NCBI GenBank assembly: GCA_028534125.1
Contig: CM052823.1
Location: forward strand, 39,680,001 to 39,744,000
Length of the DNA stretch: 64,000 nucleotides
Source: Lama glama
Taxonomy: Eukaryota
Reading direction: 5' to 3'
Part shown: positions 1 through 64,000 of the stretch, piece after piece
Position numbering within the stretch: position 1 is the first letter of the stretch
How the letters are laid out: each line of letters begins with the position of its first letter
Made by a program: the position numbers and the translations under genes
Notes under the pieces: generated by a model
The model's database searches: none
The model's input: the letters and a program-made list of their open reading frames with translations, nothing else
Told to the model about the DNA's origin: nothing

Positions 1-1062
1 GCAGGGTCCCCTGGCTGAGCATTTCTTGCAACTTTCTAACTTAACTCTCCTAACAACCCGGGGAGGAAGGCACTGTCATCTCATTGCGTACCCTTGTTTT
101 CCTTTCTAGGAAGTAAAGTAAGTTCTATTACTAAGCTTTCCAAATGACCTTGGATTTTAGGATAAACTCAAACTGGCTACTTTCCCATCATACACAATGA
201 CCAAAGCCAGGGTAGTTTGTGATTTATGTTTACTTAGAAGGTTATTTAATTTAGCTCTTATCTGCCATAATTTGTATTTTCCTACTCTTTGAAGCTTTTA
301 TAGTTTTCTCTATCTAACTTCAAGAAGAAATGTCACAGCTGCAACACCTCTGATGTGACAATAAACTCAGCATCCTCGGATCGTCAGGATTCTCTCTTAT
401 CTTCCTTAACATTCCGTTTGCTTGCCAAAAAGCACCAGCATTAATTCTTAGAACTCACCAAGTCTACGTAGCATGTTGCACAAAGGATCACAGGCTTGCT
501 TGCTGTTCTCCTGTTTCCCTAAACTAATTACAACAGCTGTGGTGGCAGCAACAGCACACAAGAGGGTGGGGGTTGACTGATTGAGTCTCAAAATTGACTT
601 TAAAAATATGATTGGTGCATAAATCCACATGAATGTGATGAGTGTCAACCCAAAAGAGCAAAAGTCTCTTGTCCTTAGATGATTCAGTGCATTTCTGGTG
701 ATCTTATTAGTCACTAACTCTGATTTCTCGTGGACCCACTGGAGGAAATCCCCACAGCATGAGAGGCTTTGAGCCGGGTCTTTGGTATATATCCAGACAG
801 GATGGAAATGGGCGCGTTCAGGCTTAGCCAGACCATTTGTTCCTTAGGGCTTTTCCTTATTTTTTTGAACTTGTGTGTGGGATTATTCTCTTCAGAATGT
901 ATCGTAGACTAAAGTAGTGGATCGCTGGGATACCTGGAAGACTGACTGGAGCCCATCTTCTTTTCTAGCAGAGGAAACGCATGAGCTCTCTGGCTCTGAT
1001 GTTTCTGAACACCTCTTACTTGTGACCCTTAGCAGTTTGATTAAACTGCCTTTTTCTAAATA

Positions 1063-1213
1063 GATTTTTTTATTTTTATTTTTATTTTTAAAAAATTTGG
1101 GGGGGATAGGTAATTGGGTTTATTTATTTATTTTTAGAGGAGGTACTGGGGGTTGATCCCAGGGCCTTGTGTGTGCTAAGCATGTGCTCTATCACTTGAG
1201 TTATATCTTCCCC
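1063..1213 (-). mobile_element. Camelid tRNA-derived SINE (Vic-1-like)
   Basis: Reverse strand shows a tRNA-like head with A/B-box remnants and an A-rich tail; flanked by taaactgcc at 1042-1050 and 1219-1227 (TSD-like). Confidence 0.8.
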
Positions 1214-1444
1214 AAACCTAAACTGCCATCTTATTTTCCCCTTCACTTTGTTCTGCATTTGCTCAACATTTTTTAGACTTGGGCACTTCCATTTCTTCAA
1301 AATTTTTTGAAATTGATTCACCATTCTCTGTGAATTAGTTAATTGATCCATGTGACTAAACAGTGAAATGTCTCTAACAGTCTGTAGAGTAGTGATACTT
1401 CGGATGTGGGTTGACTATAGTGTGTTGGTTTTCTGACATAATGT

Positions 1445-1625
1445 AGATTTTCAGAGTGTGGGCTTTGGTGATAGTCCTGAATTCAGGTCCAAGATCTGCC
1501 AATTATTAGTTGTGCAACCTTAAGAGGATGAATTAATCTCTCTAAACCTGTTTTCTCCTCTGTAAAATTGGACATGATCACTGCCCTCACCTTGCAAGTT
1601 GTATTGAAGAACCTTAAGCCCTTGG
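1445..1625 (+). mobile_element. MIR SINE remnant
   Basis: tgggctttgg...ttagttgtgcaacc...ctctaaacctgttttctcctctgtaaaattgg resembles the MIR core. Confidence 0.7.
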
Positions 1626-2063
1626 CACATAACTAACTCTCAGACAAAAAGTAGTCATTATTGTTTAAATATTGGGCAAAAATCTGTAAGCATATGTTAT
1701 CTTGGGTTTTATAAAAGCAGAGGGAGGATAAAATATTCCCACAATTCCCTATTTGTGTTCAGATAACCAGATTTTAGATAAAACACGTGGGATTGAAGAA
1801 TAGATTTCTGATTTGAGGGTCTGGCATTCGATAGACAAATGGCCTTTGAGACCCATTGTCAGGTAAGAGGCAGTTTATATCAAAATTCCAGTATAATCAT
1901 TTTAGTTACCATGTAAGTCTGGTTCTATTTGGTTTCCTGCCAGTGAACACTTTGAATCTGGTCTTCTTGGTCTTTCAGTTTTAAAATAAATTGCTCACCT
2001 TTGTAGGAAAGTGGTAAATGAACTTTTGTTACAATGCACTGTTTTTCTTTAATAGAAGTTTAG

Positions 2064-2262
2064 TTTATTTACAACGTTGTGTTAGTTTCTGTGTAGGTAC
2101 AGCATGGTGATTCAGTTATATTTTTATATTCAGTATTCAGTTATATATTCAAATATATTCTTTTTCACTGTAGGTTGTTACAACATAGTGAGTGTAGTTC
2201 CCTGTGCTATACAGTAGGGCCTTGTTGTTTATCGATTTTATATGAAGTAGTGTGTTTCTGAT
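2064..2262 (-). mobile_element. L1 3'-end fragment (cetartiodactyl type), antisense to NID2
   Basis: tacaacgttgtgttagtttctg...tagttccctgtgctatacagtagg..ttgttgtttat is the reverse complement of the L1 3'UTR seen at 33723-34051. Confidence 0.85.
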
Positions 2263-2283
2263 ACAAATGATCTTTTTATTTAG

Positions 2284-2987
2284 ACACAGCAACCTGGGGA
2301 TTCCTGGAGTGTGGGCTTTTCACATTGGCAGTACCTCCGGGTTGGACAATGTCAGGCCAGCGACAGTTGGAGGAGACCTTTCCAAAACCCACCCATCGGC
2401 TCCCCTGGGACATTCCTTCAGCCATGCTGCAGCCCTGGAAGGTGACTACACTGAGGACAATTTGGATTATTATGATGAGAATGAGGAGGAAGTCGAATAC
2501 CCGCCTGGTGAACCAGAGGAGGCATCAAATGGCCACAGCACAATGGATGTGTCCTTCCACTCGAAAGCTGATTCGAGGCAGTTGGGAGGTGGGATCTCTC
2601 CTCCAGATTCTGACCTGGCCTCCTCTTTGCCACATCCGACATCTAGTGATGGGTATGACACTGAATCTGCCACCTTGGACCCTCAAACCAAAGAGAGGAG
2701 ACCCCATGGGGACATAGATGCCCCAGATTTAAAAGGCCGAGCTGAGTCTTCTGAACAGCCAGTGACCCCTGCTCCACCAGAGACAGGAGATTCACTGGGT
2801 CCTTCCCGGGAAGTCTCCCCTCCCTACCCAGCCGGAGGGGCACTGCCCGCAGAGACGCAAGTTCCTCCAGCCCATCCTGGAAGAGAGGCGGTTCTTCCAA
2901 ATTACCCTGGGCTGGATCACGCTCCGCCACCCGGTCGGGGGAGGCAGGTGGTCGGGGTAGAGGACGACATCAGTTCCAACACTGAGG
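2284..2987 (+). CDS. NID2: NID2 exon, human exons 4+5 as one 704-nt exon (end of G1/NIDO and acidic Pro-rich link region)
   Basis: Acceptor tctttttatttag|A CAC AGC AAC; donor GAG G|gtaagt. Lies in ORF 2252..3001 ([16 protein letters not shown]...DISSNTE). Confidence 0.93.
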
Positions 2988-5900
2988 GTAAGTGGGTTTG
3001 AACACGGGGTGCTAAGAATCCATTTAAAAAATGCTGATTTTGCAGAGAGTTGAGACTATTCTCAAGCGAGTAGATGGAAAGTGTAGCAAAAAGAAGATTG
3101 GGACGGATTTTTAAACCCGCAATTCAGGAGATAGAGCCTTTCCTTGGCCAAAGAAATCTTGGCAGGCAAATTCTGTTCGGAATTTCTTGACCATGAATAA
3201 TGTTTTTTTTGATTTAAAAAAAAAAAACCGGGCCTCACAGAGCACGTGGGGAAGAACTGGGTTGCTCGTGCCAGCTGCGCTCTCAAGTGTAATGAAGAAT
3301 TTCAGCTGGAAAGTTCAGCAAAGGTAAAACGTTCCGGGGCTTCATATGCATCTCGGTGCTGGAGGGCTGCAGGCTGTAGCTGGAAGTGGCGAGTCGTGCT
3401 GGCTCGGAGGAACATTCCAGAGCCTTCCTCTGTGACGGGGCAGCCCTGGCGCTCGCCCGGTCTCCGCTAGAGACGTGGCGGTGGTGTGTGGGAGAGGGGG
3501 CCCCTGGGGAGGGGACACGGACAAGCACCTGTGTCTTGTCGTTTCTGGTTCACGGCTGTGCAGCTGTGGTATTCAGCTCCCCGGAGCCTTGCCCTCATTT
3601 TCATGACTCACTGACCGCAGCGAGAGGCCAGGAGAGAGAAGCCCAGGGGAGGCGGCCGTTAATTAACACGGACACGGAGCCCATGTCACCTTCCCTTCCC
3701 CGCTGAGACTTGCCAGGTCAGCTCTTTCTTCCCAGTCAGGGGTGTACACCTGAATGGGGAACTGACCACAGATTCATCCCATTTGTTCCAGGGCCTGCTC
3801 ATCTGACCTCTGACAGGAGGGAAGAGGTCAGAGGTGAAAGCGTTCTTCAGGACCTTTTTAATTATTTTTTTCACCTTTTCTGTTTCCCATGGCTTTTGTG
3901 GTGAAAACACGTTGACCCAGCAAGGGCCTTGCGGGTGGTTCTGCTGTGGCACCGGCCCGTAAGACTTCGCTGCCTTCAGGAGGGATGAGACTGTGTTGTG
4001 TGATGCCGGGGGGAGAGCACTGGTGTCAGATTTGGGTTTGAATCCTGGCTGTCCCGCTGGCTGGGTGACACTTTCTGTAGCCCAAGCCTCTGATTTCTGC
4101 TAAATTTGTTGAGAGGATTAAAAGAGATAATGAAGTTCTTAGGCTAGTGTCTGTAGAGTTGGATCTTAATAAACGGTGGCTGCAGTTACTAATTACAGAG
4201 GATTTAAAGCAGTGGGAACGGGGCACCAGAAATGAAGAATGGGCTTGTTAAGTAGCAGTGCCTTAATTTGTGCCTAAGGGCCACATTTCTGTCAAGTTGA
4301 AGATGTGAGTTTTATTGGAAGGCTTCAGAACCTTCTGGCAGTCTCCTGAGTTTTCAGCCTAAGTTCCCTATATCTAAGGAAAATTTGAAGCCAAGTCTCA
4401 GACACTTTGATCAAAGAGATTTTTGAAGTAAAGATGTGTCCCTAAGTGGTCTTTTCATTTGTGGGTTGCGATTTCCTGCCTTGGGAAGAGCCTGGAATAT
4501 TAAAAAGCCGATCCCTGGAGCGGTTTATTAAAGAGTTAAGAGGAAGGGGCTGCACACCCTGCTTTGCGCTGTGAGAGGCTGAGATAAGCTGGCTTGGCTG
4601 CAGGAGGTCCAGGGAACCGGCCAGAGTGCAGAACACAGGCGGCAGCTGTAACCCTTGCGGGGCATGAACTACATTTATCAGCTGCTGGTGATGTCTACCC
4701 CTGACATCTTGGGCATGGCAAAATGCATTTGAAACAGCTGGCTAATACAAGGAGCCATCAAAAGAAAAACTAACTAGTTTTCCAACCTTGAAGAAAAAAT
4801 AGCTAGCAGCCACCCTATTAGCAGAGAAGAAAAGCTTTACAACTTGAAAGCAGAGAGGGAAAATAGGAGAGCCTCTGGTTTCACCTCAGGATTTAGGAAG
4901 ACTCAGTGTCCACGGGGCATTTGTTCAGGAACCCTCTGCAGCTGCCAAAATCTGCGGATGCTCAAGCCCCTTAGTCAGCCCTCTGTATCCGTGGTTCTGC
5001 ATTCGTGGGTCCCCCAACCTCGGGTCATTTACATAGTGCAGCAACCACGTTTCCTTGAATCTGGGGATGTAGAACCCGCGGATACTGAGGGCCAGCTGTA
5101 TAGAACCACACAGTGGTAAATTCTTGGTTTTACTTGGCAGTGGTCTTTGTTTTCAAACAACACACTGGCGTCCCAGAGGTCCATCAGGCAAAAGTGGACT
5201 CCCTCCGGGAAAGCTGGTGGGTGGGGTGGCAGAGACTCACACCCCCATCGCCTGCTAATTGCCCAGCCCTGAGCCATCCTGCCCAGCGTTTTCTACCAAT
5301 GGAGTGAAGGAGTGTGGGTTTTGGTGTTTGGTGGTTGTAAGCTTCATTCCCAGGTCTGCTGTGTGGTTTGGGATAAGACATTTGCTCTGTCTGACTATCA
5401 TTTCCTCAGCTATAAGGTGGAAATAATGTAGACCTCATTAAAAAGTTGTGAGAATTAAAATTTGGCATGGAAGCACCATGCCCAATAAAATTTAGTGTCC
5501 CCCTTAAGCCTCATAGTTGTCATCGTGCTAAACCAAGAAATAAAGATTTATAGCTCCCCAAAATACCTCTCCCTTCTCTTTAAAATGCTTTTCCCCTTAG
5601 GGACTCTTTATAGACTTTTTGTTGAGAAATCTAGATTCTTTTTAGAGCATGTCCACACCAGGCAAGAATGTCCCGAGTACACTCTAGTTCTGGCCTCGAG
5701 CATATTACTTGCCCTGTGCTGTTTCCATAGGCCACAGAACCAGCAGTAAATTGGACGCACACACTTTCTCTGCCTCAGGGGTCTTGTTCCTCAAAGCAGC
5801 TCAGGAAGCTTGTTGTCCATGTGTGCCCTTCTCTGACCGGGGCACAAGTGGAAATTTTCACTAGTATTTATCGAGTGCCCTGTTGGACTCTAAGGGTGAG

Positions 5901-8900
5901 CTTTGCTTTGATTGCACAATTAATCTTCCGAATTGGTCTGTGAGGTAGGTGCTATTATCCTTCCCACAGTGCAGAGAAGGAAACTGAAGCCTGATTTGTC
6001 CGAGTACGAGGCAGTCCAGGACTGCCACAGAGCCACGGAAGGGTAGAGCAAGCTGTCAGGTAACACAGTGAAGGGCAGATCCACATGTGGTGCCCATCAG
6101 GGAAGTCTTCCTGGAGGAGGAGGGCCTGAGCCAGGCCGTGGGGTCAGAGTCTGAGTTTAGAGAGGGAGAAAGTGGGGCAATATTCTAGACAGAGGAGTGA
6201 CAAGGATGGAGTTACTGAGGTGGAAATGGAGAGAGAATGTGTGAGTGAGTTGAGGGGGTGGGCAGGAGAGGCAGGTCCAGCCGCCTAGGACTGGGGACCA
6301 CCAGTGTTGTGGGGCGCCGGAGTGAGCTTGATTCACAGGAGTCATGGATGGTCTGAAACCTGCCCAGCTGGTGTGATGAAGAGCTTAATTTGACCTCAGT
6401 CTGCCTGCTGAATTAGCCAGTGGGTAGGACAACTGCATTTCAGAAACCTCAGGCATTCTGACCCCATCGTGAGATCCTGTTGATTCTGTTTAGATGGCAA
6501 TTATGCTGGGAAAGCCCTGGGTGGGAGCAAGTATTCCCTTGTGGCTTCTGGTCCACTTCTACTTTTGGCCTTGGGAAAGCCTTCAGGAATACATTGCTCA
6601 AGCAGCTTCTACCCTGGGATGAACTCAAGCAGGCCCTGCTGCCCAGCACAGCCTTCCTGGCACACCTGCAGGTTGCTGAGGAGGGCCCCAGACCTGTGAA
6701 GACACCTGGATGGGAGAGGCTGCTAGGGTCATGATGGTGGCTGTAACCACACCGCCCACCTTAAAAAGAAACAACAGGGTCCTAATAACTGTTTGCCCAA
6801 CCAGCATCACTCTGTACCACACACATACACCAAAAACAAACAAACACAGCATCTCTCTGTACCACATACATACACCAACAAACAAACAAACAAACATGAA
6901 AACTGGAGGGAAAGCATACCACATTTTCCATTGTAAAGTTGGGTTTGTGGGTTTTCTTACTAGTCTGTCATTCTGAAAGGTGAGGAACCTTATAAAAACC
7001 TGTCATGCAGTGAAACTGTAGGTCCTTTTTCTCGAGGTGGCGGGAGAAGCTGTTAAAAGTAAAAGCCACTCCAGCAGCCGGGGGTTGGGGGGCGGCTGCA
7101 GCCCGGTACAGGAAGCCTCTGTCCCCGTTTGCACCATGAACCCGGTCTGCCTGGGGAGTCTGCCACCTTCCACAGGGCTGGGCCAGGGCTGAGGACGAGG
7201 GCTTAAGTGTTTCTGGAGAAATGAAGACGGAAGGAGGGATCCGAACCAGTGCAAAGGAGGAGTTCTCACGTGGGTGTGAGGAACCCCTGGTGAGGACCAG
7301 CCTCCAACACTTGGGCAGCGCCTGGGCCGCTCCTCCCTTCCGCAGCCCCACCCCACTTCCCTTTCTACAAGGATATGAGAAGGGTGGGAAAGCATTAAAT
7401 GGGAAAAAGAAGTGAGATTTTAAATCCTCACGTGAAGATGCCTTTAGCGACCATCGAACCTCAGCTTACAAAGCCGTCGCAGGCTGAGTTCACTGAAACC
7501 TGGCTGGCCTTTATCTCCCTGCTGGGCCCGAGATGCCAGCAGATGCGTCTCTGTCAGTCTCACCCTCTGTGACAGGAGCCACCAAGGCAGTATGTGGGTC
7601 CCTGGAGGGTCTGGAAGACAAACTGCCCCGGTGGGTAACATTCAGGAGAGAGGAATCCAGGGGATAAAAACAGTATCTCTCAAAGTGTGGCTCTCGTGCA
7701 CTGTGGCTGTTTCTCCCGTGTCTCTGGTTTAATTAAAATGCTGACTTCCATGCCTCCGCCACCTCCTGACCCAGAACCTGCCTTTTTAAACCAGGTCCCC
7801 TGGTAATTCTGACGCCCACCACATTTGAGTATTGCTGGTGTAATGGGAAAGAGTGTGGAATTTAGAGCCAGAAGATCATACAATCTTTGTGGGCCTCAGT
7901 TGTGTCATCTGTAAAGAAGGGCACTATCTCCTTACCAAAATAGGAAGAAGTGTGTGAGAACACATTCAAAACTGGGAGGGCAAGAGGCCCTGAAATGACC
8001 ACCGAGAAAGAAAAAGTGACACTTTGTTTCTGGATATGCTCATTACACATCTCATCCAGCTGGAATCCAGATGGATTCCTCACCTTCAAGGAGTCCAGCA
8101 TCTTTGAATCTACCTGCAACTCCCATAGGAATTTGAGAAGTCACATTGGCCAGTAGTCTGGCTTTTCTTGCTCAGACAGACACATGGGGGATCGCATTTC
8201 TAGGCTTCTCCTCCATCATCAGGGAAGGGACCTGCCTTCTGGTTTCCTCCACCAAAGGATCTTTACGTGCCCTGCTTGGGGATTTGGCCTAGGTGGGCCA
8301 TCAACCCGTTCTGCCTCTCGGCTGGCCAGGATTACTGTGAGAGCATTCCTTGAACTCTTCCCCTCCACCCCACCCAACTGCTGCTGCTTTCCCAGGAGCT
8401 GCTAATTGGTCAGATGAAGTTCATTAACTACATGCACAAGTGTTCTCGAGCTCAGAAATGGAACTTTTGCAAGTATCTTGAACGTTGTCATCAGTAGGAG
8501 GGAGAATCACCTGGGGAGTAAGTAGCACCAGCACAGACGCCTGGGACCCGCCCATTGAGAGAACAAGGTGCACGTTGAGAATTAGCATATTTAACAGGCA
8601 GCCCAGGTGATTCCAATGCTGTGGTTCCCAGAATCCACAGGGAGAAATGCAGTGCTCCCTCTGAGTGTCGAGGTCCCCATCAGAGCTGGGGTGGAACTTG
8701 CCTGCAGCCGCAAGGGTGTTACTAGAACTGTTCTCAAGCAAATCTTCTGTAAAGGGCAGCTCCACTCTTCAGCTCCTCACGCCAAGGAAGGAACATTCCT
8801 GTGCACCCCTCTCTTTCTTCCCTTTTCCTCCCCTCCATCCTCTCTCTCCCTTCCCTCTCGTCCATGTCTTCTCACCCTCCATCCAGTCCCTCAGCAAAGC

Positions 8901-11900
8901 CTGGCAGCTCCACCCTCCAAGTACCTGAAGGGCCTCCGTGTCTGGGCCCTTCTCAGCTTCTCCACCAGCACCTCCGACTACCAAGGCAGCGGCTCTTTCC
9001 TGAGGTTCCGTAAGTCAGATCTTGTTTTTCTTCCGCTCAAAACCCTCCAGCAGCTCCCCACCTCGCTCAGGCGAAGCCCAAACCCTTCCCGTGACCTGTG
9101 AGGCCTGCTGGTCGAGAGCTGGCCAGGGCTGCCTCTCCGCCTCTGTCTTCTCGCGGCCCCTGGTCTTCCCACAGGCCCGCCTGCCTGAGATGGTGTCCCT
9201 GTCCCCACTCGTCCTCCCCTCCTCCAGGCCTCTGCCCAGAGGGCCTCTTCTCCCAGTGCCCTCCCTGACTGTGTTATTTAAAAGAGCAAAGTCCCCTTCC
9301 CCCTCCAGCCCTCTTTTCCCTCCCAGATTTAAGTTTCTGCCCCACGCTCGACACCGTCCACCGCACTGAATAATTGACCTGTCTGTTGCCCACTGCCTGG
9401 ACAGGGGGGTGTCAGCTTCAGGACAGGCATTTTTGTCTGTTTTGTTTCCTGCTATATTCCAAATTCCTAGTCTGGTGCCAGGCCTACAGAGTGCTCAATA
9501 TTTGCTGAATTACTGGAAGAAGGAAAGTAAATTGCAACAGGCATTTGCTTTTCACTTGAGCTGACGCTGTGCTAAGTGTGCACACCTGAGTGGGAAGGCA
9601 GGCATGGAAGAGGGAGCCGGTGTTTCTCTGACTCGGAGGAGTGAACCCACCTTTCCCCAGTGTGGTTCCATCCTGAGAATGCTGCTTTACACACACAGAC
9701 TTCACACCCTCACACTGTTTAAAAGGATCTCCAGGCCAGCTTACCAATAACTAGCCCACTGTAATTATAGTTTGAGTCTCTTAATAGCCTTGCATAGGGG
9801 CCTAACCATCATTTTTTTTTTGTTAGAAAAATGCAGTCATGCCCATGAGCTTAGAAGCTTTGGCACAGCTGCATTTGTAAGTTGCCGGCTGCACTGCTGC
9901 GCCTCTCTTTTTACCCGGACAAAAGCCAGGCCCCCCCGTGCTATTTTAGTGAAATTAACCCAGCGCTCCCCATCAGCAGTCCTCCTCCGTCCCACCTCTC
10001 CCTGTTTCATAAGCCACTCTTAGAAGAATTGAGCTGAGGAACAAGTCTTCACAAAATAACAAACAGAACACAATACAAACCCATCATTTTCTTAATTTGG
10101 GGGCAGAGCGGTGTTAGAGTTTGGCTTTTTACTTGAATTTCCTGAAAATGACTACCCTTTAGTCCTGCATCAGATCACCTTTTTACCCTGGTGCTCAGAA
10201 GTATGTTAAGGAACAACATGGTTGCTGGCGTTGAGGTGTGAGAGGGGGTGTCACCCTGATTCTGAAGAGGAGGAAGCAGGTGTGGTGCATTTCTGTGGTG
10301 TCCGCAGAGCCACCCGAGCCCCGGCGCTGCTGAGTGTCAGTGCTTGGGACGCTGTGCTGCCCTGGTTCCCTGTGTTCTGGAGGGAGGGTCCCGATGGCAG
10401 TCGATGCCGTGACCACGCTCAGTGTGCCAGTCCCTGCAGGGGCTGCTGTTTTACCCTTAGTTGTGACTTTCTGAGCTGGAGTAACCCAAAACTTTCACAA
10501 GTTACCTTTATTTCTTTTAACTCAAACTGGGTCCCCCCTGCCTTTCTTAAACCAGTGATAGAGAGTGATATACAGATTTCCTCACAGCCAACTTAGATTT
10601 ATCATTATCCATTTCTGGTTTTTTTTTTCCTGCCTTGAGTTTTATGTCACTTTCCTGTTTAAAAACGTTAAGGGTGAGGCCTAACTTTCTATTTTTATCA
10701 AACTGGAATTTCTCAGCCATGTCATCAAGGCTCTATACCAAATCTTGAGTCACTGACTTTATTCTCATTATGTCCCTGGTCAGATATTCCACTTGAGTCA
10801 AGACTGTCTGTCCTGCCAACCCTCAGCTCCTGGGGCTTTCTCAAGAATCCGTGAGCAGCACTTCTGTCCAAAAGTGAATGCCACCGTTGCTGTTCTCAAT
10901 TCTTCTTACCTGTGCTTTTTTGTCAGCTATGATAGCCACCCGGGCAATCTCTGCTATCTTCTACCATCAAGCCTGATTTGAAAAGCATGACTCAAGCTTT
11001 TCTTGCTGAAGCCTGTGCTGATTAACCCCAGTCACCTGATCACATCCTTTAGCTTTCATGGTAGATGTCCCTGGGCTCTGCTGGATGGTGGTTGAGTGCA
11101 GCTGTTAAGAATCTGGAGCCAGAGTTCTGGGTTCAAATCCCACCTCCACCACCTACAGCCCGTGTGACTTCAGGATGGTCACTTTTATCTGTGCCTCTGG
11201 TCGTGTCCCTGCAACACAGGAATAAAAACAGCCCCTATTCTTGTACAAATTGAAAGAATTCATAAAGTTCATAGAAAAGGATCTGCCGTGTATTAAGCAC
11301 TTAAATGTTAAATTTGTTACGTTCTTACTTGCTGATGCAAGGCTTTATGCTGGCTACATTATTACTTCTGTGGTGCTACATCTTCCCCCACTGGTTTGCT
11401 TTCTGTTCTCCCCTGGAATAGTGGGTGAGTATTGGTCTTTCCATTTCTTCCTCCCCCCTCCCATTTCCTCCTTTTCAGTCCTTGATGTGGAACGCACCTG
11501 CTACCTAGTTTTTTTCTGAGAGCAGGTATCTCTCTCGGGAGCTTGCACCTCACTGCAGCCTTGGGGCCTAGCGCTAGATTTCTGTGCCATCCCAGCTTGT
11601 CACTGTGCCCCTGGAGTCTCCACCCAACTGCTTCTGGGGATGCTGGGCCACAGGTGTGCACAGCTGCTTTGCCTCCTGGTGGCCATGCTTGGGATTGACA
11701 TCGCCCTGGGTGTCCTCTCTTGTCCATCAGCACCCCCCTGCCACACTCCACCCCTCTTGGCCATTCTCTTTAGGGACAATGGCATCTGCTCCAATTTCTC
11801 TGTTTCTTGGTAGCACAAATGACTTTCTCTCTTTAATGGGCAGAATAAGTGGGAGACGGAAGGAGCATGAAACTTACCCTGGTCCACATGGCTTCCTAGA

Positions 11901-14900
11901 GAGCAGTGCCTGTGGCCAGGCTCTCCACTACTGCCTGGGCATCCTGCTCATGCCACGCCTACCACAAGAAATTCTGCAGGCACTGAGCATTTCACGACGG
12001 GGTTCCCCACCTCCTTCCCCTCTCTCTCCGCCTGCCTCCCCATACACTTTCTTTAGGGGGTGTGTGTATGTGTGTTCATTCTTTAAGGCCTGCCTTCTCT
12101 TTCAGAAAAAAAAATTTTCTGGGTAGAGACAAGCTATAGGTTGTTCTTTTAAAGTTCAAGGTTACCAAAAAGAAGGAAGGAGTGCTTAGACATAAGACTG
12201 CATTTGGTAGTTTCTTTGTTCTTCCTCTTGGGAGCTCATTACTGTTAGTTTGAACCATATAAAATTGCTTATCTTTGGACATTTTTGACCCAGAAAAAAA
12301 ATGGCAGTTTCATACAGTTCAACCTAACACGTACTTACTGGTTGGCTTTCCTGTCACTGCACTGGGACCAGAGGGGCACAGCCTCATCCTCGCTCACCCA
12401 CCGGCTCTGCAGTGAGACCAGATGGGAGCGGTCAGCAGAACTTCTTGCCAGAAGACAAAGCTAGTTAATTCCCCTGAGTTGAATGTTATCCTGTCTCTTC
12501 AACATCAAAACCCCATTTGTTTATCACAACCTAAACGGATTTTACGGAGCAGATTCTGGGTCCGTGGTGAAGCTTGGCAGCCGCGGTGCTGGAATCACTC
12601 AGTCCTTTTCCTCCAAGTTTGCTTTCCTTTCCAGTCTTCACGTACAATGCTGCCCACAAGGAGACCTGCGAACACAACCACGAGCGCTGCTCCCGGCACG
12701 CCTTCTGCACCGACTACGCCACCGGCTTCTGCTGCCACTGCCAGTCCAGGTTTTACGGGAACGGGAAGCACTGTCTGCCGGAAGGTGAGGGATGCTGGCT
12801 TGACTGGGGCGGGGGCTGCTCGGGGTCTGTCTCTGCCGCCTGCTGTTTCCAGCTGTCGCTATGGGCTCTGCTTATGGACCTTGTGTCTCTACCGCTTGAA
12901 TCAAAGTGCTAGCAACTTGCAGGTGCTCAATAAATGAGAAATAAATGTGTTTGGGTGGATTTCCCAACTTAAGGATTAACCAGAAATGTTTCCGCCCTTT
13001 TTGCTAGCTCATCAGAGTCAAAGTGGGTGGGCGAGAGGGAGGATAGGAGAAGGGCTATGGAAGGCAGGTGTGTGTCCTACCCAGAAGGGTGGTGGGTTGG
13101 TAAGGGTCTCATGAAAAAGGGCTGAAGATGGAGTTTGGGGAGTTGTTGGTGGAATTGTTTTGTCTGTGCACCAAGACGGTGGTCACGGTTGACTGGGTGT
13201 GCTGTGTCTCAGGGGCGCCTCATCGAGTCAATGGGAAAGTGAGTGGGCAACTTCGCGTGGGCCACACGCCCGTGCACTTCACCGACGTGGACCTGCACGC
13301 TTACATCGTGGGCAATGACGGCAGAGCCTACACGGCCATCAGCCACATCCCACAGCCGGCCGCCCAGGCCCTTCTCCCACTCACGCCAATCGGAGGCCTG
13401 TTTGGCTGGCTCTTTGCTTTAGAAAAACCAGGCTGGGAGAACGGCTTCAGCCTCACAGGTGAGTAGGGCCGCCGAGAGGGCCACTGGTCACCCGTGCTTT
13501 GGTGGCGTGGAACCTTGAGTTTTCATTCCATGAAAAAGGATCTGCTTCTCTGATGTTCCAGAGTCACAAGAGTGTAGTATTCTGTCTGGAAGTACCTGGG
13601 GATGGTTTGGCTTCACAGGACTGTTTTTTTAAAAGAATGAATTCTTAATGTTCTCCAAGCTGTTCTGAGAAATAGAATGGTTCCATTTGGAGCATTTGTG
13701 CCCACTGAGCCCAATTTGTTGAAGCTTGTTTCCCAGACTTCATGTCATTGAGTTGCAATGCGCAGATCTGTTAAACAGGGGTGCACGGTGGTAATTCCAG
13801 GACACCTGGGGATGGTGTTACTTCATGGGTGAGGGGTGCCTTTCCTCCCCACCCCCCTCCCCGACAACTCTGACCTGTAATAGTACAGACAGTCCTTCTC
13901 AGACTTCATCCCACACACACATCGCCTGGGGCCTTGGGAGGGTGCAGGTGTGATTCAGTAGGCGGGGTGGGGTGGTGGTGGTCTGTGATCCTGTCTTCTA
14001 GCAAGCTCCCAGGACACAGTGCTCGTCTAAGGACCACCCTTCCATAGCAAGGGGGCAGAGGCTACTTCCTGGCTTCTCATCTCACTGTGCTTTGTTTCCT
14101 AGTGGATTTATCTTCATTGCACAGAAAGTGTAAAAGTTCTTTGTCCACTTCCAGCTGTAGAGCTCAATGGCTGTTAGTAGGATCTTACTTATAAACAGGG
14201 TTTGATAAAACCTTGAGTCAAAAGTAGATAAAATACAGTCTACCCAGTTACATTGACTTTCAGATAAATAAAACATTTTAGTGTAAGCATGTCCCATACA
14301 ATACTTGGGGCATACTTATACCAATTTATTTATTAGTTATCTGAAATTCAAAAGGTGAATGGGTGTCCTGGGGTTTTCTTGGTTTATTTTTGCCAAAGCT
14401 GGAGAAAGGTCAAGGATTTTCCTAGTGGTTTATATTTCACAGGAAACAAGCTCCTACAAAGAGAAGCAGTGTGAGAGGAGGTAGGATGGAACCACACTGC
14501 GTCAGAAGGTTTGGGGAACTAATGGCATCAACAGCTGCTGGCCCTTGGCCTTGGCGATCAGATCTCCTTGGGCACCATCTCCAACAGTAGCAGAAGCTGG
14601 GAAGGGGAAGTGTGCCCTGGTAGTTATTGCTGGAAGAGGCAAGACCTCTTTCCATCTCTGTGCTGGAACTTTTTTTCCTTTCCAGGTGCTACCTTTATCC
14701 ATGACATGGAAGTTACCTTCTACCCAGGGGAGGAGAGGGTTCGAATCACTCAAACTGCCGAGGGACTGGACCCAGAGAACTATCTGAGCATTAAGACCAA
14801 CATTCAAGGCCAGGTGCCCTACATCCCAGCAAATTTCACAGCCCACATCGCTCCCTACAAGGAGCTCTACCACTACTCGGACTCAGGTGCGTGCAGCCAC

Positions 14901-17900
14901 TCCTCTCATCTGCACAGTGGGGATGGCACATGGCTCACAAGACAGGATTGTATGAGTGCGTGGGATGTCCTTCCAACTGTGTGTGGCATATAAAATGAGC
15001 TCAATATTGTTTCTGTTACTCTGATTATTATGTTAGTGTGAGAAAAGTGTTGGCTGCTGTACACAAGAGTATCAGTGTCCCTTCTCAATACTGTTGTTAT
15101 AACATAAAGTAACCTTGTCTGTTGGGATGGGGAGGGATGGTATAATTATAGTTTTTAACCATCCTGCTCTCTGAGCCATGGAAAAATACTGATTATTGGA
15201 ATTTATCCTTTAAAATTTTTTTTAAATTTATGTATATACATGTATATATGGTTTTTTTGTGGGAGAAGGTCATTAGGTCTATTTATTAGTTTTTTTTAAT
15301 GGAGGTACTGGGGATTGAACCCATGACCACATGTATGCTAAGCATGCTGTCTACCACTGAGCTATACCCTCTCCCACTATTGGAATTTCTCCTTGTGTAA
15401 CCTGTTTCAGTATCCTTTGAAATCAGAGATGCTGCACCAGTGTTATAAAACTAATGCTAGTTTTGGAGTCAGAAGACAGAAATTCATATCATGGATGCAT
15501 TTAAAATATGTGGGGAATAAGGTCACTTACATCTGAGGACCTATTTTTCTCATCTCTAGAATGAGAATGTTAATAACCTTATTACTGTCTGTCTACCTTA
15601 CCTGGTTGATATGTGTAAAGTGTGATGTGTTCTTTAAAAACCACCTGATTTCGAGATGCTGCCCTGATCTTAGTCGCTGTCCCGCAGCACAGCTGTTTGA
15701 TTTGTGTCGTGCCTTTGCTTCTCCTGCGGTGTGAGAGCTGGAAGCCGGGCACAGGATGCAGGGAAGAGGATGGGCAGCGGAAAACTGGCCTGGCCTCCTG
15801 ATTCCGCACTCAGATGGAGAGAAAAGACACCCCCACCCCACCAACTACCTTTCTCTGACTTAAGTGCAAGGTGCTGAAAGGCATGCCCTCCGTGCACTGC
15901 AGAGGATGGACTGGTTGGAAACTGGGGATGTAGAGTCAGGCTGACTTGAGCTCTGCCATGTGCCAGCCTTGCGTGTTAGACTTAACTACTTCTTAACCTT
16001 TATAAGGCTCTCCACACAAGTTACGGGCCCACCTCACTGGCTGTGGTGAGGACAGAATAAGGCAGTGCCTACAGAGTGCTCAGCATGGCTACAAGTAGAC
16101 ACATCTATTCTTTGCAAATTCTGGCATCAGTGATTGTACCTGCTCCCTCTCAGTGCCTTGGTTTTACATCCACTCGGGTTCTTGGGATTGCCTTGTAGGT
16201 TTCCCATATAAACTCAGGAACTTCCCAAGGGAACATGCTCCAGGAATTAAATGAAAGCTGTGCAGAGCAACTCACCCCATGTGAAAAACCTCTAATTAAT
16301 ATTTTGTAATTTCCCAGTTTGACCGAATTGTGTCTATTGCAGTTGTGACCTCCACAAGCTCCAGAGACTACTCTCTCACATTTGGTACCATCAACCAAAC
16401 GCAGTCCTACCGTGTTCACCAGAACATCACGTACCAAACATGCAGGCATGCCCCCAGACGCTGGGCCGTCCCCACCACCCAGCAGCTGAACGTGGACCGG
16501 GTCTTTGCCTTGTACACAGATGAAGAAAAAGTGCTCAGATTCGCTGTGACCAATCAGATTGGCCCCGTTGAAGGTATGGTTTCCTTTTTTGTTATTGCTG
16601 GGCAAAAATAACATTGAACTTTCTTTCTTCATCCCTTTTGAGTGGCCTCAGAATGATTCATGTAGGTTACTAAGGTAAACTGAATGCCAGGCTCTATTAG
16701 GTGCTGGGTGTAAGGATGAATAAGGTAGGGTCCTGTCCTTGAGGTGGAGACAGAGGTAGAAATGGAACTTCTAGAACAGTGTTCCTGCCAAGCTCAGGAA
16801 TAAAGCATAATACTTATGCTCAGGAACAGAGCATAATACATGAGACTGGTTTGTAGCAACACCCAACTGTATGTGCCGATCTGCGTCCATGATACACCTG
16901 TGAACAAGCTGGGGCCGAGGTGGGAGGGAGAATGATGCTGACAAATGTTTGTTATAATTGTGGTAAGTGCAGGGTGCTATGAGCCTAGATGGGAGGTTCA
17001 GGAAAGATATCCCTGAGTAAATAATATTTTAGCTAAAACTTAAAGGATGAGAAGGATTTCACCAAATTTTCACCAGTGCCTAGAAGAACAAAAGAAGATA
17101 GAACTGCATGTATGAAAAAACCCAAAGTAACATCACACTTAATGACGGAAGACTGGATGCTTTCCCTCCAAGATCAGGAATAAGACAAGGATGTCATCTC
17201 TTGCAGCTTATCTTCAACATTGTGCTGGAAGTTGTAGGCAGGCAATTAGGCAAAAAAATGAATTACAGGCATCTAGCTTGGAAGGGAAGAGGTAAAATTA
17301 TCTCTCTTTTTCTATGACATGATCTTACTGGTAGAAAGACTAAGAAATTTATTTTAAAAACTATTAGAACTAATAAACAAGTTCAGTAAGGTTGCAGGAT
17401 ATGAAATCAATATATAAAAATCAATCATATTTTAATAGCGATGAGCAAACTGAGAAGAAAATTAAGAAACAATTCCATTTCAAAAAGAATAAAGTAGGAA
17501 TAAATTTTTAAGAAGTGTGATACTTTTACATTAAAACCTATAAATGTTTTTGAAAAAAAGGAAGGCCTAAATAAATGGAAAACTATTCTGTGTTGATGGA
17601 TTGGAAAACTTAATATTAAGATGTCAGTGATTCATAAATTGACCTATGAATTCAATACAATCCTATCAGCTGGTTTTTTTTTTTGAAGAAAACCTGATGC
17701 TAAAATTGATGTGAAAATGTAAGGAACTCAGAATAGCCAAGATAATTTGAAAAAAGAACAAAGTTGGACTAATCATACTTCTGATTTCAAAACTTGAGTA
17801 ATCAATACAGTATGGTCCTTGAATAAGGACAGACATACAGATCAATAGGAATAGAAGTGAGAATACAGAAATAATCACTCATGTTTACGGTCGATTGTTT

Positions 17901-20900
17901 TCTGACGGGGTGCCGAAACAACTGAATGAGAAGAAAGTAGTCTTTTTGACAAATGGTTCTGGGACAACTGTGGATATCCACAGGACAAGAGAGAAAAATA
18001 AAAGATGTCCAAATTGGAAGGGAAGAAGTAAAACTGTCACTATTTACAGATAACAGATACTAGTATAGAAAACCCTAAAGTCTCCACCAAAAAACTATTA
18101 GGACCTATAAATGAATTTAGTAAAGTTCTAGGATACAAGATTAACATACACAAATCTGTTGCTTTTCTATACACTAATAATGAACTTCAGAAAGAGAAAG
18201 CAAGAAAACAATCCCATTTGAAAAAATAAAATACCCAGGAGTAAACTTAACCAAGGAGGTGGAAGGACCTATGCTTTAAAATCTGTAAGAAAGCAATTGA
18301 AGGTGATACAAAGAAATGGGAAGACACGCATGTTCATGGATTGGAAGTATTAGTCTTGTTATGGTTTGATGACTAGAGAAGGTCTTTAACATTTGTTGTA
18401 AAGCTGGTTTGGTGGTGCTGAAATCTTTCAGCTTTTGTTTTTCTGTGAAGCTTTTGATTTCTCCATCAAGTCTGAACACGAGCCTTGCTGGATAGAGGAT
18501 TCTGGTTGTAGGTTTTTCCCTTTCATCACTTTAAATATATCACGCCCCTCCCTTCTGGCCTGTAGAGTTTCTGCTGAAAAATCAGCTGATAACCTTATGG
18601 CAGTTCCCTTGTATGTTATTTGTTGCTTTTCTCTTGCTAATTTTAATATTTTCTGCTTATCCTTAATTGTTGTCAATTTGATGACTATGTGCCTTGGTGT
18701 GTTCCTCTTTGGGTTGATTCTGTGTGGGATTCTCTGTGCTTCCAGGACTTGGGTGACTGTTTCCTTTCCAAAGTTGGGGAGGTTTCTGGTTATTCTCTGT
18801 CCAAAATTTTCTCAGGTCGTATCTCTCTCTCTCCTCTTTCTGGGACCCCTGTAATGCGAATATTAGAGCACTTCATGTTGTCCCAGAGTTCTCTTAAACT
18901 ATCCTCATTCCCTTTTTTTGTTTTCTTTTTTCTGTTCTGAAGTAGTGATTTCCACTAATCTGTCTTCTAGCTCACTTATCCATTCTTCTACCTCATTTAG
19001 TCTATTCTTGGTTCCTTCTAGTGTGTTATTCAGTTCAGTGATTTTATTCTTTAACTGTGTTCAGGTATTCTTTATATTTTCCAACTCTTTGCTAAAAACT
19101 TCACTCTGTGCATCTATACTCCTCTTGAGTTCTCTGAACATTTTGGCCTTCATTACTTTAAACTCTTTCTCAGATAAGTTACCTATCTCCTCATCACTTA
19201 TTCTTCTGGGATTTTATGTTGTTTCTTGGCCTGGGAGATATTCCTTTGCTGCCTCACATCGTCTATCTTTCTATGTGTTTGTGGATTCCTTCCACAGGCT
19301 TTGGGATTATTGTTTTCTTATTTCTGGCATCTGCCCCTGGTGGATGAGGCTGGACTAGAGGCTTATGCAGGTTTCCTGGCAGGAGGAGCCAGTGCCTGCC
19401 CACTGCTGGGTGAAGCTTGGTCGTGGACCTCTGGTGGGTAGGGCTGTGTCTAGAGGCCTTTGTGGCTTTAGGAGGTCTGCTGATGGGTGGGGCTGTGTTC
19501 TCAGCCTGTATGTTGTTTGGCCTGAGGCTTCCCTACAGGCTGTTGGGTGGGGCTTGGTCTTGGTGCTAATGATCCAATCAAGATGTTAGCCTCCAGGAAA
19601 GCTCATGTAGATGAACACTTGTGGAATGTCCGCCACCAGCTTTTATGTCCCCTGAGTGGGCCGCAGCCATCCCGCATGTCCCCAGGTGACCCTCCAAATC
19701 AAGCAGGCAGGTCTGGCCCATGTTCCTATGAAATCACCGCCTCTGCCCTTGGACTTGATTCACGTGAGTTTCTGTGTAGGCTTCTCAACCAAATGGAAGG
19801 GGGAGGGTATAGCTCAGTGGTAGAGCACATGCTTAGCATGCATGAGGTCCTGAGTTCAATCCCCAGTAACTCTGTTAAAAAAATAAATCAACCTAATTAT
19901 CTCCCCCACCTTGAAAAAATAAGACAGTTGCTCAAGTGAATGGACTCTCCATTTTCCCCAGTCCCTTAATGCTCCCAGAGCCAAGCTCCCCTGGTCTTCA
20001 AAACCAGATGTCCTGGGGTCTCCTCTTCCCAATGCTGGGACCCGAGCTGGGGAGCCTGACGTGGGGCTTGGAGCTCTCACTCCTGTGGGAGGGCCTCTGC
20101 GACTTAACAAATCTCCAGCTTGTGGGTTGCCCACCCTGGGGGTATGGGGCCCAATTGTATCATGAGCACGCCCCTCCTACCGTCCTGCTGTGGTTCCCCC
20201 TTTATATTTCCAGTTGCAGAAGATCTTTTTAGCTAGGCTCCAGTCTGTCTTTGATGGTTGTTTAGCATTCAGTTGCGGTTTCGTTGTAGGAGAGACAAGC
20301 TCGTGGTCCTACCACTCCACTGTCTTGACAGGAACTCTCGGAAGTATTAATATTGTTAAAATGTCATACTACCCAAAATAATCTACAGATTTAATGCAGT
20401 CCCTCCAAGGATATACTGTACAGCACAGGGAATATAGCCAATATCTTATAATAACTTTAAATGGAGTATAATCTATAAAAATGACTCATTTTGATGTACA
20501 TTTGAAACTTACATGTTCTAAGTCAACTGTATTTCAATTGACAAAAATGAAATTGCATAAGCAAATATGAAAGCATTTTGCCTAATGTAAAACATTATAA
20601 AATATTAAAGTATTATTCAAAGAAAGTTATTTCTGGACAAACAGGAGGGTCAGTAAAATGGAATAATACTCAAAGAAAAATAATGAAGATGGACTTCTAC
20701 TTCATACCGTATACAAAATTTAACTGAGAATGGGTCAAAGACCTTACGTAATTAAATTAAAATTTTAGAAAAAACATGGGGGTGAACTGTGATCCTGAAT
20801 TTGGCAGTGGTTTCTGAGATATGCTCAAAGTACAAGCAACAGAAGAAAACAAAAATAGATAAATGGGATGTTGTCAAAAGTAAAAACTTTTGTGCTTCAG

Positions 20901-23900
20901 AAGACATTATCAACCTACATACAGAATGGGAGAAAATATTTGCAAATCGTGTTTAAATAAGAGATGTATTAGGAATATATGAAGAGCTCTTACAGCTGAA
21001 TAATAAGACAAATAATCTAATTAAAAGATAGGCAAAAAAAAAAATTTCTCCAAAGATGGCATTCAATGAACCCATGAAAAGATGCTCAAGATCATTAATC
21101 ACCAGGGAAGTACAAAACTCAAAACCATAATGAGATACTACTTTGCATGTGGATGGCTTACAATAAAAAAAAAAACCGATAATAACACATGTTGGTGAGG
21201 ATGTGGAGAAACTGAAACCCTCACACATCGCTGGTATGAGTGTACAATGGTGTAGCTACTGTGCAGAACAGCGGTTACTCAAAAAGCTAAACACATAGTT
21301 ACTGTTTGACTGAGTAACTGTACTCCTGCCTACATACCCAAGAGAAATAAAAGCTTATGAAAACTTCACAATAGCCAATAGGTGGAAACAACCCAAATGT
21401 CCATCAATTGGTGAATAGGTTTTTAAAACGTCATATATCCATATGATGGAAGACTATTAAAACATAAAAAGGAATGTTACACTATGCATGAGCTTTGAAA
21501 GCATTATGCTAAGTGCAGATAACTAGTCATGAAGGACAGCATATTGCGTGATTCTGTTTTGTCCAGAGCAGGCAAATCCACAGAGACAAAGCAGATTAGT
21601 GGTTGCCTAGGTTGGAGGCATAATAGTGGGGCAGGGAGTTGATAGTTAAAAAGTACAAGGTTTCTTTGGGGGGGATTAAAATGTTCTAAAATTGATTGTG
21701 GTTTATAGTTACAGAGCTCTGCTAATTTATTTTTAAAAAACATTTAATTGTGCACTTGGTTTTTCCTTTTTCTCCATTTCCATTTGCATGGAATGTGCAC
21801 TTTAGATGGGTGAATTGTATGGTATGTGAATTATATCTCAATTGAAAAAAGCAGTTGTGGAGGAAAAAACCCAAACCTCTAAAGCAGTGGTTCGCATACT
21901 TCACTCATCATTAGCCTCACCTATGAAGCTAGATAAACATGATGATAAAAACATTCAAGATCTATCAAGGCACCACAGGGCACGTTACTAAGTGAAAGAA
22001 GCCAGTCTGAAAAGGCTTCACACTGTGCAATTCTAGACCTTCTAGAAAAGGTAAAACAATAGAGACAGTACATAGATCAGCGGTTGCCAGGGGGTCAGGG
22101 GGAGGGAGAAGAGGGCAGAGCACAGGGATTTTTAGAGCAGAGCAACTATTGTGTATGATACTGTCATGGTGGACACGCGTCATTATGCAGTTGCCAAGCC
22201 CTACAGAACTGTACAGCGCAGCGTGTGGCCCAGTGTAAACCATGGGCTGTAGTTGGTAATAACACATCAGTGTTGGTCCGTCAGTTACAACAGATGTGCC
22301 ACACTAGTGTGTGATGTTAATAACAGAAGGAACCATGCAAACTGGGGGAGAGGGGACTATGGAAACTACTTTTTTGCTGAATTTTGTTTTTGCAAATCTG
22401 AAATTGTTTTAAAGTCTATTAATTTAAAAAAAAAAAAGTTCTAGGCAAGCCAGAGGATGAGCCTGGGAAGTAAGGGGACTCTCCAGGTGGGAAATGACCT
22501 TGTCAGATCAAGGGGACATTTTAATTCTGAAAACCAGTAGGTAGTTTTCCCTTAGAAGGCAAGAGGCACAAGAGGAGAATGTTCCTTCAGCTCCATGTCG
22601 ATATTGCTGAGCCCGGAACCCGTGCCTCTGAGCGGTGCTTCCTTGACTCGTGCCCCGGGGCTTTACCACTGGCGCTGAGGGCTCCATGTGCAAGTGTCAC
22701 TTCAGTGTTGTGGTAATGGGAGATTAAGGTAAGAGGCTAGGATGTAGAGGTGGCTTGAAGTGAGAATCCTCAGTTTGTTGGATTGGTTGGTTATTTTGGT
22801 TTTAGGAAACTTGGAAGCGTAGCCACTGACTGTCCAAAGATGGGATTATAAGGTAGTGAATTACTAGTATGAAAATGTCAATTGATTTTATAGAAACATG
22901 TATCTCAGGAGGGAAAGGACTGTTATTGCCCATTTCCCAAGGACAGATGTAAATAAAAACAACGGGGGAAAACGGCCTTCACCGTTGAATGTCCAGTTCC
23001 GCTCTTCACTGAGTCTAGGCGTCTGATCTGTAAGAAGTGTAATTAGTGGGAGAACCTACCAGGCCACAGAGTCCCCTTCAGATTCTGGAATCATTTAAGG
23101 AAAAGACAGATCCCTGGGTGTGCCTGTCCTGGAGGTACGCTAAAGGGGAACAGCCAAGGCCCAGAAGGCCAGCAAACTGGCAGGTACCAAGCCGCTAATT
23201 TGTCCTTGAAATTACATGATTTTTCCCTTCTACTCAGGTCAAATAATAATAATTAATAATATTATTATTCTAGCAGTAGTAGCAAAGGACAGTTCACTTA
23301 ATGCCAAGCACTGTTCTGAGTACCTTGCATGAATGAAGCCCTTTAATCCCCTCAACAGTCCTACCCAGTAAGGGGATTGTCACCTCGTTTTACAGAGGCT
23401 GAGGTGCAGACATGAAGCAAGCTGCCTGGTCACAGCTAGAAAGGGGTGAGCTGGGACTCAAACCCCAGCCCGGCTGCAGAGCCCCCTCTCACCCCGCCCA
23501 TGGCCCTGCTCCTCCATGGGGACTCCCCAGACCTCGGGACCGCCTTGACATACAGACCAGAGGTTGAGAGGGGGAATGTGTGTTACCCTTTGTGTTTCAT
23601 CCCCCCTACATAAGACAGGAATACTGTCCGCTCTGCCTGAATGGGAGGAAAATGAGGATGAAAGAAGAAAATAACAACAAAAAAGAGAAAAGTACAACCT
23701 GCTTTCTTTCTCTCCACAGTATCTTGAGACTTTCACTCTTTCCAGAGGAAGCGATGGTCTGGTTGGGACGTGGGTCTGGTTAGGATGGGTGAGACAGCAC
23801 AGCTGCCCTGCCTGATGAGGGCGCTCCAGGGTCTCGGGTTCAGGGGGTAGTCTTCGCAGTGAGCACTGGGAGCCTGTGGCCCCGCCCCCTCCCCAGCCAC

Positions 23901-26900
23901 CAGCCCTCCCCAGCCACCAGCCCCTCCCCAGCCACCAGCCCCTCCCCAGCCACCAGCCCCTCCGCCTCCCCAAGTGTTGGGGCTTCCAGTGCGGGTTGGC
24001 TAGTGCTTGTAGGGTTACAGAGCCAGACCCAGGATTGCTTACTGCTCTTGCTTCCACTTCAGGACTCAACTCGCTGGTTAGGAGAGTTTGGGCAGAAGGC
24101 CATGCATTCAAGCCAACGGGGACTGTTCCTTTAAGGAAAACCACTCTTCCCCTGTGGATTAAATGAGTAAATTAGTTCCAGATCCTCTGTCAGAGTCACT
24201 GTTCAGGAGGGTGAGGGTGAAACAGAAAATGTCTTAAGAAGGATACAGCTATTCTTTACTTACTATAATAGGAGAAAAGCTCACTAGCCATACAGAATGA
24301 ATAGCCAAACTATTTTAGAAATGTATTTTTAAAATAGTGTTTTTGGAAACTGAATTCTGAGCACAGGGCCTCATGTGCAGAAGGAGCTGTACTCTTGGTT
24401 TAAAGCTCTGCTGTCACTGTCTTGAAACTCTGAATAATTTGTGAACAGAGTTCCACATTTTCCTTTCACACTGGGCTCTGCAAGTTATGTGGCCATGCTG
24501 TCAGTGAAGTCTATTTTAAATCAGAATTATGTAAATTATGTACTTTCCCCCTCAATTACTGGAAGGCTAGGTACCCTGTCTAAGTTTGCAAATCAATATT
24601 TGTGCTTTTTGTTTTTTTCTTTTAATGCCTCCTGGGGTGGTGAGATCCTGACATTATGTGTAACTCCCTAATCTCCTGGGATGTGCCACAGTGAGGTTTT
24701 GATGTTGGAAAGTACTGAACAAGAAGGCTAGGCATTTGAATTTATAAACTAGAACATTTCAGAGCTCACTTCCGCCTTTGGCTGGGTAGGCCAGCCATTT
24801 GGTACAAAATCTTCTCCTAAAATGGAGAGGGGGACATTCAGGTACTTGTCTCTCATGGCACCTTGAGTGAGGATGCGACCCTGTTGTTCTGAAGGGCAGC
24901 ACACACCAGGGACTGACTCGGGACCTTGGTCAGTGCTGTCAAGTTGACCCCGCAGCCACAACCCTAGTGCTGTGCTTCCGTCCCATCTGGCAAGAGCCCC
25001 AGAAGGGAGGGACGGGGTACATGCAAGGATGTCCCCAGGGTTTGGGGAGTGAGGCCTGTGCTGGTGGACTTAAGTTCATCAGGTTTAGAAATGCTTGGAG
25101 CCACTGTCGGTCCTGTTTTCTTAAGAAGATTCTGTCACTCAGCTAATACCACTGAGGTGAACTGAGCATAAACCCATGGCCCTTGCTATTTTCAGGCCAC
25201 AATGTGGGAATCAATGAGAGAACATTCCATGGCAGGGCCACACATGGTATTTCTTATAACGTGATGGTAGGAGTTTACCAGAAAGCAAAGGTGACCCAGG
25301 GACTCAGCCAAACATCCCCATTCACAGCCGCCTAATAGGGAAAATGGGAAGAGGGCTAACGTGGGCGGGGGGCTAGCACGGGGAGGTGGCCGGGCAGCCT
25401 AAGGACGGGCGCAATCCGTTTATGAGGCAGGTGACAGCAGCAGGCACTTGGGTCTAGACTAGGAGTTACTTTGGGCGAGGCTCTCCCATGTGAGGTTGGG
25501 GGTGGGAGACGTGGGTGAGCTGGAGTGAGATGGGAGGGCACCCAGGAGGAGGTGGTACCACCAGCCTGTGTCTCTGGATGCTGCACTGCTGGTTTCTGGG
25601 GCAGTGAGAGAACTGTGGAGAGTAAGGTAGGACTTGTGTCTGCCTGTCGAGACAGACTCAGGCACAGAAGTCAAGTTATCATGACTTAGATGGAGCCCCG
25701 GCAGGGGCAGGGATGGCTTGATGTAGAGGCCAGAAGGTTTGGGTGAGGCTCACGGAATCTTTTGAACCTAAGATCAGAATGAATTCTGGGGACTGAGACA
25801 AAGCTAAAACCTCAAGTGAGGATGAACACGCTCCGCTAAGAAAGAGGGAACACAGTCACTGAGGAATCACCTTTCACATATATTGCATTGAGTTTTTATA
25901 TTTTTCTTCAGCAATTCTGGCAGACATAAGCATTACTTTTTTACTCTCATTTTGCACCTGAGGAATCAGAAGTAAATGGTAGTGCCCAAAGTTAATGGAT
26001 TCATCCTGTCTGGGCAACTGGGGCTCTCTCCAACACCACCGTCTCTGTGCTGTTGGCTTAGATTAGATGACTTTGTGAAGTTCCTTTGGTGCTAATTGTA
26101 GCAAAATGGTGGAAAGCATGGATGGGCTCTGGAGCCAGACTGCCCAGCTTTTTAACCTATCCACCGCTTCTGACTGTGTGACCTTGGGCAGGTTACTTGG
26201 CCTCTCTGTCTGTGGTAAAATTAAGATGATGATGATACCTTCTTCACAGTATAGTCACGAGAATTTAAAGGGATGATATACGTAAAGGGTTTAGAACAGT
26301 GCCAGGCATGTAAGTGCTTAGTAAGCATTACCATTACACTCTGTCTAGAAATAGAGCTCTTTAGGGAAGATTTCAGATGTTAATAGTCATCACTACCTAG
26401 TGGATGGCAAGGTTAATCCTGAAGAGCAAATACTGCAAGTCATTCCTGTTTGGTTTTGTAAATCTTTTTTAAAAAGCAAGATTTTCTCATTAATTGAATT
26501 TTGACCCATAAAATAGCTCACTTAGTGAGAGACTGCCCAATTTAGAGGCAGGAATTTGGGTATGAGTCTTTGCTGTACCACTTCCTGGCTTTGTGAGCTT
26601 GGGCAGTTTTTCCAAGGTCTCTCAGTATTTTCCTCTATCTGTGAAAATTACCAATAAAAAGGATGACAGCCTGCCTCACAGAATCATCCTGAGAATCACA
26701 CAAGGTGATAGAACGAACGCACTTTAAAGTGAAAGGATGCCACGTGTTGGATATTTTTGTTTCCTGGACCCAAGCCCACTGTAAGCAAGAAAAGGTTAGC
26801 TGTCCATATAGAGTAGTCAAGGGGAAGTCATTCTGGAATTTAAAACTGTGACGCAGATAATCCACCCTCGTGTTGGATATTAATAATTTAGTACGGTTGC

Positions 26901-29900
26901 CAGGTGGGCCCCCAACACAGACAAGTACACAGTCTGTTCCAAGGACTCGCCAGTCTTCTTCCTTCTGTCCCGTCCTCTTCACAACAGCCAGACTGCTTTT
27001 TTTTTTTTAAGTATAGTTGATTTACAGCGTTGTGTTGGTTTCTGGTGTACAGAATAGTGATTCAGTTACACATTTTCTTTTTCATATTTATCGTTATAGG
27101 TTATTACGAGCTATTGAATGTAGTTCCCTGTGCTGTACAGTAGGACCTTGTTTATACACAGTAGTTAGTGCTTTTTAAAAAATTTCCTCTCTGCCCACAC
27201 AGGGGACTCAGAACCCGCCCCAGTGAATCCTTGCTATGACGGGAGCCACACATGTGCCACCACAGCTCGGTGCCATCCGGCGACAGGTGTAGACTACACC
27301 TGTGAGTGTGCACCTGGGTACCAGGGAGATGGACGGAGTTGCATGGGTAAGAGCCACATGCCCCGTGTTCCTTCATGGAGTTGTCCAGCGTTACATGGAG
27401 GGAAGACAAGTGTCTGTCGTCTTTGTGATCTCCATAGATCAATGAGTTCAGCAGCTGTTCATCTAAATTGTTATTTAAAAACCAAGCATATCCTGCTTTA
27501 AGAGGGTAGTTTGGAGGCGGGTATTTGGGGCTGAGACTCTGAAAACATCTATTGTAATCCCTGGATATTTGGCATTCTGAAATGTGGCCGTTTTAAGCCT
27601 GTATCAAGCGCAGTTTACATTTTAAAAAGTACACTATTTATCCTTAGATTTCAGACATTTCTTTCACCTCTTACATCCCAAAAAGCAGTAGTAGAAATTT
27701 CTTTACCATTTTAAAAGGAAAATGGTTACCGTGTGTTTTTCTTCTAAGTGTTCAGAATATTTTTAATGTTTAAAGAATTCTCAGAATATTTGTTTAAAAC
27801 ATATCTCCTGGGGCTCGTACTTGAATGGCTTGGAATAAATGTTTATTTTTATGACGACATAAATCCACATCTGGTGCTTAGGCTGCATCTCCATGCCTGT
27901 TTAGTCCCACTGAAACCTCGTAGGGGTGAGAAGTCATGGAGTTTGCAGACCCTCCACTTGTGGGACTCGATTTAAGCAGCACTTTGTTCTTGTTCCCCTT
28001 TAGATGTGAATGAATGTGCAGCCGGCTTCCATCGCTGCGGCCCCAACTCCGTGTGTGTCAACTTGCTCGGGAGCTACAGGTGCGAGTGCCGGAGCGGTTA
28101 CGAGTTCGCAGACGACCGGCACACCTGCGTCTGTGAGTCCAACGCCAGGCCTCTTTTTGGCCAAAGCCTTGCTGAACCTTATTCTTGGACTCACTGCTGT
28201 TTCCACTGCTGTACAGGAGCTCTGCTGCAGGGTTTTCTAGAAAATAGACACTTTACATGGAAGTAGCCCAAAGCTCTGGCTCAGTTCAGCCCTGTTTGTT
28301 GGGGTTTTGTTTTTGCTTTGGGTTTTGTTGTTGTGTTACTGTGTTATTGTTCTTCTCTAAATACACATTTATGGTGTAAGTTATGGAAGGATGTTCAACT
28401 CAGTTGGGATTGTTGTGTATCTTAGTGTTTAGCCCAGTCGTGTAACAAGACTATGAACCTCTAATAATAACAGCTCTAGATAAAGGTCAAGTATTTCTCA
28501 AATTAGATCGAAGTGGATTTGTAATTCAAAGATGCTTGTCCTACTCGACTGATAAAAGAGCTCCATCTAAGCTCCCTTTTCTAGAGTTCCAAAAAAAATA
28601 CTTTTGATCTATAAGTGGATCCAAAGAACTAGAATTCCAAATTCATCCCATTGTTAGAGCTGGTTGGTATTAGAGAAAACACACTTTTCAATTCAGTGAG
28701 ATGAAAAAGTCACAGCGATCACAGAGGCTGTGTGTACATACGTATGTACATGCAGGCGTGCAGAGCTGCAGTGCTCTGAGGAGTTAAAGCTTTAACCAAG
28801 GAATGTCTTGATAACTGGTCTTCATGCCTAGTGTGGTAACCACAAAGCAAGACTAGCACTTCTTGAATTGTAATGTGCACACAGACTACCTAGGGAATTT
28901 GTTAAAATGCTGATTCTGATTCATTGGCTCTGGGCCAGGGCCTGAGAACCTGCATTCCTTATAAGCCCCCAGCAGTCCCAATGCTGTTGATGTGCAAATC
29001 TATCACACTGTGAAGAGCGAGGCTCACCCATTCTCGGGCCTGAACTCTGGGACAACCTTGCCTTCCTCCCTTTTCAGTGATCGCCCCACCTCCCAACCCC
29101 TGTGAGGATGGCAGTCATAACTGTGCTCCTGCCGGCAGGGCCCGGTGCATTCACCACGGAGGCGGCTCGTTCAGCTGTGCCTGCCTGCCCGGGTACACCG
29201 GCGACGGGCACCAGTGCACCGGTGAGTACCTGCGGTCGGCTTCTGCCACTCTGAAAGTTGCCTCTGATGCACATCCCCACGTAGCTGGGACCACTCTGAA
29301 ACCTCTCCCTTCATTTTACTCGCACCGCCTTGGAACTGCCAAAAGAGAAAGACAAGGTGTCCTTTGGGTCAGAAAGAGAGGCCAAGGGTGACTTGCCTTG
29401 GGGGAGATCGTTGAGCATATATGGTTGTCCTTGGCAGAGACGTGCCTGGAGCCCTGGGAGCCCCTGTCGGCTTGTAACTTTCTGTTCTTGGAGCTAAAGT
29501 CATATATTCTCCTGGGAGGAAGTCTCCATCCTTCAGTCTCTTTGCTAATGGCTTACTTCAGCCCTTGGAGGTCATGCCTAATTTCTAGTTGCTGTTTCCT
29601 TGCTTGAAGTGGTGTTTTGAGCCATCTCTAAACACATACAGCTCTTCCTCTGTAACTTACTCCCTCTCTCTCCCTGGACAGGATACCTAATGCATACCTA
29701 AGGACTCAAAACTTTTCTCTCAGAAATCTAACTACCATCAAGACTTTATACATTGTTTTATAAAATCACTAAACCAGAACGTGGGACTAACACTGTCAAA
29801 GTCGAACTTAGAAATGTGTGAGGTTGTCACTGCAACACTAGGCTTAACACTGAGTATAAATGTTCCTGAAAGTGAATTAGTAGTACTTTAATGTAGAGAT

Positions 29901-32900
29901 TATTCAGTAAATCTACATAATCCACTAACGGCTTTCAAAACATACCCAGTGACACGTGATTGAGCTGAAATTCAGTTTCACGTTGTCTGTCAGTAATACA
30001 CACAGATTATGGTAAAATGAGACGCTGGGGATGAGAGGAGGGGTGGGGTAAGGGTTTGGCATGGAAAAGGGTCAGTTTTAGGAATGTAAACCTAAAACAC
30101 AGGCGTTCCCCCACTCCTCAAATCGCTGCTTGTATCTGCCCCCCACCCCCGGACCCCGGGACCCGCTGAGCTGATTTGCTGAGAACAGCCTGTGACTCCC
30201 AAGAGCAAAGAGCACGGCCCCGCCCTCCTCGCCAGATGTGTGGTGCTCGCCCTCCTCCCCTTTCGCTCTGGGTTCAGCAGGACAGGCCGAGTGGGCCAGC
30301 AGCCTGAAACCTCACGTTATGACAGAACATACGTGTCAGGACAGTGGAGCCGCCACTCCTTTCCAGCCATGGGGCTGTTCGGGGTCGTCTCAACCTGGCT
30401 CTTTAATGAATGTTTCCACTTCCACTGCACAGAAGCTCTGCTGCATGGTTTTCTTGACAACACAATTTATATTTGAAATGACCCAAAGCTGTGGCTCCAT
30501 TCAGCCCTGGGTTTTTTTTTTCCTCCCTAAAAACACCCCCAGCTTTAAACAGAGCTCAAGTGCTTCTCACATTAGAATGAGGTACATTTGTAATTCGCAC
30601 AGACTTGTCCCACTTGATGGGTGAGAGAGGCGGTCTGTAACAGATGCTCCTTACAGACGGAGCCACCCTGCAGGTCTGGGGTCAGGGTGAGGCGCACAGC
30701 CCCGCGGAGGGAACACTGTTTGTTCCGCCCTCATTGGAGTGGAACTCATCATTCGGTCCAATTAGACACATGCACAACGGGCTCTCAGACAGGAGAATGC
30801 ACAGAGGAGAAAATCTTGTCAGTAGAATCTCATATTGAAACATCTCAGGTCAGCAGAGATGGTGCTTTTAAAGCAATTCATTCCTTAGGTCTGTGGTTTA
30901 AAACAAAGAAGCTGAAGGTAATTGCAGCTTAGATGTGATGAGTATTCAAATCAGCGGGTTGATGGAGGTAAGATGCTGCTTGTCCTGGCCCCTTGTGGAC
31001 TCATTCTCTCTCCCTTCCTTCAACTTCTGCTTGTCCTGTAGGACTTGGGGTACTTTCTGGGGTCTGTTAGGACCCTGAAATGAGCTACTTTTCCATGCCG
31101 AGAATTGTGTAGGATTGTCATTCCACTTACTGATTTCTGCCATTTGCAGTTGTCCCTGTTTTATATCTGGTTCCCTACTTTTGGGATTCTCTCTGGAATC
31201 CACAACCTTAAAAAGAGGCCAAAACCCATCTGTTGCTTCCCCGGTGTATTAGTAATCTGTTGCTGTATAACCCATTACCCCCAAAATGTAGCAGCTTTGA
31301 ATAATACACATTATTATTATCTACATGGCTTAGCTCATTCCTCTGCTTTAGGATTTTCCCGAGGCTGCAGTCAGGGTGTTTGCTCATCCTGGAGCCTCAT
31401 CTGAAGGCCAGCTTGGGAAAGGGCCTCACATGGTTATTGGCAGAATTCAGTTCCCCAAGGACTGTTGGACCGAGAGCGTCGGGTCCTTGCTGGCTGTTGC
31501 CACATGGATCTCTCCTACAAGGTAACTGACTTCGCCAACGCCAGTGACAGGTCTACTGGCAGGATGGAAGTTATCACAGAAATGATACCCCTTCAGTGCG
31601 GCTTTAGTGTCTTGGTTAGAAGCAGGTTATTCCGTGGAAGGGGATTACATAAGACCCTGAATACGAGGAGGAAGGGATCTTTGGGGTCATCTTGGAGGAT
31701 GCCTCCCATAGTCAGTTACCATGTGGTTGCCTTCCACGTTTTCAGACTGGGGCAGTAGAGGAGTAGTCATTTTCCTAAAGACGTATGCCTCGTATAAATC
31801 AGTCTGGGCTAATCATGAAGGTGACTTGCAGGATAAGGACGTAAATGCATGTGTGCGCATTTCGAAAGGCATGCCACAGTGTGCATGTGTCCCAGCGACC
31901 GTGAGATGAGAGAGAGAAAGACAAGGGCTCTATTTTGTGGAAAGTGTGCACACTCACAGCACACGTATTTGTTCCCACTCTGTCAAACTAACAATAAAAG
32001 GATGTGTGGACTTTTCTCCAGCCAGTTTGTTAAAAACCGGGTTCCCTGGAGAGGCTGCCCTTGGCTCTGGGTTCTCAGTCTAGTCTGAGCCACTAGCAGG
32101 AATGACGTTTATCCAAGTAGAGTGAAATCTTTTCCAGCGTCCCTCAATCAGGGTGGATTCCAACCCTGTACTGGTGTGAGCTGGGCGTCTCTCAGATGTG
32201 TGTGTCGCTGCAGATCTCGGTGACTCTGCCGGTGGGGGAAGCAGATTGTTTTGAGCTGGGACCTTTCCAGGGAGGAGCACATGGGAGTTAAGGAACTGGG
32301 TCACGGAGGGCCCTTTCCCCAGGGAAGGGCCATGAGGAGAGCTACCTACACTATCCTCTTTCATGGTTTCTGTGTGAAGAATAATGTAGATGCTGGATAG
32401 GGAACAGTAAAATTGGTTCTGCCACAAGAGGGGCAGAGAACCAGGCTTGAGGGGAAGAAGCTTATTATCCTCACAGACCCCGGAGAGCAGGCCGCTGTGG
32501 GGCCGCGCGGGCACAGCCAGCAGCTGGGTTCTCGACCGACAGGTGAGGGGTGAGACCCTGCAGGTGCAAGCCTCTGCTGGGTTAGGGCGGCAGAGTGAGG
32601 AGCCTGAAGAGAGGGAGCTAGAGTCCAGGGGTTGGATTTGTTTTGAAGGGATTTCAGCTGGTTTTGGGTGAGGCCTCCAAATGAAGGCAGTGAGAAGAAT
32701 GTTGACGCACCAAAATAGAGGGGTTTTAACACATTTCCCGCACAGGCTTTTAGCAGCTTATTAGAGAACAGGATGGAGAATGACACTGAGATGAAGCCAC
32801 CTTGCAGCAGGTGACTGATAAAGGGGCTCTGCTGCCTTGACCTCGGTGTTCTGTCGGCCCCGGAAGCCCCAACAGTGATGGCTGAGCACCCGCTGCCCAC

Positions 32901-35900
32901 GGCAGCCTCCCGCCTCCAGTGCTCCAACAGGAAGCTCCTCCCTTGCCAAGGGGTTAAGTCTTTCTGCCCTTGCTCCTGACACCCGACACCCTGTGAAACT
33001 GGGAAGAGTTCTCCTTTACACAGCAGCTCTGCTTCCCACAAACTCTCCTGGGAGGGGAGATGGGGAGATCGTAGTGCACCCTGCCCTCTGGCCGTGGAGT
33101 GGCTGACAGGACCGCAGTTTTCTGCCATGGGGCCAGGTCCCCCAAGGAGGTGCTGGGGACTGCACTTCAGGGAGCCTTAAATTTCGTCAGCTTGGGGGAC
33201 AGGAGGCTCACCTGGGATGCTTCCAGTCTCTTCAAAGACTTTCTCCCTGTTGGTCACTCGTAAGGTACTGTCTCCTCGTGACTTTGGTATCTGGGGAGAG
33301 GATGGCTGCCCTCTTGGATCTGTGCAGGGTTCCTAGGCCACAGGCTTTAAGAGCATGAGTTGGTACCTCTGGAGAATCCTCTTCTTCGTTCAAAAATAAT
33401 CACAAGCATTTGCAACAACATGGATGGACCTAGAGATTATCATACTAAGTGAGGCAAGTCAGACAGAGAAGGGCAAATATATGCTATCACCTGTGTTTTA
33501 GTTTTCAAATTGCAATGTATTAATACAAATAGTTTTAAGAAAAACATGTCAATGCTATTGCATTATAAGACCAAATGGATTTCAAAGTTCAGCTGCTATG
33601 TGTTTTCTGCTCAGATAAGAGCAGCTCTCCTTATATCAGAAGAAAATGTCCTTTAATAAAAGTAGACACTTTACTCCACATGGTCAAATCATTCTACAGG
33701 TTTTCTCGGTTTTCACGTACGGTATCACTTATGTGGATTCTTTAAAAATGACACAAATGAACTTATTAACAAAACAGAAACAGACTCTCAGACCTAGAAA
33801 ACTTATGGTTACCAAAGGGGAAAGGGTGGAGAGAGAGAAATTAGGAGTTTGGGGTTGGCAGATACAAACTACTATATATAAAACAGATAAACAACAAGGT
33901 CCTACTATATAGCACAGGGAACTATATTCAATAGTTTGTAATGGCCTATAATGAAAAAGAATATGAAAAGGAATATATATATGTATAACTGAATCACTAT
34001 GCTGTGCACCAGAAACTAACACAACACTGTAAACCCACTATACTTCAATTTAAAAATAATCCCAAGCAGATGATCCATTGGTTCTAGAAATAGGCCCTGT
34101 GTCTCAGGAATTCCTGCTTCCTGCCATTGCCTGGGGTTCCTGTCACCATGAGAAGTACTTTTAGCATATGCATTATGAATAGCTTTAACTTCCTGCATTT
34201 GGCTGCATGTTAATTTTTACAGCTTTGCTTTTACAACCTCTTCCAGGCACAGAGAACTGGATGGGCACAGCCTCACTCAACTGGGCATTTGAGTTGTTGT
34301 TCTAAAGAGACAGAGGGCCATCTTCCCAGATAATTAAATATGACAGTGTAGAACCCACATTGATTAGATGGGAGATAAAGTCTTTGTTGTTGCAACTGTT
34401 TTGATTTGGTTTGTTTTGGGTTCACTGAGGAGATAACCAGCGAACCTTGTTTGCTTCTAACCTTGCAGGTGAATTTATAACTGTCGTCCTGCCTTTTGTT
34501 GGTGAAAGGAAGGTGACCAGGCAGGCCAACTGCTGATCTGGGCAGAGCCTCTCTGGGTGGCCTTGAACTTGGCTGTGTCAAGCATTCAGGGTTTTGGGGG
34601 GCAAATTTGAGAGAATTTGAGAGAATTAATTTGTTGACTAAACTCCCCGAGACGGAGGACAAGCAGTGTATGTGGTTAAATTGCTAATCACGGTGTAAGA
34701 GATGCCTCTCCCACGAGGAGAACGTCTGTGTTGCGTGTCCAGCTTGTCCACTTACTCGTACCCAGGAAGGGCCCTTAGCCATTGGAAGGTGGCTTAGTGA
34801 GGGTCTGGTCGCAGCAAGGGTGGCACTGATAGCCATGAAAGAGATTTCATCAGGTCCTGGGAGGCTGGGTGAGGAGCCACTTCTGTCCCCAGCTGATGGA
34901 CGTCAAATTCAGCTGTTAAGTCTCTGGCTTCCACGTCCGACGTGTCTGTGTCGCGAGCTGTACTGAACTGACACAGCTCCCTCCTGGCGCTCCTGTCCTC
35001 CAGATTTCAAGCTGGTCACCCGGCCCGCGTTTCTCCCTATTCGCACATTGTAACACTTTTTGGATGTTATCTTGGCTGTGAGGACTTTGTTTTATTTTCA
35101 GTTGAGCCTTTATCAGATCTATACCCTTTATCCTCTGTTTTACTGGGGAAGACTTCCTGTCTCTGAAGGTGGCTTATCTCAACTGCTGGGCTTTGGTTCC
35201 AACAGATAGATGGTCAAGACTTTTTGTGTGTGTGTGTGTGTGTGTGTGCAGGGAAGGAGGTCTTGCTATTGTCAGCGTGTGCTGATTTCAGTAAATAAAG
35301 GAATGTGAGTTGGCTCTGGTTTGAAGTTTCGGAATGTTGTAGCTTTGAGAACTCTGAAAATGAATCCTCGTGGTACTGTGTGGAGAGTGCAGGGACCTGA
35401 ATTGTTTGTACCGATAAACCAGACAAATTTAGACTTTCTTTCTTACGGTTGTTTCAAAACCCCTGAGAATATTTTTTGTGTACTTTTTTATTCTACAAGT
35501 GAAAAATAAACTTTCTGACTAGTTGGGCATTCTAGAGAGTTAGGACTCTCTGATGGTACAAGACCAAACGTGCTTCTTAGTTGAAAAGGTATTTGGAGTC
35601 TCCATGGGTTTTTTTTGTCTGTAGGGAGATGGTGCCAACAACAAAAGGAAAAAAAAAATTATTGCTACATGTATTTATTTTAGTGTTACTGAAAGGAAAT
35701 GGTTTATAGGCTAAACTTTAGTTTGAAGGTAATAACTTCCTGGAATTCAGTGTATGAAAGATGCTCTAGAAATATAGCCAGGATGTACTTCTCTGTGAGT
35801 GACCATGTGTTTGGTTTCTACACTGAACATGGCCCCTGACTCTGTACTAAGCTTGGCGTTGAGGTGCCAGGATGTTTCCACTCGTGCCTAAGGGTCTTCT

Positions 35901-38900
35901 GAAGTTGACCCCCATCATTGATCCGTGCTCACGAAGGCCGTGGAGGAGCGGAGACTGAGTGCAGGGAGGTCACACTGTTCTTCCCTCCCTCTCTTCCTCC
36001 CTCCCTCCCTGTCCCCGTCCCTGACCACTGCAGATGTTGACGAATGCTCGGAGAACAGATGTCACCCCTCGGCGACCTGCTCCAACACCCCTGGCTCCTT
36101 CTCCTGCCACTGCCAACCTGGATATCATGGGGATGGATTTCAGTGCACACCTGGTAAGGTTGGGTGGGCCAGATTAAACACAGAAAACTCCCTGCTCCCT
36201 CAGTGCCCCTTTTCTGCAGCATGTCAGCCCACTCTTGATTTATCTGGGTCCAAGGCTTTAGTCGGTGGATTTTTCCAGGCTCTGATTTTTTTTCCTGTTT
36301 TTTTTTTTTTTTTGGACTGCCTAGTTTACTGATAGTTCACTGGTTAGAATATTCTGGAGGATGACCCATCCATCGTCCTACCTAGTAGCAGTTCTGGTTA
36401 ATTGCCTTAGTGATCTGTTTTGCCTCGGTAAGTATACTTTCGATGAAGGCTTGAGACCAAGCGTATAGGGAGAAATTAGGTAAATAGTGGCAGGACTAAG
36501 AAAGGAACCCAGGATTCCAAAATCCCAGTGCCTAGCCATTTCCCCCATATTATCCTATCTTCCAATTATAGGGGAAAAAAAGAGAAAAAAACCCTCAGGA
36601 GACTTTGAGGCTGGCTGGTAAAAGTGGATGGGTTGCAATGCCTTTTCTTCCTCCTTTTTATCTCCTCTGCTCTGGTCCCGGAAGACCCCACCTCAGGACT
36701 GAAGCCCTGTGAGCACCAGCAGCGTGATGCCCAGGCTCAGCGCACCCATCCCGGGGCTCTGCTCCACGTCCCACAATGTGATGAGCAAGGTCATTTCCTG
36801 CCACTGCAGTGTCATGGCAGCACGGGCTTCTGCTGGTGCGTGGACCCAGATGGTCGTGAAATCCCTGGCACCCGGACTCCTCCCGGCTCCGTCCCACCTC
36901 GCTGTGGACCACCAGGTGAGCCAGTCAGGAAAGACACCTAGTCCCAGCTTCTGCCTGGGATGGAGAAGCAGGATGGTGCTGACCACCAGGTAGGTTATAA
37001 CCCCTGCCCAGACCACGCAGACTCAGGGCTGATCACCATCCCTGCATAGCTTCCTACCTCCTAGGAACACTTGAATGGTATGCGTACACCTGTGTGCACA
37101 TTCATGTTACCGGGACATAGAGACACGTGCATGACATACATGATCACTTACACGTCGGACTCCAGCCTCTTTGACCTTTGTTGAGTCCAAGACTAAAAGT
37201 TGAGACTGAGTGTGTAGGTCAGGCTGAGGCCACTCCCAAATCTGCTTTGGCAGCTTAGGGAGATCTTAGAGCTAGACGATCTTGCCAGACCAGCCTTTGG
37301 TCCAGAAGGAAAACTGCCTTCCATATCAGTTTACATCACTTAACTCTGACTTCTGAACTGCAGCAAGCAGCCTGAAGGCTGTTTAAATATCAATAGGAAA
37401 AAACAAGCACGACACTTAGGGTGGAGCCAGCTGCTTGGCTCTAAGCTGGTAACCCCAGCCCTCTCTAGGCAGACCCAGCATGTCCATGGGGAGTCACACT
37501 TGCCCCTGCCACCTTCAGAAGAGGGGCAGGCACCTGTTTTGTTAGTCTGAGCAATCTGAGATGCTGACAAACTTGTCTGTTACCGTCTGTGCATGCCCAG
37601 TCTGTGCGGGGCATGGTTATCCAGTGCTCGCAGCTGATACCAACTGCAGGTTGCTAAGGCAGGCTTCTGCTCCTTGCTGAGTTCAGAGATGGGAAGACCT
37701 TTATTATGAAGAACATGGGATTGGTTTGATGATATTTTAGCCAAAATAATTCCTACACGTATCCACCAGCTTGCTATTCAAAGATCTATTTTTACCACTG
37801 AGAAGGGTTCCATAATTACTAGTCTTGGCTTTTAATGTATGAGAGCAAGAACTGAAGAATAACCCCCCCCCCATTTTGTTCCTTTCAGTAATATTAATTA
37901 TTACGGCCCGGATATTAGTTGCTCTAAGATTCATGTAAGTAAAATCGGTAATGCCTGATTGAGACGTATATGGTATCTGTCCCCTTGCTTCCACAGTGCA
38001 GCCTAGTTCCTCTCTGCCCCAACTTCTAGGAAAAGGTTTCGTAGGTCTTTAAAAAAAAAGGGGGGGCGGGGGATACAGAAATTCTGTTTCACTCATGCCT
38101 ACTTTTTAAAAAGTCTTAGTTCTAACTCCAGTTGGAATGTGAAGAAATCAGATGGTTGGGAGAAATCTTAAGGGAATGGTTCAGAATTCTATTAAAGTTA
38201 TTAAGACAGGCATGTGTTAAGGACAGTGATCCAGAAGAGAGCACAGAGAATGAGAAATTAATTACTAAAAGAGGGACATGTTCCTTTGTGCAGACTCGTT
38301 CCCATGGCTCAGGCTTCCATCTTAACGCTGCCATTTCTGACTAGTCTCATCTGCATAATGGGCTCAGCACAGAGTGTTCTGTGCCCCAAAGTTAAAAATA
38401 TTTAAAACCCTGCCAACCAGAAAGAGAAGAGAAAGAAATCCATGGTTGAATTAAGAAGTAGCTTCAAATAGTGAGGAATGAGAGGGATGCCCACGTATAT
38501 AAGTGATGTGAGTTCCCGCCTCCCAGAAGCTGGCTGGGCTGTGTGTTGTATTCCAAACAAAGACATGGGCCTCGTTGGGTGGTCCCCTGAACCAAGAATG
38601 GATCTTCCGAGTTGGGAATGTGGACCTGGGGCCGTGCTGGGAACATCTCCAGGGAACCCCACCTTGCGATGGATGGCAAGTGTTTGAGGAAGTGGCATTT
38701 CCTTCTCTGGGTCCTTTGAGACACATCTGGGTGAGGAAGTCAGTCTTTCCTTCTCCATGATGTTTGAAAAAGAGCTTTGCTTCCCGTGGGTCATTAGCTA
38801 CCTGAATGAAGGGCACTGGCTTCCCCCAACATGGTGAGTCTTGGAGTTGGGCTAGTTGGGTTTGAGCTCTGAGGACTTTATTCACCATTTTCTTACTTTC

Positions 38901-41900
38901 CTTGAGGAACTGTAGGTGCTGGAGCCCAAATGGAATCTTTCCAACTGTTCTTTGAAGCCATTGGAAGCTTTGCCCAAAGAAGAGATCTGAAGTGACTTTT
39001 TTTAAGGGGCTCTTTCTGGCTGCCAGTTGAGTCTAGACCAAGAGGCAGGAATGATAATGGAAGCAGGGAAACCAGTGCGAAGGTTCTTGTAGTCATCCTG
39101 GCGCAAAACGACAGGGTGGATGCAGGGAGAAGTGAACGTACGCTGAGTGTATTTTGAAGGCAGAGCTGACAGTTTGGACATATGTGGGGAGTGAGAGAAA
39201 GAAACGAGTCACGGATGACTGGGCCTGAGCAATGGAAAGATGGAGGTGCTGCTTACTGAGATGGAAGAGTCTAGGGGAGAGCAGCTTTGATGGAGGAAAG
39301 CCTGGTTTTTGTTAGAGATCTCTGTTACACATCCAAGTGGCGGTTATAAGCAGGTACTCGGCTCTTTGATGCCACAGACCATAGGCTTTGAGTTGCAGGA
39401 ATTAGTAAAGGAGGAGCCCTATCTATTTCAGCTCCTTTAGGTGATCCTATCTTAGGACAGTGTACAAGTTATTTAACAGCCTGCAGCAGCGTCCTCTGAG
39501 GCAGGACTGCTGTGTGTGGGACAGAACCTTGGCAGTCCTGCGGAAGCAGTCTGGGAGGAAATGCAGGTAGAAAAACTGCTCTGCATGGGAAGCCAACAAG
39601 AGCTTAAGCACAATGGTGAGCTGGGAGGGAGGGGAGGATGGGCTAGGATGCTGGAGAAAGGATGTGGGCAAGGATGCTGGAGAAAGGATGTGGCAGAGCA
39701 ACATGGTGGGAAGCTGGAGAAGGTTCGGCTTTAAGATAGTCACAGAGCAGGGTGGCCAAAGGACCTCTAGGAGCTGGAGTGTCTCTCAGTCAGTATCAAG
39801 GTGTTTGCCACCGTCTCTGCTATGCTCACACATACTAATTATACGAAGATTTACTCAGTATAGTTTTCCAAAGGACGGATACTTAGGGCCACCTAAGTAG
39901 GGCATTCAGTAATACTTTCTAAGACACATGGGCTGGTCTCAAGATAATCCTCTTAGACACAGCTCCCGGAGTCTGAAGCAGGTGGGAAAGAATCAGTATT
40001 GGCTTTAAGCATCATGTAGGCCACTGAGTCCCCAAGGAGAGTCCCCGCAAGCGCTGTCAGCAGAGGCCCCTTCCCTGGCTGAGTGAGCCCTGCGCCCCAG
40101 CTGTTACCTCCTCCTGTTCTTTCCTGCCGTGGCTGGGCCTCGCTGACAGTCTTCTGGCCCGGGGAGACCGGAGCACCAGGAGGGCCCCCTCTCCTGGTTC
40201 CTGTGGTGAACTTCTTAGAGCACTTTGCAGTTCAGGTCCAGCATCCAGGGCCTTGGCTGAGGCCATGCTCATGGACCTTGGGAGGAAGAAGGCCAGGGGA
40301 CCAGGTGTGGGGATCTTGAGCGACATGCTATGTTCTGTCCCTGGCCCACAGTCAAAGGCTTTCTGTCCCTATCTGCTCAGAGCCCACCCAGAGGCCCCGG
40401 ACCATCTGTGAGCGCTGGAGGGAAAGCCTGCTGGAGCACTATGGCGGCACACCCAGGGATGACCAGTACGTGCCCCAGTGTGATGACCTGGGCCACTTCA
40501 CCCCGCTGCAGTGCCATGGGAAGAGTGACTTCTGCTGGTGCGTGGACAAAGACGGCAGAGAGGTGCAGGGCACCCGCTCCCAGCCTGGCACCACCCCCGC
40601 ATGTAAGCACCCGGGGAGAGCCCTCACTCACCTCCGCTGCATCTGAGGTGTTCCTGCGGGCAAGCTGCCAGCCGTCAGGGAAGAGGGGGAAATAAAGGGT
40701 GGCAGGTCCAGTGGAAGAAGTCACTAATACACTATGCTGATTTATAATCTGGTCCACCCACAATCCCAATTTGGACTTAGTGTCTGGTATTTTCATCAGC
40801 AGTTTCTGTAATTGGAACATCTGGGACTCAGCTCAATATGCAGTTCCTCCTCCAACCCCGTGTCCAGGGTGAAAAGGGACACGTGTCACCCTGGGGCCCC
40901 AAAAAGAAGCTGACACAATACTGGCTCTGATTTTTTCCCTTAAAAAAAAAAAGAAAAAAACTTCCTGCTTTGTTCTGAGGGACATGTTTTGTTGTCTTCC
41001 TCCTGGGTAATTGGCAGTGATTTACATAATTGGTCTTGGGAAAAAAACCCCAGAAATTAGAATTTCTTTTAAGGAACATCTGGAGCACATCTGTCCAGGG
41101 TAAAGAACTTTTGATGTTTCTGGAGGCTCTGGTATGTGGGAAAGTTGACTTTTCTCCCCTCTCCCCTCCCACCCTTGTCCCTCCCCTTTCTCACTGCAGG
41201 TATCCCCACGGTCGCTCCCCCCACAGTCCGGCCCACACCCCGGCCTGACGTTGCCCCTCCACCTGTGGGCACCTTCCTGCTCTACGCTCAGGGCCAGCAA
41301 ATTGGCCACTTGCCCCTCAATGGTACCCGGCTTCAGAAGGACACAGCCAAGACCCTGCTGTCACTGCATGTAAAGTGGATTTCTCCGCTGGGGGCCAGGG
41401 TGGCCTGGATTTGGGGAACGGCCTGGGGTGGAGAAGTGGGGGGGGAGTCCTGGAGGGTTTTGGGACTGCAGTCTCTTCGTGAGCCTGACACACAGAGTGG
41501 AGGTGCTCTCTGCTGCCGGGAGTCATGCTTGCCTGACACCACTTTCTCCGATGGGTTCCTGGGTTTCAGATATATGGAAAGGGACTGAGAGTTGTCAGGA
41601 TATTGAGGCAGCACAGAGATTCCAGGGAAAATGATAGGTTAACCCGAGTCCCCAGCCTTCTCTCTGCCATAGACATCCCTGCAGAGATCCTGGAAGTCAG
41701 TTAACACCAGCTTCATTGTGGCAGCCCCTCCCTTCCCCTCCCACGTGGTTCTGTTCACCAGCATCTTTTCTGATCTTCCCTGACTCCTCCATAGATAAAA
41801 ACTGGGGGAGCATGTGATGCTGGGAAAGCAGTGGACAGGGTTTTTCCCAGGGGATGCTGGATGCTTCCTGAGCCAGCAGTCTCCCTACGGTCAAGGCACC

Positions 41901-44900
41901 CCATTCTGGAGGAGGGATTTCTTCTCTAAAATGGAGAAGAGACGGGAGCTCACAAGAAGCACACTGACACTTACAATGGAACATCATCTAATTCCATTTC
42001 TGAACTTCCCACGCTCCAGGTACTTGCTCATCTATGAGAACGAACGTTAGTGTCCATGTTTACATCTACTCCCGTTAACGAACAGCCCCTTATCCAGTTC
42101 CAGAAAAGTTTAGAGGTAGCCAGTGTTCAGAAAAAGATGTGGGGTGTGGGTTTTTCTTCATCCTTTTAAAGATTTAAATTGGGTATGTGTGTTTGCCAAC
42201 ACTAGCGCTGTTTTCTAAGTTTTTCTAAAAGAAAATTGTCATCACCTCAAGCTAACCATCTATTCTAGTCAAGTCAGATGGCTTCACTGCATTTCTGAAC
42301 TTGCCTCTGATGAGGTGGTAGTGGTGGAACTGAAAAAGAAATGGAATATGGGTTATAAGAGTATCTTAGGGAAATTTAAATTGGGACTTCTGCCTCCAAG
42401 AAACCTTGAAATCCCTGGGTTAATGGAAGCCCATGTGGATGTGCACCCTTGCCTGACACAGATGACTTCTAAATTTTCAAGTAAAATTATACTTAACCTT
42501 CAGGTCCTCCCATATAAACTGCCCACTTTTCCACAGGAGCCTAATCCTGCTTGTTTCTTGTACAGACTCCTCTCCCAGAGGCAGTACCAGGAGGCTTTGT
42601 TAGGCAAGCGAGGAGCTGCCATGACCTCAGGGACAGCCAGATGGCCCCTCAATGTTGGCTCGCACATCTGCTGGGCTTCTCAGAATGGGAGTCTGGGTTG
42701 GCAGTTGAATGAAGCAATTTCTGTGCAGAGTTTGAGAGGACTATCACAGACTCAACATTTTAAAAAAGACTTTGCCATTTATTTGGCAATAAGGAAGGAC
42801 AGGAGACCTCCCCGGCCAGGGGTCAGGTGACCACCATTCCTCAGTTCCTTAACCCATCAAACAGCAGACTTTCTTTTAAGAGTACAAAGAATTGCTTTGC
42901 AGTAAGACGCAGAGATGGGGGTAGGGGTGACGGCACCTCAGGTAGCAGAAAGATCTCATAGTCAAAGGAGGGGGGAGGATTTTGTTGTGTTGGCAAATTT
43001 CAGAAAGGCTTTTTCAAAAAGTACTGGTAACATTTGAGAGTCAGTTTTTGCCCAGTGGGATATTAAGAACCTACTTTGCTGAGACTAACATCTGTCCTCT
43101 AATCACTAAAGGGGCTGATATTTCCACAAAATGGCTTTTGTTTTTACCACCAACAAAAAAAGTGCTTACTGAGAGCTTACAGTATACTAATTACTGGTTA
43201 GGATACTTCCTAAGCATTCATGGCATACATTTTTATAGCAGCCACATGAAGTAGATACTGTTACCTTCATGTGGCAATTGAGGAGACAAAGGCATATGGA
43301 GGTTAAGTACCAACGTCACATAGCTAGTAAGTGGCCAAGCCTGGTAATGGCCCCAGGAAATTGGCCTCCATCACCCACACACCTAACCACTGTGCACAGA
43401 TGCCCATAAATCCACACCTTGCAGGGTTGTTTGCTGTAGCCACGCATGAGTGAGGGAGCTGAGTGTGAACTTGGGGGTCATGCAAGCTGTCCTGATTCTT
43501 CTAATTCTGTGTTCTGTCACCAAGGGCTCCATCGTTGTGGGAATTGACTACGACTGCCGGGAGAGGATGGTGTACTGGACGGACGTTGCTGGACGGACAA
43601 TTAGCCGTGCCAGTTTGGAAGCAGGAGCGGAACCCGAGACCATCATTAACTCAGGTCAGCAGCTTCACCCCGAGGACACTTCCTGTTTCATTTCATTCTA
43701 TGAAGTCCAAGTTATTTGCCTGTTTTATGCCAAAGTCTATTTTTATCCAGTGGGGCAGTTCTGTTCAAGTCACTTTACTGAGCTGTACAATCTCTAAACC
43801 TGCACACTCACACGTGAACAGGAAGGCGAGCCTTCTTGATGGGGCTCTCGGTACAAAGGGCTCGCTGTAGGAATTCAGGGTGTGGCCATGGCTGATGCTG
43901 CCTGTCACTCCCCCCCGCCCAGTGCCCTCAGGCTGGTAGTCTGGTTAGACTGGAGGAAACGAGAGCTGGCAGAAAAAGTAATAAAGGATCTGCTCCCCTA
44001 CTGACCTGGTTTCTGCAACTTAAGGACTCGCAGAACTCTTTCTTTCCTTTTCCAACCGTTCAGAGTTGGTCTCTGCTTCTGGCTCACCTTTCACAGCTGC
44101 CAGTGCTCTAGTCCTGCCTTTGTTATATTTCCAGGTCTGATGAGCCCCGAAGGACTTGCCATCGACCACTTCCGTAGAACGATGTACTGGACGGACAGCG
44201 GCCTGGATAAGATAGAGAGGGCCAAGCTGGACGGCTCTGAGCGCAGGGCCCTTTTCCACACGGACCTGGTGAACCCCCGCGCCATCGCTGTGGATCCAAT
44301 CCGAGGGTCGGCTGGGCTTCCCTCATTCTCCTATTACCTGTAGATCCTCATTTGAAGCCCTCGGATTCTAAGTACAGTGTAGGGAGGGTCAGAAGGGGAG
44401 CATACAAGTTCAGATGTGTTAATGACAGTATTTACTGAGGAACTACTAGGTGTCAGGCACCGTTCTGGGCAGACACGGTGTATTCTTTCATGGCGCTTAC
44501 GTTCTACTAGGAGGAAACAAGATAGTAAACCCATGAATATGCAAGGAACTTCATGAAGCCTATGTTGTGATGTGCAGAGAATTCAGAGTATGTGAGGGAC
44601 TGGGGGCTACTCTGGATCAGATGACCAGGCAAGGCCCGAGACAACAGTGAAAGTGGAATTGAGTGCGTCTCTCTCCTTCAGCAGCAGGAAATCCCAGTGT
44701 TAGAATCTCAGTAAGGTTACCCTGCCTTAAACAGTGACTGAGTAACCAAAACTCAGACATCAGGCGTGTCATTTCTCTGGCCTTGTTGTTGCTGTGGCAA
44801 CAGTCCAGAGAACAATGTTTCCTGTTTGGTAACTGCTGAGATCAGCTGGGACATAGAGCTTGGTCAGTGTTTCAGTACTTGTTAGAACCAGGGAGGATGT

Positions 44901-47697
44901 CTATACTTTGAGAAACTTGTGTCATATTTAATGGGGTTTCTAGCAAATGAAATTCCAGAGACACCCTTCATATCCATAAAGATAATCTTCAGCTTAAATT
45001 CTCAGCAAAGTGGTTTTGACTCAGAAATACTTAGGGAAGAGCCTCAAAGATGGTTCTGAAATTGGGTTCTATACATTGAGGAAGGTGTTTATCTTTCTGT
45101 TCCATTTATCCACAGCAACTTGTACTGGACAGACTGGAACCGAGAAGCTCCTAAAATTGAAATGTCGTCTTTAGATGGAGAAAACAGAAGAATTCTAGTG
45201 AATAAAGACATTGGACTGCCCAATGGTTTAACCTTTGACCCCTTCTCCAAACTGCTCTGCTGGGCAGATGCAGGTAACATACTGCTGGCATGCAGATACA
45301 GAAGACTGCAGTGTTCGTGAGTACGAGCACTCTAACAGATCTTACAGTAACCAAATCCTCCATTTAGAACTTTTGGCTTAAAACAGTATAGCAAATAATC
45401 TACTTTGTTCGGTATGTAAACTTTTAAAGAACACTTTATAATGATTCTCAAAGAACTTCCTGAGGTTTTGGGTGTATGTGTGTGAACCAGGTGGTGAGTT
45501 TGAGGGCCAGGCCTATGTCCAGTTCTTTTTTGTACTGCTTGCCCTTCCCCTACACGAGCATTTGGCCTACTTTTTAGGTTAAAAAGTATCACCCACTGTT
45601 GGAACGGACAAGCTTAGATAAAGTAACAAGGGTTATTCTTTTTTTTTTTGCCAGTATTGTAACATTTATAAATGTTATTTTAACAGACAGTAAGCTGTTA
45701 TGCTGAGGACATTCTTTGATAAGTGATGTGGCAGGGTGGCTTCCTTCAGTAATAAACTAGGGTTGCCATTTCCCAAGTTGTCTTTCTGTTGTGTGATTTT
45801 ATTATGAGCACAGCTGAACAGATGCTATGTTTAGGTATTTACTCAAGAATATGGAAAAGGCCGTTCTTAAAAAATTTACACGTAGTAAAATGGATGATGA
45901 TGTGGATGGGTCACTATTATAACCCAGCTGCCCAAAACAACAGTTACATTTTAAAAAAGTATTTGAAATTTAAATCAGGGTTTCATGAGACATGTGAACT
46001 TGTATATTCTTGACTTGTTTAACCAATGCAAAATTTACACTGAAAAGGATGAGCCATGACCATTTTACTTCTTAGTCCTACCTAGAAATCATATACTCTT
46101 TAAAAAAAGTTTAAGGATTTTAGTTAAAAAGCAGCCATGACTATTATTATATACTGCTTACAAAGGGCAAGTACTTACCCAAGGGTTATGTTTATAGTTT
46201 ATGTGCTAACACTTGAAATTACATCAATGATAAAAAAAAAGTTAATCTCTGAAGTTCTACTTTGGGAGAAACTTAGTCAGACTTGTATAAATGCAAACCT
46301 TTCTTCCAAAAAAGGCTTAAAAGTTTAAATTCCATTAAAAACTAGAAGGCTATTAAACTGAAGACTGGTAATAGAACAGGAAAACGTATTACTGCACTAG
46401 GAATAAAATATTTTTGGTAAAGGAATAAAGGATTTTTTTCCTCATGGTATGAAAGGATCTTTCCCCTCTTTGATGTTTTAAAAGGAACTAAAAAACTGGA
46501 GTGCACACTACCTGACGGAACTGGACGGCGTGTCATTCAAAACAACCTCAACTACCCCTTCAGCATCGTCAGCTACGCAGACCACTTCTACCACACCGAC
46601 TGGAGAAGGTGAGCCTGACACACTGTGGTCAAGCCTGAAAAGGCAAACTGTTCTGGAGGACACACCACTTGTACCAAATGTCAGTAAGTGACTTTAGTAA
46701 TTAAGCCCTCTGCTGACGTTTTCATCATTTCATTCTCTTTGTTAGTGCCATGAGGTAGCTTAGTTACATGATTTAAATTGATTTTTTAAAATAATGACAT
46801 TTAGACAAATTAGTTTTCCCATAGGGAGAATGAAAAATACCATAACTTAGACTAGGAGCTGGGAAATAGATGTCTGCCCTTCTAGCCCATCGCCAAGTAT
46901 TTTGACTTACCGGGTCTGGCATGAGGCCCAGGCATCAGTATTTTAACAGATCCTCAAATAATTCCAGTGTGTAGCTGGGGTTGAGAACACTGATTTGGAC
47001 CAGTGGTTCTCAAATTTTGGCGTGGCATCAGAATTATCCCAAGCTCTTGTTAAAACCATATTGATGGGTCCCACTCTAGAGTCTGACTCAGTAGGTCTGA
47101 AGTGAAGCCCAAGAATTTGCATTGCTGACAAGTTACCAGATGACTCTGGCTTGAGGACCACTTTGAGAACCACTAATACAGACAAATCTTCCGAATCTGA
47201 TTCAAAACTCATTGGTTAATTTTAAAAATAGACTCTAGAAGTTTTGCAGAGATTCTATTGATAAACTGACTTTTCTATTCAACCTGAAATCCTATGAATT
47301 CACGCTTCCTTTCTGTTACCAGGGATGGTGTTATATCAGTAAATAGAGACAGTGGCCAGTTTATGGATGAGTATCTCCCAGAGCAGCGATCTCATCTCTA
47401 CGGGATAACTGCAGTCTACCCCTACTGCCCAACAGGTAAATGAATGTGCGCAGGCTGCTCCTTTGGGTCAGTTGGGTGGAGGATAGATCGGGTAACTGAT
47501 TACTCTTAGCCTGATGCTGCTACCACCAGTGAGAGCCACTGAGAGCTAAACAAGCTAGTGGCCAACAAATGGGGGTGACCAGTCTACTGCTCTGAGTCTT
47601 CCTAGCTTAACTAAACATACAAAAAAGGCCAGCCTATAAAAGACTTGCAATTTGGTTATAAAATATGCTGTCCCCTCCCCCTACAGGAAGAAAGTAA
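2284..47697 (+). CDS. NID2: Nidogen-2, 5'-partial spliced CDS: 18 exons in window, 3400 nt (1 leftover base + 1132 codons + TAA)
   Basis: Exon translations match recalled nidogen-2 ([15 protein letters not shown]; VFTYNAA..ETCEHNH; [12 protein letters not shown]; [12 protein letters not shown]; [20 protein letters not shown]; YPYCPTGRK*). All junctions are GT-AG and exon phases are mutually consistent. Confidence 0.98.
4015..4140 (+). mobile_element. MIR remnant
   Basis: agagcactggtgtcagatttgggtttgaatcctggctgt...gggtgacact...aagcctctgatttc. Confidence 0.65.
4905..5102. mobile_element. MER2/Tigger-family MITE with terminal inverted repeats
   Basis: agtcagccctctgtatccgtggttctgc ... gtagaacccgcggatactgagggccagctgta form an imperfect TIR pair, ending in TA. 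Confidence 0.7.
6803..6895 (+). repeat. 45-bp tandem duplication with (caaa)n tail
   Basis: agcatcactctgtaccacacacatacaccaaaaacaaacaaacac followed by agcatctctctgtaccacatacatacaccaacaaacaaac. Confidence 0.9.
8490..8635. mobile_element. MER5A-like hAT remnant
   Basis: gaatcacctgggga...gagaattagcatatttaacaggcagcccaggtgattccaatgc. Confidence 0.6.
11090..11310 (+). mobile_element. MIR remnant
   Basis: gttaagaatctggagccagagttctgggttcaaatccc...gtgacttcagg...tctgtgcctc. Confidence 0.7.
12635..12784 (+). CDS. NID2: NID2 exon 6 (EGF1)
   Basis: tttccag|TCTTCACG; GAA G|gtgagg; 150 nt; [50 protein letters not shown]. Confidence 0.97.
13213..13458 (+). CDS. NID2: NID2 exon 7 (G2 domain)
   Basis: tctcag|GG GCG CCT; ACA G|gtgagt; 246 nt; [12 protein letters not shown]...NGFSLT. 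Confidence 0.97.
14686..14886 (+). CDS. NID2: NID2 exon 8 (G2 domain)
   Basis: tttccag|GT GCT ACC; TCA G|gtgcgt; 201 nt; [17 protein letters not shown]...KELYHYSDS. Confidence 0.97.
15211..15377 (-). mobile_element. Camelid tRNA-derived SINE (Vic-1-like) with 17-bp TSD
   Basis: ggaggtactggggattgaaccc...ctaccactgagctataccctc; TSD tattggaattt(a/c)tcctt at 15194-15210 and 15378-15394. Confidence 0.88.
15425..15585 (+). mobile_element. MIR remnant
   Basis: ttttggagtcagaagacag...ggtcacttacatctgaggacctattttctcatctctagaatgag. Confidence 0.6.
16343..16573 (+). CDS. NID2: NID2 exon 9 (G2 domain end)
   Basis: ttgcag|TT GTG ACC; GAA G|gtatgg; 231 nt; [15 protein letters not shown]...[11 protein letters not shown]. 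Confidence 0.97.
16640..17040 (-). mobile_element. L2 remnant
   Basis: gccaggctctattaggtgctggg..taaggatgaataagg..gtcctgtccttgagg; aggaaagatatccctgag resembles the reversed L2 3' end. Confidence 0.55.
17100..17980 (+). mobile_element. Old L1M ORF2 fragment (RT region); resumes at ~20650
   Basis: agatcaggaataagacaaggatg, ttcaacattgtgctggaag, aaagaacaaagttgga, ttttgacaaatggttctgggacaac are decayed L1 ORF2 motifs. Confidence 0.85.
17985..18352 (+). mobile_element. Younger L1 ORF2 RT fragment, left half; resumes at 20340
   Basis: aaattggaagggaagaagtaaaactgtcactatttacagat...catgttcatggattggaagtatta; repeats an L1 region already present at ~17270-17600. Confidence 0.85.
18353..20339 (-). mobile_element. 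L1 consisting of 5'UTR + frameshifted ORF1 only, flanked by 10-bp TSD
   Basis: Minus-strand ORFs 18428..18676 and 18276..18479 give L1 ORF1p C-terminal motifs ([33 protein letters not shown]; [25 protein letters not shown]); ggaagtatta at 18343-18352 and 20340-20349. Confidence 0.85.
19799..19925 (+). mobile_element. Camelid tRNA-derived SINE (Vic-1-like) inside the L1 5'UTR
   Basis: ggggagggtaTAGCTCAGTGGtagagc...gaGTTCAATCCccagt: A box 19810-19820, B box ~19852-19862, A-rich tail. Confidence 0.88.
20340..20545 (+). mobile_element. Right half of the younger L1: short ORF2 continuation joined to an L1 3'UTR end
   Basis: attaatattgttaaaatgtcatactacccaaa continues from 18352; then tactgtacagcacagggaatatagccaata...aagtcaactgtatttcaat. 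Confidence 0.75.
20650..21900 (+). mobile_element. Old L1M ORF2 end + 3'UTR (continuation of 17100-17980)
   Basis: ataccgtatacaaaatttaact, acagaatgggagaaaatatttgcaaat, ggtgaggatgtggagaaactgaaaccctc, ggaaacaacccaaatgtccatcaa. Confidence 0.85.
21960..22440 (+). mobile_element. L1MC-type 3' end with poly(A)
   Basis: taagtgaaagaagccagtctgaaaaggc...gatcagcggttgccagggg...aatttaaaaaaaaaaaa. Confidence 0.7.
23290..23465 (-). mobile_element. MIR remnant
   Basis: gccaagcactgttctgag...tttaatcccctcaacagtcct...ttttacagaggctgagg...ggtcacagctagaaaggggtgagctgggactcaaaccc. Confidence 0.7.
23885..23963 (+). repeat. 18-bp minisatellite (cccctccccagccaccag) x ~4.4
   Basis: Units at 23885, 23904, 23921, 23939 plus a partial; differ only in C-run length. 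Confidence 0.95.
26110..26340 (+). mobile_element. MIR remnant
   Basis: gggctctggagccagactgcc...gtgtgaccttgggcaggttactt...aaagggtttagaacagtgccaggcatgtaagtgct. Confidence 0.75.
27002..27168 (-). mobile_element. L1 3'-end fragment, antisense to NID2, just upstream of exon 10
   Basis: poly(T), then aagtatagttgatttacagcgttgtgttggtttctggtgtacag...tagttccctgtgctgtacagtaggaccttg; tgcttttt on both flanks. Confidence 0.85.
27203..27346 (+). CDS. NID2: NID2 exon 10 (EGF)
   Basis: cacacag|GG GAC TCA; ATG G|gtaaga; 144 nt; [47 protein letters not shown]. Confidence 0.97.
28004..28132 (+). CDS. NID2: NID2 exon 11 (calcium-binding EGF)
   Basis: cctttag|AT GTG AAT; GTC T|gtgagt; 129 nt; [43 protein letters not shown]. 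Confidence 0.97.
28855..28990. mobile_element. MER5A-like remnant
   Basis: tacctagggaatttgttaaaatgctgattctgattcattggctctgggccagggcctgagaacctgcatt. Confidence 0.7.
29078..29221 (+). CDS. NID2: NID2 exon 12 (EGF)
   Basis: ttttcag|TG ATC GCC; ACC G|gtgagt; 144 nt; [48 protein letters not shown]. Confidence 0.97.
30236..30343 (+). pseudogene. Degenerate pseudo-exon copy of NID2 exon 11 (EGF)
   Basis: Acceptor cag|ATGTG as in exon 11; agc..acagg..cgagtg..agc and gacagaacatacgtgt (cf. gaccggcacacctgc, D-R-H-T-C); donor position reads gacagt instead of gtgagt; immediately upstream of the well-aligned intronic blocks. Confidence 0.65.
31245..31712 (-). mobile_element. MLT1 (MaLR) solo LTR
   Basis: tgtattagtaatctgttgctgtataacccattacccc...ggcagaattcagttcc...aggaagggatctttggggtcatctt. 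Confidence 0.75.
33409..34051 (+). mobile_element. 5'-truncated L1 3'UTR insertion, interrupted by 232 nt of non-L1 DNA, with 17-bp TSD
   Basis: tttgcaacaacatggatggacctagagattatcatactaagtga (33409-33490) and ttatgtggattc...tatacttcaatt (33723-34051); TSD aaaaataatc(a/c)caagca at 33392-33408 and 34052-34068. Confidence 0.88.
35225..35248. repeat. (TG)12 microsatellite
   Basis: Direct reading. Confidence 0.95.
36034..36153 (+). CDS. NID2: NID2 exon 13 (calcium-binding EGF)
   Basis: ctgcag|AT GTT GAC; CCT G|gtaagg; 120 nt; [40 protein letters not shown]. Confidence 0.97.
36685..36915 (+). CDS. NID2: NID2 exon 14 (thyroglobulin type-1 repeat 1)
   Basis: First AG after the pyrimidine tract is ggaag|AC CCC; CCA G|gtgagc; 231 nt; [13 protein letters not shown]...[16 protein letters not shown]...RCGPP. 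The 5' boundary is less certain (alternative CAG at 36694-36696). Confidence 0.9.
38990..39350 (-). mobile_element. L2 remnant
   Basis: gggaaaccagtgcgaagg...gtattttgaaggcagagctgacag...gatgactgggcctgagcaatggaaagatggaggtgc. Confidence 0.65.
39645..39695 (+). repeat. 26-bp tandem duplication
   Basis: aggatgctggagaaaggatgtgggca / aggatgctggagaaaggatgtggca. Confidence 0.92.
40381..40602 (+). CDS. NID2: NID2 exon 15 (thyroglobulin type-1 repeat 2)
   Basis: gctcag|AG CCC ACC; GCA T|gtaagc; 222 nt; [15 protein letters not shown]...[31 protein letters not shown]. Confidence 0.97.
41200..41369 (+). CDS. NID2: NID2 exon 16 (start of G3)
   Basis: ctgcag|GT ATC CCC; CAT|gtaaag; 170 nt; CIPTVAPP...[34 protein letters not shown]. 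Confidence 0.96.
43150..43360 (-). mobile_element. MIR remnant
   Basis: gtggcaattgaggagacaaaggc...ggttaagtaccaacgtcacatagctagtaagtggccaagcctgg. Confidence 0.6.
43525..43654 (+). CDS. NID2: NID2 exon 17 (LDLR class B / YWTD)
   Basis: caccaag|GGC TCC; TCA G|gtcagc; 130 nt; [43 protein letters not shown]. Confidence 0.97.
44135..44306 (+). CDS. NID2: NID2 exon 18 (YWTD)
   Basis: tttccag|GT CTG ATG; CGA GG|gtcggc; 172 nt; [58 protein letters not shown]. Confidence 0.96.
44400..44660 (-). mobile_element. L2 remnant
   Basis: tatttactgaggaactactaggtgtcaggcaccgttctgggc...catggcgcttacgttctactagg. Confidence 0.65.
45116..45273 (+). CDS. NID2: NID2 exon 19 (YWTD)
   Basis: ccacag|C AAC TTG; GCA G|gtaaca; 158 nt; [52 protein letters not shown]. 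Confidence 0.97.
46485..46608 (+). CDS. NID2: NID2 exon 20
   Basis: ttttaaaag|GA ACT AAA; AGA AG|gtgagc; 124 nt; [42 protein letters not shown]. Confidence 0.96.
46880..46992. mobile_element. MER5-like fragment directly 5' of a second MER5A
   Basis: ggtctggcatgaggcccaggcatcagtattttaac...ggggttgagaacactg. Confidence 0.6.
47001..47175. mobile_element. Near-complete MER5A hAT element with both TIRs
   Basis: CAGTGGTTCTCAAA (47001-47014) ... TTTGAGAACCACTA (47162-47175); internal tagagtctgactcagtaggtctg..gaatttgcatt. Confidence 0.85.
47323..47435 (+). CDS. NID2: NID2 exon 21
   Basis: ttaccag|G GAT GGT; ACA G|gtaaat; 113 nt; [37 protein letters not shown]. Confidence 0.97.
47687..47697 (+). CDS. 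NID2: NID2 terminal exon coding part (G-R-K-stop)
   Basis: ccccctacag|GA AGA AAG TAA; matches recalled C-terminus ...CPTGRK. Confidence 0.9.
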
Positions 47698-48400
47698 ATA
47701 TGGCCTTGTAAAGGACTTGGCGTTCACAATCAGGATCTGGACCCTAAAGAACATTTACTGCGAACAAACGTGAAGAAAGTGAAAAAGGAATTGGCCATGA
47801 GAAGTTCCTGGATATACAATATGAACATTTTCAGTGCAAAAAGACTACATTTTGTGAAAAATTTATACCTCAATCTTTACTACTGTATTTTTAAAAACAA
47901 GTTATTTCAAGTTTTAAAAAGGTAAGAGAATTTTAATTCAATGTTTATAAACACTTATATTCTACTTAAACGGTCAAATTCATTCAACTAAGAACCAACT
48001 AGAACAAGTTAAGACCCTAAATCTGATTTTTGCTATCCATTCTTTCTGGCCAAGAAATTAAAGCACATGTGATCAGTATAAAAATACACTCCTAAAGATC
48101 CTAAACCTTGATGTAGGTAGAGAAGGCTATGCAGAACTGATTGGGAAAGAACCAACTTATTTATAGTTTCCCAACAAAGGTTCTAAGTTTTTTTTTTTTT
48201 TTTACCTCTGCATCAGTGTGCATTTCTATTTATATCAAAAGGTGCTAGAATATTTCAATTTGTATTTCTGATCCTGTAAGTCCCTCTATAGAATTACCCA
48301 CAGACATTACTACATTTATATATATACATAAATACCAAAGATGTAACAGTTCTCAAATTTTCTAGATTACACCAATAAAATATTTTAAGTTTTCCTGTGA
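47698..48400 (+). other. NID2: NID2 3' UTR (approximate end)
   Basis: AT-rich sequence after the stop codon, up to ~20 nt past AATAAA at 48374; cleavage site inferred. Confidence 0.7.
48374..48379 (+). terminator. Probable NID2 polyadenylation signal AATAAA
   Basis: Canonical hexamer ~680 nt after the stop, followed by T/GT-rich sequence (tattttaagttttcctgtg). Confidence 0.7.
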
Positions 48401-48520
48401 CTTGAAGATCTGTATTGTCTATAACAAAGTTGAGGGAGGTGGCATGCACCTAAATGACAAGGGAGGAAGCAGATTAATTATAGATACATAACACAGTCAA
48501 AAAAATTCACTTGCCCCAAC

Positions 48521-48526
48521 TTTATT
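48521..48526 (-). terminator. Probable RTRAF polyadenylation signal (AATAAA on - strand)
   Basis: tttatt on + strand, ~150 nt beyond the RTRAF stop; downstream on - strand lies ttttttgactgtgt (U/GU-rich). Confidence 0.7.
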
Positions 48527-48673
48527 AAAGAAAAAGCAGTGATGGTAAATCTCTAGAACATAGTCAGTTTTCTGGGACTCGTCCCTCGAAAACATGACAT
48601 TTCCAAACACATGCCCGAGTGTACGTGGTTCCCAACTGTACTAAGTAGGTGAGAAGCTGAAATCCTAAAATGT

Positions 48674-48828
48674 TCATCTTCCAACCTTCCCCAGTCTGTG
48701 GTCTGTCTTTGGATCAGCAATAATCGCCTGAACGGCTACTATGGCCTCGTTAATTTTTGTCTGTAGCTCTCTGAGCTCTTCTATATGCAGCAACCGCAGA
48801 ATCTGAGCAGCTTCGTTAAGAACTGCAT
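48674..48828 (-). CDS. RTRAF: RTRAF exon 8 coding part
   Basis: aaacag|AT GCA GTT...GGA AGA TGA; 155 nt; DAVLNEAAQILRLLHIEELRELQTKINEAIVAVQAIIADPKTDHRLGKVGR*. Confidence 0.97.
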
Positions 48829-51800
48829 CTGTTTCATAAGAAACACCGCATTTATCAGTAACTTCTATATTTAAAGATCATTCCCTCATTTCCTCCAAAT
48901 AGTATGAATTAAAATCACTTACCTCCTGTGTCAAAACCAAGAATATGTTTGTCTAAAGCAACAGGCAAACCCTTGAGGGGGGGGGAAAGGACACAATGAG
49001 ACTTCAGTTAAGACCCACATTTTCTTCCCTCAAAGTGAAAAGCAGCTAGTTACTGTTATTTTAACCCTTTCAGCTGCAGTGGCAAGATGCCTGAGAATTT
49101 TTCTCTTTAAATTTGCCTTTTAATGAGCAAGTTTTTTCCTACTACAACTACTTAGGAAAGAATGGCCTTTACATCCAGTGGGAAAGCAGTTCCATAACCA
49201 ATCCAATCCTTGTATAAATGACAGTCCCTTTCTGCAGCAGTGCTGTCACTACTGCTATGGAAGGAAGGCTGAGCATGGCTGCTGTCACCCCATTTTAGTG
49301 TAGTAAGCAGCAGTGCGCAGGGCCAAGAGGGCTACTTAGCTTTTGCTCAAACAAGTTTATTTCTGAGCACACTAATCTGTCTTTATGAATTGTACAAATC
49401 TAAAATATACATAACTATTTTTTTCTACCAGCATGATACTTACCAGGTTATCTATATATAATTTAACTTTCAATATTTCATTTAAAGTTACTTTGAAATG
49501 GTTTAGGAAAATGAACAGAATCTAAACCATTTCATTAACCAGTCACCACCTACATATAGATAGCCCAAAGATGGTGACTATGATGATGCCAAACTATACA
49601 CAGTTCACAATAATTATCAAACAAAAAATGAGTAAAGGCAATCTAGACTTTCTGTTGATAATACTGTATAAATCATCACTAGGTAAAAAAGTCACTACAC
49701 TTTCAATATTACAAATGCTAAATTGCCACTACTCAATTCTTGCCTGATCCATTAATGCAAATCTATCCAGACTCCAAATGCTTTAAAATTACTAATGCGT
49801 TATATACGTGAAGAAACAAATGAGTATGAAAATTCAGTGAGTAAGAAACTAAACAGCAGAACTGTACTCAGTAGCTTTCTGTGTCATCCTGGGTCTGTTT
49901 TCCCTTTGTCTGCCAACAGACCATCTAGAACAGCTACCCCTGAAGATGACCACAAGCCCCCAAAGGCTAGTTATGAATGATTACAAACAAGAACACTAAA
50001 ACTACATAACTTTTTCCTTGTTATATTATAGCACAGTATCTTTTGAGATGACATTTAAGGTAAGATTTATTTAGAGCACTGAAAATAAACTGAATTTTAC
50101 TTTGTGAACAGGAGCAAAGAGATTTGGCTATGACCTCATCTGCCCTGCCTTCCAAACCAAAGGTATAGTTTTGCTGAATGACAAATGGATGATTTTATTA
50201 TGCCAGAACAATTTACTGTCTGTTCTATAGTGTGGGTGAAATAAGCTGATCTTTAATCCAATTTCCAGTGGCCTGATTCATACATAATTAATAAGCCAAT
50301 AACAACTTTTAAAAGAAACTGAGTATCTTTCAAAAGGGACTACACTGCCCTGGCGTTAATAACCTTTTAACACTGTTGGGACAGAAGACACTGGGGAGCT
50401 AGAGAGCAGGGGGAGGCACAATAGAAGAAACATTCACTGAACATATAGCAGGTGGGGACACTTATCAGATGGCTGCAGCTGCTAACCCCTGAGGACCCGG
50501 CACCACCCCCCAGTCAATGAGACTTTAGGGGCATTTGGATTCCTGGTATAGTTCATCTAGACATAACCCAGAATTATTAGCAACATACTTTCTCATGGTT
50601 TACGCTAAAAAACAGTAAAATGAGAAGAAATTTCTCTGAAGAAACAAAAGGGTGAAGGTAAAGATTTAGGTAGAAAAAAAAAGAGAAGGTGCGTCCTATT
50701 TTCCAGCAATTAGTCAACATAACCCAGTAAATTTCACAAGGGTAAGTTCTTTTAAATAAACCTTAACTAGGCACATGCAGTGGTTTGTTCTGGCAGACTG
50801 GATGTACTACTGTTGGTAGCTTCTCTAAGGTAATGAAGTGAGATAAACATGAAGTTCATTTTTCACTGAAAAATGACTGGATACAATTTGCCTAAGATTC
50901 AAATTCAATCCCACTAAAGTCAGTTATCCTTTCTCTGGGCAGTTCTAATACAGAATAGCTGTCTTAATATTCTCATGCAAAGTTTAACCTCATGACAACC
51001 AAAACAAACTTTTAGTAATAATTTAGAATTTATTTTAAAAATACATACCTCTTTTGTTTGATTTGCTTTAGCAACTGCATCCTGTGTCAGGCGCTCCTGG
51101 ACCAAAATGCGAATTGCCTAAGAAACCAAAAAATATTATTTTTACTTTTTGTTGGCTGTCATCTTTTCTTCTGAGTCTACAGAATAAGATGCCCAATTTG
51201 ATGAAATCAGAAAGGTCTCGTTCACCAACAAACTCCCTACTAAATTAAAAATAAAAATAGCTATTGTAATGAAAGTTTTCACTTTTAACATTTAATAATG
51301 TGGAATGATGTTCAAAACAATTACAAACATTTTTTGAATAGGTAATTTATGTGTGTGGTTAAAAAAGGGTACCTGGTGAAAAAGTAGATCTTCTTTTACT
51401 CCAAGCCTCAGCCATCCCCTTCAGAAAGTAATTATTGCTACCAGACCCTTGTGAATCCTCACAAGGACGTACAAATTATAAGCATGCTCAGGGATACATG
51501 CACACTCACACAAAAGCAATCTTTGACACAGAGGGTGGCATATCACGCACACTGTCCTTGCTTTCTTCACTTTATTACAGTAAGATGTTTTCAGATCTTA
51601 CAGACCATATTGTTTTTTTCATTACCAAGGCATTTTATCATGGCATACCAAGTGGACACATGCACCTGCACATGCTAACACACTCAAAAAGATTTTTTAA
51701 AACGGATTTCTAATTAGTGGATGATAGAACCCCCCAAAAAGGGAAAACTTGAAAAATAATTTTTCATAATAAACACAAACCAAATGCTACTTTTGAAAAA

Positions 51801-54800
51801 AAATAATTAAACCAAGCTTTAACAGTGATTGCTAATGTATTAAAAATAGTCCAGTTAATGTACTCTCACATTTGGCAAACCTATGAAGATGTTTTTCATA
51901 TTGCCATGCATTGCTTGAATGCTTCTTAAAATAACTCCAAAGGACAAATGTGCCACTAGGATTAGAATTTTACAAAGCTTTTGATTGTAGTAGACTTATA
52001 TTTTAGCACCCCAAATACGCTAACACCGTTTTTCCTCTCAGTTTATGACTAAAACTGACATGACCACTGTAGAACTTTTCCAAAGCAATTTCTGTAAGTG
52101 CCTGAGTAAGAAACAAGCTAAATTTGAAAGAGCTAAATTTCACTGAAAACAACTTTTGTCTCTTGGCATACAATCTGAGTTGAGAAAATCCAAGTTAACA
52201 ATCATATTCAGTATAAAGAATTATAACTTATGAACAGAATAGTCTTTCCCTTGTTACAACTATCATTTAATACATACAATTCTAAAAAGAATAAATTATG
52301 GTTTAATCTCTTGTGGAAAGTGAAAATTTTCAATATCCTGTAAGGCAGTTTAAAATAAAGCTCTTTAATTTCTCATAAAATAATTTCTAAAATAACCTCC
52401 AAGTCTGTTAAGTACCACTCCCCTGGTCCCTCTCCTAATACCACTAAACTATTATAATCACCCAACATAAATCTTATGACTGTTTTTCCTCTCAGAAATA
52501 GAAGACCTCCTCCAGACCACTGGGGTTCCCTGATAAGAACTTAGTGGCCTATGTAGGATGTGGAACTGAAAACAAACTTTCATTACTCAAAGAGATTTGG
52601 GGGTATATGTTTTTGACCAAATTCACCACTACTAATTTGGCATTTTTCACATTCTTAATGAATACAGACCATGAATCATTAAAAAGGATTGATTAAACAG
52701 AAGTGGGGTGATACAGGAAAAAGAATGGATCACAAGGTTGAGCGCCTAGATTAAAATCCTGACTATAGTTTTCTGTATCATCTTGAACATTATCTGTTCG
52801 TTAAGTCTCAGTTTGTTCACATACATATTAAAAAAGTTACCTACCTCTGTTGGGAGGACTAAATGAGATCATCTTTGCAAAGGATTTAGCACAGTGGCAG
52901 GCACATAGTAAACACTCTTTGATATTAGTTAGGTATTAGGTAATCTAAAACTGATAAATTCATGAAATATGCTTTATGTTCCACATTCCTCCACATTTTA
53001 GTCATTCAACCACAGATTTAAGTATCAGTTATTTTTAGAAAATGAAAGAGTTTTTAAAATTATATAGAGTTTCTGTCAAGAATCAAGAATATGAAGCTGA
53101 CCTTAAGCATTACCAGATAATCGTCATGACGCTGAATCTGAAGAAGGTTAGCCAAAGCCATTACACCAGCCTTAAAGTCAGGATTATTTACTGTAAAAGA
53201 TTGAAAATGGAAACTTACAGCTCTGCAAGCGTGTAATTACAGACACATATATAAACATAAACTTAAAAAAAATTGATGAGATCAATGGTCTTTCTTCTAA
53301 TTGACCAAACTGAGTAATCCAATAAATGACTAAATTAACTCACATGAGGTTTATCCTGTAACTTTTCCCACAAGGCCCATTTATCTAGCACTTATAATTA
53401 ACATTTCTTCCCAATGCTATTAATTTTAATACATAAGATTCCCTTCAATGGACAGTTTTCCCAAAACCTTTTCTCTAAGCAGCAGCTCTAGAGTGTCCAA
53501 GCAGCTTATTAATTCTTAAGGGTAACTCATAAATTATAGGTCACACTTAATGAAAGAATATTTAACATATTATAATCTAAGTAATTAGAATCTTAATACT
53601 TTTAAAGGGAGAAAGAATTACTTACAGACATCTGGGATGTAAAATAATGAAAAATTTTACCACTTGTCTCATAGTGTCATTAAATTAGAAAAAATATTTT
53701 CTGCACCCAGGAAGGAAATCACCACCATGACTAAATACAAATCAAAACCCCCAAGTTACTATAAGAAGATCAAAGAATTTTAACATTCAGATATTCAACT
53801 AGAAGAGGAGGGAGAAAGCACATTGTAACTGACAATAAAAAACATCACAGAGCATAAAATACCAATACAAATACTGTCTGCATGAAACATTCTTATTTAC
53901 TAAAACCAGGTAAACCCAGACTTCATTCGAGGAAGTAAAAAAACATTTAAGGAACCAAAAATGGTGGTGATCTTTTTTATACATTTATATACTTACCATC
54001 CAAATTGATTAATGGCTCTGCATTTTTAGCTGCATTGTCAGCATTTTTTGTATTATCAGGTGCCAAGTCCTTATATTTTTCAGCTGTAAAATAGGCAAAA
54101 ATACAATTTGTAGAATTTCAACCTCCAAGGTAAAACAATGTTTATTTACTGAATTCAACTGAGCCAAACTGGTTATAAGCATAAGACAACTCGTCCAATC
54201 AAAATTATGTTTTGCTATAAAAAAAATCTACTTGAAGACAATGACTGTAGCTTTTTGATTAAGCTAAAATGATTACTGGAATATTCAGCATATCTTTTCA
54301 TTATCATTTCTTAAAACATTTCAAATATTTAAGTTTTAGTAGAGAGTCTGCTTTTCAGCTTCCTCTGAAACGTGGTAGGGCTAGAAGATTGGGAGGAGGG
54401 TAAGTATAGATTAGATGAGATTAAAACAAATTCCCTAAAAAGTAAATTTCTTCCCAAATCTTCTTTTGAATGCTGTATACAGAATCCAAAAACCTTGCTT
54501 TCTAAAAAAATCAGCACTTCAAACACAGCATCATATACAAACCTGAACTTATTTTACAGATTTAAAACGCAGAATTCCAAAAGTAGATTTTATTATTTTC
54601 ACTTGAAAAATACTTAATATTTTAAAAGACTTCTACAAATAAAAATGTCTAGTAGTCATTCACTAAACTTAATGCCCAAGATGCCATCTTTGGCTATAGT
54701 GCTTGTATGATTTGCTAATTAAACAAAAAGGAAAATAAAAGCATTCAAATTTAAGTCAGACAGGAGTTAGCTTAAAGGAGCTCCCACTGGCCAAATCTGG

Positions 54801-57800
54801 AACAATGTAAATATCGAAATACAGGATGAAAACAAGGATAAGCTGTTGAGTACAAGAATCCATATATCTATAATGATTTGAATAAACAAACAAATTGGTG
54901 AGAAGGGAAAAGCACTTCCTTAAAGTGGAAAGTCAACAAACAAATGTAGAAGGAATGATGGAATTAGAAAAACACCTTCTGGCCACCGCAGGCAACGTAA
55001 TAATTGACTCAGGCAAGAATCATCAAATGGATGCTATGCTAGGGAGAAGGTTTGAGGAGCAAAACACACAGACATCATCTCTAAGTAGCTCCCCACAAGA
55101 TACAGATTTATTACAAAGGAAAAAATAGTTAACTTTACAGTGAAGAAAGCTTAACCAAGTGATCACAATAGCATGACCAGTATTTGGGCACATCACTAAC
55201 ACAAGCCTCCTGATTCGATGCTCTTAAAAGAATACAGCACCACTTCTGTTATTCTTAACAAAATTGCAAACCCTGAATCTAATCATAAGGAAACACCAGA
55301 TAAACCCAAATGGAGGGACATTCTACAAAATGAATGTCAGTGTCATGAAGCACGAAGACTGAGTAACTATTCCAGATTACAGGAGAACAGAGATAGGACA
55401 ACTGAATGCAACACATGATCCGGGACTGCTTTGGAGATTTTTGTTTTTACTATAAAGAACATTACTGAAACAAGTGGTGAAATGTGGATAACATCTATAG
55501 AAAACAAAGAATCAAAGTTAATTTCCTGATTTTGATAATCGTGTAGTTATGTAAGACAATGACATTTTTTAGCAAATGCAAATTAAAGTACTTAAGGGTA
55601 AAAGAGAATCTACAACTTAGTATCAAATTGTTTAGGAAAAAATTATGGGTATGTGTATATATAGAGAAGAATGGCAAATGAAGTAAAATGTTAATAACTT
55701 TTGCAGAATCTGGGTGTGTAAAAATTCTTTATTATTCTTGCAACCTTTCTGTAAATCTGAAATCATGTCAAAAAAGTTAAAAGAATTTAAGTCAGATTTT
55801 AATCACCTTAATTGATAAGCTAGTAAAAGGCTTTTAAAAATGTTAAGGCACAAGTAATAAAAATTTTAAACGGTTTTATCAAATAAGAATAAAAATTTTA
55901 AGTAACTTGAAAGTCAAGAAAAATGCAACATATTAATGTAAAACTACAAAAGAACAACAGTGCCTCCTACTGATAAGGGGCAGTGTTTCAGATACAAATT
56001 CAAGTCTCTTATCCATTAAAAAAGACCATGCTGTCACTGAGAAATAATTGTGCTCAAGAGTCACAGTCAACTATAGGGATACACATTCATATGGCACCTT
56101 GTGTTCTTGGTACCCAGATAATCTAAGTTGAAATATTATAAAAATGGGACAAGTGGACTAAACAAGGGTAAATAAGGAGAAACTGAGATGTGACTATAAT
56201 TTTATGTGGGAATAGCTGAAAAACACTTGAAAAGTTGGAAAATACTTTGTTGCAAATAACCAACATAGGGTTCCTACCAAATCAGACCAGAATAGATAAG
56301 ATTTTGCCAAAGGCTCTAAAGAAAAAATCTTAGAGCTTTCATTTCCTTAAGATTTCTGCCATAAGGCATCTGAAATTTGTCTGAGGAACCAGCAAAAAAA
56401 TAGCTGATTGATGCTCCACATCAGTGTATATAAACATTCATAAACTACATCTTCCAAATATTTATTAAAGTTGGTAAGTATATCTATTGTACACAAGAAA
56501 CTATGTCAGGTACTGTGGCAGAGAGAATCATGACCTCCCCCCACTCCCCGAAAAGATGCCTGCATTCCCATCCATGGAATGTATGAATATGGTAAAGGGA
56601 CTTTGTGGATGTGCTTAAATCAAAGACCAGGGCAATGGTGGGTAGGGTTTATCCTGGATTATCCAGGTGGGCCCAATGTAATCATAGCATCCTCGTAAGA
56701 GGGAGGCAGGAGGATCAGAGTCGGAGAAGATGTGACAATGAAAGCAGAGTCAGAGAGAGATTAAAAGATGCTATGCTACTAGGTTTGAAGAAAAGGGGGC
56801 CAGAGTCAAGGAATGCAGGCAGCCTCTAGAAGGTGGAAAAGACAAAGAAATGGATCTTCCCCTAGAGCCTCCACAAGGAACCAGCCCTGTCGACAAACTG
56901 ACTTTAGTCCTAAGACAGATGTTGGACTTCTGACCTTTAAAACTGTAAGATAATAAATTACTTTAAGTCATTGTTTTTGCAGTAATTTGTTACAGCAAGA
57001 ATAGAAACAGAGGTACCATGTAGGAAGCAAAGCTGAGTATCAGCTTACAATTTAGTGGAGCAAGTAAGATGTAAGCAGAATGGAAAGTGGTGAATGGCTT
57101 AAAAAGGTATAGAGTTAAAAGCTATTAAAGTTTAGAAGGAAATACCATTGCTGCAAGGGGGCATGTGAGCTGCATCGTACAAGGATGGGCAGGATTTAGA
57201 CATGCAGAGATAGACAGAAACAGCCTAGCTAAGGGGACAGTGCAAGCAAAGAAATATTCGAGGATGAGAGGGGAGAGAGACATGTAAACAGGAAACAGCA
57301 TTATTCTAGTTTTGGCTGGAATGGCAAGTATGTGAATCCTGGTTGGACACCAGTTATCACAGGTTCTGAATACCAGGCACAGGAGCTTGGAGTTCCTTCT
57401 ATAGAAAATGAGAAAGCAATGGTGTTTCCGAATATATAATATAAAATGAGCTATTTTTTTGGAAACAAAGCGTAACATTTAGAAATATTAATGTTTCAAA
57501 ATAGAGTGGTGGGCCATGTGGATGGGAATAAAGGGTGACACTGATGGGAGACTAGAACAAAAGACACTACAATAATCTAAGCAGCAAGCGACAAGAGCCT
57601 GGATTAGGGCGACAGCAGTGGGGCTGGAGAAGAAAAGATACAACAGACATGGGAAAAGATGGATGGGAACAGGATGGGAGGAAAAGGGAGAAGCCAAAGA
57701 TAATAAAATGGCTTAAAAAGCAAATGATTAAAAGGACTGGAACTGACAGTCCCACAAAAGAGAATACAAAATGCAGACAATGGAGGTAAGATAAGATAAT

Positions 57801-60800
57801 CAGATCTTACATTTAGGTGCTGGCAGGCCTTTCAAAATGAAAGGGCCTAATGAGAAAAAAAGTTTATTGGCAAACTATTTTTACTACAGGTACTAATATT
57901 CAAAAGCTTCCAGTAATATGAGTATCCATAATAAAATAACATTAAACATCAATAATAGATTTTGGTCTAAAGTACGTATTTGCCTCAGATGTCTACTTCA
58001 GTCTCTTGTGAAATTACCTGTTGCAACCAACACTGGAAATCCTATCAATTCTGGGACAGTAGCAACAAGTGAACTTGAAAGGCTATGGTGCAGACTGTGA
58101 AAGATGGCAGATTCACCAAAGTAATGTGACTTTGTGAGAAGACATCACTTCCAAATTCTAAAAGAAAAATCTAAATACCAATGAAAAACAGTGCTTTTAA
58201 AACCTTACGATAAGGAGGCTCCAATTCTAGAAAAGAAAATTCTGTCCTAAACAATTTGGGAGTTGGGGGTTGGCAGTTGGATATGGAAGAATGATTACAA
58301 ACAAAAAGTACATTTTTAAATAGACACTGTAAATGGAGACGATGATGTACAAAACTTAAAATAAAACAAAGGTAAAACAGAACACAAACTGGCAAGTTCT
58401 CTACATTTTTACACTCCTCCTTTCCCACATTTCCTCTCCCTCTCTTTAAAACACACATTCCCCAACAAAACATACCGTTATCTCCATATTCAAGTCTAAC
58501 AGCTAAACCAAGAAGCCAGTCAATTGCTTCTTGTCGATCTTGAATCTTGAAAGGACAGTTAACATCTCTGAGATACTGTGAGGAAAAAACCTGGTTTCAT
58601 TATTACTATAAAGTCACAAAATCAAAAATGGTAGAGCTGAAAGAGACTTTAGATCTCTAAGAACTTATTAACATATATATTATCAAGATTTTGATGCAAT
58701 TATATAGGGAAGGAAACATTTAAGTGTACAACTTAAGAAAAAAATGAAGTATATTTCCATCATGCTTTTTGAAATTTTTACTTTTGCAGATTCCAGGTAG
58801 GGCACCTCTGATTTAGAACAACTTTTTCACTTTGTAGATGAGAAAACAGGCCTAGAGGTTAACAGTGCTGACAGTTATACAACTTAAATCCTGGGACCTG
58901 AACCTAAACTTTGATTCTAGGTCTTAAAACAGAGCTACTAAATAAAAGGGAGGATACTAGTAGAAAAACCCCAGTTATTACCTAAAACTCAGCTTTCATA
59001 TTGTGGAAATGCCACTGAATAAAGTAAGCCATTATATGTATAATGTAACCAAGGTTTTGAATAAATGTCAGAAACTGTTTATTCAAATGAATATTGTCCT
59101 TCAAATGAGTCTCTTAGGAGCTTAAAATCTAATTCCACCAACAATACTATCACTCAAAACTTTTGAAACTCACTTTTGGAAATCATTTTGGAGATAATTA
59201 ATCAGCACTTTTTTAGTCATAACTCATTTTCTAACCAAAAATTTTATCCCCCTGCTTAAACAAAAAAAAAAAGAAAAAGAAAAAGCACCTAATTCACAAG
59301 ATTTAGTCATAATGCAAAAAGCAAATCCACCTTCAAAGTATAAAAAACTGTCAACATTAAGGATGTTCAAAAGATGTCTCCCAATCTAAAAGTAATTCCA
59401 AAGGAAGTTCCAAATAAGCTTTAAGCAATGACACCATCATTCCAAAGAGACCATTCTAAAGGGTAGTACCTCTGTAAGTTCCAATATATTTAAGTTATCC
59501 TACTTTACTGTCATTTCAGGGTATTTTTCATCAGAAAAATTTTCATATTCTTCAAATACTTTTCCACATGTGGAACTCTGTATTGTCTTCTACACATGAA
59601 TGGGCCATAAATAAGACGTGATATAAGCAAATATAAAATCCCAACAATGTATTTTAAAGTCTTAAGAAATCTATCAAAGTTTTCAAAAATATTTAAGAGC
59701 AAACAAAAACAACCCAGTAGTAGCAATAATAGTACAAGAGGCAGGAAAATTAACAAATACATAGCACTCAATATGGGCCAGACACCTCTGTGAACAGGTA
59801 CATAGGTATATATCTGTCATTAACAATACATGCCACCGTATGAGATAGGCACCATTATTATCCCCATTTATTGATAACAATATTGAGCCACAGAAAGGTT
59901 TATAAACTTGCCCACGGTCACAGAGCCAGGGTGTAACATACAATCTCCAAATTCATAGTCTCTAAGGAGAAAGGTAGCTAAACACTTTGTTCCAATAAAT
60001 GAAAAATTTAGCCACTTTTCATTTTTTTAAAGGAAAGGATCTTACTCATTAAGTAATAAAGTTGATGAAAATGCTTAATGTAAGTAATACTGTAAAATGT
60101 GACTTATAGTCTAATTTGAAAACAACTCTGTTTTCTCCAAAATGTTACTAAATTCAAGTAAGTCAATGGGAAAGTTATTCCAGACACAAAAATAAGAAAT
60201 ACAGATCTTTTTAGGATTATTTCTGCTGTACACAAGGGACAACTATGAATGTTAAATACAAGCATAAATAAGACACAATCTTAGTTTTCACGCATGTCAA
60301 TAATGTCTCATTTTAATATAATACCATAAGTGTATTTTTGCTACATTTTTAATGTTACTTACAACTTCTGATTTTGGCCATTTTTACCATTTGTAGAATA
60401 TATGTCACTGTTTAAGAAGCCTCACCTTTGTTTCTGGACAAAATTATTTCTATCTAACACTGAATGCTTGATAAGAAGAGATAATATAGTTTGCTTTAAA
60501 AACAAAAAGTATGGTAAGAATAAAGTTAAACCTCTGAAATTCAGCTTTTCTAACACTGATAATTATTACTTGTATTTACTTTAAGAGAACAAAGTAATTT
60601 TAAGCTTGTCTGCCTTCATATAATTTTTACAAAAGCTCTCTGTACTTTTCACTTTACTTTCTAATTCATTACCTTTTCAAAGAACTTGGGCCAGTCACTG
60701 CTGTGAATGTTTCGTAAATTACCTCTGTCTTCAATCTTGTAGTGTCTGATTTTCTGGTCTTCAAGCCAAACGATAAAGTTTCTAAATTCTGTTTCATCTG

Positions 60801-62398
60801 CAATAAAAATATCATATAAATCACTAGAAGCACTAGGTAAAACACTTCCTTCTCTAGAAATAAATGGTCTTGTGGAATTTTTTTAACTCCAAAATTGTAA
60901 GTTACCTGAGCTGCTTGAGATAGGAGTTGAAAGAACAGACTTTGGATTAACAGATTAAAAATGTTGTTCATATCCTGGCCCGAATTCAAATTCTGGCTCC
61001 ATTCAGTGGTTGTGTGAACTTGAGCTGATCGCCTCAATTTTCTGTGCCTCAGATTCTAGAGCTACAGATGAGGGTAACGACGGGACTTACCTCATAGGGT
61101 TGTTAAGAAGATTAAGGGAAATATTTAAGGATAAAAACAGTATCTGGCATATAGTTTTGCTATTTAAGTCAGTTATTAGCCCAGTTCCTTTAGGGAAGAG
61201 GGCGAGAGAGGATGGGGCAAGGTTAAATTTATAGTGATAAATTATAAGAAATTAAAAACAGAGAGAAGATACTAATTTCTATTGTCATTTACTGTTATGG
61301 TACCTTAAATGCATTCATGAAAAAGCGCGTATGTTTCATTTAATCCTCCCCTTTGAGGTAGGTAATGTCCCTATTTTACAAGTGAGAAAACTGAGACTCA
61401 AAGATTCAAATCCAGATCTAAGCTCTACCGTCCCTAAACTTTTCTCGTTAAATAAAAGGCAAAGGAGAACAGCAAGATTCTATAAATTGATAAGCTTCTA
61501 CAGGAGATCAACAAAACTCTGTTATCCTGCTTAGAAATTATTTCCAATTTCAAAATTCAAGCTTGAATTCAAATTCAGGCCTCCTTTATGAAGTCTGAAG
61601 AATTACACAATGGTCTGAACATCCCAGCTTACACTCCATCAACTTTGAAACTTACTAGTCTACCACAGGCCAAGGAACTCTGGAAGAAAATGAGTAGCGA
61701 TGGGGTTTTGTGTTTTGTTTGTTTTACAATTTTAATGCTGTGAAATCCAAAATACCTTTTCACTTACAATTTAACCGCCCCGCTCATCTGCTATTAACTT
61801 TCTTTTGCACGTCCCACACACTGCAATTAGCACATTACTATACACGCTCACCCCAACACTGTCAGACGCGGACTTCATTACATCTTCAGCTCAAACTGCT
61901 GGAAGGGTTCCGACTGCCCCCCACCCCTCAGTTCTTGGCGGGCAGGAAACTAGTCTTCAAGTTACTCAGCACCTTCCTCGTTATCCCAGCACCGCTCAAG
62001 CCCACAGGTGTTCAAGGTATCGCCCAATTACCCGGGAACCACGACGCTAATTTAGAAAGCGTAAGATTTTCCCTCTAGGGAGCTAAGGGTGCTGGCGGGA
62101 GTTGGAGGTGGCCTCTGGAGTTTACTAAGGCAGAAAGTGACGATGCCGAGGCAAGAGCGGGTGATGGGACTCCGAAGCCAGGGAGGGAAGGAGAAAGGCC
62201 GCTGGGCGGCCGGGAGGAGAGGAGCCCGGGGGAGACAAGGCCGCGTACGGTCCGGGTGGGGAGCCCGGGTGCCGGCAATAAAGAGCGGAGGCCCGAGGAG
62301 CCAGTGACGCGCGGTCAGCCCAGAGCCGGCGCCTCACCTTTGCAGTTGAAGCCGGCAGGGTTGTGGTAGTCGAGGGCCGTCAGCTTGCGTCGGAACAT
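48674..62398 (-). CDS. RTRAF: RNA transcription, translation and transport factor (C14orf166/hCLE/CGI-99; tRNA-ligase complex subunit), complete: 8 exons, 735 nt, 244 aa
   Basis: Exons of 61+125+100+87+89+69+49+155 nt join in frame: MFRRKLTALDYHNPAGFNCKDETEFRNFIVWLEDQKIRHYKIEDRG...DPKTDHRLGKVGR*; all GT-AG. Confidence 0.98.
48923..48971 (-). CDS. RTRAF: RTRAF exon 7
   Basis: cccctcaag|GGT TTG; GGA G|gtaagt; 49 nt; GLPVALDKHILGFDTG. Confidence 0.96.
51049..51117 (-). CDS. RTRAF: RTRAF exon 6
   Basis: ttcttag|GCA ATT CGC; AAA GAG|gtatgt; 69 nt; AIRILVQERLTQDAVAKANQTKE. Confidence 0.97.
52740..52920 (+). mobile_element. MIR remnant
   Basis: tctcagtttgttcac...ttgggaggactaaatgagatcatctttgcaaaggatttagcacagtggcaggcacatagtaaacactc. 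Confidence 0.65.
53102..53190 (-). CDS. RTRAF: RTRAF exon 5
   Basis: tttacag|TA AAT AAT; CTT AAG|gtcagc; 89 nt; VNNPDFKAGVMALANLLQIQRHDDYLVMLK. Confidence 0.97.
53997..54083 (-). CDS. RTRAF: RTRAF exon 4
   Basis: ttacag|CT GAA AAA; GAT G|gtaagt; 87 nt; AEKYKDLAPDNTKNADNAAKNAEPLINLD. Confidence 0.96.
54870..55780 (+). mobile_element. L1MC-type 3' region
   Basis: ctgaatctaatcataaggaaacaccagataaacccaaatggagggacattctacaaaa...gacaactgaatgcaacacatgatcc. Confidence 0.7.
56514..57012 (+). mobile_element. MLT1D-like MaLR solo LTR inserted in an L2
   Basis: tgtggcagagagaatc...ctggattatccaggtgggcccaatgtaatca...ttcccctagagcctcc...gtaatttgttacagcaagaatagaaac. Confidence 0.85.
57020..57800 (-). mobile_element. 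L2 remnant
   Basis: gcttacaatttagtggag...caggcacaggagcttggagttccttctatagaaaatgagaaagcaatgg. Confidence 0.6.
58476..58575 (-). CDS. RTRAF: RTRAF exon 3
   Basis: cacag|TAT CTC AGA; AAC G|gtatgt; 100 nt; YLRDVNCPFKIQDRQEAIDWLLGLAVRLEYGDN. Confidence 0.97.
59050..59480. mobile_element. Mariner-type (MARNA-like) DNA transposon relic
   Basis: cattaaggatgttcaaaagatg...aattccaaaggaagttccaaa...tttaagcaatgacaccatcatt resembles the recalled mariner transposase C-terminal region. Confidence 0.6.
60673..60797 (-). CDS. RTRAF: RTRAF exon 2
   Basis: ttgcag|AT GAA ACA; GAA AAG|gtaatg; 125 nt; DETEFRNFIVWLEDQKIRHYKIEDRGNLRNIHSSDWPKFFEK. Confidence 0.97.
60960..61160 (+). mobile_element. MIR remnant in RTRAF intron 1
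   Basis: ttcaaattctggctcc...gtgtgaacttgagc...tctgtgcctcag...cttacctcatagggttgttaagaagattaa. Confidence 0.7.
62338..62398 (-). CDS. RTRAF: RTRAF exon 1 coding part
   Basis: gggaccATG TTC CGA CGC...TGC AAA G|gtgagg; MFRRKLTALDYHNPAGFNCK. Confidence 0.97.
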
Positions 62399-62535
62399 GG
62401 TCCCGGCAGCTTGCTCCGGTCCCCCGGGCTTCGGCCGGGAGAGGAGAGGCAAGGAGGAGCGGGCAGCGCAAGCACCGGCGACGCGGCGAGAGGGCGGTCG
62501 GGCGTCGGGGCGCTCCGAAATGACGGCAGCCTTAG

Positions 62536-62571
62536 CCAATCGTGGCTTAGGAACAGCTGATGCCCACCAAT
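62536..62571. promoter_or_regulatory. Two CCAAT boxes (NF-Y-like), starts 31 bp apart
   Basis: agCCAATcg at 62536-62540 and caCCAATcg at 62567-62571. Confidence 0.6.
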
Positions 62572-62585
62572 CGCGGCTGGGGCCG

Positions 62586-62594
62586 GGGGCGGGG
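62586..62594. promoter_or_regulatory. GC box (Sp/KLF)
   Basis: GGGGCGGGG in the RTRAF upstream region. Confidence 0.55.
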
Positions 62595-62809
62595 CCACGT
62601 CTGGGCACGTCGACGCTCAAATAAACTTTATTGTCAGCTTCCTATTTGTACAATAGACAGAAAGCAACCGAGAGTCAGTTACCGCTTGCTTACCTCGCCG
62701 TCTTGATACAACCTACAGAGAAAAGAATACTTAGAATTTCTACCATCGGCCATACGTCTTATTGGATCATACAAACTGTTTAGTATTTTCATTGTATTAA
62801 TTCATTCAT

Positions 62810-63700
62810 TTAGTTGTTATATGCCTCCTACAAAATAGGTACTTTTCTAACACCACTAATACAAAGACTTTTAGCAAGGTTCCTTTCCGACTAGTTGGGA
62901 GTGATTCACAGGTAAACATACAACGGTAATACTAGTGATAGCTCTAGACATCACCAGCAACCACGGAATCTTGAAGCCGGAAACCTGGAATTATCCTTTA
63001 CTCCCTGTCACCGTAGCTGCAACACCCAGTACATCGATTCCTGCTATTCTGTCTCTCATGTCTCTCTCAAATCCCTCATCTCCTCCCATACCCACTGATG
63101 CTACTCTCAAAGCAGGCCGTCATTATTTTTGCTTACTGTAATTATCTGATTTCTTAGGGCCAGTCTTGCCTTCTCTAATCCCTTCCTGTAGAAAACAATG
63201 ATAGTGATTTTATAAAACAAACCTGTCCATAAGTGTTAAATGCTTAGTACCTTTTGTGGGTCCCCGTTGCCTTCTAGAAATAATCAGAACTTCTTATCAT
63301 ATTTAAGACCCTTCCTGCTCCAGTCGCAATCTGCTTTCAGGCACTGGAGAGAGAGCAGTGAGCAAGGCAGATCAGGCCCCTACTTTCATGAAGTTTAAAA
63401 GGCCGTTTAGGGGACACAAGCAATAAGCAGACAAGTATGAGCTATGGCTTGAAGATGGTGAGGAGTTCACCATGCAGTCAAAAGGGTCACATGTTTTGAA
63501 GGAAGAGAAGGGACAAAGGCAAGAAGTGAGCAGCAGCATGGCCCAGAGGATCTAGAACTTACGGGAGCTGAAGGATAGGAGAGAGTGACAGCTGATGAGA
63601 CTTGGACAGACGCAGGGACCTGATCAAGAAACACCTTTCAGGCTGTGCTAAGGGGAGCTATTGACATTCTTGGGAGTAGCCAACTATGTTTTATTTCACT
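62810..63700. mobile_element. L2 fragments in both orientations upstream of RTRAF
   Basis: ttcattcatttagttg...; gaaacctggaattatcctt...cttctagaaataatcagaacttctta; agcagtgagcaaggcagatcaggcccctactttcatg. Confidence 0.55.
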
Positions 63701-64000
63701 TTAGCATATTATAATTAAATACTATGTTAACGTTTGTGGGGCAAAAAGATGAGTAAGATATTTTCAGGAAGTTCAGGTTTAATAGTAAAAATAAACATCT
63801 AAATAAATGCTTATAATCTAGAGTTAGCGATACATTATAAGAAGTATAAAGTGTGCTGTCAGGTCAGAATATAGCTTTCAGGAGGCACTGTGAGACAATC
63901 TCTATGTTCCAAATAAGAAGCTTACTGAGATAATTAGGAAAGTCAGCTCCAAAAGTGTTTTGCCTCAAACAAAATTTGATCAAGGCTACAGCTATAATCA

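What the first reader, a model, noticed from the sequence alone, without database searches (positions are those of the whole stretch)
2589..2663. 75-nt in-frame coding segment that corresponds to an intron in human NID2 (intronisation/exitron)
The exon encodes ...[36 protein letters not shown], whereas recalled human nidogen-2 reads ...KPLE-ESSTLDP with an exon junction there, exactly 25 aa shorter. The segment starts with a donor-like GAG|GTGGGA at 2589. It ends ACTG|AATCT at 2663, i.e. TG where an acceptor needs AG. One T>A change (Thr codon ACT>ACA, synonymous) would create a frame-preserving 75-nt intron. This looks like the pre-intron state of an intron gained from coding sequence, with the latent donor already present. 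Human structure is from memory; the motifs are seen.
Basis: partly seen in the sequence, partly recalled or inferred. Interest (0 to 1): 0.7.

Follow-up and report, generated by a model that had tools for sequence, protein, structure and literature searches.

The report
Camelid NID2 exitron orthologue, acceptor lost
A 75-base stretch inside a large coding exon of the basement-membrane gene NID2 matches a tiny intron that humans splice out. In this animal its 3' splice signal was lost secondarily, so it is most likely plain coding sequence: a modest example of an in-exon intron decaying, not one being born.

Summary
Window 2589-2663 lies in the NID2 linker exon (2284-2987, + strand). It starts GAG|GTGGGA, ends ACTG|AATCT, is 75 nt long and keeps the frame.

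It is orthologous to a real exonic intron (exitron). The human reference NID2 (1375 aa) reads KPLE|ESSTLDP. The predicted human isoform X1 (1402 aa) carries 27 extra residues at exactly that point. Macaque, green monkey and donkey also have paired isoforms. The aye-aye and manatee genomes hold the segment as an open-frame GT..AG unit of 84 nt.

The "pre-intron" reading is not supported:
- All seven other placental mammals with DNA in hand have AG at the acceptor, including dolphin and sheep. The window's TG is therefore derived (ACA to ACT, next to GAA to GAC).
- Dolphin, sheep and the window share a 9-nt deletion that removed the pyrimidine tract, so the 3' site was probably already weak.
- A turtle has GA there, so the segment was coding first.
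- Mouse lacks the donor instead.

Camelid RNA could not be inspected, because exon contigs were filtered out. The donor remains credible and could pair with other acceptors.

Verdict: an ordinary coding segment, the decayed orthologue of a known kind of element. Interest is low to moderate.

The parts
2284..2987 (+). NID2 linker exon (704 nt) between the NIDO/G1 and G2F domains; no Pfam domain
   Evidence: Acceptor and donor read. tblastn to dolphin NID2 residues 258-497. Junction 2987|12635 reconstructed and seen in one RNA contig of run X9, whose loose end after 2987 reads as the next exon. Pfam found 0 families.
2589..2663 (+). 75-nt in-frame segment (25 codons, rich in Ser, Thr and Pro); orthologue of the human and primate NID2 exitron
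2586..2594 (+). Conserved donor-like site GAG|GTGGGA (cut after 2588)
   Evidence: A rough position-weight score of 7.3, against a mean of 8.6 (sd 2.6, min 2.1) for 15 real NID2 donors in the window. GGT is present in 7 of 8 mammals; mouse has GTC. Seal isoform X3 and a beaver model join this same site to the next exon.
2641..2666 (+). Disabled acceptor region ...GGGTATGACACTG|AAT; pyrimidine fraction 0.35 at positions -20 to -4
   Evidence: real acceptors in the window average 0.76, with a minimum of 0.59. Orthologues outside cetartiodactyls score 0.47-0.71 and end in AG.
2662..2662 (+). T where all 7 other placentals have A (ACA or AGA to ACT, synonymous Thr); destroys the AG
2659..2659 (+). 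C where the other 7 have A (GAA or CAA to GAC, Glu to Asp); a second window-specific change, 4 nt before the former cut
   Evidence: only 5 window-specific changes fall on the 59 third positions that are invariant in the others, and two of them are these neighbouring ones.
2653..2654 (+). Site of a 9-nt deletion shared with dolphin and sheep; it removed the pyrimidine-rich CCATTCYAY tract before the acceptor
   Evidence: Alignments. Unit lengths are 75 nt in the three cetartiodactyls and 81-87 nt elsewhere.
2692..2693 (+). Nearest in-frame downstream AG (a 105-nt unit counted from 2589); a hypothetical alternative acceptor
   Evidence: No RNA evidence.
12635..12784 (+). Next exon. Its acceptor is in frame with the donor at 2589 (would remove 399 nt, 133 codons)
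   Evidence: Analogous joins appear in models P0098 and P0096.

Best explanation
Window 2589-2663 is ordinary, constitutively coding sequence of the disordered NID2 link region. It is the orthologue of an exitron, a short open-frame intron inside a coding exon, that is removed from the human reference mRNA. The segment was coding first (turtle). Placental mammals carry a GT...AG frame around it of 75 to 87 nt, always a multiple of three. Individual lineages have since disabled it: mouse lost the donor GT, and this animal lost the acceptor AG through a synonymous ACA to ACT change. In the common ancestor of camelids, ruminants and whales a 9-nt deletion had already removed the pyrimidine tract, so the 3' site was probably weak or dead before the AG went. 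On that view the AG loss was most likely neutral. Shown here: the orthology, the polarity of the change, the splice-signal anatomy, and splicing versus retention in primate and donkey isoform sets. Inferred: that the segment is always retained in camelid mRNA, and that the 3' site was already non-functional in the cetartiodactyl ancestor.
For: Human reference versus isoform X1, macaque X1 versus X3, green monkey X1 versus X3, and donkey X1 versus X2 all differ by exactly this segment. A human-like unspliced ORF (P0129) carries the segment, while 3-6 kb transcript contigs (P0021, P0022) lack it. The aye-aye and manatee genomes hold it as an 84-nt open-frame GT..AG unit that their gene models remove. 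AG is present in 7 of 7 other placentals and TG only in the window. The turtle has GA at that position. Mouse lacks the GT, and 187 mouse contigs of 2-5 kb, transcript-sized, encode exactly the retained 1403-aa form. Every cetartiodactyl model retains the segment: 7 whale, 8 pig, cow and sheep. The acceptor pyrimidine fraction is 0.29-0.35 in cetartiodactyls, 0.47-0.71 elsewhere, and at least 0.59 for real acceptors in the window. Run X33 (89 M letters, probably RNA-seq) holds all 12 sampled 31-mers across 2560-2693, that is the retained form with both boundaries.
Against: No camelid RNA could be laid on the exon, because contigs over 2256-2987 were silently filtered. Retention in mRNA is therefore inferred from the missing AG plus one run of unproven type. 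Outside primates and the donkey, the spliced form is known only from gene models that may have been guided by the human protein. It is therefore not shown that the AG was ever used in the ancestors of this lineage. Third-codon bases are invariant across the 7 other mammals in 27% of columns, so AG conservation alone does not prove selection for splicing. RNA runs of a related organism (B) hold only 0.17 of the words around the segment, against 0.67 exon-wide. This is unexplained.
Confidence: 0.72

Rival explanations
1. The donor at 2589 is still used in this animal, paired with another acceptor. The candidates are the in-frame AAG ending at 2693 (105 nt) and the acceptor of the next exon at 12635 (removing 133 codons, most of the linker). 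Either would make the site a live alternative 5' splice site rather than a relic.
For: The donor scores within the range of real NID2 donors and is conserved in 7 of 8 mammals. Grey seal isoform X3 (P0098) and a beaver model (P0096) read ...LG|VFTYNAA, that is this donor joined to the next exon. Both joins are in frame in the window.
Against: No camelid junction was seen, because the data were filtered. The seal and beaver models were not verified with reads. The AAG at 2693 has a purine-rich run just upstream.
Confidence: 0.15
2. One reading: the camelid shows the ancestral pre-intron state, with a latent donor in place and an acceptor one substitution away, and other lineages later completed the intron.
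For: The segment was coding before it became spliceable (turtle GA). A single T to A change at 2662 would restore an AG.
Against: AG is present in Afrotheria, Euarchontoglires, bats, carnivores, ruminants and whales. The reading would therefore need several independent gains of the same A, against one loss on the camelid branch.
Confidence: 0.04
3. There is no splicing story at all: the difference from the human protein is an ordinary genomic insertion or deletion in a fast-evolving disordered linker.
For: The linker is indel-rich. There are many gaps in the codon alignment, and the segment evolves at the same rate as the rest of the linker.
Against: Human isoform X1 and gorilla X1 contain the segment while the human reference does not. 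The same pairing occurs within macaque, green monkey and donkey. The aye-aye and manatee genomes contain it although their models omit it.
Confidence: 0.02

Closest known systems
Exitrons (exonic introns; Marquez et al. 2015, PMC4484396)
   Same: The segment is internal to a protein-coding exon, has no stop codon, has a length that is a multiple of three, and encodes a disordered Ser/Thr/Pro-rich stretch. Its splicing gives an internally deleted protein, and its origin is ancestral coding sequence.
   Different: The copy in the window lacks the AG acceptor and its pyrimidine tract, so it cannot be spliced at the orthologous boundaries. It is the decayed orthologue, not an exitron itself.
Human NID2 reference versus isoform X1 (NP_031387.3, 1375 aa; XP_005267462.1, 1402 aa)
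   Same: Same position and same flanking peptides (…PL[EG] | ES[AS]TLDP…). The internal peptide is homologous ([13 protein letters not shown]…).
   Different: The human unit is 27 codons and the window's is 25. The human reference mRNA removes it, while the window cannot remove it at the same acceptor.
Intronization of coding sequence (Irimia et al. 2008; Catania and Lynch 2008, as discussed in PMC4484396)
   Same: The placental GT..AG unit arose inside older coding sequence. Turtle GTG AAA corresponds to placental ACA GAA, the change that creates the AG.
   Different: The window documents the reverse step, loss of a splice signal after intronization. It is not an intermediate on the way in.

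Membership tests
Exitron | Lies wholly inside an annotated or constitutive protein-coding exon | tested here: met
   Exon 2284-2987 is bounded by a canonical acceptor and donor, and the donor at 2987 was seen spliced in an RNA contig.
Exitron | Open reading frame throughout; length a multiple of three for the protein-preserving subclass | tested here: met
   75 nt and no stop codon. The same holds in 7 orthologues of 75-87 nt.
Exitron | Canonical splice boundaries (GT...AG) at its ends | tested here: not met
   The window has GT...TG, with a pyrimidine fraction of 0.35 before the cut. Six of the 7 orthologues have GT...AG; mouse has TC...AG.
Exitron | Both spliced and retained mRNA forms are observed | tested here: inconclusive
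   Met in human, macaque, green monkey and donkey isoform sets. In this animal's lineage the contigs over the exon were filtered out, and only indirect word evidence for the retained form exists.
Proto-intron / pre-intronization state | The non-spliceable state is ancestral relative to lineages that have the intron | tested here: not met
   AG is present in all 7 other placentals, including two cetartiodactyls. TG is unique to the window.
NID2 (nidogen-2) orthologue | Exon series collinear with NID2 proteins, with reciprocal similarity of the linker exon | tested here: met
   17 collinear exon matches to dolphin NID2 residues 258-1394. The named hits in the full-length searches are all nidogen-2.

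The most novel reading that the evidence does not exclude
NID2 carries an exitron born in the mammalian stem by creation of an AG inside older coding sequence. It has since been disabled independently at opposite ends, the donor in mouse and the acceptor in camelids. The surviving camelid donor still works as an alternative 5' splice site to the next exon, giving a nidogen-2 isoform that lacks most of the link region, as seal and beaver models suggest. This would be a traceable birth, death and re-use series for one exitron.
Probability: 0.15. Interest if true: 0.45.

Novelty: new member of a known kind. Interest (0 to 1): 0.3.

Why it matters
It gives a clean, datable example of how an in-exon intron evolves. 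The sequence was coding in reptiles and is framed by GT..AG in placentals. It is spliced in the human reference transcript and then disabled by different single changes in different lineages. It also explains why human NID2 (1375 aa) is about 27 residues shorter than mouse NID2 (1403 aa) and most other mammalian NID2 proteins. For genome annotation it warns that projecting the human gene model onto camelids would force a non-canonical intron here. No papers holding both 'exitron' and 'NID2' were found. The biological stakes are modest, because the segment is a small part of a disordered, fast-evolving linker.

Tried and rejected
- **Reads on the exon.** Read laying on 1500-4000 with four runs showed no contigs at all across 2256-2987, although the index says these runs hold 67-91% of the exon's words. 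The tool's description says contigs that match human DNA are left out without notice, which is the likely cause, so nothing can be concluded about splicing.
- **Camelid proteins.** None appeared in any of the three protein searches or the representative search, so camelid isoform models could not be compared.
- **DNA look-ups that failed.** The elephant file was too large. Two marsupial proteins were not on record.
- **Metagenome scan.** A scan for camelid host contigs with a degenerate acceptor pattern found nothing.
- **Literature.** The mouse Nid2 gene-structure paper (PMC135501) is not held. The exitron paper has no supplements held, so its human list could not be checked for NID2.
- **Pfam.** No family was found on the exon.
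- **Selection on the splice dinucleotides.** I dropped this as an argument, because 27% of third-codon positions are equally invariant.
- **Plain indel.** I considered and rejected this explanation.

Full report
**1. What is in the window**

The finding lies in a 704-nt exon on the + strand.
- The exon starts at 2284, after the acceptor ttatttag. It ends at 2987, before gtaagt.
- Its frame is open. It has no Pfam domain.
- It aligns to residues 258-497 of dolphin nidogen-2. Sixteen further collinear NID2 exon matches lie downstream in the window.
- One contig of run X9 ends at 2987 and continues with letters that read as the start of the next exon. The donor at 2987 is therefore used in RNA.
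- Within the exon, GT sits at 2589-2590 in the context GAG|GTGGGA. ACTG ends at 2663 and is followed by AATCT.
- The piece is 75 nt, starts at codon phase 1 and has no stop codon.

**2. Is the human comparison real?**

- The human reference NID2 (NP_031387.3 / Q14112, 1375 aa) reads TKPLE|ESSTLDP.
- The predicted human isoform X1 (XP_005267462.1, 1402 aa) has 27 extra residues at exactly that point. Gorilla X1 has the same.
- The same with/without pairing occurs within rhesus macaque (X1 1404 aa, X3 1377 aa), green monkey (X1, X3) and donkey (X1 1389 aa, X2 1361 aa).
- A human-like unspliced ORF that reads through both exon borders (P0129) carries the segment. Transcript-sized contigs (P0021, P0022; 3-6 kb) lack it.
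- Models of aye-aye, tarsier, colugo, aardvark, manatee, golden mole, greater mouse-eared bat (Myotis myotis) and a pipistrelle also lack exactly this piece. Their relatives carry it: mouse lemur, elephant and Daubenton's bat (Myotis daubentonii).
- The aye-aye and manatee genomes contain the piece as an open-frame GT...AG unit of 84 nt.

The difference from human is therefore made by splicing, not by a genomic deletion. The element fits the published definition of an exitron (PMC4484396):
- it is internal to a coding exon;
- it has no stop codon;
- its length is a multiple of three;
- it encodes a disordered stretch.

**3. Polarity of the camelid state**

I fetched the orthologous exon from eight genomes and aligned it by codon.

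| Species | Donor position | Acceptor position | Unit length |
|---|---|---|---|
| Window | G\|GT | ACTG\|A (no AG) | 75 nt |
| Dolphin | G\|GT | ACAG\|A | 75 nt |
| Sheep | G\|GT | ACAG\|A | 75 nt |
| Golden jackal | G\|GT | ACAG\|A | 87 nt |
| Daubenton's bat | G\|GT | ACAG\|A | 81 nt |
| Aye-aye | G\|GT | AGAG\|A | 84 nt |
| Manatee | G\|GT | ACAG\|A | 84 nt |
| Mouse | GAC GTC, no GT in register | ACAG\|A | 84 nt |
| Turtle | homology uncertain | GTGA\|A (no AG) | not scored |

- Camelids are the basal branch of cetartiodactyls, and both other cetartiodactyls and all outgroups have AG. The TG is therefore a derived loss: ACA to ACT, which is synonymous.
- The neighbouring codon also changed only in the window (GAA to GAC).
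- Only five window-specific changes fall on the 59 third-codon positions that are invariant in the other seven mammals. Two of the five are these adjacent ones.
- The turtle alignment is gap-free in the acceptor part. The AG arose later, inside coding sequence.
- A GGT glycine codon exists near the donor position in the turtle, but its homology is uncertain because of a two-codon gap.

**4. State of the splice signals**

- A rough donor matrix gives 7.3 for GAG|GTGGGA. The 15 real NID2 donors in the window average 8.6 (sd 2.6, minimum 2.1). The donor is credible.
- The acceptor is not. Even setting aside the missing AG, the pyrimidine fraction at -20 to -4 is 0.35. Real acceptors in the window average 0.76, with a minimum of 0.59.
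- Dolphin (0.29) and sheep (0.35) are equally poor. Manatee, aye-aye, bat, jackal and mouse score 0.47-0.71.
- The cause is a 9-nt deletion shared by the window, dolphin and sheep. It removed the CCATTCYAY tract.
- In agreement, every cetartiodactyl protein model retains the segment: seven whale, eight pig, cow and sheep.
- I infer that the 3' site was already weak or dead in the cetartiodactyl ancestor, and that the later AG loss was neutral.

**5. What the evidence does not show**

- Third-codon bases are invariant in 27% of columns. Conservation of the AG and the GT is not statistical proof of selection for splicing.
- The segment evolves at the same rate as the rest of the linker.
- Outside primates and the donkey, the spliced form is known only from gene models that may have been guided by the human protein.
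- Mouse supports the signal logic. It lacks the donor, and 187 contigs of 2-5 kb, transcript-sized, encode exactly the retained 1403-aa protein.

**6. Camelid RNA**

The tool's description says human-like contigs are left out without notice. This is therefore no finding.
- A second index search on 2560-2693 showed all 12 sampled words in genome-sized runs of five organism labels. It showed the same in X33, an 89-million-letter run from the same study as X15-X18. X33 is probably RNA-seq, but that is unproven. This fits retention of the segment.
- RNA runs of organism B hold only 0.17 of these words, against 0.67 exon-wide. That relative either differs in sequence here or processes the region differently. 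I could not resolve this.

**7. The surviving donor**

- Grey seal isoform X3 and a beaver model read ...LG|VFTYNAA. That is this donor joined to the next exon.
- In the window the same join (2588|12635) is in frame and would remove 133 codons.
- Either is possible and neither has RNA support here.

**8. Verdict**

The window holds the decayed orthologue of a mammalian NID2 exitron, and it most likely functions simply as coding sequence. No paper holding both 'exitron' and 'NID2' was found, so the case appears undescribed. It belongs to a known kind of element, and its consequences are small.

Noticed in passing
window 2172-2255: This is a very high-copy repeat just upstream of the exon's acceptor. 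Summed contig depth reaches about 76,000 in X9, and hundreds of contigs break at 2195 and at 2226-2243. It looks like the tail of an interspersed repeat; the family was not identified.
   Followed up: no
window 2560-2693, in runs of organism B: RNA-on-record runs of a related organism hold only 2 of the 12 sampled words here, against 0.67 of words over the whole exon. The relative has either clustered substitutions or an indel at the segment, or processes it differently.
   Followed up: partly
window 2588 joined to 12635 (hypothetical): Grey seal isoform X3 (P0098) and a beaver model (P0096) join the orthologous internal donor to the next exon, deleting most of the link region. Bear models (P0092, P0099) use yet other internal donors in this exon. 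The linker exon seems prone to alternative 5' splice sites.
   Followed up: partly
L005 (mouse) about 17300-17310; rat-like P0076: Mouse has GAC GTC where other mammals have GGA GGT, so it lacks the exitron donor. A rat-like transcript protein has a deletion spanning the donor region. Rodents therefore appear to have fixed the retained form by a different route from camelids.
   Followed up: partly
L003 (sheep) exon, about 27 nt upstream of the donor; cow P0079: Ruminants share a 9-codon deletion (…DVS[FL]-…-GGRIS) that ends right at the donor-side Gly codons, and their intron start reads GTAGGA.
   Followed up: no
window 41196-43656: My simple junction finder failed between the exon matches at 41196-41492 and 43450-43656 (score 9). 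The overlapping protein coordinates suggest repeated LDL-receptor class B units or a missed small exon there.
   Followed up: no
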